64,000 bases of DNA, from NCBI GenBank assembly GCA_002104905.1, contig MCFE01000074.1, forward strand, positions 1 through 64,000, read 5' to 3'. Source of the stretch: Basidiobolus meristosporus CBS 931.73. Lineage: Eukaryota > Fungi > Basidiobolomycota. Of the stretch, positions 1 through 64,000 are shown piece by piece. The position numbers and the translations under genes were made by a program. A model generated the notes under the pieces. That model made no database searches and was not told the origin of the DNA. It worked only from the letters and a program-made list of their open reading frames with translations. Each line of letters opens with the position of its first letter. Within the stretch, counting starts at the first letter, position 1.

Positions 1-923
1 AAGCGCCGACCTATAACGCTTGTTGCAAGCGCATATGCTGAAGCGACCAGATACCTACCTGGTTCTGCAATAACCCGGATGTTACTTGGAAAGAGCTGTT
101 TCAAGCCAATGTTGATTCTATTCGCTATGTCAACAAAGTCCCCGTCATATTTCAAATCGCCGGGAAAGCCACCTCCGATATCCAACAGTTTGAATTGATA
201 TCCATAAGTCACCCCAATATCAAAGACCTCCCGGGCCTGGATTAGCGCTCTCTCGTAGGAGACTGAGTCGAAGCACATGCAGCCAACATGGAAGCTTACG
301 CCTACCACATTCACATTGAGATCCTTGGCTTTGTGTAGGAGAGTGCTCACAGTAGACAATGGAGCACCTGCTTTGCTACCCAAGCTGTACTTGGATTTGG
401 ATCCTTCAATCAGAATACGAATAACTGCTTCCGCATCCGGGTAATAGCGGACGATTTTACGAAGTTCTGCGATGTTGTCGAAGGTCATTAAGGCAACCTT
501 TTGCTTCTTGGCAAACTGCAGGTGAGTAGTAGCTTTTACCACGTTTGCGTAGATGATCCTAGACGGGGAGACTCCTTGATCAAGAATGTATTGGATTTCT
601 CCCTTGCTCGCGCAATCAAAGCCGATCCCTTCGTCGCATAGGATCTTGACAATCTGTGGATCCGGGTTACACTTCAGAGCGTAGAAGGGTTGAACCATGG
701 GAAGAAGCCTCCTCCATTCTGTCAGTCTCTTTATCACCTCTCCCACATCGGCGATTATGAACGGGTCGTCGTTGTTCAGTCGAGTCCTTACCTCAAGCTC
801 TACTCTGAGAGCCTCGCTTATTGAGCTTACATTTATCTTGGGAGTATCCATGTTGCGTGAATGAACCCCTCCACTGAAGCTTTTATATTCTTGGAAACGC
901 TCATAGTAGGTAAGCTCCATCAT
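1..923 (-). CDS. SPE1: Ornithine decarboxylase family (group IV PLP-dependent decarboxylase), intronless, 3' end runs off the window
   Basis: Manual translation of the minus strand from ATGATG at 923/920 gives an open frame to the window edge. It contains PFYALKCN (PLP lysine), GFDCAS, SFHVG, LLDIGGGFPG and IAEPGRY. Not in the ORF track because it is truncated. Confidence 0.9.
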   Translation of the reverse strand, partial: MMELTYYERFQEYKSFSGGVHSRNMDTPKINVSSISEALRVELEVRTRLNNDDPFIIADVGEVIKRLTEWRRLLPMVQPFYALKCNPDPQIVKILCDEGIGFDCASKGEIQYILDQGVSPSRIIYANVVKATTHLQFAKKQKVALMTFDNIAELRKIVRYYPDAEAVIRILIEGSKSKYSLGSKAGAPLSTVSTLLHKAKDLNVNVVGVSFHVGCMCFDSVSYERALIQAREVFDIGVTYGYQFKLLDIGGGFPGDLKYDGDFVDIANRINIGLKQLFPSNIRVIAEPGRYLVASAYALATSVIGRR

Positions 924-3199
924 ATCGGTGCTGAATAACTAGTATCGCGAAGAATGAATAGCTTTGGTTGCCAATGCGCTACACCAATTGCATATATGCA
1001 GCGAATGGGATCACCAGCTATGCGATGTAGTATGCAGCCTTGTGTTGCTATATATCTGTGGAAGCCATCAGCATTTGTCTGAGCAAAATCGTGTGGCCAG
1101 CCAGCATTCAAAGCTATCGCATTAATCAAACACCTGTGCTTGTTATTGTGGCATATTAGAGGTTTGATTAATTTCCTATCTTCTAAAACCAAGTCGCATC
1201 TGGCACCGCTCAATGTAGCTGCATATGATAGGCACGAATAGGCCACCGTCATCAGTTCTACCTCATCAACTCGTTTGCCCGAAACGCCTCATGATCTCGA
1301 CCGAAATTGAGGGAATCTTCGCTTCGAGGGACAAATAAGATCAAAAAAGTGGGCAATGCAGAAAATGTGTGCCTTTATTGATGCAAAAGCAACCAGGCAA
1401 GCCAATCGGCGGAATAGATGCGACTCAAAGATGTGAGCTCTGGCTGCTATACGAGATACGTGATTCCTCGTTATGCGATTTTGAGGTCAGTTTGGGAAGT
1501 TGCTTTGTTTGAGATGAAACTTGATATGTCGACTTTGCATGTCCCTGTGTATTAATTAGTTGTAGGTAAAGATTCCTGTTGCGGTGACCAATGCGTATGA
1601 TTCCTGTAGCGGTGACCAATGCGTATATGTCGGAGAAGCTTCATCTATTTCTGCATTCGGCTGTCACTGTTGTGATCACAGGGACCTGATCGAATGAAAC
1701 CATACGTGGTCACTTGGGAACAAGTGCTGTTGGTAACATAGCATTCGGGACTCTTTGATTGGTCGGAGATAAAGGATCTGATCCCTCATTGAACTATCCA
1801 TATGGTAGCTGCATATTACCAGAAATCGAGATTGTGGGGGTTATGTATTCAGGTGGCCTGATTATGTGAAGCATATGGTCCTAACCGGTATTCTGCGGGT
1901 ATTTTTCATTCAGTTGTTCAGATGCTTATAACGAAGGAACTAGCGAGCTGATTGACGCCTAGTATGATGCCTACACTATCTCAAGGCCTTCTTGTTGTAA
2001 ATTGTGTACTCACGCCCAACTATGAACTTTGACTCACCTATCTTAGATCACAGCTTAGGAACTCTACAATTTCCTGCCCAAATTCTACTTCATTTACACA
2101 AGCGACACACAATGACACAGCCTAATTGTAGCTCAAATGGCTTGTACTCTTCCTCCTGAAGCACAAAACCCGATTTTCTAGCTGTTATTTCATTTTTAGT
2201 TTATGCAATTGCTTAAGCAGAGGTGAAGATTAACTAGCTTACTGGATAATACTGATTATAGTCAATCATAGCAATAAAAAAAGCTGTGGAGTATTACTGC
2301 TATGAGTATTTTGGAGATATTGTCGGTGATTGTGAGAGCCGACATATTGTATAGCTTTTGTTGGTTAAATTTGGCAATCTCTACATCCTGGGTACTCCAC
2401 ATTTTGGTGACAATATTTCAATTGTTGGTGGAATGCTAGTTGGTCTATTCTCCCCCTGAAAACGATGCCTGCTTGTCAGCTGCAAAGTTAGTACCTGAGA
2501 TATTGAGAGTTTTCACTTTTGGGAAAGTTGGAATTCAGCCGATATTATGATGGTATTCTGCTGGCCTTTTGTTAACATCAACACTGATCTCAAGAGCTTT
2601 AATATTCCTCTAGGGATATATCAAACGCATCATGTTTGTGCGGAAAGAGCTTGACATGGGCATGCACAAGGCCAACACTGCATTATTTAGTCTAGATGTA
2701 CTGGTATGCTGGCAATAGAAATGCTTTAGGGCATAGCAAAGGGCCTTATAGTGTTGTATACAAGCCAAAGCCTGCGCTTTAACGATATGATTGTGGAGCC
2801 CTAATTGGTATTAGTGCAAATCACATGGCATAACACAAACACCAAGAATGACTCCCTAATAGAGCAATTTGCCCAACAAACACATGACTCCACGGATCCT
2901 ATACCTGCCTATGCTATATATATTTGCAGTCAATCAAGGGAGAATCTGGGCTGCCATACTTTAGTTGTACCATCAGTTTATTCATACTTTTCTAATTCTG
3001 AATTAGCTGATAAGCCTCTGAATCCATTGAATATTATAACAGTGCCACTGCGAGCTTTTTCTCACGATTACCTTGTTCGAATTGACAGATAGGATGATGA
3101 TCATTCTTAGCTCTCAAGAAAGTGGCTATCCATACATACTGGCAGCTAAATCCGGAAATTTCTATTCCGTCGTGTAATTTGAATGAAGATCACTACTTT

Positions 3200-3883
3200 T
3201 CAATAGCAATGTGTCTTTAAAGTCTCAGATATCCAGGCCGAATTGGAGAGCACATCGCAAAATACATGCTCTGTTTTCAAGATTGTTGAGCCCATGGTCT
3301 TGCCGTTCACAACGCCAGCAACAGAGCACAGGTTTCCATCGCAGTTAAACAATGGTCCACCAGAATCCCGGAATGCAATACCTGATACGCCGTCCGCAAC
3401 TGGCAAAGTAATACCTTCAGAAGAGTATTTAGCCTGGACTGGATACTGGTAAAACTGAAGCACCTTGGGAAGAGTGTAGTCATTTAAAAAACCCCATCCT
3501 GCGACAGCGACGTTGTCCTTTACTGCGGTACTTGTCAGGTTATAGCCCATATTGTGGCATTCGGATAGCACAGCAATCTCCATGTCATAGCATCTTGTGT
3601 CACTGTAATCGGGCGAGAACGACGACGTGATCTCAGATTTCTTGGTCGACTCCACCACGACAGAATCCTTGAAATCTGGGAGCATGACCTCACCAAGTCT
3701 ATTCTTTGCAAGGCAATGATGAGCAGTCAACACACACTTGTTACCAACCAATGCACCGGTGCAATCATCATTGACTTTGACAACCCCTCGTAGAAATGAA
3801 TTCGTCGCAAAACCTCCGTTGATGATTGCGTTCGTAGTAAGTGGTATGCAAGCAGCAGACAGAGCCAGGAATATTGGATTCCT
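3200..3883 (-). CDS. Secreted trypsin/chymotrypsin-fold (S1) serine protease or protease homolog
   Basis: Signal peptide MRNPIFLALSAACIPLTTNA followed directly by an IING mature N-terminus. Motifs CTGALV..CVLTAHHC (His), EIAVL (Asp region), VAGWG and DSGGPL (Ser). The ORF track start at 3907 is 8 codons upstream. Confidence 0.85.
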   Translation of the reverse strand, partial: RNPIFLALSAACIPLTTNAIINGGFATNSFLRGVVKVNDDCTGALVGNKCVLTAHHCLAKNRLGEVMLPDFKDSVVVESTKKSEITSSFSPDYSDTRCYDMEIAVLSECHNMGYNLTSTAVKDNVAVAGWGFLNDYTLPKVLQFYQYPVQAKYSSEGITLPVADGVSGIAFRDSGGPLFNCDGNLCSVAGVVNGKTMGSTILKTEHVFCDVLSNSAWISETLKTHCY

Positions 3884-5283
3884 CATACTATCTATGTGAG
3901 TAAGCAATAGATAAGTAAGGATAGATGTTGAATTGCAACTAAACGTTTCAAGATCTGGCTTATATGCTTAGTTGGCGCGCTACACTATTATTAGGGCAAT
4001 CTCCAGATTCGTGCGGTTTCAATTTTGGGCGTTTAAAACTTCTAAAAAACCGGTAAATAGGCTGGATAACGTCATCCTATGGCTGTCTGCGAATCAACCT
4101 GTTGGGGAGTAGAGACCCGTGTGCAGAAATAGGGTGGCTTTCTTCGTTCTCTCGATTGGTGCTACGAACGGGCTCATAATCAACTGCAGAGGTTCAAGCT
4201 ATTAAAAGTATGTTGGATACTTTGGCCATGTCATCGCTTTGGCTTGGATGAAATAGTAACTCTTCCAGTAACACACGCGCCTGTGTAAGTAAGCAAGGAT
4301 AGGTACCATTACTTACCATACATTACCGAAAATATCGACTGAGGAGGCAATCGATGTACTTATTTATCTTTTAGAACTTCTTTGGCCGTTAGCTAAGTTT
4401 ACAGCAAATGGCGGGCACTCTGGCAACAATGTTTGATAGATAGCTACACGAACAGTATTTTCCTTCCGTGTGGTTTGGCTCGAAAGTACACGATGTTGAG
4501 TTCCTATATCAGCGCTATATTCTACACTTCAACAATTTTGAAAGAATAGACATTTTCAAACTGATACCATTCTACAGAGTTTCTAAAGGCTATACAATGC
4601 GGAGATTCTGGCAAACTGTACTCTGCATATTAAGAGAGGACTAGTTATCCTGAACCAAATAACCAGCCTAGATTGTATCGTGGCAACCTATCGTTCTTTG
4701 ACATATAAATTTGGGACTATCAGTGTACTCTAGGTAGGAGCCTTTGAGCATGGTGTCGGAAAAGTGATTGACTCTATTTACCAAAAAGCTCCTTTTCTTC
4801 CCTTTCGAGGTTATGAGTGCTTGCGAACAATCTCGGGAAATACTAGTTTCTTCAATAGCGCCACCATTCTTTGTGGTAGCCTTGCCGTAGTCAATCTGTT
4901 AGATCAATTAGTGAACCAATAGATCTTCATGTTAGGCTAAATTTTCTATGAGCATAGTCTTATGGTGATTGGATGTTAGTAAACTCAATGGCTTCTCATT
5001 TTAATGTGGTTATCGTTTGCTATCTACCAAAGGCTAGGCTCAATCGAGATTGAGATATGTTGTAAACTTAAGTTCCATATATGGTATCGATGGTCATGAG
5101 TTCCAAGCAAGAGAAGACCAGGATTGACATGCTAAATTTGTACACCATCCTGGAACATGAAGCCGATTCTGGTAGGGTATTGAATTTATCGAAGCCCCAA
5201 GTTATGTCTGAAAGAAGGATGAAGTATAAATACTCTTAATAGCAGTAACTGATCAGCATCTAAAAATCAAACCATACAACGAA

Positions 5284-5823
5284 ATGGTTAAACTTGTGTC
5301 GCTTTTCTCTGCTGCAGTTTTGGCCACAACTAGTTTCTTGAGCTCAGGTATCCAGGCGCTGCCTACCGCTACCACTGCCACTCAGAGCCCATCCAACTGC
5401 ACCAAGCCAGCTGAAGTACAAGACAACCTCACCGTGCTTAGCGAGCTCTACAACGAATGCCCGCTCCAGTTCCGCTTCGACAATGGTCAGTGTACTGACT
5501 GGGCTGATGCTCGCTACTACCAACTCACCTGCTACCATACTCAGTGGTGGGGTAACGCCAAGACCTGGCCGGAGAGCGCCATGAACACCCCGGGATGGGT
5601 TGTGTCCGATGAGCCCCGTGTTCCCTCAATCATTGCCATCCAGCCAGGCTACCAGGGCTGCGATGAGTATGGCCACGTCGCGGTAGTGGAGAGCATCAAT
5701 GATGACGGCAGCGTATACACCAGTGACTGGAACTACTATATCAACGGATATGGCGGCCCATACGTGACTACTTACGTTAACTTCTGGCCTGGGGAAGGAG
5801 TATCTTTCATCTGGCATGAATAG
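5284..5823 (+). CDS. Secreted CHAP-domain peptidoglycan hydrolase, copy A (179 aa)
   Basis: Signal peptide plus GQCTDWA (Cys70), WGNAKTW, YGHVAVVE (His131) and SDWNY (Asp148/Asn150). TATAAATA about 55 nt upstream; no introns. Confidence 0.9.
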   Translation: MVKLVSLFSAAVLATTSFLSSGIQALPTATTATQSPSNCTKPAEVQDNLTVLSELYNECPLQFRFDNGQCTDWADARYYQLTCYHTQWWGNAKTWPESAMNTPGWVVSDEPRVPSIIAIQPGYQGCDEYGHVAVVESINDDGSVYTSDWNYYINGYGGPYVTTYVNFWPGEGVSFIWHE

Positions 5824-6416
5824 AATAGTCAATATACCTTGAAAATATCATTTGGCATGCCTAGACGCCATACAATTAAATTTAGTGTATAAAATAAACA
5901 AGAGTGAAAATACGGATCTTATAATTCTTGGTAACCTACTGGATAAAAGAGCATTTTCTGGGCTGTAATAGTGATGAATTGTTCAAGTTGGGAGCATATA
6001 CAAATGCAAAGAATACAGTTTCCAAATGATAAAATCCCCCATAATTGCATGTACACCATAATAAAGAATTCGGTTGAACACTAGGCATCTTGATTTTTCC
6101 GCATATCTATAACTCATACGCTCTAATCAAGGTTCAATCGGAACTGCAGTTTGTCGAGTGCAAATCTCCACCTGAATAAATATTACTACCTGGTATTCTA
6201 AAATGAGACTTTCGTGGGGTGTATGGTCCAGATCCAACCTGGAAATCCAGGGAAATTTAACTCGAATATCCTCTAGATTTGGCAGGTATCCAGAAGTACT
6301 AGGCCATATTGGGTAAGTGGATTTCAATCCAGTAATAATTGGATTGAACTGTACTCTGGTGTATAAATAATGCCATGCTAGGGCACAAATTTGACATCTT
6401 TGAATTCTCACAAAAA

Positions 6417-6956
6417 ATGGTCAAATTCACCTCGATTCTTTCTGCTGCAGTTTTGGCCGCAACTAGCTTCCTGGCCTCAGGTATCCACGCACTGCCTACC
6501 ACTACCGCTGCCACTCAGAGCCCATCCAACTGCACCAAGCCAGCTGAAGTACAAGGCAACCTCACCGTGCTTAGCGAGCTCTACAACGAATGCCCCCTCC
6601 AGTTCCGCTTCGACAATGGTCAGTGTACTGACTGGGCTGATGCCCGCTACTACCAACTCACCTGCTACCACACTCAGTGGTGGGGTAACGCCAAGACCTG
6701 GCCGGAGAGCGCCATGAACACCCCGGGATGGGTTGTGTCCGATGAGCCCCGTGTTCCCTCAATCATTGCCATCCAGCCAGGCTACCAGGGCTGCGATGAG
6801 TATGGCCACGTCGCGGTAGTGGAGAGCATCAATGATGACGGCAGCGTATACACCAGTGACTGGAACTACTATATCAACGGATATGGCGGCCCATACGTGA
6901 CCACTTACGTTAACTTCTGGCCTGGGGAAGGAGTATCTTTCATCTGGCATGAGTAA
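6417..6956 (+). CDS. Secreted CHAP-domain peptidoglycan hydrolase, copy B (179 aa)
   Basis: Same motifs as copy A. Start placed at MVKF (6417) by homology with copies A and C; TATAAATA at 6362-6369. Confidence 0.9.
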   Translation: MVKFTSILSAAVLAATSFLASGIHALPTTTAATQSPSNCTKPAEVQGNLTVLSELYNECPLQFRFDNGQCTDWADARYYQLTCYHTQWWGNAKTWPESAMNTPGWVVSDEPRVPSIIAIQPGYQGCDEYGHVAVVESINDDGSVYTSDWNYYINGYGGPYVTTYVNFWPGEGVSFIWHE

Positions 6957-7319
6957 AAAAATCAGTTCCGAACTTATACATATACCTCTTTGAACGCTAG
7001 TACTGCTCAGATAAAATCTTTAAATCGGAATTTACGTTTTGTTTCTCCAATTTATATACAATACCAATACAAATACAGGAGACAAAAGTTACTTACTGAA
7101 CGATAGTTATGCAAACAATTAAGCCAAAGTGATATGCCTTAAAGAGGACTGCACTAGATGATTACAAGCATTGATTGAACCTAACTGATAAATATAACTC
7201 GATCCACTACTTATGGTTTTGAATCGGTTGATTTCTAAAGAATTCGTAAGAATGGTGGCAAAAAGGCGGTCTTATCAACATCCATTATATTTGGTTAGAT
7301 TTGACAATCATTCAAGAAA

Positions 7320-7580
7320 TCCCAAGTATCTGATAGTTTCCTTGGAATGGTTGGAGCCCATGAACACTAGTCTGCATTTGGTAATCAGATTTCAATCCAA
7401 TGGCCGTTGAATTGAACTTGACAGCCTCATTATCTGGCGAAAACCCATGTGCAGATAAGAGCCGACTGTTGACTAATCAATATCGTCGGCCCGTATGTGA
7501 CCACTAATGTTAACTTCTGGCCCGGAGAAGGAGTATCTTTCATCTGGCATGAATAAAATAGTCAATACACCTTTAAGATA
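7320..7580 (+). pseudogene. Internally deleted CHAP relic: promoter/leader homolog fused to the last 22 codons
   Basis: 7488-7556 encodes GPYVTTNVNFWPGEGVSFIWHE*, followed by a 3' flank resembling copy A (aatagtcaatac). Upstream, ataagagccgactg..atatc resembles the copy C leader (ataagagtcgactg..gatatc), and gatttcaatcc..ttgaattgaac resembles the B/C promoters. Confidence 0.75.
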
Positions 7581-8118
7581 CCATTGAAAATACCGTGAAC
7601 TGAAATGCTAACAAATTCGAATTTCATATGTAAAATATAAAAGATCACATCTATAAATTATATTGATTTATTTCGAAACTCCTTGTAAATTTTAGACGAT
7701 CAATAAGCAGTGACCTCCAGTATATAGAACGTGAAACTAAACATGGTGATATGAAGGTTGGGCACCGTAGCAAAAAATACAGAGCATTTGTTACCTTATC
7801 TACCTATCAAGCAATCAAAGAAATACAAAAGTGTGGACGACTTTGGTGTAAAATCTTATTTTACAGTCACAACTGGTGCTTACCACATATGGGAATTCCA
7901 GTCCAGATTCAATCCAGAAATCTGAGAAACACATGAGCAAAGAACCCCTCCCCTTTTGGCAGGTATCCAGAAAACCTAAGCTATATTAGGTAAGTGGATT
8001 TCGATCTAAAGGTAATTGGATTGAATTGGATTATCTCGTTTTCCGACGAATAACCATGTATAAATAAGAGTCGACTGGTGGCTAATTCGATATCTTCAAG
8101 TCCTCCCACTTACAAACA

Positions 8119-8658
8119 ATGGTCAAATTCACCTCGATTCTTTCTGCTGCAGTTTTGGCCGCAACTAGCTTCCTGGCCTCAGGTATCCACGCACTGCCTA
8201 CCACTACCGCTGCCACTCAGAGCCCATCCAACTGCACCAAGCCAGCTGAAGTACAAGGCAACCTCACCGTGCTTAGCGAGCTCTACAACGAATGCCCCCT
8301 CCAGTTCCGCTTCGACAATGGTCAGTGTACTGACTGGGCTGATGCTCGCTACTACCAACTCACCTGCTACCATACTCAGTGGTGGGGTAACGCCAAGACC
8401 TGGCCGGAGAGCGCCATGAACACCCCGGGATGGGTTGTGTCCGATGAGCCCCGTGTTCCCTCAATCATTGCCATCCAGCCAGGCTACCAGGGCTGCGATG
8501 AGTATGGCCACGTCGCGGTAGTGGAGAGCATCAATGATGACGGCAGCGTATACACCAGTGACTGGAACTACTATATCAACGGATATGGCGGCCCATACGT
8601 GACCACTTACGTTAACTTCTGGCCTGGGGAAGGAGTATCTTTCATCTGGCACGAGTAG
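8119..8658 (+). CDS. Secreted CHAP-domain peptidoglycan hydrolase, copy C (179 aa, protein identical to copy B)
   Basis: Same motifs; TATAAATA about 60 nt upstream. Confidence 0.9.
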   Translation: MVKFTSILSAAVLAATSFLASGIHALPTTTAATQSPSNCTKPAEVQGNLTVLSELYNECPLQFRFDNGQCTDWADARYYQLTCYHTQWWGNAKTWPESAMNTPGWVVSDEPRVPSIIAIQPGYQGCDEYGHVAVVESINDDGSVYTSDWNYYINGYGGPYVTTYVNFWPGEGVSFIWHE

Positions 8659-10480
8659 AATACTCATATTTGAACCTATGCATACCCCAGTTGGATACCA
8701 TTTAGACAGAATTCCTCGCATCTCAATAAAACTATTGAATAGAACCTTATTATTAATGTCCAACACTAGTCAAAGTGATAGCCAATGGTGATACTAGTAT
8801 CTAGCTAAGGCCATTCTGTCTAGAATGCAACTGTTGTTACCACCATTGCCATATCTAAGGATACCAAAGTTTAACATTAATTCGGTTTGTATCTGCAGGA
8901 ATTCACCTTCTTTGGTTCAGTAACCATATTCAAGAGCTTCATAATATATCTCTCTTAGTAATGTGAATTCATACTTGGTTCCCGTTACTTCATCAGTTAT
9001 TTACCATTCTTATCACACCTTCCTCCTATTGCTCAAAATAGTAGCCTTCATATTCAGGAGTCATACAGTCTACTGTGCGACTTACCAGCTAAATCTCCTT
9101 CATTTCACATATTAGCTAGTACGTTACAGTTGTAGGTATTACTTCATTACTTCAGCTACGACAAAGATTCCACTTATTAGCGACAGTTTCCCTCCTCCCA
9201 TTAGCATATTGAGTATTTGCAAACCTTTTGTGTAGCCTCCTTGAATTTTTTGCAAAATTATACTCTTACAAACTTGAACGATTGAAAACAACACTTTTAA
9301 GTTTCTACGTCGACTGACCAAGATTGCAAAAGATAATTAAATATGAATGGTAACCAAACTAAGAGCACTACTCAAGTCCTTGAACTTCTTGACACCATGC
9401 CGGTTAACATACGCTTGAAAGGTAGAATTCCTGGTATATTCAAACATTTCTCCCCCAAAGAGATCAAGTAGATTACTCGTAGCATAAACCCGTCACTATA
9501 GCTACGGCTTTCCTGTTGTAAGAGCGCGGTGGGCAAGCCGGATTCAATGGGGTCATAGAGTTGCACATGCTTGTGTTGTTTGAGGGTCATTTGTGCTATA
9601 TTTATAGATACTAAGAAAAGAAGTCAACAGGTAAAATTGGCGAGTAATGTGGGATTTCTGGTCATTAATTTGACAACAGCTCTTAGATGCAAAACATGAA
9701 ACCTAGCCACTGGCTTTCTCGGAAGCTGTAAGCAATACAGGTTTGTTGGCTTTGATTTGGTAAATGTGAATATTGAGGTGTAAACACGACTTGCACGACA
9801 ATACAAGCATTTCAAGAATACTGGAGAAAAATCTAGATTGATGCTTTAGTTAGGAGTCTAAGAGTTGGCTGGTCTACAAGTAATAAATGTATGGCCTGTA
9901 GAAGATTTTGTGAAGAGTATAATGACGATGCATAGTATGGTCCTGAATTCTGGTTTTTGCTGCTTTTGATGATGATGATTTCCTTGGCCAAAGCAATGTT
10001 GATAAATCATGCTGTTCTCCGTTGTTTTCCCTTTCTATGCAACAATACCTTGAGCACTACCGATTCATTACGATTTTTATGTAACCTATGTATCACTTGG
10101 ACTATGTTATACACTTTAATTAAGATATTACAAATGTCGTTGGGGCTGTTTTCAAATTGAAATGGGGCATTCGCTTACCAACGCCGGCTTCCCTCTAATT
10201 GAGTGGATTTTCAGGAATTTGAAGGTATAGCTAATATGTTTAACAACAAACCATGTATTAACGAAAGGTGTAGCTACGTTGCTCTTACTCCATAATTTCT
10301 ACCGCATACAATCAATGCTATAGGAGAATGGTATTCATATATCAACAACTAGACGAAATATAATACGCAAATAATGCTACAGATAGGACCAAAAGCAAAC
10401 AACATAGACGCGCATGTCTTGTAACTATTTCGAGACTAAAATGACGTTAAATGGAGAACCTAGCCCTCCCTTCTCCCAGC

Positions 10481-10786
10481 TCAATGGCCAACATCGCTCC
10501 GACTTTGGCAGTGACCATGCTGTGAACTAACGCTGGAATCGTGGTAGGTAGGTGGAGGCGAATCTATCTCAGGTGGATAGTATGCAGGAAGCGTTTCACT
10601 CCGTGCCGTATGCTGACGACTTTGTGAGTTATTTTGTCGACCCGGTGGTTTGCCTTCAAATAGTGAGCATGTTATCAAAAGGGACGATTAAATACAAAGC
10701 TTACTTTTACAACACAGTACAATACCCAGCCCGAATAACGGAATGCCAAATGCGCCAACTAAGATGTAAAGAGTGCCACTGTCCAT
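10481..10786 (-). CDS. 84-aa single-pass membrane microprotein with PY motifs (2 exons: 10786-10705, 10653-10481)
   Basis: A 51-nt GTAAG..GCTCAC..AG intron joins MDSGTLYILVGAFGIPLFGLGIVLCCK (TM helix plus CC) in frame to a tail containing LPAY and PPPTY. Confidence 0.7.
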
Positions 10787-11200
10787 GGAAAAGAGTTTTG
10801 ATAGGAATGACTAGGGTAAGATAATAAGGTTTTATGGGCATCTCGTGTACTACATAATGAACCACAAAGAGGTAGTACAGGTTTCTGTACAAAATACCAA
10901 CCAGTTCATAGCTTAATAGGTTCTGTTATGTCGCACCACACTCGGTGGAGATCGTGCCTATGCTTAAGCATGAAATTGGAGTATCTGAGAATGCTATCGA
11001 ACTGATATTATTAAACTGGTGAATAGAACTGGAGAAGGTGATCAAACGCCTAGCAACGAACCAAATCCAATTACAGCCAATTACCTCAACTCGGAAGCGC
11101 CGGGCCAATGGTCAATCATACTATTGCCAAAAGCGGCTACTATTACCTGGTAAACTGCAAAATCAGTATATATCGATATATGTATATATATATCCCTCTT

Positions 11201-12545
11201 ATGGCCTTGATTTTCCAGTATTGTGCACAAACTACAGCGATGATCTCATATAATAACCAATACGGCTACATTGTTGTTGGGCGAGGCTCTGCAGGTGCGG
11301 TTGTTGCAAGTCGTCTCTCTGAGGATTCCACCACCACAGTTCTGCTCGTTGAAAGGCGTATACAGTGGATCGATATCCAAAGGAGGTTGAGAGCCATAGC
11401 TACCTCTATGGCACCCCTGATATATGGTGAGGTCTTCCTGAAAACAACCAAGCCGGTCAGCCATCAATGTTTGGGTGTGGGCACGCAGACTCCCAACCGA
11501 TTTCTAACGATGGACGAATAAATATGGATTGAAAGGCTGGGCGTTTGAGGATGTCTTGCCGTAGTTCAAAAAATCTGAAGATGATAATATTCAGGACACA
11601 AGCAGCATTAGTTCTCACGGAAGTGGCGGTCCAATCCATGTTCACCGCTATAAGCTAGAAGAGATATCCTCTCTTCATGCCTCTCCATGGAAAGCGATGG
11701 TGGCTGCTGGCCATCCAAAAGTACAGGATTTTAATGGAAAAGAAACACTGGGAGTTGGTGCAAGGACAACAAACGACTGCACACAGGCACCGCCTACCTT
11801 AACGACAGCGCATGGCAGAGGCCGAATCTCACGATGCTCCCCGAAACTACAGTGAACAAAGTTCTGTTTGATAGAACAACTACCACTAGTATTATTGCGG
11901 CGCATGGTTCGAAGTTTGTTGCACGCAAAGAAGTCATCTTGACAGCTGGTGCTGTTGGAACTGGTACTATCTTACTACGCTCTGGTATTGGGCCCACAGA
12001 GGATTTAGCGAGCCTATCCATCCCACTGGTAGCAGACCTTCCAGTTGGAAAAAATCTGCAAGATCATGCTATTCTCGGTCAAACCCGGGTCACTGACCTT
12101 CGAAAAAGACCAACCACTCCTAACTCCTTTCCTGCGTCCGGCCTGAGGCTGTTTATTAGCAAGGACTCAGAGTAAGCGCCTCTGATCGACGCTAACCTTT
12201 TTGGTGACCCTAAGGATGTTCATAAGGTGATAGATGCTATTTCCTTAACTAGCCAGATCATGCAGAGCAGGCCCAATGGCTGACGTTTCCCTTGGTCGAG
12301 TCTATCCTGCACTGACATGACTGCAGCTCTCGAAGTAGATCAGCGATGAAGCAATGAGCTATCATCATGTAACCTCCACAGCCCCCATGGGGTGTGAAGA
12401 GGAGGTTGTGGACAACCACGGGCGTGTATTTGGCATTCGAAAACTACGCATTGCTGATGCCTCCTGCCACCCCGATGTCATCTCGGCGGCAACCAATCCA
12501 ACCACAATTGCCGTGGCCGAAAGATCACGCTTGACATACAGTTTG
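11201..12545 (+). pseudogene. GMC (glucose-methanol-choline) oxidoreductase pseudogene
   Basis: Fragments in different frames: YIVVGRGSAGAVVASRLSED..VLLVE (FAD GxGxxG), EVILTAGAVGT..LLRSGIGP..DLPVGKNLQDH, and YHH..TAPMG..VVD..GRVFGIRKLRIADAS..TNPT..AVAER. There are stops, frameshifts and missing middle segments, with no splice signals bridging them. Confidence 0.8.
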
Positions 12546-12789
12546 GGCTATGATATGGACTGTATTCAAACTAGGTTTATATATAAATCAATGTAACCAG
12601 CCTCGTAGGAGTATTTAACATCATAGTAAATAGAAGAATGTTTGACGAGGCCGACCATCAAGCACAACAATGAGAGGACAAAATTCAAATGCTTTGAACA
12701 AAAGTATCTTGAGAATACAAAAAAACCACCGTCGATCCAGTATGTTTCTCAGGCACAGGGAGGATAGTTCATAGATCAGATATGATTCG

Positions 12790-14882
12790 CTAATCTCTGG
12801 TCAATAACGAGGTTTTCCTGGTTCTTGGCGTCCCAGTTCTAGAAAGGGTGGGTGTTGTGGGAGGGGCGGGCGAGTTGATCGTATCGCCGAACAGTGTCGC
12901 CACTGCTGGCTTTCGGATGGTTCTTCTATCAGTATGGCTTGGTGTGCGTACCGGTGTTGAGGGCAGCGGTGGTGGCGGTGATGAAAGCTTGCGATACCGT
13001 GGTAATGTAGAGGCGTTGCCCGACTTCAACCGGGTGCGTGGAGTGTGTGGGCCATTAGTGCTGCTGCTCGCCAATGTGGGGCGTTGAGAAAAATCAATCG
13101 GGTTGGGCATCTGTAACGGAGTATGAACCGAATCGCCAGAGTCGTTCGAAGAAACCGAGCTACGACGCTCTTCTATATTGCTGGTACGTGAGACGCTGCG
13201 TACTGTGGTGCGTGAGGCAGGACGGCGTGGAGTAACTGCTGGACGCGATGGGGAGGTAGGTCGATGCACAGGAGTTCCACGGGTAGGTGTACCAGAGTAG
13301 CTGACAGTTCGAGGCTTAACGGGCGTTCCATTGCCAAAACCAAACACGGTTAAATTGACTGGGCGCTCGGCGATTTCCTGCTCGAGTACGTCCATATAGC
13401 GCTCATTGTTGTGGATAAATGGCTTGTTCTCCTCCAGCTCGTAGTTGAGAATGGCATTGATGAGCTGCTCTTCGAAGCTCAGAAGGTTGGGATACGCAGT
13501 TTTCCGCCACTTCTCCTCCTGGTTCAGCTGGAAGGAGCTGCGGAACAAACGACGAGGGTCCGAGGCGGTTTTCTCGAAGTCAATCATCTTTTGAATTAAC
13601 TCTCTGCGCTCCTTCATTGCCGAGAAGATGGGATGGCATTTGTCATAGAGGTCCTCAAGCTGAATTAATTCCTCCCGAATGATATCCGCTCGTTCTTCTT
13701 TGTCAACGCCCTCCATGATGCGTAGCAGTACAACGTTTCGTACATCTTGACTAATCTCGCATTTCTCCCAGAAGTCGGTTAGTCGAAGTTTGTAGTCATC
13801 AATAAGCTGGTCCAAGTTGACCATAAGCGTCTCTCGCAGGCGATCGTGCTCATTCTCGATCTCGGCCAATGCATCGTCCTCATAACCGTCCTTGAACTCT
13901 TTGTGCTTGAACTCTGGAGTCTCCAAGTCTTTGTAAAGTCTGGCGATTTTCTTCAAGAGAACCGCACGCCGCTCTTTGCGCTCCGCGAGGATCCCGTTGT
14001 ACTGAAGCTGCTTTTGCTTCATCATCTCAACGCATTCCCCAGATAATGTGAGCGGCGGTCGATGGGGTAGATACCACTCGAGTTTTATTGGATCCAAGCC
14101 AGCCGCAACATTGGAATACTTCTCGTCCAAACCAGTGAACCGGTCAACCAATGCCTGCTCAATGTCATCAGATGGTGTGAATTTGATGCTCTGCCATACT
14201 TGGTGCATATCCGTAGCTGCGCTATTGAACTCTTGAACTCTAACTTCCTTCAGCTCGGTGATGTCCCGCGCCGCGTATCTTACAAAATCTACTGTGCTTG
14301 GACTCAGATCATTTGGCGACTAGGATGATGGAGAAAGGTGTCAATCGGCCAAGTAGTGAAAGCAGGCAATAAGAAATTGGCCTTACCGGACTAGGGAGCT
14401 TCTCCATCTCGAACAGCTCCTTTGTTAATCTTCGAAGTGTCAGCATAGCCTTATCGAACACTTGTTTTTGTTGAGTAAGCTCGTCGTCAAGACGGTTACA
14501 CAAGGTTTTAAGCTCAAGGTAGTTGGTGTACAACGATCTCGAACTGATGGAAGTTTTTTGTGGCAAATACAAGTCAACATTGCGGCCCAAAGAGGAGCAT
14601 TTCTCCTCGACTGCCATCTAGAAAAGGGACGTTAGTGGAGGTTGGAGTGCGATGAGGGATTGGTTTTGAGGATACCTCCAGATCTTCCACTTCAGCCTTG
14701 AGCATAGCATGTTGCTTGGCCTCGTCCGATACTAATCTGTCAAGTTCCCGCAAGGCAGGCTGAAATTTCTCCTCGGCCCAAGTAGGAATGGAGGAGTTAG
14801 AATCTACAGATTTTGTTGAGTAGTACCCAAGATCACTCCATAGCGTGTGAAGATGGTGAATTCGAGAATGAAATAACTCCAT
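12790..14882 (-). CDS. ASE1: Ase1/PRC1/MAP65 microtubule-bundling protein (exons 14882-14676, 14617-14387, 14319-12790; about 655 aa)
   Basis: Coiled-coil rod, DPRRLF..LNQEEKWRK..PNL..EEQL..YE.E..KPF motif typical of MAP65/Ase1, and a basic S/T/P-rich C-terminal tail. Canonical GT-AG introns keep the frame. Confidence 0.8.
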
Positions 14883-15319
14883 CTTTTGAAACTAAACAAA
14901 AGTGTTCAAGGTATTTGGAGAGGACGTAGATGTCAAATGAATAACAAAATCGATGGTGACTGATGGGAACTATATCCAACAAAATAGTGAAAAGGAGGCA
15001 AATGAAAGGGATGGAAGAGGACCGGATTGCAAGAAAAAAAAGAAGTGTTGTAAGTTGTAGCAATTACAGGATGAACCAACCCAGGCGTAATATATTTGTA
15101 TCAAGACCTGTTGATCAAAACCACAAAATAGTCTCGAGAAAGTAAACAAAAGCAAAGCAAAATCCCAGCTTTTTCTAATTATGTTAATCATAGCATTCGG
15201 AGAATCGATCGAATTTCCCCGAAATGCTAAGTAGGCGATTATCCCGCCAACCTTCTAATTGGAATAGGAACCATGGAGTCATTAGAAATACCAACCGTTT
15301 AGGTATTGTTTATTAGCTT

Positions 15320-15868
15320 TTATGTTGACTTTTTGCGTTTGCTCGCAAGCACTTTCTCAACCAAGTTTATGACAGCCTTGCGTCCCCCGATTTTCTTCAC
15401 CAAACCGTTGAGAACGTCAAGACCACCGTAACCATCAAGAATACCGTAAACCGATGCCAGGCGTTTACTCTTTTGGATGGAGCTATATAGGTTTTTGGTA
15501 TCTATACCATCGGGATTGATGATAGCATCAACAATACCGGCAAGTTCAACATCGAATTTTTTCCCGTATGAGCGCAAATAGCGATGGGCAACCTGGTTGA
15601 CAATTGACCCTTTGATTCCTCCCCCAGCTATTTTGGAGATGAGATTTTGTTTACCAAATCCGAAGAGTTGGTCTTTCATGGCCGGATCAATCTCACCCTC
15701 ATTAAGGAGTGCATCCATGTTGTTCATCTCAGCCTCCTCAATGAGTGTGTCCATATTGTTCATCTCGGCCTCCTCAAGAGCCATCCTGCTGGACGAATCT
15801 GCCATGGTGGGTGTAGACCACATCATGGCCACAACAAGTGCAATGGATGTGGAGGTGATGAACTTCAT
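15320..15868 (-). CDS. Orphan secreted protein (182 aa) with acidic pro-like repeat and basic C-terminal half
   Basis: Signal peptide MKFITSTSIALVVAMMWSTPTMA; duplicated EEAEMNNMD(T/A)L unit; Lys/Gly-rich remainder. TATAAAA upstream at about 15918-15924. Confidence 0.7.
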   Translation of the reverse strand: MKFITSTSIALVVAMMWSTPTMADSSSRMALEEAEMNNMDTLIEEAEMNNMDALLNEGEIDPAMKDQLFGFGKQNLISKIAGGGIKGSIVNQVAHRYLRSYGKKFDVELAGIVDAIINPDGIDTKNLYSSIQKSKRLASVYGILDGYGGLDVLNGLVKKIGGRKAVINLVEKVLASKRKKST

Positions 15869-16181
15869 GATGGGAGAGGAAGTGGATAGGGTGACGGTCA
15901 ACTCGCCACCGCTTCTCTTTTATAATGGGATGGAATGCCACGAGACATGTCAGATGTTCCTTGCATACTGATCGGCAGAAGCAATACGAAACGAGTTGCT
16001 ACAAGATGAGAATATTGATGACGATATTTATTACGATGTTTATTACGATGTTTGAATTTATGAAATGTCCAATTAGGTTTACGATGAGAGCACAATAATC
16101 ATCGAATAAAATGTCCATGTAGAGTATGTTAATATATTGTGATATCGACCGATTTTCTAGCCAGTGAAACGTTCAGTTTCC

Positions 16182-18736
16182 TTAGTACTGCTTGCGAGCA
16201 GCGCGAGCAACAGCCACCAAGTTCTTGAGGGCTGCTTCGGTCTCGGCCCATCCACGGGTCTTCAGACCGCAGTCAGGATTGACCCAGACAAGCTCGTGGG
16301 GCAGGAGCTTGACGATATCGCCGAGACGCGCCTCCATCTCTTCCACAGATGGGACTCTGGGGGAGCTAGAAAGAGAATTTGCCATCAGTCATTGCTGCAG
16401 AAGAAACACTGCTGAAACGCTGCATTGAGTGGTGATGCTTGACTATGCCACAGCATGCACCACTCAGCGTCACCTCGCTGCCTAATATCATCGCTTCTAC
16501 TTACTGAATGTCATAGAGTCCGGGGCCGATCCAGTTGGTGTACGAGTGAGTCTCGAAGGCCGACAACAGCTTCAAGTCCGACTTGGAGTTCTCGATGGTG
16601 ATCACATCGGCATCCATGCGCTTGATGGAGGGGAAGATGTCGTTGAAGTCAGAGTAGCACATGTGGGTGTGGATCTGGGTAGAGTCCTCAACACCAACGC
16701 TGGACAGCAAGAAGGCATCGACAGCCCATTGGAGGTATTGCTTCCACTCGTTCTGGCGGAGGGGAAGCTGCAATGTGGGGAGAAGATGGGGGGGAGGAGA
16801 GGGGTGAGGAGGGGCGGAGGAAGTGAATAGATTAGTATGATGGCCGGTCAATTGAGCAAACGACATTGCTACTTACTCCTTCACGGATGGCTGGCTCATC
16901 GATCTGGATCACTGGGATGCCTGCCTTCTCCAAGTCCTGCACTTCGTCACGAATGGCCAAGGCAAGTTGGAATGCGGTGTCCTGGCGAGGCTGGTCATCT
17001 CTGACGAAGGACCACTGAAGGCAGGTGATGGGACCGGTCAGCATGCCCTTCATTGGCTTCTGGGTGAGGGACTGGGCATACTTGATCACATCCACAGTCA
17101 TCGGCTTGGGACGGTGGATATCTCCGAAGATGATGGGTGGCTTGACGCAGCGAGTGCCGTATGAGGCAACCCAGCCGTTTTGGGTGAACACATAGCCATC
17201 CAAGTTCTCGCCAAAGTACTCGACCATGTCGTTACGCTCACTCTCCCCGTGGACGAGCACGTCAAGGCCAATATCCTCCTGGAAGCGGACGGTCTTCTCG
17301 ATCTCGCTCTTGATGAAGGAGTCGTACTCCTCTTGGCTCCAGTCTCCCTTGCGGACCTTGGAACGGGCGAGACGGACCTCCTTGGTTTGTGGGAAGGATC
17401 CGACGGTGGTGGTGGCAAACTTGGGGAGGCCCAACTTCTTCTCCTGGCTTTGTCTACGCTCGGGGAATGGCGAGTTGCGCTTGAACATCTCGGGGGTGAT
17501 GTTCTTCAAGCGGTCCTGGACAACCGGGTTGTGGATTCTTGGTGATGTGGCACGGGCTTGGATGGACTTGCTGTTGGCCTCCAACTCGGCCTTGACCGAA
17601 CCAGCATCATCCACAGCCTTGGCGAGGATGGTCACCTCCCTGAGCTTCTCAACTGCGAATGAGAGCCAGTCCAAGATCTCGGGCTCGATCTTCTTCTCTC
17701 CCTCAATGGAGTGAGGGGAGTGCAAGAGGGAGCAGGAGGGGGCAACGATCACACGGTCTCCGCCGAGCTTGCTCACAGCCTTCTGGACACTTTCCAAGGC
17801 CTTGGCGAGGTTGGTCTTCCAGATGTTACGGCCGTTGACCAAACCAAGAGAGAGGATTTGGGTGGAGTTGATCTTCTCCAACACGGTGTCCAATTGCTGA
17901 GGGGCTCTGACCAGGTCGACATGGATGGCGGCAACTGGAAGGCTGGTCAACACATCGGTGTTGTCTCCAACTTGGGAGAAGTAGGTGGCGACGAGCAGCT
18001 TCAAGCTGGATGAAGCCTTGCTCAAGGTCTCGTAGACTCCCTTGAAGCTGGACTTGGCTTGCTCGGTGAGGTCGAGGGAGAGGAACGGCTCATCAACTTG
18101 GACCCAGGTGGCTCCGGCCTCGGCCAGTCTTTGCAACAGTTGCTCGTACGCCGAGACGAGGGATGGAAGAAGGGAGAGCTTGTCGAAGTCACCGCTGTCC
18201 TTGGCGGTCTTACCCAAAAGCAAGTAGGAGATGGGACCAACGATCACGGGACGGGTGTGGATTCCGAGCTCCTTGGCCTCCAAGAACTCGTTGACAACCT
18301 TGGCCGACTTGGCAAGGGTGAACTGCTGACCCTTTTGGAACTCCGGGACAATGTAGTGGTAGTTGGTGTCGAACCACTTCTTCATCTCCATGGCTGGGAC
18401 ATCGATCTTGGCTGCTCCCTCAACAGCTGGCTTCTGGAGTCCACGACCCATGGCGAAGTAGGTCTCGAGTCCAGGTGCAAGGTGTTGGTACTTCTGGGGG
18501 ATCACTCCGAAGGTGATGGAGTTGTCGAGGATGTGGTCATAGAGGGAGAAATCACCACTGGGGATGTGGTCGATACCCTTCTCTTGTTGCAGCTTCCAGT
18601 GGCCAACTCTGATTTCCTTAGCGCCTTGGAGCAGAGCCTCTTGGGTGACCTTGCCAGCCCAATAGGATTCGATGAGTTTCTTCAACTCACGATTAGCTCC
18701 GACACGAGGGAAACCTAAGTTAGAAGAGAATACCAT
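16182..18736 (-). CDS. MET6: Cobalamin-independent methionine synthase, copy 1 (exons 18736-16877, 16767-16505, 16365-16182)
   Basis: [53 protein letters not shown]|LPLR, HTHMCYS and [11 protein letters not shown]. Two GTAAGT..AG introns (109 and 139 nt) restore the frame. Confidence 0.97.
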
Positions 18737-19339
18737 GATTATATTTGAAATGAATGCAGAACAGAGTTCGGTGACAAATTTAGTCGCAGGGCCTCACCCT
18801 TATATAACCGGGCATTGTGACGGTGGTAAGGACTGATATGGGAGTTTACACTTACCCCGAATTATTAGGACAATTAGGGTTACGAATAGATTAGCCGCAT
18901 CTTGTTAATCTATGGCAAATGAATGGTTTCGGTGTTTATCACCAGCACTTGACTACAAAAGCGGCAATCCATTCAAGATGTAGATCAATCACGTAAGATT
19001 GCTTGGTTGTCGAAAACCGATGGCTCAGCATTACTACAATGCTCGGACCCAAAATTCTCTCGATGGTGTGAAAGTACCAGTGAATGGATTGGATGTAGTA
19101 CATGCTCGTTGGAGAAGTAATCGCACCCAAGCCACCATCGTGGTGTTTAAGGGTCAACAAGTGAGCTCAGTTTTGCCAGTTTTGCATACAAGCCTAAGCA
19201 TTTCATTATGTTAAGTTGTATGGAAGGAGTGCGCTGTGCTAATGGCCAAATATGTGAAACGATTCAAGGATACGTGCTCACATCAGGACCCTACATGCAA
19301 TGACGTGCTCTATGATTGACAGGGTGGTACATTGAAGTG

Positions 19340-19390
19340 GAATAATGGTGGGAATAATGGTGGAAATAGTGGTGGAAATAATGGAATTAC
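19340..19390. repeat. Short 12-bp tandem repeat (GGAATAATGGTG-like, about 4 copies) in the MET6 spacer
   Basis: ggaataatggtg ggaataatggtg gaaatagtggtg gaaataatgg. Confidence 0.6.
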
Positions 19391-19901
19391 TAAATTAGTA
19401 TTCTAGTGAGTGACTGCTACCTAGCGTGCTATCACGGCAATTTGTAGCTTTTGGATTGGTCATTGCAGTTATACAATCCACTTCACATGCTAGGACTGCT
19501 TGCGATGGTATATTTATGATGCGTCTTCATGGCAGTTGTAGGATAAGACTGCCATGCTGGGGTATTTTACCTGTCCTATTTGAGAAAAGTCCACTCATGG
19601 AATTAGTGGACCATTAGAAGGCGTCTTGACAATCATAAGAGATCTAGAATACTATGACTCAAACCGACAACTTATCATTGAATGAATACATGCTGCACTA
19701 ATAGTAGCAGAGGTAACAAGAGGTAGTGGAGTGCGTGGCAAATGTTGGGTGGAAAGCAAGGGGAGATGATTATTTCTCTTTTACGCTATATCAGGAACCT
19801 TATAATAATTAGTCACGAATCCAATGAACGCCGCCACTGCTATAAATACTTTTGATTTGTGTATTCATACACACCGACCAATTCAGTCTACAAGCAGTAA
19901 A

Positions 19902-22440
19902 ATGGTATACTCCTCAAATTTAGGTTTCCCTCGTGTCGGAGCTAATCGTGAGTTGAAGAAACTCATCGAATCCTATTGGGCTGGCAAGGTCACCCAAGAG
20001 GCTCTGCTCCAAGGCGCTAAGGAAATCAGAGTTGGCCACTGGAAGCTGCAACAAGAGAAGGGTATCGACCACATCCCCAGTGGTGATTTCTCCCTCTATG
20101 ACCACATCCTCGACAACTCCATCACCTTCGGAGTGATCCCCCAGAAGTACCAACACCTTGCACCTGGACTCGAGACCTACTTCGCCATGGGTCGTGGACT
20201 CCAGAAGCCAGCTGTTGAGGGAGCAGCCAAGATCGATGTCCCAGCCATGGAGATGAAGAAGTGGTTCGACACCAACTACCACTACATTGTCCCGGAGTTC
20301 CAAAAGGGTCAGCAGTTCACCCTTGCCAAGTCGGCCAAGGTTGTCAACGAGTTCTTGGAGGCCAAGGAGCTCGGAATCCACACCCGTCCCGTGATCGTTG
20401 GTCCCATCTCGTACCTGCTTTTGGGCAAGACCGCCAAGGACAGCGGTGACTTCGACAAGCTCTCCCTTCTTCCATCCCTCGTCTCGGCGTACGAGCAACT
20501 GTTGCAAAGACTGGCCGAGGCCGGAGCCACCTGGGTCCAAGTTGATGAGCCGTTCCTCTCCCTCGACCTCACCGAGCAAGCCAAGTCCAGCTTCAAGGGA
20601 GTCTACGAGACCTTGAGCAAGGCTTCATCCAGCTTGAAGCTGCTCGTCGCTACCTACTTCTCCCAAGTTGGAGACAACACCGATGTGTTGACCAGCCTTC
20701 CAGTTGCCGCCATCCATGTCGACCTGGTCAGAGCCCCTCAGCAATTGGACACCGTGTTGGAGAAGATCAACTCCACCCAAATCCTCTCTCTTGGTTTGGT
20801 CAACGGCCGTAACATCTGGAAGACCAACCTCGCCAAGGCCTTGGAGAGTGTCCAGAAGGCTGTGAGCAAGCTCGGCGGAGACCGTGTGATCGTTGCCCCC
20901 TCCTGCTCCCTCTTGCACTCCCCTCACTCCATTGAGGGAGAGAAGAAGATCGAGCCCGAGATCTTGGACTGGCTCTCATTCGCAGTTGAGAAGCTCAGGG
21001 AGGTGACCATCCTCGCCAAGGCTGTGGATGATGCTGGTTCGGTCAAGGCCGAGTTGGAGGCCAACAGCAAGTCCATCCAAGCCCGTGCCACATCACCAAG
21101 AATCCACAACCCGGTTGTCCAGGACCGCTTGAAGAACATCACCCCCGAGATGTTCAAGCGCAACTCGCCATTCCCCGAGCGTAGACAAAGCCAGGAGAAG
21201 AAGTTGGGCCTCCCCAAGTTTGCCACCACCACCGTCGGATCCTTCCCACAAACCAAGGAGGTCCGTCTCGCCCGTTCCAAGGTCCGCAAGGGAGACTGGA
21301 GCCAAGAGGAGTACGACTCCTTCATCAAGAGCGAGATCGAGAAGACCGTCCGCTTCCAGGAGGATATTGGCCTTGACGTTCTCGTCCACGGGGAGAGTGA
21401 GCGTAACGACATGGTCGAGTACTTTGGCGAGAACTTGGATGGCTACGTGTTCACCCAAAACGGCTGGGTTGCCTCATACGGCACTCGCTGCGTCAAGCCA
21501 CCCATCATCTTCGGAGATATCCACCGTCCCAAGCCGATGACTGTGGATGTGATCAAGTATGCCCAGTCCCTTACCCAGAAGCCAATGAAGGGCATGCTGA
21601 CCGGTCCCATCACCTGCCTTCAGTGGTCCTTCGTCAGAGATGACCAGCCTCGCCAGGACACCGCATTCCAACTTGCCTTGGCCATCCGTGACGAAGTGCA
21701 GGACTTGGAGAAGGCAGGCATCCCAGTGATCCAGATCGATGAGCCAGCCATCCGTGAAGGAGTAAGTAGCAATGTCTTGTCGTTTGCTCAATTGACCGGC
21801 CATCATACTAATCTATTCACTTCTTCCTCCCCCCATCTTCTCCTCACATTGCAGCTTCCCCTCCGCCAGAACGAGTGGAAGCAATACCTCCAATGGGCTG
21901 TCGATGCCTTCTTGCTGTCCAGCGTTGGTGTTGAGGACTCTACCCAGATCCACACCCACATGTGCTACTCTGACTTCAACGACATCTTCCCCTCCATCAA
22001 GCGCATGGATGCCGATGTGATCACCATCGAGAACTCCAAGTCGGACTTGAAGCTGTTGTCGGCCTTCGAGACTCACTCGTACACCAACTGGATCGGCCCC
22101 GGACTCTATGACATTCAGTAAGTAGAAGCGATGATATTAGGCAGCGAGGTGACGCTGAGTGGTGCATGCTGTGGCATAGTCAAGCATCACCACTCAATGC
22201 AGCGTTTCAGCAGTGTTTCCTCTGCAGCAATGACTGATGGCACATTCTCTTTCTAGCTCCCCCAGAGTCCCATCTGTGGAAGAGATGGAGGCGCGTCTCG
22301 GCGATATTGTCAAGCTCCTGCCCAACGAGCTTGTCTGGGTCAACCCTGACTGCGGTCTGAAGACCCGTGGATGGGTCGAGACCGAAGCAGCCCTCAAGAA
22401 CTTGGTGGCTGTTGCCCGTGCTGCTCGCAAGCAATACTAA
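19902..22440 (+). CDS. MET6: Cobalamin-independent methionine synthase, copy 2 (exons 19902-21761, 21855-22117, 22257-22440)
   Basis: Near-identical inverted copy of copy 1. Introns are 93 nt (21762-21854) and 139 nt (22118-22256); YDI-H-SPRVP is restored across intron 2. Confidence 0.97.
22141..22206 (+). other. Long intronic RNA hairpin in MET6 intron 2 (mirror copy at about 16416-16481 on the minus strand)
   Basis: TGAGTGGTG/CACCACTCA, ATGCT/AGCAT and TGGC/GTCA stems around an ATA loop, extendable by GACGCTG/CAGCGTT. Confidence 0.7.
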
Positions 22441-22947
22441 ATGTATACCAACAAGGCAACCAGGCTAATGTAAAGTGATTGTACACGCCGCATACCTGTT
22501 GCATTATTAATTGACAAACCAAACATCATCACACTGCCATGACGAACATTGATTAAGCGTTTTTTATGCATGTTAACCAAGAACATTCTCACTAGAAACT
22601 ATTAATAAAGATTATTAGATTATGAAGTATTTGAATATCTGGTCTTTCGAACGATTTTGAGACGAACAAGGCTTTGGGCAGAAGAATAGTCAAGATGGTT
22701 CACAGTGATAGTAAATAATGAATTAATTAGATCATTTATTACTTTTAAAGTCAATGTATTGATAGGAGAAATTTTCTAGGATCGAAATATATAATGCGCG
22801 CACTTGAAATGTACGAGGAGAGGGAAGATGAGAAAGGGATCGGGGAAAGTGTATGAGGAACGCTACAAATTTCTTTTCAATAATCTATATAAAACAAAAC
22901 ACATGATGAAGAAGGATGCACATAAAAGAACGTCGCCCATGGTCAAT

Positions 22948-25900
22948 CTATTTGACCTCCAACTTCATCTGGATATTCATCGCCATCAACTCGGTCGCCA
23001 AGTAACGGAACACGAAGGGCACCGCGACCAGTTGAAGTCCCTCGGATGTTTTACAGGAGCGGCATTCGTGTTCACGACGCATGGACGCCGCGGTGGATGC
23101 AGTGGAGATAGGGGACACGATGGAACCACAAAGCTTGCACACCAATGTTTGTGAGTAATCGGAGCAGTTCATCAAACGATCTTGCAACAAGAAGGAAACT
23201 CCGTGAGCAAGCAAAGAATCACGCTCCATCTCACCGAAACGAATACCACCAGCACGCTTACGTCCCTTGAGTGGCTGCTGAGTCAATGCGTGGACGGGAC
23301 CGGTGGTACGAACCTGGTACTTGTCGGACACCATGTGTCTTAATCTCTGGTAGTAGACACATCCAATATAGATGTCGGCCTTGAACTCCTGGCCGGTGAT
23401 ACCACTGTACATGGGTTCGTTACCATGGTAATTGTATCCGGCTTGAAGCAACTGCTCACCGAAGAAATCGGCCGCAGTGTGATCCTCATTGAACTGGAAA
23501 GGAGTGGAATCCTGGACAGTTCCGTGGAGGGCACCACTCTTACCAGCCAAACTCTCCACAAACATACCAATGGTCATTCTGGAGGGGAAAGCGTGTGGGT
23601 TGATGATGACATCAGGTTGCATGCCGGACTCGGTGAATGGCATATCGACAGCTGGCCACTTCTGCGAGCAAACACCCTTCTGTCCGTGACGAGAGGAGAA
23701 CTTGTCACCAATGATAGGAGGACGGGGGATACGAAGCTTGATATGAACCTTCTGGCACTCCTCATCGCCCGTATCATTACCCAGCACACGAACCTCATCA
23801 ATGTAAGCGTCTTCCAGACCCTTGTATCTCTTGACCACGGTCTTGCCGGACACGTCGTTGACGTAAGCATACATAGGATCACCATAGGTGAGCTTGACAC
23901 CGATGTATGGCAGGCCATCGGCGTCAAGCTTCTCTCTCCAGGCACGGTTGGCGTTCTCGTTGATTCCGAAGTGACAGGTGATGGGCTCACCGGGGCGCTT
24001 CAAATTAGACAAGTCAATGATCTCGGACTTGTACACGGAACCATAACCGAAACCGCGCTCGTGAGAAGACTTGTTCAGAATCATGGCATCCTCCATATCG
24101 TAGCCGGTGTAACTGATAACCGCGACGACGGCGTTCATGCCGTTGGGGAAGCCATCCATACCGTATTGGTTGTGAAGGTGGGGACGGACAATAGGGGTCT
24201 GACCGGTTTGAATACGGTACATCTTGTTATCTGTACGGTATCTGAGAGCCTGTGCTGGGGTGCCCATGGCCTGCTTACCCATCTGGCACTGGTACATGTT
24301 ACGGGGAGACTGGTTGAAGTCTGAGAATGGAGTGAGGTTGGCGACGACGGAAAGAATGTTGGTGGGAGTAAACTCTTGATGGGTAGAGGTGCCTGGCACC
24401 ACTTCATCATCCATACAGGCGATATCCAAGTACACCTGCTCAAAGGGACCAACCATGTCGGTCTTTCCGTTAGCGAGGTACTTGACGGGACGCGACATAC
24501 GAGCAGGAGTGGAGAAGAGGAAGAGGCCGGGATACTGGCCACCGTTGGAGCTAGGAACATAACCAATTTCCAAGTCTAGAGGGATGCCGTTCTTTTTCTC
24601 GACCTTCCAGAGGCGAAGCTTGTCGGCAACCTCCTTGGCAAGCTCGGGAGTGCACCAGCCAACAACCTTACCGTCCAATTGGACGGAAATATTCTTGGGG
24701 CCGCTGGTGGTATGAACAAGCGACTGGGAGACTCCGAGAGAGGCCAAGTGATACGGAATTCGAGAAGTGTCGGGGAACTCGGTGGAGATCTTGCATTGAT
24801 GGGCAAGATGGTTCAACAGACCACATGGAGAACCATCTGGGGTGTGCACAGGGCAGAGGAATCCCCATGCTTCGCCCAACAACTTTCTGACGGCGGTAGT
24901 CTTCAACTCGGCGAAGAAAGAACCACGATGGACGCAGCGGAAATGGGAGATGTAACGGAGGAAGTTGAGCTTTTCGGCAACGATGGTGTAACCGGAGACT
25001 TGTTGTAAATCGAGACCGGTGTTGGAGATAAGGTTACCAGTAGCCAAGAAGTATTGTAACTTCTGACCGATATCGGAGGGGACTTTGCTCAGCGCCTTAA
25101 CGATGTATTTCTTGTCAAAGAAGTTGACACTGCTCAACCCTCTACGAACATCGAGGGCCACCTGTCTTCTGAACCCTTCAATCCAGTCCTCAAGCTTTTC
25201 TTTGAGGATGTTAAGGTAGAGATGGCCACCAAGAAGAATTTCTTGATGCTGAGGAGAATCTGGGTTATCCGCGCAACAAGCACCAGACACCAAGGCATAG
25301 AGCTTCTGGATCATGAACACGAGCAAGTTGAACTTGTCTCTGTTATCCTCCAGGTGGACAAGAACAATCTTCTTCAAAAGAGCCTCGCCGACTTGGGCAT
25401 TAGTGTAGTCAGGAGGCAAGTTGAGGACGATGCGGAACTTGTCACCAAGATACTCGAGGCACTGGGTACGTGTGAACAAGGAGTATCTCTTGAAGCCTCT
25501 CAAGAGCAGCTCCACACGATCAGTCAAGAAGGTGTTGCCGAAGTCGTTTTGAACAATAGCCTCGAATATTTCCTTGTCAGAGGTATCGACCAAAGCCTTC
25601 AAAATAAGAACAACGGGGATAAGGTACTCCTGCTTGCGCCAATGGAAACGGAACATGGCGCTACCATCGTTAAGGTAATGCAGGGTGTTGGTGTGGGAGC
25701 TTTGGTCGGGACGAACACAGCGAATCACTGTACCGAAGTGGGTGTAAGCGGCACCACGATTGGTGAAGGAAGGACGGATGAGGGCGGAAACGATGTTTCT
25801 TTTAGGCGCAATCAGCAAACGAACGATCTTCTCGTTACCGTTGACAATGAAGTAACCACCCATTTCCTCGGACTCTTCGTGATGCTTGATCAAATCCTTG

Positions 25901-26506
25901 GCGGTCATCTTGTACAAATTACACCTGGTGGACTTGACCATGACTGGCACTTGGCCAAGAGCCTTGGTTTCAACATTGACTGGACCGTCGTTGATACGCC
26001 AGCAGAATTTGATCTGCATCTTTCCTTTGTAGGAGGTAAAGCGCTCACGGCACTGCACGACGCAATCGGGGGTCAGTAAGGTGCAATAGACATGGGTATC
26101 CTCCTACGTACCTCAGTTGGGAAAATCAATCTGTTGACCGAGCGGTGCTCCTTCTCGGGGAGAGTAGGACGACCGATTTGCACCTCTTCGATCCAGCCTA
26201 GAGTTGCATGATTAATAAATGCTGCACCAAGCTGATATTTCAACTACACCTACATGATAGACGGTTTCCCTTGGCCAGGGAGCCCTCGGGTCCATCGCCC
26301 TTGCCGTCAAATACGACCTTCTCGCCGATATCACGAATAGCGAGCTCTAACAGACCAACATTATTCTCAAGATTCGTTTCGAACAACGAGTTGAAGGACT
26401 CCAAGTGAGGGGCCACTAAAGTTTGAAGGGCAGGATATTGGAAGCCACCTTCGGGTGGGTTGGAGAAAAGTTTTTCGCGATCAACGGTATTAAAAGTGGA
26501 CGGCAT
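22948..26506 (-). CDS. RPA135: RNA polymerase I second-largest subunit (exons 26506-26254, 26197-26112, 26052-22948; about 1147 aa)
   Basis: APHLESFN, CRER..SY.GK, GGYFIVNGNEK, RYISHFRCVHRG, NQSPRNMYQCQMGKQ, YTGYDMEDAM, GDKFSSRHGQKG, GGIRFGEMERD and a C-terminal Zn ribbon. N-terminus and motif variants are Pol I type. Confidence 0.95.
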
Positions 26507-27518
26507 ATTGGCTATTACTTATGGTCGGGAGAACACTCGAATGGTAGTGGCTCGTTTGGAGGGGGGGATGACAGACGCTAACAATGTCGAGATGATGGTT
26601 GATAAGGAATTGGTCGGGACTCAATAAAGCTCGACAAGGGAGAAGAAGACTATATTTGAAACACCTCTGAATCGATTTCAACAAGGAAAAGTGAAGAGTG
26701 GGTCTAATTACTACAGCGCTTGCTTTAGATAATAACAAGAACCCTTTCAAAACCAAGGTCGATGCTTGGAAAATCCCACCACTCACCCTTTTCCGTTGCC
26801 CACATCAGAATCCCGCTTTTTTTTTCTTTTTTTCTTTTTGCTAGCTTTCCGGACTGGACCCTCGAAATTTTTTTATCCATCACCAGGAAAAAAAATCCCC
26901 ACCTCGGTGCAATCCTCAATTTCAATAACATCATGGATGCGAGGGGAGGTTGTTTATTCGCGTGATACCCGTGGTCGATGAATGAATTGGCTGTGCTATC
27001 GGGGCTCGCTCTCTAAACAGTGAGCCGCCCAAGCTTGCTCTTTTATCTATTACAAGCGAGCTCACAGGACATCACACATAGACACATACCACAGGCGATA
27101 TTAATTAACATGACCACCTACGCGTGCTTAGTAGCCGCCTTCTGTGGAGATCCCATGCTAAAGACAGCTTTGCACAACAGGGCAACAAGCATACTTGGGA
27201 AGTCCCTACAAATGGATGATTAAAGTCGCCTAAATTGCTGCAACAAACAGATAATAAAATGGTCACTATTGCCTAAACAAATGGACAATAAATGGCATTG
27301 ATTACGTCATACGCGGCACCGCAGCTGAAAAGAGTTACAACACAAGCTCTACTTCCCATAAATATCGGATTTCCTACAAAATCAAGGTTTCGCACAATAT
27401 TGGGTTTTTCTCTGGATTACTCGGTTCTTGAATAAGATAGCATCATCATTGTATCGGATTTTGCTACAAAACTAGACTTGCACTTGCTCAGACTCCCACA
27501 TCTTCCCTTTAGACCGTT

Positions 27519-28428
27519 ATGAGTAGAAAGACCTTGTTTGTAGTCGGTTTCGGGTCAAGCCTACGTGCTCGTGACTTAGCCTACGAGTTTGAAAGGTAAG
27601 CACACTAGCCATTCCACCAAGCAGTCCAATGCTTGGCCCGCCACGAGTACCTTCCTTGCTGACCGATCCTCACGTTTTCGTGGGTTATGCTAACCTAGAT
27701 ACGGCCGTCTTGTTCGTTGTGATATTCCTGCGCCAAGGGGGTATTCTTCCAGACTGTAAGTAGTCCATCCTGTCGCAATCCTCGTTTAAATCAACCACCA
27801 TACGACGAAACGTGTCCTCACCCAACTTTTCGCATCATCGTACGTAAAAAGTTTCGCTTTTGTCGAGTTTGAAGATTCTAGAGATGCAGAAGATGCTTAT
27901 GTTGAATTACACGGCAGAAAATTGGACGGCCATACGTTGAGCGTTCAGGTAACTACTGTTTTAGGTTGCTCCGACACTCGAAGCTAAGCTAACCTCTTCA
28001 AGTGGGCCAAAAATGCTCCACCAAAGGGTTGGGGTGGCGGTAGTGGCGGCAGATCTCGCTCCCCCCGCCGCTCTCGTCGTTCTCGTAGTCGCTCATACTC
28101 CCGTGGTCGCAGTCGGTCTCCGCGTGGTCGCGGACGTTCTTACTCGCGCTCTCGCTCTCGCTCCCCTCACTATGAGCGTTCGAGAGATTATTCCAGGGAT
28201 CGCTCACCCGATATGAGACGGAAGCCACGCTCGTTTTCTCGTGACCGCTCCAGAGGGCGTGACTCACGTTCTCGATCCCCTGTTCGCTCCCCCGTTCGCT
28301 CCCGCACTCCCGAAAAGGTGGCGCCCGAAGCCAACGGACGGAACCCATCGAGAACACCTTCACCACCTGGTTCTCCCGCCAAGCAGGAAGCCGAGCCTAG
28401 AGAGACGTCTGTTGACGGGAAAGATTGA
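27519..28428 (+). CDS. SR splicing factor, RRM plus RS domain, Srp1-like (exons 27519-27595, 27699-27755, 27852-27948, 28003-28428; 218 aa)
   Basis: Spliced product [60 protein letters not shown], followed by RS dipeptide repeats. It closely resembles fission-yeast Srp1 as I recall it. Confidence 0.88.
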
Positions 28429-28706
28429 TCAAGTCCAAGAACCAGTACCAACTTGTGGAGAACCGATCCCGTCCAGCCAACTCACTCACTCGTAGCTTTG
28501 CTTGATTGTTTCTTCAACTACGGATTCTCCATGTGCCACTCCCTCCCCTCCCAACGACTTGTCCATTCTTATTCACCACCAAGTAAATACATGTATCAAA
28601 AGGACAGACCTCGCATATCTGTTACAATAAAATTGGAAAAGGATGGCTGTTGCATTCGCATTCAGTTTATTGGGATTATTGGACGGCGCCGGGTGCATCG
28701 ATGGGG

Positions 28707-29312
28707 TTATTCGGACTTGATTTTCAATTGCTCCTGTTCGGGTTTCTTACCGCTGAGGCTGGGATAAATGGGTGTTGAGTGATCTGGGGCATGCGGGCAT
28801 TGAAAATCAACTTACTAGTGGTAATCGAGGAAGCGATAAGCCTGGACAAGCTGTGCGGTTTCGTTGGTTAAATGGCAACTGAAGAGGAGGAGATTTCTGG
28901 GCACTACGACCAGGGCGAACCGCATGAAGAGTGCCGAGTACAGACACAGGGCTACAGGAGGTAAGCACGTGCTCGGTCAGTACTATCCACGGGGCCCCGC
29001 AACAGAACTTGGTCCCTTACCAAAGGTCATTTTGCCGGAAATCATCTCCGGGTCTTTCTTCATATCGGCGATGGCGGCCAACGGGATGCCCCAGTTGGCG
29101 ACGGGCCCCCAGAAATGCTAAGCAAAACAAAAGTACGTGACTATTCTCAACCGCGCGAGTTCTCACACTGGGCCACTTACGGTGCTGTAAAGAAGGGTTA
29201 GCGCTGGTGGTGGGGGGAGAAGCAGAAGTTACGAGAGGAGGAACCTGCAAAGGTAGCTACGGAACTCCTTGCTGGAGAGCTGGGAAAAGATTCTGGAAGT
29301 CCAGGCAGACAT
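28707..29312 (-). CDS. MPC1: Mitochondrial pyruvate carrier subunit 1 (exons 29312-29245, 29184-29181, 29117-29021, 28951-28816, 28758-28707; 118 aa)
   Basis: Spliced product ..[71 protein letters not shown]. Exon lengths 68+4+97+136+52 = 357 nt. Confidence 0.92.
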
Positions 29313-29429
29313 GATGACACTGCTTTCGAGAGAAGGTTGAGTGTTGAAGATGTACCTTCGGTTGATCTTTCGAGATTGCCGCTTGGCGACTGAACCATAA
29401 TTCCGCTTGGTAGGTAGGGGTGGGCTGGT

Positions 29430-29560
29430 GGATTATCCAATCATGGCTAAGCTGATTACGCTAGAGTCATCCGGAGGCTGATTTGGTTTAGAATTGATGG
29501 ATTCCGATCACGCTGATTACGCTAAATTTGATCGTGAATAGGCTGATTAAGCTGAGTTGA
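29430..29560. promoter_or_regulatory. Putative bidirectional promoter between MPC1 and NDUFA6 with CCAATCA and four GCTGATT motifs
   Basis: CCAATCA at about 29437; GCTGATT at 29451, 29477, 29512 and 29542, two of them extended as GCTGATTACGCTA. Function is inferred from position only. Confidence 0.4.
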
Positions 29561-29785
29561 TGGGTTTTGCTCAAGTGTGGAATCACCTGGCTTCCCCAAA
29601 CATCCACTGGCTCGCTGCTCCGCTCGATAATCACTCGTGCGTAGGAATGGGGGATCAGGAGGGGAAATGGGGGCGAAAATTTGACCATGCCCTTGGCCCT
29701 CCCAGATGGACGAGATTTCCGTGACGCTAAACAATCAGTCTAGTGTAGTTGTGCGCTTCCTGGTTCGTTGCCACCATACATTACC

Positions 29786-30210
29786 ATGTCCCAACCTTTT
29801 GTTACCGCCGTATCCGGATCCTTGACCAACGCTCGCCAGAGAGTCATCAGTCTCTACCGTGATTGCCAACGTGCCGTAAGTAGCCCACTTGTTCGTTTGC
29901 ACCTGGGTATCGAGCTGACCGTCTGCCCCTGGAACCATTAACTATCTAGGCCCCCAAGATCGTCACCCTGTACGAGCTCGACTTCCCCGCCGATGTCGTC
30001 CGCGCGAAGGTGCGTGAGGAGTTCGAGAAGAACCGGTTTGTGAACGATGTGGGTGTTTTGGATATCCTCATCTTCAAGGGACAAGCCGAGCTTCGCGAGA
30101 CCATGATGAAGTGGAAGCAGACCAACCACGTTTACCAATACTTCTACAAGGATGAGTTGGACCCCAAGCCAACCGACTTCCTTAGCAAATTCTACGACAA
30201 CAGAGAATAA
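29786..30210 (+). CDS. NDUFA6: Complex I accessory subunit NDUFA6/B14 (LYR family; exons 29786-29875, 29950-30210; 116 aa)
   Basis: RQRVISLYR (LYR motif), KVREEFEKN, LDILIFKG..EL.ET...WKQ..HV, DFLSKFY. Confidence 0.9.
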
Positions 30211-30457
30211 GGCCGGGCACCAACCTAATCCACCCCCGGTGGCCACTCACTCCCCCTGCGCCTCATTGAACCTCATTCTTTATCTCATTGTAGTCACTTC
30301 GATCCCACGTCTATGAATAAAACCCATTCCACATCAGTTCAACTTAATCGACCTCGGGATTTATTTGGTTTCGAGAGGATTTTGGTAACAACAATAGGCA
30401 TTCTTTCTAGGATGTAGATGTGGGGTTATCATGAGGGTGGTCTATGGGTGGTGGCGC

Positions 30458-32311
30458 TTAGGCGCGCTTCATTTTGGTGAGCGACAAGACGGCTTGGATG
30501 ATCTTCTTCACCTGGTGCCCGATGGCATCCTTGTCGGTCGTCTTGGTGGACGCCAGTGCTTTGATGTTGGATGCCATCTCGCCCACCATGTTGTCAGTAT
30601 CTTGGCTGGGGGTTGGGTTGATGTCGGATTCTCCTAGAGCTTGTAGAATGGTTTGCTTCAAGAAATGATCATCAACCTCCCGCTTGAACACTCTCCTCTC
30701 TTCATCATCATCCTCGTCTTCGTCATCGTCGTTGTCATGGGGGCCCATGCGGCCGACTGATTCTCTGAGACGCTGGAAGAATGCCACTTTCGCGTCATCC
30801 TTTTTGGCGTCGTCCTTCTTGGCATCATCTTTCTTGGCATCGTCCTTCTTAGCATCTCCCTTCTTAGCATCGTCCTTCTTAGCGTCGTCCTTCTTAGCGT
30901 CGTCCTTCTTAGCGTCGTCCTTCTTAGCGTCGTCCTTCTTAGCATCATCCTTCTTAGCGTCATCCTTCTTAGCGTCATCCTTCTTAGCGTCATCCTTCTT
31001 AGCGTCGTCCTTCTTAGCGTCATCCTTCTTAGCGTCGTCCTTCTTAGCATCATCCTTCTTAGCGTCATCCTTCTTAGCGTCATCCTTCTTAGCGTCATCC
31101 TTCTTAGCGTCGTCCTTCTTAGCATCATCCTTCTTAGCATCTCCCTTCTTAGCGTCATCCTTCTTAGCATCGTCCTTCTTAGCATCGTCCTTCTTAGCAT
31201 CATCCTTCTTAGCATCATCCTTCTTAGCATCATCCTTCTTAGCATCGTCCTTAGGCAAACCTAAGATTGCTTTCAGATTTGCAAGTGCTTCATCAATTAA
31301 CATCGCTGCTTTAGCATCATCTTTGGGAAGCAGACCTCTGTTTGTCAGAGCGCTGATAATTTTAGCTCTAAGAACCGCGACAGGTGGTCCTCCTTTCGCC
31401 TGTCTCTTTTCAATGGTTCTTCCATCATCTTTACCAGAAAAGAAGCTTTTGACGCTTTCTGCAAGTCTTTGGAATGTGTTCATGTCATCCTTCTTGGCAT
31501 CATCTTTCTTAGCATCGTCCTTCTTGGCGTCATCTTTCTTAGCGTCGTCCTTCTTGGCATCATCTTTCTTAGCGTCGTCCTTCTTGGCATCATCTTTCTT
31601 AGCGTCGTCCTTCTTGGCATCATCTTTCTTAGCGTCGTCCTTCTTGGCGTCATCCTTTTTAGCATCGTCCTTCTTCGCGTCATCCTTCTTAGCATCGTCC
31701 TTCTTCGCGTCATCCTTCTTCGCGTCATCCTTCTTTGCATCATCCTTCTTTGCATCATCCTTCTTGGCATCGTCCTTCTTCCCTAGAATCATTTTAAGGG
31801 CAGCAAACGCTTCTTCTGTTAAAGCACTCGCCTTGGCTGAATCTTTTGGAAATAGACCCCGTCTAATAAGGGCAGACACAATCTTCGCTTTGAGAACGTT
31901 GTCTGGAGGAATCGATTTAGCTTGGCGTTTGTGTATAGACTTCTCATCCAAATGAACCAGCGCTTTGACAATTTTGATGACTGCCTCCTTCTGGAACTCC
32001 TGGGTGGAATGGTCATTGGAGGATTTCCCATGGCTCAGTTTGTTTACTCTATCGAAGATCTCCTGGACCAGGCCTTGCTGCTTGGCTGGCTCTTTGGGTA
32101 ACATGTGCGCTTTGGCCAACTCATCCACAATTAGGGCGCCCAGATTGAAGTCACTGGCGCGGTGTATTTGGCGGAAGTTATTGTTGGGTTGGGTATTCAT
32201 TCCGGCACGACGATCTATGCTGTTCTGAGGCGACTCACCCAAACCATGAACCATGGTACCCATCACGCAGAGGGTAACGACCACACTCGAAAGGATTTTG
32301 GAGGCACGCAT
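30458..32311 (-). CDS. Secreted repeat polyprotein (617 aa) with two (KKDDA)n arrays, repeated helical modules and Kex2-type sites
   Basis: Signal peptide MRASKILSSVVVTLCVMGTMVHG; uninterrupted ORF; dibasic sites IDRR, IHKR, IEKR and VFKR; third-position variation within the repeats. Confidence 0.85.
   Translation of the reverse strand: MRASKILSSVVVTLCVMGTMVHGLGESPQNSIDRRAGMNTQPNNNFRQIHRASDFNLGALIVDELAKAHMLPKEPAKQQGLVQEIFDRVNKLSHGKSSNDHSTQEFQKEAVIKIVKALVHLDEKSIHKRQAKSIPPDNVLKAKIVSALIRRGLFPKDSAKASALTEEAFAALKMILGKKDDAKKDDAKKDDAKKDDAKKDDAKKDDAKKDDAKKDDAKKDDAKKDDAKKDDAKKDDAKKDDAKKDDAKKDDAKKDDAKKDDAKKDDAKKDDAKKDDMNTFQRLAESVKSFFSGKDDGRTIEKRQAKGGPPVAVLRAKIISALTNRGLLPKDDAKAAMLIDEALANLKAILGLPKDDAKKDDAKKDDAKKDDAKKDDAKKDDAKKDDAKKGDAKKDDAKKDDAKKDDAKKDDAKKDDAKKDDAKKDDAKKDDAKKDDAKKDDAKKDDAKKDDAKKDDAKKDDAKKDDAKKDDAKKDDAKKDDAKKGDAKKDDAKKDDAKKDDAKKDDAKVAFFQRLRESVGRMGPHDNDDDEDEDDDEERRVFKREVDDHFLKQTILQALGESDINPTPSQDTDNMVGEMASNIKALASTKTTDKDAIGHQVKKIIQAVLSLTKMKRA
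30791..31255 (-). repeat. 15-bp coding minisatellite, array 2 (PKDDA plus 30 x KKDDA, two KKGDA variants)
   Basis: Plus strand reads agc(a/g)tc(a/g)tccttctt repeatedly; 31240-30791 is 450 nt, or 30 units. Confidence 0.95.
31484..31780 (-). repeat. 15-bp coding minisatellite, array 1 (19 x KKDDA plus KKDD)
   Basis: 297 nt; includes a higher-order 30-bp dimer (cttcttggcatcatctttcttagcgtcgtc) repeated several times. Confidence 0.95.
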
Positions 32312-33175
32312 TTCTTCAATCAATGATATAGGTGAATAGAGTAGATGAAATGATTCCCTCTACCAAGTACTGTTAGGGTGGAATACGCACAACGGGTTGG
32401 GTTGATATGTGATATGTAGCTGACTGAGAGTGGGCCTGGGAATAGATTTTATAGCCAGGAGGTGGCCCATCTTTGAAGCAAGGGGCAACTCATGTCAAGG
32501 ATCGCCAAAAGGGAGAGTGCATTGTTGTTGACGATGTTACAAAGGCCACTGCTCTCTCCCAGCGGCCAGTGACATTGTTTGTTGGTGTTGACGGAAACCA
32601 GCATGTGAAACCAATCATCCCCTCGCCGCTTTTTCTCACTCACTGCCACCTCTGCTTGATGCTCGACAGGAGAAAGATAGGGGAGAACGAGCAGGCAGCT
32701 GTAATACCTCGAACATGTGAAGATCATTTCCAATGAAGTTGTGTCGATCCGAGGACGCCCCTGTCTCTCAATAAGCGTGAACCGAAAACCTAGCCGTACT
32801 GCTGCCCTTTCATGTGCACCTCATTGGCCTAGATTCAACCACACATCAGGGACGATCAACAGCCCATTTCCAGAGCAAAGACATTGCAGCCCCGTACACA
32901 ATTCTTTCTAGAGCAAAGACATGGCAGCCCCATACACAATTTATTGTTCTCAAAACGATGGTGCCACAGCGGTGGTGATGAGGGGGAGGGGAGGGAGGAG
33001 AGCAGGAAGACAGTGATCGTGCGAAAACGTATACGCGGCAAACCGATCAAATCAAAATCTACAGAGATATGTCTATATATGTATTTATATTTCCGCCTCA
33101 TGGTCAAGATGTCAATTTACAGATGGTGATCGGCCAGGACCAACGATGTGATGATGGGGCGAGTGTTCGAACCCC

Positions 33176-33737
33176 TCATCCCACGATGGTCAGGTCGATA
33201 TTGTGGCGAGAGACGTAGGCGGTCAGCTCTTCGAGATCAACCCATAGTTGGAATTTCAGAAAGTTGAGGAATGCGCGCTCCATCCGGTTGATCTCTTTGG
33301 TGCTCCAGCGACTCCCTATCACCTCCACCAGCTTCGCGGTGGTCAGGGGCTTGTCATCCAGGAACTTGCTGGCGATCAACAAGCTGGCCAGGAATATCCG
33401 ATGAGAGGTCCCGTACTCGCCCAGCGCACCGGAAGGGAGGGCTTTCTTCAGCCGCTCCATGTAAACCAAGCTCGCGATCAGGATCTCGGCCGATATCTTG
33501 GCACCAAAGGTGGTCTGCTGAATGAAGTCCATGAGGGTGGGCAGTGGCTGGGTCGTGTCGGACGGCGCCGCAGGGCAGCTTAATATGGCATCCACTGATC
33601 GGCTGGTGAATCCTGTAGAAACGCAGTTAGTCAAGTGCACTTGGAAATCGAGCCACTCCACTGAGCATACCAATGAGGGTGTCTGACAACGGTGTCCAAG
33701 TATCCGGGAGGGTCGAGGTAGAGACTACGCAGGCCAT
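33176..33737 (-). CDS. Pcl/Pho80-family cyclin (exons 33737-33671, 33612-33176; 167 aa)
   Basis: LPTLMDFI, ASLVYMERLK..LP, HRIFLASLLIASKFLDD and EINRMERAFL.FL.FQL are Pcl1/2-type cyclin box motifs; GTATGC..CTAAC..CAG intron. Confidence 0.85.
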
Positions 33738-34730
33738 CAAACGATCCAATGAATGCGCGGTGAATGGAAAGGAGCCAACGGACTGAGCACTAAAACAGAG
33801 ATTGAAGGGGGATTAGTGAAGAACTCGGACTTATATAAGTGGTCACCGAACGGGTCATATGATTAGCAGGTTGATTTATTTAGGCACACAGCTGAGATCT
33901 AAGCAAATGCGCTAATTTCATGCCTACCGATACGGGCCAATCAGTGGGCTAGAGCACGTGCTTACTGTCGCTCCATACCAATCAACTAATCCCCAAATTT
34001 CCAACAATTTCGGTTAGATCGAGGAAGCATATGACCACATAGAGCATTACACCGGCATTCGCTCACCTCAGATGATTACCCGAGGCTGAAGATGGAAAAC
34101 TCCTGGTAATGAATAGGGGCAGATCCATTACTGCCACCGCTGAGTGGCTGAGTCCACATTTTAGCTATGGGATCACCGGACATACTGGTGTGAATGGGTG
34201 ATCCCGATACGCTTTCCTATTTCGCCCTTTTCTGAAACCCCTGATTATATCCCCCCAGTGGGCCCACCATCTAGCAGAGGCTGATCAGGAACGTGCCGTA
34301 TGAGCGCTTCCATTGGACAGCCGCCAACTCCACATCTTATTCACCATGTCCTCCACCAGGCCAGACACACTGAGTCACCGGAGTACCGCGCACTATCGTA
34401 GCACATAAGCTTAAGTTCCAAAGATTTTATTGCATTCTATATTTTTTATACTAGTAGCAAGACAATCGTACTGCCAGGCTAGGCTTTTTTTGCAAGGGGG
34501 AAGCGCGTTGAATCATGGGGACAGAGGAGGATTGGGTCAGGGGATACCTGGCGGGTCATCCTTGGGTGATGCTGGCTCAACCGAGACAAAAATTATTCAG
34601 GTCATAAATAAGTTCCATGTTCGTTGGCACATTGACAAAATGGGTGAATTAGAACGGTGAGGGAAAGCTGCGCTATGATGGGGGTAATACAAAACTAACG
34701 GTCGGTAGAGGGGCTAAAGAGGGTTCCCGT

Positions 34731-36124
34731 TTAGATCTCTTGTTGCTCATACTCGCCCTGGTCGTATTGCTCCTCATACTCTTGCTGGTATTCCTGACCT
34801 TCGTACATCTCCTCTCCGTACTCCTCCTCGTCAACAGTGGCATCTTGGTATTGTTGATATTCGGAAACGAGATCGTTCATGTTGGACTCAGCCTCAGTGA
34901 ACTCCATCTCGTCCATACCTTCACCAGTGTACCAATGCAAGAAAGCCTTACGACGGAACATGGCAGTGAATTGCTCCTCAACACGCTTGAAGAGCTCTTG
35001 GATGGCAGTGCTGTTACCAACGAAGGTGACGGCCATCTTGAGGTCCTTAGGAGGAATGTCAGCAGACGGAGGTTTGGATGTTGTTGGGAATCCATTCAAC
35101 AAAGTGGGCGGAGTTCTTGGTTTGGACCTTGTACATTTGATCTTCAACTTCCTTCATGGACATGCGACCACGGAACATGGCGGCAACGGTAAGGTAGCGA
35201 CCATGACGAGGATCAGAGGCGGCCATCATGTTCTTGGCGTCGAACATCTGTTGGGTCAACTCGGCAACGCTGACGTTGCGGAATTGTTGGGAGTCACGGG
35301 AGGTCAATGGAGCATAACCAACCATGAAGAAGTGAAGACGAGGGAAAGGAACCATGTTGACAGCGAGCTTACGAAGGTCAGAGTTAAGTTGACCGGGGAA
35401 ACGAAGGGAGGTGGTGGTACCGCTCATAACGTGGGACACCAAAGTGGTTAAGATCACCGTATGTGGGGTTGGTAAGCTTCAAGGTACGGAAGCAGATATC
35501 ATAGAGGGCTTCGTTATCGATACAGAATGTGAGGTCGGAGTTCTCAACCAATTGATGGACGGAGAGAGTGGCGTTGTAAGGCTCAACAACGGTGTCAGAC
35601 ACCTTGGGGGAAGGCATGACGGAGAAAGTGCACATCATGCGGTCGGGATATTCTTCACGGATCTTGGAGATGAGAAGGGTACCCATACCGGAACCGGTAC
35701 CACCACCGAGGGAGTGGGTGATCTGGAAACCTTGAAGGCAGTCGCAGTTTTCGGCTTCCTTACGGACAACATCCAAGACGCTGTCGACAAGTTCGGCACC
35801 TTCGGTGTAGTGTCCCTTGGCCCAGTTGTTACCAGCACCGCTTTGACCGTAGATGAAGTTGTCGGGGCGGAAGAGAGAACCGATACCGCTGGCACGGGTG
35901 GTATCCATGGTTCCTGGCTCCAAATCGACCAACACAGCACGGGGAACATACTTTCCGGAACCAGCCTCGTTGTAGTAAACGTTGATTCTCTCGAGCTGCA
36001 AGTCGTTGTCACCTTGGTAGCTGCCGGTGCCATCGATACCGTGCTCGGAGGAGATGGTTTCCCAGAACTTGTTACCGATTTGGTTACCGCACTGGCCGGT
36101 TTGAAGGTGAACGATTTCTCTCAT
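34731..36124 (-). CDS. TUB2: Beta-tubulin, intronless, with two +1 insertions in this sequence (35441-35443 and 35061); assembly error or recent pseudogene
   Basis: [38 protein letters not shown] and [21 protein letters not shown]. Removing one T at each site gives a 463-aa protein. Confidence 0.9.
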
Positions 36125-36705
36125 AGTGTTAAGGTAAAGACCGGGAAGGTTGCGGTGTGGAAAGGGTGAGTTCGAAATCGAATGGCTGCACTACTTTTCT
36201 AAGATCGCTCATTGTTTATACTTGGAACATGTTTTCCTCGATTTTTTTTGCGTTCGACGATTGTTTTGATCGGGATCCATCAATGATCCGACCACCTCGA
36301 CCCATACCCATACCCATACCGTCACCCAACTTATGCTGGCCAGCAAATCCACTTCGCATTGATGGCACTGACGTACGAATGGAATTCCGCTCGCAGCCCA
36401 ATCAGACCGAGCCTCCTGTAAATGGCTGCCGTAGCAGAGAGCAAGGCCCTCGCTTCGCCGAGATATGGAAGGCCAAGCAGGAGAAATCACCAACGCAACC
36501 TCCCTGCCTATTGGATTCCCCAACCCGCGTTGCTGTGCTTCGACCCGCCGAAATGGAATTCTCCCCTCACTTTTGGAATCAGGAGGGTTTGCATTAGGAG
36601 ACATTGCGCTATATAATGGAACAATGGATGCACTACCCGCTGCATCCCATTGTACATCGACCTAGATTTCCTATATCTTTAGACAGAACATAGAGTGCCT
36701 TCAAA

Positions 36706-36957
36706 ATGCTGCTTTCCAACATCCATCTCTGTTTCACTCTATTGGCCGGTTTCTTAGCGGTGGCTCAGTCAAGACCAATCATGGTTTCCCAGGAGGCGGC
36801 CCTCCAGAGCGCCAGCTTCGGCCAGGAGGATTCGGCAGTGATCTCGAAGGAGGATGGCTATCTCTGCGTGGAGGACTGTGAGCAGACGCAGTACTGGGAG
36901 GAATACGAAAAGTACTACAACTTCTTCATCACTGACGATGCAGAGACCGATGTATAG
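36706..36957 (+). CDS. Small secreted acidic protein (83 aa), unknown function
   Basis: Signal-peptide-like MLLSNIHLCFTLLAGFLAVAQS|RP; CxxxC; TATATAA at about 36610; good start context (caaaATG). Confidence 0.55.
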   Translation: MLLSNIHLCFTLLAGFLAVAQSRPIMVSQEAALQSASFGQEDSAVISKEDGYLCVEDCEQTQYWEEYEKYYNFFITDDAETDV

Positions 36958-37505
36958 GCTGCACCACCTCTCGCCTAAACCCTCGCCCCATGTATGATAC
37001 AACATAGAATACCGTGTAGATTTTCCAGTAATTGTTCCCAAACCTAACCCCATCCCCTCCCTCTCCCCTCGCCTAGCAATAAACCATCCATTTGTCTCAC
37101 CCTGGACCCAGTGACTGGATATCGTCATAACCGAGCATGAATTTCATCGAGAACTTCCAAATGCGGTGTGGACGAATATCGAACAATCCGCTGGTTTTTT
37201 TATTCCTCGAGCGAGCGTTAATGATCTCTAGGTCGGCAGCCAATCGATTCCACGGAAGGGAAATCAACCCATCACAAACTAATATCACCAGATGCTTATG
37301 GTAATTGATGGTTGCCCAGGTTGGGACTGAAGTTGGCACGTACGATCGAGCGAAATCCAATCCGATTGATCGAGGATTTTTTTTCATCAAGCCCGTGAGC
37401 ACCGACGACAAAACTCCCCGGCAGTCACTAAAGGACCGTCTCTTTTCCTTTACTTTTCCTCTTTCCTTCCCAGAGGGACAGTCACAGGGTTATTAGGTTT
37501 AGGAT

Positions 37506-38419
37506 ATGACCCCTATCCAGGCCAAGGTCGAAGAAAACTCACCCGCATCCCCCAACAGTTGCTCCGATGCCAAGGTCCCGAAGGTGATGGACGAGGCCTT
37601 GCTTGAAAAGATGCGGGCCGAAAACCGAGAAAGGAAGAAGAAGTGGAGGCAGCAGAACGAAGAGCGGAGTAAGTTCCCCTTTCCACTAAACCGGTCCACC
37701 TATTTACTCGCCGTTGCTTTCTTCGAGCCTGTGCGCTAACCAGTCCCTCGTTTTCTCGTCCCTCCCCTAAAGACAAGGACAACGACCTCCGGTGCCGCGT
37801 GAACAAACGAGCCAACAAGCTGTTTGGTCCGGGCCCCAGTGATCACAAGACTCGTTGGGTGGAGGAGGAGTTCAGGAAGCGCCAGCAGAAGCGGAAGGAG
37901 AAGGAGCGCCGCAAGCTCATGGTGTCCGGGACTTCTACGCTTGATGGTAATCACATCATGATGAACGGCCAAGTACCTCTCCCTACCGGCCCAATGACCG
38001 GCTTGGTGCATATGAATGATTCCCCAGGCACCGGCTATATCAATCCAGCGCAGTACAGCAACATGGGTATTCCAATTCCCGGTTCTAGCGCTGGCGCGCA
38101 TCCCATGAGGCTGGCAAACAACGGCACCAGCTTGCCCAATGTTACCAACAGCGCAGGGTTGAATGGTATTTCGTTGATGGGCCCAATTTTGCCACTTCCT
38201 AATAACGGGCCCACCTTCAAATATGCCATATCCGCCAGCTCGAACTCTCCTCTGGCTCCCGCCATCCCCATCCCCATCCCCGCCTCTACCAAGAGCTCAG
38301 CCCCCCTGAAAAGTGAATCGGCGTCCTGTGCACCCGATTATCCTATGGACGCAGTGATGACTCTCATGCAGTTGAATTCCGGTTGGCAAGGGTGCAACCG
38401 TGACGTTCGAACCAACTGA
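37506..38419 (+). CDS. DUF3020-like fungal basic coiled-coil protein (exons 37506-37668, 37773-38419; about 269 aa)
   Basis: Spliced RAENRERKKKWRQQNEERNKDNDLRCRVNKRANKLFG..WVEEEF.KRQ.KR matches my recollection of Pfam DUF3020. A possible extra 3' acceptor (ACTGACTAAGCCACTAG, about 38433-38449) leaves the C-terminus uncertain. Confidence 0.7.
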
Positions 38420-39727
38420 ATACTGGTTCGGCACTGACTAAGCCACTAGAGCCTATGCTCAGATGTTGCCGCCCATTCACTGCATCCCCAACCTGCTCTG
38501 CCCCATCACCAATACCAACACCAACACCATCATCACCATTCCCAACCCCCAACCCTCCAATCCCATCTCTTAGAACACCCACTTAGACTTTTGGTTTGGT
38601 TGGACTCTGATCCCCCTTTCTTCCCTCGTGTAAATTATTTCTTCCGCTCCTCCTCGTCATTTTTGTCAATCCCCCATTGTAATAAATGGTACTGCCTCGT
38701 AGAGATCCCAGGAATCGGTCCAACCTAGTGAGTCTACCTTGAGATGGCCGGTGACATCACGATCCATACTAGGCTTTCAATGACCATCTCCCTCACCAAT
38801 CCGATGGATTCTCTTGTATAATTATCCACCTGGTCTCTTGACCACCCGGCACATCAAGAGCCCTCACTTGCCTTGTGTACCTTTCTGCGATCATTTGGAA
38901 TGTTGGGGGACGGTGATTTGGTTTACTGCAAGGGACAGTCAATGGAGGAAGGGCAAAGTTGGTTGATGGATTTTTCACCACTCGCACACGTGAGTGGTAG
39001 GCCCTAGAGCAGTATATTGTCCTCAATGTGGCCTAGCATGGTGCCACTGATGATTGGATCCCGAACGCCTTAAGAATATCACCAGTGCCCCAATGGGGAT
39101 TAAGCCTAGCAAGTATCAAGGCCAGGGGTCATATTGGAGCGGAGTGCCCAATGGGAGCATGTTTCTCACTGGTGAGTTTATTGAGCAACAGCGGTGGTTA
39201 TGTATGTGCACCATTTTTAGGCTGACTACTCAAATACACTATCAAAGGGCTTGAATAAATGTGTGCCAAGTTTGGTACAAATCCTAGTCTTTGATTTAGA
39301 GATTACTTTGCAGAGTGCAGGCAATAAATTTAAAGAAGGCCAAATCTCAGAGTCCTCACTGATTTCTCCGCCATTCACCTGACCTCAACAGAAAATTTAT
39401 GAGTTCAAGATGCACAGACTATACAGTAAATCATTCTATACATTGGCCAGCAGCACAGTTGGTGATACTAAGCTCTCTCCTGATACTGTAAGTATGCTGT
39501 GAAGTAATGACCAAGCTAATTTTCAATCACTGGATCTTTAGACTGACCCATCATATATATTATGCAGGCTTAACAGTGATTGAAAGAACCAGATGATGTG
39601 ACTTTCACTTTATGATTGACTGAATATAAGGGTGATACCTGGAGTCTTGGAGCATACAATATGCTCAACAAATTCCTCTCAATGTCCCTTTGAAAAACAC
39701 CCACAAAGACCAGCAGAATGTTAGCAT

Positions 39728-39925
39728 TGTTGTAATTATCAAGTTGTCACCTAAATATTCATGCTAACTTAGTCACATAGATCTTATTCTTTGATTAGCA
39801 TTCTATCCTGACTAAATTTCTTGTTGGGATTTACTTGGAATATTTTCACCAAAACACTAGGTACCAGAACATGAAAATTCACAAAGTTGTCAAAACAGCC
39901 CCAAACTTTGCACACATGTTCTTGG
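39728..39925 (+). repeat. 5' part of a divergent copia-type LTR (type B), interrupted by element E1
   Basis: Starts TGTTGTAATT, is homologous to 62294-62642, and breaks at CATGTTCTTGG. Confidence 0.8.
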
Positions 39926-42900
39926 TGTTGTAAAAATTTGTATTTCCACCTAAATATTCACCTAACTTAGTCACTTAGATCATTACCTTCAAATCCTAGA
40001 GAATACTGACCAAATTCCTTGTTGGGATTTACTTAGAGTATTTTCACCAAAATACCAGGTACCCAGAACATGTTAATTCTCAAAGTTGTCCAAACAGCCC
40101 CAAACTTTGCACACATGTTCTTGGGACCTTCCTTAACCTATTTTACGTGTTTGTAATGCCAAGATCAGGTAAAAGTATCAATACTACTTTTACATTCAAT
40201 AAATCATTAAGTGAAAACCACATAGTCTATTTGTTCACCCAATCACTTCCAATATCTCCAAGACTCTTACAACAGGTTATGAGCCCCAAGCTGTCACTCT
40301 CTGCAATGTCTACTACTGCTATTACTGGAATTTTTCCCTCTGCTGAAAAGTTGGATGGATCTAACTACCAAGTGTGGAAGGTGAAGATGAAGATGCTGCT
40401 ACAAGAAAGAGGCCTTTGGGATATTGTCATGGGAGAAGAATGCCCTCCTAAAAATGTGGGAGAGGAAGCCCTAAAGTACCAGAAGAAAGAACACAGTGCC
40501 TTTAACTGCATTTGCCTTAATGTTAAAGACAAATTGCTAATTCAATGCTCAAGAGCAAAAACGGCAAAGAATACCTGGAAAGCATTAGAAGACACCTACC
40601 AGTCATGTTCAGCTGCTAAGAAAATGTATCTGAGGCAAAAATTCTTTACTACAAAAATGCTGCCAGGAGAAGAAATGAAAAATCTAATTAACAGAATTAC
40701 CCTACTGGTAGATGAGATGGAATCTGTGGGCGTACCAACTACTGATGAGGATGTGATAGCTACCATCCTGAATAGCCTGCCAGACAAGTTTCAGGGCCTT
40801 GTATCAGCCCTAGAGTCCAGAACTGAAGATTTGACCTTAAATTACGTATATGGAAGGCTCCTGGATGAAGAATTAAGAAAATCAAGCACCAATAAGGAGG
40901 AAGAAGAAAATGCTATAATAAGCAATGATAGCCAACAAAGGAGGTACCCAAGACCCTACAAAGGCAACAGCAACCTGTTTTGCAACTACTGCAAAAGGAA
41001 AGGACACACATCAGACCGGTGTCTCAAAAAGAGAGATTATCAGCAAAAGAAGCCTGAATATGGAAATGCTACAAGAACTGAAGATAGACTATTCATATCT
41101 GCACTAAATATGACCACAAACAAGGATTCTCAGACATGGTATATTGACTCTGGAGCTTCTCAACACTTTACACACCAAAAAGAACTTTTTACCCAATATC
41201 AAGAAATTCCAATTAAGAAGGTTTTCATGGGTGACAATAGAACACTTGATGCAGTGGGAGAAGGAGCTATCCAAGTAAACCTGAGAAGCAGTGAAGGAAG
41301 CCATACACTGACCTTTAAAGAAGTACTCTATGTACCAGAAATAGCCAAGAACCTACTCTCTGTAAGCAAGGCCACAGCAGAAGGACTCAGTTTCAGTTTT
41401 GACAATTCTGGATGCAAGATCACTGGTCAAAATGGTGCCCATATTGCTTCAGGTATCAGAGATCAGAACCTATACAAGTTGACTTATATTCCATCATATT
41501 TGGAAGCCAATGTAAGTGACAAAAGCAAAGAAACACCAATGCTTTGGCACAGAAGATTTGGGCACATCAATTTGGATTATTTGTGCAAAATGATCAAAGA
41601 TCAGCTAATTTCTGGAGTGAAAATTGATCCCCCAGCTATTTTGGAGTACTGTGAAGCCTGAATATATGGGAAACAAGCCAGACAACCGTTCAAGAGCTCT
41701 GGGTTAATCAAAACTAAGAAAAAATAGATCTAATTCACTCAGATCTGTGAGGACCTATGCAAAATTTATCCTTTGGTGGGATTAAGTATTTAATCACTTT
41801 TATGGATGATTATACAAGATACACATGGGTCTACTTCATGGAGAGAAAGGAAGAAGCTCTGTCTAAGTTCAGGGAGTTTAAAGCCATGGTGGAGAGAGAA
41901 ACTGGTGAAAAAATCAAGAAATTACGCTCTGACAATGGTGGAGAATATACCTCAAAACTCTTCATCCACTTCTGCAAAATTCATGGGATAAAGCAAGAGA
42001 CTACTGTACCATACTCCCCACAGCAAAATGGGGTAGCAGAACAAGCTAACAGATCAATAATTGATATGGCAAGATCTATGATCCATGATCAAAAATTATC
42101 CTATGATTTTTGGGCGGAATCAGTTGCCACTGCTGTATATCTTAAAAATAGGAGTTATAGCAGAATACTTCGTGATTCTACTCCATTTGAAGCATGGTAT
42201 GGATACAGACCAAGTGCAGAACATCTAAGAATATTTGGGTGTACAGCATATGCCAAAAAACTGGCCGGAAATCAGTCAAAATTTGAGCCAAAAAGTGTAA
42301 AATGCATATTTTTGGGCTACTGCAATGAGAGTAAGGCATACAGACTCTACAATACCAAAGCAAAGAAGCTGATCAAGTCCAGGGATGTGTTGTTTGATGA
42401 AAATTCAAAATTTTCACAAAAAATGACATCAGATGATGACAAAAATTTGATCTCAAGTCCACCAATTGTCACGATTGAATCAGAGCAAAACAATGAAATT
42501 TTTTTCACTCCAGAGGACTCTACAACCATGGTTCAGCCAGAATCAGTGCCCAGGAATATACCAGAAGTGATCATTCCAGTATCAAATGCCCGGAGATCAA
42601 ATTGGACAAGAAATAGCCCAAATTACTATATTAATGAGGGTACAAACTTAGCCTATGCCTATTCAGTCCATATTGATGAACCTCAGACTGTAAAGAGGCC
42701 CTAAATAGCCCTCAGACAAAGTTTTGGAGATCTGCAATGACTGAGGAATATCAGGCCCTGATGGAAAATCAAACTTGGGACTTAGTCAAATTACCAATCA
42801 ACCAAAAATCAATTGGATGCAGATGGGTCTTCAAGACAAAATACAAGGCTGATGGTACAATTGAAAGATACAAAGCAAGACTTGTAGCCAAAGGATACTC

Positions 42901-45900
42901 TCAAACAAAAGGACTTGACTATACTGAGACCTTTGCACCGGTAGCCAAGTTTAATTCCATCAGATTAATATTGGCTATTGCAGCCAAATATAAGTTTTTT
43001 ATTCATCAAATGGATGTAAAAACTGCATTTTTGAATGGAGAACTTGATGAGGACGTGTATATGGACCAGCCTGATGGGTTGGTTGACCAAGATAACCCCC
43101 ATTTGGTCTGCAAGCTTAAAAAGTCACTATATGGTCTCAAACAATCACCAAGAGCCTGGAATTGCAAGATAGATTCTTATTTGGAATCTTTGAGTTTCAG
43201 AAGGAATAATGCTGACTATAGTATATACTATAAGCCAGATAGAGCAAATCCAGTTCTATTAGCTCTATATGTGGATGATCTTATTATAGCCACCAATAAC
43301 CTAGAAACAATGGAAGAAACTAAATCCAGCCTATCTAAGGAGTTCAAGATGTCCAATCTAGGAGAACTTAGTTACTACTTAGGGATTGAGTTCTCCATAG
43401 ACAGAAGTACCCAGACTATCACCCTAAGCCAATCCAAGTATATTCAAGATACACTAAAGAAGTACCAAATGGAAGACTGTAAACCGGCAGCTACCCCAAT
43501 GGAGACAAACCTTAACTTGGTCAAAACTCAACCAAATCAAGAGAGCTTGGTGCCATCTGAAAGCCCTGACTTTCCTTATCAATCTATGGTTGGCAGTCTG
43601 ATGTATATCATGCTTGGAACACGTCCAGATATCTCATATTCAGTGGGAGTTGTCAGCCAACATAATCAGAACTATGGATCTGATCATATTGCAGCAGTTA
43701 AGCGGATTTTTAGATACCTAAAAGGAACTGCTGATATCTGCTTAAGATACACTTATAAGGATTCAGAACAGGATCTTGTGGGATACTCTGATGCTGATTA
43801 GGGACAAAATTTAGAAGACAGAAGATCCACCACAGGATACACCTTTCTTTACTGTAAAGGAGCAATTTCATGGAATTCAAGAAAGCAACCAACCGTAGCA
43901 CTTTCTACTACAGAGGCAGAGTATATGGCAGTCTGTGAAGCTACAAAAGAAGCAATGTGGTTAAGAAAGTTCTTTGCAGATTTAGGCCTATGTCAAAAAA
44001 CGCCTATTACTTTATTTCAAGATAATCAAGGATGTATACAATTAGGTAGAAATCCAACTTTTCATGCTAGAACCAAGCACATAGATATTAGACATCATTT
44101 CATACGTGAAGCTATAGAGAATAACTTAGTTAGCTTAGTTTACTGTCCTACAGATGAAATGATTGCAGACATATTTACCAAACCATTAGCTAGAGACAAG
44201 TTTGAATATCTTAGGTCAAAATTAGGACTAGTCAGTATGAGCATTTAGCTGAGTGGGAGTGTTGTAAAAATTTGTATTTCCACCTAAATATTCACCTAAC
44301 TTAGTCACTTAGATCATCACCTTCAAATCCTAGAGAATACTGACCAAATTCCTCGTCGGGATTTACTTGGAATATTTTCACCAAAATACCAGGTACCCAG
44401 AACATGAAAATTCTCAAAGTTGTCCAAACAGCCCCAAACTTTGCACACATGTTCTTGGTGTTGTAAGAGTCTTGGAGATATTGGAAGTGATTTGGAGAAC
44501 AAGTAGATTATGTGGTTTTTACTTAATGATTTATTGAATGTAAAAGTAGTATTTATACTTTTACATGGTCTTGGCATTACAAACACGTAGAATAGGTTAA
44601 GGAAGGTCCCAAGAACATGTGTGCAAAGTTTGGGGCTGTTTGGACAACTTTGAGAATTTTCATGTTCTGGGTACCTGGTATTTTGGTGAAAATATTCTAA
44701 GTAAATCCCGACAAGGAATTTGGTCAGTATTCTCTAGGATTTGAAGGTGGTGATCTAAGTGACTATGTTAGGTGAATATTTAGGTGGAAATACAAATTTT
44801 TACAACACTCCCTCTCAGCTAAATGTTCATACTGACTAGTCCTAATTTTGACCTAAGATATTCAAACTTGTCTCTAGCTAATGGTTTGGTAAATATGTCT
44901 GCAATCATTTCATCTGTAGGACAGTAAACTAAGCTAACTAAGTTATTCTCTATAGCTTCACGTATGAAATGATGTCTAATATCTATGTGCTTGGTTCTAG
45001 CATGAAAAGTTGGATTTCTACCTAATTGTATACATCCTTGATTATCTTGAAATAAAGTAATAGGCGTTTTTTGACATAGGCCTAAATCTGCAAAGAGCTT
45101 TCTTAACCACATTGCTTCTTTTGTAGCTTCACAGGCTGCCATATACTCTGCCTCTGTAGTAGAAAGTGCTTTGGTTGGTTGCTTTCTTGAATTCCATGAA
45201 ATTGCTCCTTTACAGTAAAGAAAGGTGTATCCTGTGGTGGATCTTCTGTCTTCTAAATTTCGTCCCCAATCAGCATCAGAGTATCCCACAAGATCCTGTT
45301 CTGAATCCTTATAAGTGTATCTTAAGCAGATATCAGCAGTTCCTTTTAGGTATCTAAAAATCCGCTTAACTGCTGCAATATGATCAGATCCATAATTCTG
45401 ATTATGTTGCCTGACAACTCCCACTGAATATGAGATATCTGGACGTGTTCCAAGCATGATATACATCAGACTGCCAACCATAGATTGATAAGGAAAGTCA
45501 GGGCTTTCAGATGGCACCAAGCTCTCTTGATTTGGTTGAGTTTTGACCAAGTTAAGGTTTGTCTCCATTGGGGTAGCTGCCGGTTTACAGTCTTCCATTT
45601 GGTACTTCTTTAGTGTATCTTGAATATACTTGGATTGGCTTAGGGTGATAGTCTGGGTACTTCTGTCTATGGAGAACTCAATCCCTAAGTAGTAACTAAG
45701 TTCTCCTAGATTGGACATCTTGAACTCCTTAGATAGGCTGGATTTAGTCTCTTGCAATGTTTCTAGGTTATTGGCGGCTATAATAAGATCATCCACATAT
45801 AGAGCTAATAGAACTGGATTTGCTCTATCTGGCTTATAGTATATACTATAGTCAGCATTACTCCTTTTGAAACTCAAAGATTCCAAATAAGAATCTATCT

Positions 45901-48083
45901 TGCAATTCCAGGCTCTTGGTGATTGTTTGAGACCATATAGAGACTTTTTAAGCTTGCAGACCAAATGGGGGTTATCTCCCTGAGCTTAGACAGAGCTTCT
46001 TCCTTTCTCTCCATGAAGTAGACCCATGTGTATCTTGTATAATCATCAATAAAAGTGATTAAATACTTCATCCCGCCTAAGGATAAATTTTGCATAGGTC
46101 CACACAGATCTGAGTGAATTAGATCTAATTTTTTCTTAGTTTTGATTAACCCAGAGCTCTTGAACGGTTGTCTGGCTTGTTTCCCATATATTCAGGCTTC
46201 ACAGTACTCCAAAATAGCTGGGGGATCAATTTTCACTCCAGAAATTAGCTGATCTTTGATCATATTACGGAAATAATCAAAATTGATGTGTCCAAATCTC
46301 CTGTGCCAAAGCATTGGTGTTTCTTCATTTAAGTTACTTATATTGGCTTCCAGATATGATGGAATATAAGTCAACTTGTATAGGTTCTGATCTCTGATGC
46401 CCGAAGCAATATGAGCACCATTTTGATCAGTGATCCTGCATCCAGAATTGTCAAAACTGAAACTGAGTCCTTCTGCTGTGGCCTAGCTTACAGAGAGTAG
46501 GTTCTTGGCTATTTCTGGTACATAGAGTACTTCTTTAAAGGTCAGTGTATGGCTTCCTTCACTGCTTCTAAGGTTTGCTTGGATAGCTCCTTCTCCCACT
46601 GCATCAAGTGTTCTATTGTCACCCATGAAAACCTTCTTAATTGGAATTTCTTGATATTGGGTAAAAAGTTCTTTTTGGTGTGTAAAGTGTTGAGAAGCTC
46701 CAGAGTCAATATACCACGTCTGAGAATCCTTGTTTGTGGTCATATTTAGTGCAGATATGAATAATCTATCGTCAGTTGTTGCAGCATTTCCATATTCAGG
46801 CTTCTTTTGCTGATTATCTCTCTTTTTGAGACACTGGTCTGATGTGTGTCCTTTCCGTTTGCAGTAATTACAAAGCAGGTTGCTGTTGCCTTTGTAGGGT
46901 CTTGGGTACCTCCTTTGTTGGTTATCATTGCTTATTAAAGCATTTTCTTCTTCCTTCTTATTTGTGCTTGATTTTCTTAATTCTTCATCCAGGAGCCTTC
47001 CATATACGTAATTTAAGGTCAAATCTTCAGTTCTGTACTCTAGGGCTGATACAAGGCCCTGAAACTTGTCTGGCAGGCTATTCAGGATGGTAACTATCAC
47101 ATCCTCATCAGTAGTTGGTACGCCCACAGATTCCATCTCATCTACCAGCAGGGTAATTCTGTTAATTAGATTTTTCATTTCTTCTCCTGGCAGCATCTTT
47201 GTAGTAAAGAATTTTCTTCTCAGATACATTTTCTTGGCAGCTGAACATGACTGGTAGGTGTCTTCTAATGCCTTCCGGGCATTCTTTGCCGTTTTTGCTC
47301 TTGAGCATTGAATTAGCAATTTGTCCTTGACATTAAGGCAAATGCAGTTAAAGGCACTTTGTTCTTTCTTCTGGTACTTTAAGGCTTCCTCTCCCACGTT
47401 TTTAGGAGGGCATTCTTCTCCCATGACAATATCCCAAAGGCCTCTTTCTTGCAGCAGCATCTTCATCTTCACCTTCGACACTTGGTGGTTAGATCCATCC
47501 AACTTTTCAGCAGAGGGAAAAATTCCAGTGATAGCAGTAGTAGACATTGCAGAGAGTGACAGCTTGGGGCTCATAACCTGTTGTAAGAGTCTTGGAGATA
47601 TTGGAAGTGATTTGGAGAACAAGTAGATTATGTGGTTTTCACTTAATTATTTATTGAATGTAAAAGTAGTATTTATACTTTTACATGGTCTTGGCATTAC
47701 AAACACGTAGAATAGGTTAAGGAAGGTCCCAAGAACATGTGTGCAAAGTTTGGGGCTGTTTGGACAACTTTGAGAATTTTCATGTTCTGGGTACCTAGTA
47801 TTTTGGTGAAAATATTCTAAGTAAATCCCAACAAGGAATTTGGTCAGTATTCTCTAGGATTTGAAGGTGGTGATCTAAGTGACTAAGTTAGGTGAATATT
47901 TAGGTGGAAAATACGAATTTTTACAACACTTGGGACCTTCCTTAACCTATTCTACGTGTTTGTAATGCCAAGACCAGGTAAAAGTATAAATACTACTTTT
48001 ACATTCAATAAATCATTAAGTGAAAACCACATAATCTACTTGTTCTCCAAATCACTTCCAATATCTCCAAGACTCTTACAGCA
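39926..48083 (+). mobile_element. Ty1/copia element E1: 5'LTR 39926-40274, PBS 40275-40286, gag-pol 40279-44248 with stops/frameshifts, 3'LTR 44260-44458 + 47929-48083 split by E2
   Basis: LTR TGTTGTAA..TTACAACA; PBS GGTTATGAGCCC; CCHC knuckle CNYCKRKGHTSDRC; protease WYIDSGASQH; LWHRRFGH; integrase RSDNGGEY..PQQNGVAE; RT YVDDL; RNase H DADW/EAEY/DIFTK in copia order; PPT TGAGTGGGAG. Confidence 0.95.
44459..47928 (-). mobile_element. Ty1/copia element E2, inverted, internally deleted, inserted in E1's 3'LTR with 5-bp TSD CTTGG
   Basis: LTRs at 47579-47928 and 44459-44807; TSD CTTGG at 44454-44458 and 47929-47933. A deletion junction near 45977 fuses the integrase N-half (EALSKLRE) to RT (DNPHLVCK). 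Confidence 0.93.
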
Positions 48084-48281
48084 GGTTATGAGCCCCGAGC
48101 TGTCACTCTTACAACAATAGCAACCTGGTTTGTAACTACTGCAAAAGGAAAAGACACACATCAGACCAGTGCTTTAAAAAGAGAGATATTCAGCAGAAAA
48201 AGCCTGAATATGGAAATACTGCAACAACCAAGGATAGACTATTAATATCTGCACTAAATATGACCACAGACAAGGATTCTC
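48084..48281 (+). mobile_element. Truncated copia internal fragment (PBS plus zinc-knuckle remnant) between shared LTRs
   Basis: GGTTATGAGCCCC directly after the E1 3'LTR, then deletion-joined to aactactgcaaaaggaaaagacacacatcagac..caaggattctc. Confidence 0.75.
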
Positions 48282-51200
48282 TGTTGTAGAAATTTGTATT
48301 TCCACCTAAATATTCACCTAACTTAGTCACTTAGATCATTACCTTCATATCCTAGAGAATACTGACCAAATTCCTTGTCAGAATTTACTTAGAATATTCT
48401 CACCAAAATACCAGGTACCCAGAACATGATAATTCTCAAAGTTGTCCAAACAGCCCCAAACTTTGCACACCTGTTCTTGGGACCTTCCTTAACCTATTCT
48501 ACGTGTTTGTAGTGCCAAGACCATGTAAAAGTATAAATACTACTTTTACATTCAATAAATCATTAAGTGAAAACCACATAATCTACTTGTCCTCCCAATC
48601 ACTTCCAATATCTCCAAGACTCCTACAACAGGTTATGAGCCCCAAGTTGTCACTCTCTGCAATGTCTACTACTGCTATCACTGGAATTTTTCCCTCTGCT
48701 GAAAAGTTGGATGGATCTAACTACCAAGTGTGGAAGGTGAAGATGAAGATGCTGCTACAAGAAAGAGGCATTTGGGATATTGTCTTGGGAGAAGAATGCC
48801 CTCCTAAAAACATGGGAGAGGAAACCTTAAAGTACCAGAAGAAAGAACAAAGTGCCTTTAACTGCATTTGCCTTAATGTTAAAGACAAATTGCTAATTCA
48901 ATGCTCAAGAGCAAAAACGGCAAAGAATGCCTGGAAAGCATTAGAAGTCACCTACCAGTCATGTTCAGCTGCCAAGAATATGTATCTGAGGCAAAAACTC
49001 TTTACTACAAAGATGCTGCCAGGAGAAGAAATGAAAAATCTAATTTACAGAATTACCCTGCTGGTAGATGAGATGGAATCTGTGGGTGTACCAACTACTG
49101 ATGAGGATGAGATAGTTACCATCCTGAATAGCCTGCCAGACATGTTTCAGGGCCTTGTATCAGCCCTAGAGTCCAGAACTGAAGATTTGACCTTAAACTA
49201 CGTTTATGGAAGGCTCCTGGATGAAGATTAAGAAAATCAAGCACAAATAAGAAGGAAGAAGAAAATGCTTTAATAAGCAATGATAACCAACAAAGGAGGT
49301 ACCCAAGACCCTACAAAGGCAACAGCAACCTGTTTTGCAACTACTGCAAAAGGAAAGGACACACATCAGACCGGTGTCTCAAAAAGAGAGATTATCAGCA
49401 GAAGAAGCCTGAATATGGAAATGCTACAACAACTGAAGATAGACTATTCATATCTGATCTAAATATGACCACAAACAAGGATTCTCAGATGTAATATATT
49501 GACTCTGGAGCTTCTCAACACTTTACACACCAAAAAGAACTTTTTACCCAATATCAAGAAATTCCAATTAAGAAGGTTTTCATGGGTGACAATAGAACAC
49601 TTGATGCAGTGGGAGAAGTAACTATCCAAGCAAACCTTAGAAGCAGTGAAGGAAGCCATACACTGACCTTTAAAGAAGTACTCTATGTACCAGAAATAGC
49701 CAAGAACCTACTCTCTGTAAGCAAGGCCACAGCAGAAGGACTCCGTTTCAGTTTTGACAATTCAGGATGCAAGATCAATGGTCAAAATGGTGCTCATATT
49801 GCTTCAGGTATCAGAGATCAGAACCTATACAAGTTGACTTATATTCCATCATATTTGGAAGGCAATATAAGTGACTTAAGCAAAGAAACACCAATGCTTT
49901 GGCACAGAAGATTTGGGCACATCAATTTGGATTATTTGTGCAAAATGATCAAAGATCAGCTAATTTCTGAAGTGAAAATTGATCCCCCAGCTAATTTGGA
50001 GCACTGTGAAGCCTGCATATATGGGAAACAAGCCAGAAAACTGTTCAAGAGCTCTGGGTTAATCAAAACTAAGAAAAAATTAGATCTAATTCAGCCAGAA
50101 CTGTGAGGACCTATGCAAAATTTATCCTTTGGTGGGATGATGTATTTAATCACTTTTATTGATGATTATACAAGATACACATGGGTCTACTTCATGGAGA
50201 GAAGGGAAGAAGCTCTGTCTAAGTTCAGGGAGTTTAAAGCCATGGTGGAGAGAGGAACTAGTGAAAAATCAAGAAAATATGCTCTGACAATGGTGAAGAG
50301 TATACCTCAAAACTCTTCATCCACTTCCACAAAATTCATGGAATAAAGCAAGAGCCTACTGTACCATACTCCCCACAACAAAATGGAGTAGCAGAATGTG
50401 CTAACAGATCAATAATAGATATGGCAAGATCTATGATCTATGGTCAAAAATTACCCTGTGATTTTTGGGTGGAATCAGTTGCCACTGCTGTATATCTTAA
50501 AAATAGGACTTATAGCAGAATATTTTGTGATTATACTCCATATGAAGCATGGTATGGATACAGGCCAAGTGCAGAACATCTAAGAATAGTTAGGTGTATA
50601 GCATATGCCAAAAAACTGGCCAGAAATCAGTCAAAATTTGAGCCAAAAAGTGTAAAATGCATATTTTTGGGCTACTGCAATGAATGTAAGGCATACAGAC
50701 TCTACAATACCAAAGCAAAGAAGCTGATCAAGTCTAGGGATTTGTTGTTTGATGCAAATTCAAAATTTTCACAAAAAATGACATCAGATGATGATGAAAA
50801 TTTGAACTCAAGTCCACCAATTGTCAGGATTGAATCAGAGCAAATCAATGAAAGTTTTTTTAACTCCAGAGGACTCTGCAACTGTGGCTCAACCAGAATC
50901 AGTGCTCAGGAATATTCCAGAGGTGATCATTCCAGTATCAAATGCCCAGAGATCCCATTGGACAAGAAATAGCCCAAATTACTATATCAATGAGGGTACA
51001 AACTTAGCCTATGCCTATTCATTCCAAATTGATGAGCCCCAGACTGTAAAAGAGGCCCTAAATAGCCCTCAGACAAAGTTTTGGAGATCTGCAATGACTG
51101 AGGAATATCATGCCCTGATGGAAAATCAAACTTGGGACTTAGTCAAATTACCAATCAACCAAAAATCAATTGGATGCAGATGGGTCTTTAAGACTAAGTA

Positions 51201-54200
51201 CAAGGCTGATGGTACAATTGAACAATACAAAGCAAGACTTGTAGCCAAAGGAAACTCTCAAACAAAAGGACTTGACTATACTGTGACCTTTGCACTGGTA
51301 GCCAAGTTTAATTCCATCAGATTAATATTGGCTATTGCAGCCAAATATAAGTTTTTTATTCATCAAAGGGATGTAAAAACTGCATTTTTGAATGGAGAAC
51401 TTGATGAGGACATGTATATGGACCAGCCTGATAGGTTTGCTGACCAAGATAACCCCCATTTGGTCTGCAAGATCAAAAGTCACTATATGGTCTCAAACAA
51501 TCACCAAGAGCCTGGAATTGCAAGATAGATTTGTATTTGGAATCTTTGAGTTTGAAAAGGAGTAATGCTGACTATAGTATATACTATAAGCCAGATAGAG
51601 CAAATCCAGCTCTATTAGCTCTATATGTGGATGATCTTATTATAGACACCAATAACCTAGAAACATTGGAAGAGACTAAATCCATCCTATCTAAGGAGTT
51701 CAAGATGTCCAATCTAGGAGAACTTAGTTACTACTTAGGGATTGAGTTCTCCATAGACAGAAGTACCCAGACTATCACCCTAAGTCAATCCAAGTATATT
51801 CAAGATATACTAAAGAAGTACCAAATGGAAGACTGTAAACCAGCAGCTACCCCAATGGAGACAAACCTTAACTTGGTCAAAACTCAACCAAATCAATAGA
51901 GCTTGGTGCCATCTGAAGGCCCTGACTTTCCTTATCAATCTATGGTCAGCAGTCTGATGTATATCAGGCTTGGAACTGTTGTGTTGTATTATGATTAGTT
52001 TGGGGCTTGTTCTACAATGTAGAGGCTAATCAACAATATACAACAACTTCCAGTATGCTAATACTGAAATAGTTTATTGGGAGTTTGATATACCAATAGA
52101 AGATATAACTTTCACTAATTTCCTCAATCTTGGGCTCAAAATATACTGTAGGCAGTGTTTATCACTTCTACAGCAGTGTTCAGACCTTCTGTCAACTAAT
52201 GGGCTTATTTACTTTTATAGTAACTTTTCCTTATTTGGAAGTCACTTTCCTTTCTGAGAAAATATTTCCTAATATGGAAATTCTGAACTCCCCTTTAACC
52301 TAAAGGGGTGTGTTGTAGAAGTCTCTAAAGGGGTCTTTAGACCTAAAGGGGTGTCTAAAGGGGTGTCTTTAGAGTAAAAGAGCTTCTTGTAGTGGTCTCT
52401 AACATGGACTTTACACTAAAGGGGTGCCTAAAGGGGCTTCTTTAGAGTAATGGGGTTTCTTAAGTGGGTCTCTAAAGGGGTCTTTAGACTAAAGGGGTGT
52501 CTAAAGGGGTGTCTTTAGAGTAAAGGGGTTTCTTAGAGGGGACTTTTCCAACAGAAAAGCGGTAGTTTCTTGTAGAACTTAGATTGGATTCTTGTGAGCT
52601 TTGCAGCCTCTTTACTGATGTAGTACCGATCAAAGTCAGAATACTCAACAGTGCAAGTGATGCAGGGGAAGTCTTATAACCTTTAAACTTGTAATCATAG
52701 TGTGGAGATTCTGGAAAGAGAGGCTCCCTCTTTATTTTTCTGCTGGGGAAGTCATATATATGAAAATTTTGAAGGATCAAAGTTTTTGGGCGATTGCGCA
52801 AGTAATACACCTGATACAAATCTAAAATTTTGCAGTGGCGCAGATTGGACATAGGCGCAGCACCTGTGAAAATTTCACGTGATTTGATTGGCTGGTTCAA
52901 AAGTTACACGCGATTAAAGTCACCATAGTAATCCTAGCAATAAGGTATAGTATATATAATAGTTGGACTCTTTTGGTCATAACTCCTTAAGTACTGCTTC
53001 AAATGAGCTGTAATTTGAAACATGTGTTGGCTACTATGTGTTCTGTATGACATAATATTCTTGGGTGGATTGCCTGTCAGGGTCTGCAGCATTTGTTCAT
53101 CAAAGTTGGAAATTCTTGATCTTTCACTTGTGTGTTACAATAGCAAAAAGCAAAATAAAGAAATGAGTGCAATATTGGTTTAGAGATATTGTAGTAGTGG
53201 AATACTTTCCATTACCACAGAACATGTCCAGATATCTCAGATTCAGTGGGAGTTGTCAGCCAACATAATCAGAACTATGGATCTGATCATATTGCAGCAG
53301 TTTAGCGGATTTTTAGATACCTAAAAGGAACTGCTGATAACTGCTTAAGATACACTTACAAGGACTCAGAGCAGGATCTTGTGGGATACTCTGATGCTGA
53401 TTAGGGACGAAATTTAGAAGACAGAAGATCCACCACAGGATACACCTTTCTTTACTGTAAAGGAGCAATTTCATGGAATTTAAGAAAGCAACCAACCATA
53501 GCACTTTCCACCACAGAGGCAGAGTATATGGCAGCCTGTGAAGCTACAAAAGAAGCAATGTGGTTAAGAAAACCTTTTACAGATTTAGGCCTATGCCAAA
53601 AAACACCTATTACTTTATTTCAAGATAATCAAGGATGTATACAATTAGGTAGAAATCCAACTTTTCATGCTAGAACCAAGCACATAGATATTAGTCATCT
53701 TATCATACGTGAACCTATAGAGAAAGACTTAGCTAGCTTAGTTTACTGTCCTACAGATGAAATGATTGCAGACATATTTACCAAACCATTAGCTAGAGAC
53801 AAGCTTGAATATCTTAGGTCAAAATTAGGACTAGTCAGTATGAACATTTAGCTGAGAGGGAGTGTTGTAAAAATTTGTATTTCCACCTAAATATTCACCT
53901 AACTTAGTCACTTAGATCATCACCTTCAAATCCTAGAGAATACTGATCAAATTCCTTGTTGGGATTTACTTAGAATATTTTCACCAAAATATCAGGTACC
54001 CAGAACATCAAAATTCTCAAAGTTGTCCAAGCAGCCCCATACTTTGCACACATGTTCCTGGGACATTCCCTAACCTATTCTCTATGTTTGTATGCCAAGA
54101 CCAGGTAAAAGTATAAATACTACTTTTATATTCAATAAGTCATTAAGTGAAACCCACATAATCTACTTGTCCTCCCAATCACTTCCAATATCTCCAAGAC

Positions 54201-54210
54201 TCTTAAAACA
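48282..54210 (+). mobile_element. Ty1/copia element E3 (LTRs 48282-48630 and 53863-54210), degenerate, interrupted by insertion X1
   Basis: Same family as E1, with PBS at 48631, multiple stops and frameshifts, and PPT TGAGAGGGAG. Confidence 0.92.
51977..53219. mobile_element. Insertion X1: 1243-bp TG..CA element with 4-bp TSD GAAC, probable solo LTR of another (Ty3/gypsy-like) family
   Basis: Splits the RT sequence ttggaac|atgtccaga; ends TGTTGTGTTG..ATTACCACA; GAAC on both sides; internal AAAGGGG tandem repeats; no transposase-like ORF. Confidence 0.75.
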
Positions 54211-57200
54211 GGCTATGAGCCCCAAGCTGTCACTCTCTGCAATGTCTACTGCTGCTATTATTGGAATTTTTCCCTCTGCTGAAAAGTTGGATGGATCTAA
54301 CTACCAAGTATGGAAGGTGAAGATGAAGATGCTGCTACAAGAAAGAGGCCTTTGGGATATTGTCATGGGAGAAAAATGCCCTCCTAAGAACATGGGAGAG
54401 GAAGCCTTAAAGTACCAGAAGAAAGAACAAAGTGCCTTTAACTGCATTTGCCTTAATGTTAAAGACAAATTGCTAATTCAATGCTGAAGAGCAAAAACGG
54501 CAAAGAATGCCTGGAAGGCAGTAGATGACACCTACCAGTCATGTTCAGCTGCCAAGAAAATGTATCTGAGATGAAAATTCTTTACTACAAAGATGCTGCC
54601 AGGAGAAGAAATGAAAAATCTAATTAACAGAATTACCCTGCTGGTAGATGAGATGGAATCTGTGGGTGTACCAACTACTGATGAGGATGTGATAGTTACC
54701 ATCCTGAATAGCCTGCCAGACATGTTTCAGGGCCTTGTATCAGCCCTAGAGTCCAGAACTGAAGATTTGACCTTAAACTACCTATATGGAAGGCTCCTGG
54801 ATGAAGAATTAAGAAAATCAAGCACAAATAAGAAGGAAGAAGAAAATGCTATAATAAGCAGTGATAACCAACAAAAGAGGTACCCAAGACCCTACAAAGT
54901 CAACAGCAACCTGTTTGTAACTGCCGCAAAAGGAAAGGACACACATTAGACCAGTGTCTCAAAAAGAGAGATTATCAGCAAAAGAAGCCTGAATATGGAA
55001 ATGCTATAAGAACTGAAGATAGGCTATTCATATCTGCACTAAATGTGACCACAGACAAGGATTCTCAGATGTGGTATATTGACTCTGGAGCGTCTCAGCA
55101 CTTTACACTCCAAAAAGAACTCTTTACCCAATATCAAGAAATTCCAATTAAGAAGGTTTTCATAAGCAACAATAGAACATTTGATGCAGTGGGAGAAGGA
55201 ACTATCAAAGTTAACCTTAGAAGCAGTGAAGGAAGCCATACACTGACCTTTAAAGAAGTACTCTATGTACCAGAAATAGCCAAGAAACTACTATCTGTGA
55301 GCAAGACCACTGCAGGAGGACTCAGTTTCAGTTTTGACAGTTCTGGATGCAAGATCACTGATCAAAATGGTGCCCATATTGCTTCAGGTATCAGAGATCA
55401 GAACCTATACAAGTTGATTTATATTCCATCATATTTGGAAGCCAATATAAGTAACTTAAATGAAGAAACACCAATGCTTTGGCACAGGAGATTTGGACAC
55501 ATCAATTTTGATTATTTGCGTAATATGATCAAAGATCAGCTAATTTCTGGAGTGAAAATTGATCCCCCAGCTATTTTGGAGCACTGTGAAGCCTGCATAT
55601 ATGGGAAACAAGCCAGACAACCGTTCAAGAGCTCTGGGTTAATCAAAACTAAGAAAAAATAGATCTAATTCACTCAGTTCTGTGAGGACCTATGCAAAAT
55701 TTATATATATACACTTTTATGGATGATTATACAAGATACACATGGGTCTACTTCATGGAGAGAAAGGAAGACGCTCTGTCTAAGTTCAGGGAGTTTAAAG
55801 CCATGGTGGAGAGAGAAACTGGTGAAAAAATCAAGAAAATACGCTCTGACAATGGTGGAGAATATACCTCAAAACTCTTCATCCACTTCTGCAAGATTCA
55901 TGTGATAAGGCAAGAGACTACTGTACCATACTCCCCACAGCAAAATGGAGTAGCAGAACAAGCTAACAGATCAATAATTGATATGACAAGATCTATGATC
56001 TATGATCAAAAGTTATCCTATGATTTTTGGGCGGAATCAGTTGCCACTGCTGTATACCTTAAAAATAGGAGTTATAACAGAATACTTTGTGATTTTACTC
56101 CATTTGAAGCATGGTATGGATTCAGACCAAGTGCAAAACATCTAAGAATATTTGGGTTTATAGCATATGCAAAAAAAACTGGCTGGAAATCAGTCAAAAT
56201 TTGAGCCAAAAAGTGTAAAATGTCCATTTTTGGGCTGCTGCAATGAGAGTAAGGCATACAGACTCTAAAATACCAAAGCAAAGAAGCTGATCAAGTCCAG
56301 GGATGCGTTGTTTGATGAAAATTCAAAATTTTCACAAAAAATGACACCAGATGTATTGTGTTGAATTATGATTAGTTTGGGGCTTGTTCTACAATGTAGA
56401 GGCTAATCAACAATATACAACAACTTCCAGTATGCTAATACTGAAATAGTTTATTGGGAGTTTGATATACTGATAGAAGATATAACTTTCACTAATTTCC
56501 TCAATCTTGGGCTCAAAATATACTGTAGGCAGTGTTTATCACCTCTACAGCAGTGTTCTGACCTTCTGTCAACTAATGGGCTTATTTACTTTTATAGTAA
56601 CTATTCCTTATTTGGAAGTCACTTTCCTTTCTGAGAAAATATTTCCTAATATGGAAATTCTGAACTCCCCTTTAACCTAAAGGGGTGTGTTGTAGAAGTC
56701 TCTAAAGGGGTCTTTAGACCTAAAGGGGTGTCTAAAGGGGTGTCTTTAGAGTAAAGGGGTTTCTTAGAGGGGACTTTTCCAACAGAAAAGTGGTAGTTTC
56801 TTGTAGAACTTAGATTGGATTCTTGTGAGCTTTGCAGTCTCTTTACTGATGTAGTACCAATCAAAGTCAGAATACTCAACAGTGCAAGTGATGCAGGGGA
56901 AGTCTTATAACCTTTAAACTTGTAATTGTAGTGTGGAGACTCTGGAAAGAGAGGCTCTCCCTTTATTTTTCAGCTGGGGAAGTTATATATATGAAAATTT
57001 TGAAGGATCAAAGTTTTTGGGCAATTGCGCAAGCAATACACGTGATACAAAGCTAAAATTTTGCAGTGGCACAGATCGGACATAGGCGCAGCACCTGTGA
57101 TAATTTTACGTGATTTGATTGGCTGGTTCAAAGGTTACACGCAATCAAAGTCACCATAGTAATCCTAGCAATAAGGCATAGTATATATAATAGTTGGACT

Positions 57201-59629
57201 CTTTTGGTCATAACTCCTTAAGTACTGCTTCAAATGAGCTGTAATTTGAAACATGTGTTGACTACTACATGTTCTGTATGACATAATATTCTTGGGTGGA
57301 TTGCTTGTCAGGGTCTGGAGCATTTGTTCATCAAAGTTGGAAATTCTTGATCTTTCACTTGTGTGTTACAATAGCAAAAAGCAAAATAAAGAAATGAGTG
57401 CAATATTGGTTTAGAGATATTGTAGTAATGGAATACTTTCCATTACCACAGATGATGACAAAAATTTGATGTCAAGTCCACCAATTTTCAGGCTTGAATC
57501 AGAGCAAAACAATGAGAATTTCTTCATTCCAGAGGACTCTACAACCGTGGTTCAGCCAGAATCAGTGCCTAGGAATATCTCAGAAGTGATCATTCCAGTA
57601 TCAAATGCCCAGAGATTCAATTGGACAAGAAATAGCCCAAAATACTATATCAATGAGGGTACAAACTTAGCCTTTGCCTATTCAGTCCATATTGATGAGC
57701 CCCAGACTGTAAAAGAGGCCCTAAATAGCCCTCAGATGGAATTTTGGAGATCTGCAATGACTGAGGAATATCAAGCCTTGATGGAAAATCAAACTTGGGA
57801 TTTAGTCAAATTACCAATAAACCAAAAATTAATTGGATGTAGATGGGTCTTCAAGACAAAATACAAGGTAGATGGTACAATTGAAAGATACAAAGCAAGA
57901 CTTGTTTGCCAAAGGAGACTCTCAAACAAAAGGACTTGACTATACTGAGACCTTTGCACTGGTAGCCAAGTTTAATTCCATGAGATTAATATTGCCTATT
58001 GCAGTCAAATATAAGTTTTTTACTCATCAAATGGATGTAAAAACTGCACTTTTGAATGGAGAACTTGATGAGGACATGTATATGAACCAGCCTGATGGCT
58101 TTGTTGGTCAAGATAACCCCCATTTGGTATGCAAGCTTAAGAAGTCACTATATGGTCTCAAATAATCACCAAGAGCCTGGATTGCAAGATAGATTCTTAT
58201 TTGGAATCTTTGAGTTTCAAAATGAGTAATGCTGACTATAGTATATACTATAAGCCAGATAGAGCAAATCCAGCTCTATTAGCTCTATATGTGGATGATC
58301 TTATTATAGACACCAATAACCTAGAAACATTGGAAGAGACTAAATCCATCCTATCTAAGGAGTTCAAGATGTCCAATCTAGGAGAACTTAGTTACTACTT
58401 AGAGATTAAGTTCTCCATAGACAGAAGTACTCAGACTATCACCCTAAGTCAATCCAAGTATATTCAAGATATACTAAAGAAGTACCAAATGGAAGACTGT
58501 AAACCAGCAGCTACCTTAATGGAGACAAACCTTAACTTGGTCAAAACACAACCAAATCAAGAGAGCTTGGTGCCATCTGAAAGCCCTGACTTTCCTTATC
58601 AATCTATGGTCAGCAGTCTGATGTATATCAGGCTTGGAACATGTCCACATATCTCATATTCAGTGGGAGTTGTCAGCCAACATAATCAGAACTATGGATC
58701 TGATCATATTGCAGCAGTTTAGCGGATTTTTAGATACCTAAAAGGAACTGCTGATAACTGCTTAAGATACACTTACAAGGACTCAGAGCAGGATCTTGTG
58801 GGATACTCTGATGCTGATTGGGGACGAAATTTAGAAGACAGAAGATCCACCACAGGATACACCTTTCTTTACTGTAAAGGAGCAATTTCATGGAATTTAA
58901 GAAAGCAACCAACCATAGCACTTTCCACCACAGAGGCAGAGTATATGGCAGCCTGTGAAGCTACAAAAGAAGCAATGTGGTTAAGAAAACCTCTTACAGA
59001 TTTAGGCCTATGCCAAAAAACACCTATTACTTTATTTCAAGATAATCAAGGATGTATACAATTAGGTAGAAATCCAACTTTTCATGCTAGAACCAAGCAC
59101 ATAGATATTAGTCATCATATCATACGTGAACCTATAGAGAAAGACCTAGCTAGCTTAGTTTACTGTCCTACAGATGAAATGATTGCAGACATATTTACCA
59201 AACCATTAGCTAGAGACAAGCTTGAATATCTTAGGTCAAAATTAGGTCTAGTCAGCATGAACATTTAGCTGAGAGGGAGTGTTGTAAAAGTTTGTATTTC
59301 CACCTAAATATTCACCTAACTTAGTCACTTAGAACATCACCTTCAAATCCTAGAGAATACTGACCAAATTCCTTGTCAGGATCTACTTAGAATATTTTCA
59401 CCAAAATACCAGGTACGCAGAACATGAAAAATTCTCAAAGTTGTCAAAACAGCCCCAAACTTTGCACACATGTTCCTGGGACCTTCCTTAACCTATTCTA
59501 TGTGTTTCTAATGCCAAGACCAGGTAAATATATAAATACTACTCTTACATTCAATAAATCATTAAGTGAGAACCACATAATCTACCTGTCCTCCCATTCA
59601 CTACCAATATCTCCAAGACTCTTACAACA
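53863..59629 (+). mobile_element. Ty1/copia element E4 (shares LTR 53863-54210 with E3; 3'LTR 59280-59629), degenerate, interrupted by X2
   Basis: PBS variant GGCTATGAGCCC at 54211; gag-pol fragments; RT/RNase H variants shared with E3. Confidence 0.92.
56354..57450. mobile_element. Insertion X2: 1097-bp copy of the X element with 4-bp TSD GATG
   Basis: Splits cagatg|atgacaaaaa in the integrase-RT linker; same ends as X1 (TATTGTGTTG..ATTACCACA); shorter tandem-repeat block. Confidence 0.75.
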
Positions 59630-62600
59630 AAATCCTCTAGTTCTTCACATTACTTCCAATACTCCTCAGAATATTGCAATAGGTTATGAGGCTCAAGCTT
59701 GCTGTCCTCTTGGTGTCTACTTTGCCTTGGATGCTTTTCTGCTAGTCTGGAGATAGATTATCCACACTATTGTCCTGCCAAAGTTAAAGATAACTACCGC
59801 GGCTACAAGGACTATGTTCATGAGTATATTGCTATGGAGTAGAAGGCCATGCCCTTCAAAAGACTCATTCAGTAACTGCTCAAGCTGGTTATGAAGGAGA
59901 GTCTATCAAGCTGACATGTAAATATGTCAAGAAATATAATATGTTGGTGCTCTAACACTACTGACAAAAAATGCGTAATTCCAGCAATTGAGGGTCCAGA
60001 TCTGCAATGAAATATATCGCTATATGTATTTATATGACCTCAATTTACTGTTAGACAAGCTTTTGGATAGGATATTATCCTGGATTGAAAATAAAAACAT
60101 AGATTATCATTGAATGATTGCTGGAGGTGAATTTTACCAAAATCTGTTGCCGCTCAAAATAAGGCTGAGAATGCAAATACTGGAGCAGTTAGCCGCCATT
60201 CTGGACAACCTATTAATGGAAAAAGATCTCAGAAACAAGCTACCTGAATTGTAAGGATCCCAATGATATATAATATATATATCCACCTGGAGTACAGATA
60301 TGTACTACACAATCCATTGGAAGAATGCAATAATTGTATCAAGTGTTTTGATACTGAAACCAGTGTACCAGGAGCTAATATATGGAGCTGTTAGATGTGC
60401 TATCTCTCTGATTAAGTCTCAAAACAGTTGGAGAATGTATTATACAAATTTAGCAAATTCAACTCAAGAAGATTCTACTACCAGCCAAAGGAGTGAGGCA
60501 TATAATTGCAAGCCTGATTGGAGTATACAACCAAGCAAAAGTTGGCCATTACACAGCTAAGAGCCACTCAGAAAATAACATAGTACTTTATACTTGCAAT
60601 ATATATATCACTTATTACAGTGGAAAAACACTTGGTGATATAATACTTCTCTAGATCAGACCAGAATAATTTTGATTGATCAAATCACCACCAAGCTCTA
60701 CAACTCAAGACACTGAGCTATCAGAGTCTGACATTGCAGTATTGATGAAGCTAGCTATCAAATGCAGTTTATCTGATCAAATTTGGCTGACTCTATCAAA
60801 AGTTATGACTGTTCTAAGTGGATGCCAATTTTGATTACTTCACTCTCAAATAGTCAGATATTCTGGAACAATGATATCATGGAGACTCTTGTGCTCAGAA
60901 ACACCATGGTCCCACCTGCAGGGAAGTCCAGAATCACCCCACAAAAGGAATTATTCCTGGGTCATCAGCAGAAAAAGAAAAGAAGAAAAAATGGAAATTA
61001 CTACTACCACAAACTGGGGTACTTCCCAAATGGAGCCAAAACTTATGTAGGCCATATTTGGACTATCTGGCAACGGGGATATGCTCCATGTAGCCTCTTG
61101 TACAAGGTTATCAAGCCAGAAATCCCAGAAGAGTGTTGAAACTTCAACAGGATCTGTCAGATATTATAGTATATATTGGAACAGATTATTTAATGCAGAA
61201 GTCTTGATGTTTGCTGTCTATGGAGCTGAAAGAAAAAGGTGCAAGGATCAACCCAGATGGTTTTTATGGATTCTGCAGACACTGAGAAGGTCAGTTAGTC
61301 TTCCAAACCAACCTCAAGGTTGAAAATAACTGTCAGGAGAATAAGGATAATTGATGCCCTTGTCAAGGAGAATCTCATATCTGATAAAGTGCCAGTCTCT
61401 ATCCTACAAGCATATTTTGATAAGACAAAAGTAGCTATATCAATCCAGATCAGTGAAGCACTCTGAGAATAGCTACCAAATAACCTATGGTGTTGTCCAA
61501 TACTAAACTGGGTAAATCAAGAAGCAAATAGACTTTGAATCTACCACAAATGAAGTAATCAGTCCTAAGAAAGTTATTGCCACTTAAAGAAGACAAAGAT
61601 GACCATTCTAGATCATTTTTGTGGATCTGAATCACTAAACAGACGTGGTTCAAGTGGGAGCAGGCCATCCCAGCTCAGAGCTGAGCAAAAACCTTTTTTT
61701 TTTGGCCATGTTTGTATGTGCTGCGGTGCCAGGAAATGAGGATAATCCAAATCAGGTGTAAATGACAAAACCTTAACTTGGCCCAATATAGGTCATTTCT
61801 TTTACCTCATATAGAGTCTATATGATGGAAGTAACTGTCTCTGAGCCTAATATGGACACACAGCAAAGTTGTCTAAATGGATTAAACTGTTGGCTAGAAA
61901 TAAGAAAACTTCAGATCTGCACTAAATGACAAATCCGTAACTTGACCACAAGTGGGTCGATTTTGCTCAAATAAGAAGCATTAGATAGCCCAGAGGCCAT
62001 ATATTATTATTACAATTTATCAATTAGACTCAGCTCAATTTTCAAGTCCATACAACTGATCAAAGTTGATGATTAGCATTATGATCAGATCATTCCAATT
62101 TTTTAGGCATACTACCAAGTAGATATGCACATTGAATTTCAAGTTACTTGTTCAATTTAGTTGAACACAGATGCATATGCTGCTGGACAATAAATTAGTC
62201 CAGTATTCAACACAGTTAAGTCTTATATGCCTATTACAGATTTCACACTCTCAATATGTATTTACTACTTATGAATATTTTGTTGAGTGGGAGTGTTGTA
62301 ATTATTGAGTTGTCACCTATATATTCCTGCTAACTTAGTCACATAGATCTTATACTTTGATTAGCATTCTGTCCTGACCAGATTTCTTGTAGGGATTTAC
62401 TTGGAATATTTTCACCAAATTGTTGGGTACCCAGATTATTATTTTTCGCAAAGTTGTCCAAAAAACCCCAAACTTTGCACACATATTCTTGGGACCTTCC
62501 TCAATAAACTCTACATGTTTGTTTTCTCTACTCTATCAATAGTATAAATACCATACTTTTGATCAATAAATCTACAAGTTAATAACATGTAAATCCTCTA

Positions 62601-62642
62601 GTTCTCCACATCACTTCTAATACACCTCAGAATATTGCAACA
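59630..62642 (+). mobile_element. Type-B LTR element: LTR 3' end plus PBS (about 59630-59695), non-coding or decayed interior, PPT and full 3'LTR 62294-62642
   Basis: aaatcctctagttc..aatattgcaata|GGTTATGAGGCTC; TGAGTGGGAG|TGTTGTAATT..TTGCAACA. I could not recognise gag-pol motifs in the 2.6-kb interior. Confidence 0.65.
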
Positions 62643-62821
62643 AATAGAACACTTGATACAGAGGGAGAAGGAACTATCCAAGTAAACCTTAGAAGCAGTG
62701 AAGTAAGCCATACACTGACCTTTAAAGAAGTACTCTATGTACCAGAAATAGCCAAGAACCTATTGCCTGTAAGCAAGGCCACAGCAGAAGGACTCAGTTT
62801 CAGCTTTGACAATTCTGGATG
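62643..62821 (+). mobile_element. Copia pol fragment (region after the protease motif)
   Basis: aatagaacacttgat..ctgacctttaaagaagtactctatgtaccagaaatagccaagaacc matches E1 at about 41237-41410. Confidence 0.8.
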
Positions 62822-64000
62822 TGTTGTAAATATTAGTGATTCCACCTAAATATTCTCCTAACTTAGTTACTTAAGTCATTACCTTCAAATCCTAGAGAAT
62901 ACTGACCAAACTTCTTGTTGGGATTTACTTAGAATATTTACCCAGAACATGAAAATTAGATAAGTGGTCCTAACAGCCCCAAACCTTACACACATGTTCT
63001 TGCAACCTTCCTTAACCTATTCTATGTGTTTGTGATGCCAAGACCATGTAAAAGTATAAATACTACTTTTACATTCAATAAATCATTAAGTGAAAACCAC
63101 CTAATCTACTATTTTCCCAGTCACTTCCAATATCTCCAAGACTCTTACAACAGGTTATGAGCCCCAAGCTATCACTCTCTGCAGTGTCTACTACTGCTAT
63201 TACCGGAACTTTTCCCTCTGCTAAAAAGTTGGATAGATCTAACTACCAAGTGTGGAAGGTGAAGATGAAGATGCTACTACAAGAAAGAGGCCTTTGGGAT
63301 ATTGTCAAGGGAGAACAATGCCCTCCTAAAAATGTGGGAGAGAAAGCAATGAAGTACTAGAAGAAAGAAAAATGAGCCTTTAAGTGCATTTGCCTTAATG
63401 TTAAAGGCAAATTACTAATTCAATACTCAAGAGCAAAAACAGCAAAGAATGCCTGGAAGGCAGAGAAGACACCTACCAGTCATGTTCAGCTGCTAAGAAG
63501 ATGTATCTGGGACAAAAATTCTTTACTACAAAGATGCAGCCAGGGCATGAAATGAAAAATCTAATTAACAAAATTACCATGCTGGTAGATGAAATGGAAT
63601 CTGTGGGCATACCAACTACTGATGAGGATGTGATAGTTACCATCCTGAATAGCCTGACAGCCAAGTCTCAGAGCCTTGTATGAGTCCTAGAGTCCAGAAC
63701 TGAAGATTTAACCTTAAATTACGTATATGGAAGGCTCCTGGATGAAGAATTAAGAAAATCAAGCACAAATAAGAAGGAAGAAGAAAATGCTTTAATAAGC
63801 AATGATAACCAACAAAGGAGGTACCCAAGACCCTACAAAGGCAACAGCAACCTGCTTTGTAATTACTGCAAACGGAAAGGACACACATCAGACCAGTGTC
63901 TCAAAAAGAGAGATAATCAGCAAAAGAAGCCTGAATATGGAAATGCTGCAACAACTGAAGATAGACTATTCATATCTGCACTGAATATGAACACAAACAA
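62822..64000 (+). mobile_element. Ty1/copia element E5 (LTR 62822-63152, PBS at 63153, degenerate gag), truncated by the window end
   Basis: LTR variant with a small internal deletion; MSPKLSLSA..NYQVWKVKMKMLL with stops; CCHC knuckle near 63860. Confidence 0.9.

Follow-up and report, generated by a model that had tools for sequence, protein, structure and literature searches.

Tandem genes for predicted secreted CHAP-family enzymes of Ktedonobacteria-like affinity in the fungus Basidiobolus meristosporus

The beginning of the 185-kb fungal scaffold MCFE01000074.1 from Basidiobolus meristosporus CBS 931.73 harbors three clustered genes of the CHAP family, which are intronless and of bacterial type. 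Peptidoglycan itself is not known from fungi. The analyzed stretch, termed the window, comprises the first 64,000 nucleotides of the scaffold. The explanation favored here, which is considered probable as a whole, is that the genes encode secreted CHAP peptidoglycan enzymes of Ktedonobacteria-like origin that were amplified and put to antibacterial use.

The three genes lie on the forward strand at positions 5284..5823 (copy 1), 6417..6956 (copy 2), and 8119..8658 (copy 3), and each consists of a single exon encoding a protein of 179 amino acids. They had been described as intact and intronless in the initial annotation, and the open reading frames (ORFs) agree in every coordinate with the three single-exon genes of the public annotation. 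The true ATG of copy 2 is located at 6417, the ORF lister having placed the start at 6375. Copies 2 and 3 encode the same protein and are distinguished by four synonymous differences, and the protein of copy 1 is 94% identical to them, with every difference confined to residues 1 to 47. In copy 1, the signal-peptide-like residues 1 to 25 are followed by a Thr/Ser/Pro linker with NxT sequons and by the CHAP domain, which extends from about residue 60 to 179. The box that had been noticed upstream of each gene, TATAAATA, is located before all three ATGs at a distance of 52–60 bp. It is found on the forward strand at 5225..5232 for copy 1, where the distance is 52 bp, at 6362..6369 for copy 2, and at 8059..8066 for copy 3. 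The window contains 15 matches to TATAAATA, compared to 2.6 expected.

A fourth, dead CHAP unit at 7346–7557 was overlooked in the initial annotation. Its upstream and promoter relic (7346..7480, forward strand) is recognized by repeat and alignment, and its TATA box has decayed to GTGCAGATAAG. The 3′ end (7488..7557, forward strand) retains codons 158–179 (7488–7553) and the stop codon with 95% identity. These last 22 codons are fused directly to the promoter relic, the unit having lost about 470 nt of its coding sequence. The array consequently consists of four units, one of which is dead.

The array is surrounded by a trypsin-like gene, a GMC oxidoreductase, MAP65/ASE1, two MetE genes, RNA polymerase I Rpa2, and copia elements. 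The spans of the trypsin-like, GMC oxidoreductase, and MAP65/ASE1 genes exceed their coding lengths, so these three carry introns, which bears out the earlier description of a setting among spliced fungal genes. Intronless genes of bacterial type could also be expected from bacterial contamination, from a chimeric contig or, if the family is eukaryotic, from old vertical inheritance, but this group of explanations is exceedingly improbable. Contamination is excluded by the position of the array between spliced fungal genes at the start of a 185-kb fungal scaffold. Furthermore, the genes are equipped with TATA boxes, a collinear second array adjoins a chitin synthase gene, and orthologues occur in the independent assembly of B. 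ranarum. The GC content at third codon positions (GC3) of the CHAP genes (0.64–0.66) falls within the range of the neighboring genes (0.57–0.73), and the gene composition is thus already host-like. The related loci in Entomophthora and Massospora are gene-poor with a GC content of 0.39–0.40. Vertical descent was rejected, as the best 150 of 934 matches include no eukaryotes besides Basidiobolus and Entomophthoraceae.

All three copies match the Pfam CHAP family PF05257 (MEROPS C51) over residues 66–150 with 61.5 bits (cut-off 26, E 1e-16). The complete catalytic set that had been proposed (Cys70, His131, Asp148, and Asn150) is present. Cys70, which is part of a GQCT motif, opens the helix 70–82, and His131 from a GHVA motif opens the strand 131–138; both residues are invariant in two alignments of relatives. 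Cys70, His131, and Asn150 show little or no variation among 52 fungal and 114 bacterial relatives, and they are kept in 42–43 of the 43 Basidiobolus sequences and in all nine from Entomophthoraceae. In staphylococcal CHAP members, the third polar residue and the Asn form an E-x-N motif. The corresponding stretch here is D148-W-N150, in which position 148 is occupied by Asn or Asp in the fungi and Ktedonobacteria but by Glu in the outgroups, while Asn150 is invariant in the alignment that includes the outgroups.

The AF2 model of the CHAP domain (pLDDT 96.5) takes on a papain-like α+β fold. The best Foldseek matches are 5t1q from Staphylococcus aureus (TM 0.78, E 9e-7), the hub of phage phi812, 2k3a, PcsB, and LysK; the top 25 are CHAP domains throughout, and the best-matching structures were recovered by sequence search too. 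The fold (TM up to 0.78) and the catalytic layout are shared with SsaA-type staphylococcal CHAP proteins and phage lysins (5t1q, 2k3a, 2lrj, 9eum, the LysK CHAPK domain 4csh, and PcsB 4cgk), whose activity as peptidoglycan amidases or endopeptidases has been established by experiment, as judged in part from the titles of their entries. The staphylococcal and phage proteins differ from the fungal ones in their sequence (19–31% identity), in the Glu at the third catalytic position, and in that many of them bear wall-binding modules. Such modules (SH3b or LysM), which are used by many lysins, are absent from the fungal CHAP proteins.

The N terminus of each copy resembles a signal peptide, as had been suggested, with a call that rests on hydropathy and inspection: a hydrophobic leader is found with a Kyte-Doolittle mean of 2.0 in the 12-residue window from residue 4. 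A hydrophobic N-terminal leader is present in 32 of 41 Basidiobolus gene models. The predicted sequons N38-C-T and N48-L-T and the additional cysteines 39, 59, 83, and 126 were all located, and an NxT sequon is conserved in the linker. In 21 of the 43 Basidiobolus sequences, Cys59, Cys83, and Cys126 occur together, and bacteria lack them; like the conserved sequon, these cysteines are a eukaryote-type feature. Cys83–Cys126 and others are proposed to form disulfides. The three genes thus appear to encode small cysteine amidases/peptidases of the CHAP family, which are probably secreted.

The most likely substrate of these enzymes is bacterial peptidoglycan. The CHAP superfamily also includes glutathionylspermidine and trypanothione amidases, which are only weak Foldseek matches to the model (E 0.03–0.1). 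Together with the cysteines that were added in the fungal lineage and the absence of peptidoglycan from the host, this could point to a domain re-purposed for another γ-glutamyl or amide-linked compound or for a constituent of the wall or spores of the fungus, in which case ancestry would be uninformative on the present role. Such a change of substrate is quite improbable, however, as every one of the nearest relatives with a solved structure is a peptidoglycan hydrolase, the leader and linker point to a location outside the cell, and wall-anchored proteins of Ktedonobacteria (43–59% identity) have the catalytic residues and almost all of the conserved surface motifs in common with the fungal proteins.

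The window array is one of several arrays, a feature overlooked in the initial annotation, and the family comprises at least 25 members in B. meristosporus and at least 19 in B. ranarum. Paralogues within the family are 44–79% identical. In an exhaustive search, the eukaryotic sequences among the best 150 of 934 matches belong only to Basidiobolus and Entomophthoraceae, the latter with copies in Entomophthora muscae and Massospora cicadina. A word-index search with one Entomophthora protein retrieved three proteins, and a profile retrieved 15. The profile search gave no named match in Conidiobolus or other Entomophthorales, and a single old transfer accordingly needs losses in these fungi unless the search missed them. 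A literature search found no paper connecting CHAP domains with Basidiobolus or Entomophthoraceae fungi.

A first contig scan of genomes with a single protein query yielded no relative, and an alignment-based scan was then used. All 77 genome loci recovered belong to Ktedonobacteria (43–59% identity), in a scan that used one peptide pattern derived from an alignment biased toward the group already found. CHAP proteins from phages and plasmids reach at most 40% identity. The resemblance to Ktedonobacteria/Chloroflexi proteins that had been suggested in the initial annotation is therefore confirmed for the nearest nonfungal relatives. In the maximum likelihood (ML) tree, the sequences from Basidiobolus, E. 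muscae, and M. cicadina form one fungal clade (support 100/94), and the fungi and Ktedonobacteria are split from the CHAP outgroups of Firmicutes, Actinobacteria, and phages at 100/99. A Rathayibacter plasmid CHAP with a branch length of 2.6 was dropped as root, as outgroup monophyly was broken with it. The backbone of the tree is weakly supported (30–62), and an approximately unbiased (AU) test in which Ktedonobacteria and metagenome sequences were constrained as one clade sister to the fungi did not reject this topology (p 0.445). For these two reasons, nesting of the fungal clade inside Ktedonobacteria is not claimed.

The fungal genes thus group with a single bacterial lineage and not with other eukaryotes, and they are stably integrated in the host genome, as is expected of a horizontally acquired gene. 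Of the history first suggested, acquisition followed by amplification, the bacterial origin and the amplification hold; a transfer specific to this array or genus does not. The acquisition is old, as Basidiobolus shares its clade with E. muscae and M. cicadina. Sequence affinity points to Ktedonobacteria-like soil bacteria as the probable source of the family. The immediate source may alternatively have been the lysin of a Ktedonobacteria phage and not a cellular gene, a proposal that concerns the route of entry and not the function. The metagenomic sequences P0057 and P0059 adjoin the fungal clade on the ML tree and stem from contigs of 12–19 kb with densely packed, co-directional small genes and matches to packaging ATPase/terminase and endolysin; P0059 also bears an SLT domain. 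Their placement has a support of just 47–62, though, the other immediate neighbors P0069 and P0054 have a cellular membrane-anchored architecture, and catalogued phage CHAPs are far more distant (35–39%), which makes a phage source unlikely.

The closest known proteins are membrane-anchored CHAP “surface antigen” proteins of Thermogemmatispora, Dictyobacter, Ktedonobacter, Tengunoibacter, and other Ktedonobacteria. They share with the fungal enzymes the C-terminal end PG.GVSF.WH, the catalytic Cys, His, and Asn, and an Asn or Asp instead of Glu at the third position. The bacterial proteins are about 300 residues long and contain a disordered N terminus of about 100 residues and one internal transmembrane helix (residues 80–160), whereas the fungal proteins of 179 residues carry a cleavable-looking leader, a sequon-bearing linker, and extra cysteines.

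The second collinear array, located on MCFE01000158.1, allows selection on the enzyme to be followed. Between the enzyme domains of the two arrays, dS is 0.67–0.84 and dN is 0–0.003, corresponding to 36–41 synonymous and 0–1 replacement changes. The dN/dS of the enzyme domain is near 0.004, and that of the leader and linker is 0.12–0.45. Such values amount to extreme purifying selection on the enzyme domain. The array is older than a large duplication within the genome. Within an array, dS is only 0.04–0.13, yet the intergenic DNA is only about 60–80% alike; the copies are homogenized within each array. The proposed amplification is thereby substantiated, with enzyme domains that are identical among copies. 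Near-identical copies and extreme purifying selection fit selection for a high dose of one optimized enzyme.

In the favored history, a Ktedonobacteria-like (Chloroflexota) bacterium or one of its phages would have donated the gene to an early member of Entomophthoromycotina. Within the donor group, the CHAP domain makes up the extracellular C terminus of a membrane-anchored protein. The anchor may subsequently have been swapped for a cleavable signal peptide and a flexible linker with N-glycosylation sequons, extra cysteines would have been gained in the fungus, and a TATA promoter and host codon composition acquired. Tandem and segmental duplication may then have led to the at least 25 genes of B. 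meristosporus, with gene conversion holding the coding regions of an array nearly identical. The enzymes could be secreted into soil, dung, or the gut of herptiles and lyse neighboring bacteria there, for competition or food. Peptidoglycan cutting and an antibacterial or feeding role are suggested by family membership, secretion signals, and selection.

The herptile gut, with its dense bacterial communities, is a habitat of Basidiobolus, and the family is common to this gut fungus and the insect-pathogenic Entomophthoraceae, all of which are animal-associated. The enzymes might thus serve the interaction with the host, either by breaking down the peptidoglycan fragments to which host immune receptors respond or by pruning the gut or cadaver microbiota selectively, instead of killing or feeding. 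This role has the same biochemical basis as the favored one, but the sequence gives nothing to tell it apart from plain bacteriolysis, and Basidiobolus is free-living in soil and dung too (PMC9391592); it is distinctly unlikely. A minor chance is given to a broader version, in which a lysin from Ktedonobacteria or a Ktedonobacteria phage was captured once in ancient times and became a host-interaction family of the animal-associated Entomophthoromycotina. Instead of serving nutrition, the family would clear away immunostimulatory peptidoglycan or alter the microbiota of gut or cadaver in a selective manner; the diversified paralogues (44–79% identity) would cover different wall chemotypes, and identical tandem copies would supply the dose.

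Under the favored antibacterial reading, at least 25 predicted secreted wall-cutting enzymes would give Basidiobolus a testable molecular means to act on bacteria. The origin common to fly- and cicada-killing Entomophthoraceae suggests that this capacity is old in the lineage, and single-domain enzymes that evolved in a eukaryotic secretory setting could be practical lysins. Basidiobolus is noted for many bacterial-derived genes, with 806 transfer candidates listed for this genome (PMC7466969), and a 2025 study assigns it a bridging role in the networks of the gut microbiome (PMC12400927).

The transfer-driven expansion of secreted CHAP proteins has a precedent in the oomycete Saprolegnia parasitica, in which seven bacterial-type CHAP genes with predicted secretion are attributed to horizontal transfer and repeated duplication (PMC3681718), and Basidiobolus is a further case. 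The two families are alike in these properties and differ in their host lineage. The Saprolegnia proteins are not among the best 150 relatives of the fungal CHAP, and their acquisition was presumably independent. Other domesticated antibacterial wall hydrolases are tick Dae2, which derives from Tae effectors, Trichomonas NlpC/P60, and GH25 lysozymes (PMC4241558). Descent from Tae is not indicated for the fungal enzymes, whose nearest relatives are Ktedonobacteria and whose 50 best Foldseek matches include no Tae or Tse structure. The logic is the same, in that a eukaryote captures a bacterial wall-cutting enzyme, equips it with a secretion signal, and turns it against bacteria, but the enzyme families or subfamilies and the donors are others, and the antibacterial activity demonstrated in those systems is inferred for the Basidiobolus CHAP. 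The copy number in Basidiobolus is far larger than in those domesticated hydrolases.

Three intact CHAP genes, each an open reading frame of 179 codons, are arranged in tandem on the + strand at 5284-5823 (copy 1), 6417-6956 (copy 2), and 8119-8658 (copy 3). A TATA-type promoter box, TATAAATA, lies 52-60 bp 5′ of the ATG in all three. The proteins of copies 2 and 3 are identical, and copy 1 is set apart by 10 residue differences that all fall in the first 47 residues. The initial annotation had recognized the three genes and their upstream box, but it overlooked a fourth, dead unit between copies 2 and 3. The upstream region of this unit, with a decayed TATA box (7346-7480), directly abuts its last 22 codons (7488-7553), which indicates a deletion of ~470 nt within the coding sequence.

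The encoded proteins belong to the CHAP family on all features that could be tested. Each copy matches the Pfam CHAP model with 61.5 bits (threshold 26), and Cys70, His131, and Asn150 are kept in practically all relatives, while position 148 is taken by Asp or Asn. The CHAP domain is modeled with a pLDDT of 96.5, and the structures that match it best are without exception CHAP domains (S. aureus 5t1q with a TM of 0.78, the phage phi812 hub lysin, 2k3a, PcsB, and LysK CHAPK); a sequence search recovers the same proteins. In the full-length model, the fold spans residues ~60 to 179 and residues 1-56 are unstructured. After a hydrophobic stretch (residues 4-22) comes a linker rich in Thr/Ser/Pro; its NxT sequon (position 38) is positionally kept in paralogues. 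No wall-binding module is found in the window CHAP proteins. Bacterial homologues carry the catalytic cysteine only. Cys59, Cys83, and Cys126 are jointly present in 21 of 43 Basidiobolus sequences, and a separate set, at sites equivalent to positions 42, 61, and 145, occurs in the Entomophthoraceae (Entomophthora muscae and Massospora cicadina). These extra cysteines, which may pair as disulfides, are taken as signs of adaptation to the eukaryotic secretory route.

The array is surrounded by a trypsin-like gene, a GMC oxidoreductase, MAP65/ASE1, two MetE genes, RNA polymerase I Rpa2, and nested copia elements. The GMC oxidoreductase and MAP65/ASE1 genes span more than their coding length and are thus spliced. 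The CHAP genes (GC 0.54-0.55, separated by spacers of GC 0.36) have a GC3 of 0.64-0.66, which lies within the range of the neighbor genes (0.57-0.73). Because of the spliced fungal neighbors and this host-like composition, contamination or a chimeric contig, already considered unlikely in the initial annotation, is ruled out.

Three CHAP genes of 177 aa form another array at 7785-10534 of MCFE01000158.1 in the same genome. The collinearity of both arrays extends to the spacers and the upstream flank, with nucleotide identities of 78-88%. This shows segmental duplication of the locus. The second array is flanked by a chitin synthase and an intact KP4-like gene (6012-6416), of which the window retains no more than a KP4 killer-toxin-like relic (4137-4238, +, 34 residues with an in-frame stop) that is 74% identical to it. 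The ancestral locus held a secreted antifungal-type gene next to the CHAP array. Comparison of the arrays gives, for codons 48-179 (the enzyme domain), 36-41 synonymous versus 0-1 replacement changes (dS 0.67-0.84, dN 0-0.003, dN/dS ~0.004). Evolution is much more rapid in the leader and linker (dN/dS 0.12-0.45). Judged from these substitutions, extreme purifying selection on the predicted mature enzyme provides strong evidence of function. Within each array, dS is just 0.04-0.13, with far more diverged spacers. Together with the collinearity, this indicates that the array is older than the locus duplication and that its coding regions have since been homogenized by gene conversion.

The family is large in Basidiobolus. 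A word-index search added at least 16 other members in B. meristosporus and at least 15 in B. ranarum; with cluster and representative look-ups, the count rises to at least 25 in the former species and at least 19 in the latter. An exhaustive search returned 934 relatives. Among the best 150, all eukaryotic-looking proteins belong to Basidiobolus, E. muscae, or M. cicadina, and the remaining ones are proteins of ~300 aa with a long disordered N terminus, one transmembrane helix, and a C-terminal CHAP domain. A profile brought up at least 13 members in E. muscae and 3 in Massospora, and several of these are direct neighbors on their contigs. Neighboring E. muscae paralogues that share contigs include DSO57_1007935/36/39, 1016988/97, and 1023046/47 (L085 is one such contig). 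Being poor in genes and having a GC of 0.39-0.40, the loci in Entomophthora and Massospora are not bacterial contigs. With the Entomophthoraceae as sister group, the acquisition is dated further back.

The affinity of the family to Ktedonobacteria is solid and bears out the resemblance to Ktedonobacteria/Chloroflexi CHAP proteins noted in the initial annotation. When 185,579 species genomes were scanned, all 77 loci obtained were in Ktedonobacteria (43-59% identity), and 62 of 136 metagenomic matches share 70% identity or more with one of them. For phage and plasmid CHAPs, identity does not exceed 40%. In a maximum-likelihood tree of 52 fungal sequences, Ktedonobacteria and metagenome sequences, and five outgroups, the fungal sequences and the outgroups each form a single clade (100/94 and 100/99, respectively). 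The fungal clade arises amid the Ktedonobacteria and metagenome sequences. Strict nesting within a bacterial clade, proposed earlier as a mark of horizontal transfer, is not established, as backbone support is weak there (30-62) and Ktedonobacteria as a single sister clade are not rejected by the AU test (p 0.445). Two metagenomic neighbors of the fungal clade reside on small phage-like contigs, and entry into fungi by a phage route is a tentative possibility. The Logan metagenome contigs L089-L091 (12-19 kb) are densely packed, co-directional, and phage-like, with a packaging-ATPase/terminase match, and may represent small phages of Chloroflexota. Their CHAP proteins, one of which is an SLT-domain fusion, adjoin the fungal clade, but this placement is weakly supported.

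The genes would encode a CHAP hydrolase of a single domain that is secreted, glycosylated, and directed against the peptidoglycan of neighboring bacteria; we infer its secretion, substrate, and role from these features. Dose would come from the identical tandem copies, and the diverged paralogues, at 44-79% identity, possibly widen the target range. The same phenomenon, a bacterial wall hydrolase captured by a eukaryote, is represented by tick Dae2, Trichomonas NlpC/P60, GH25 lysozymes (PMC4241558), and above all the CHAP family of Saprolegnia parasitica, which is secreted and has expanded (PMC3681718). Tabima et al. reported 806 bacterial-derived candidate genes in the B. meristosporus genome studied here (PMC7466969); the text of their paper does not mention CHAP. 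In the literature library searched, no publication ties CHAP to Basidiobolus or Entomophthorales.

Elsewhere in the window, an intronless trypsin-like serine protease gene (3200-3886, -, 228 aa) lies immediately upstream of the CHAP array. A pair of genes for cobalamin-independent methionine synthase (MetE) is divergently oriented (16182-18736, -, and 19824-22121, +), and their mirrored antisense open reading frames suggest an inverted duplication. Between 40000 and 64000, GC falls to 0.36-0.39, and both strands are packed with fragments of copia-type LTR retroelements (gag, integrase, RVT_2).
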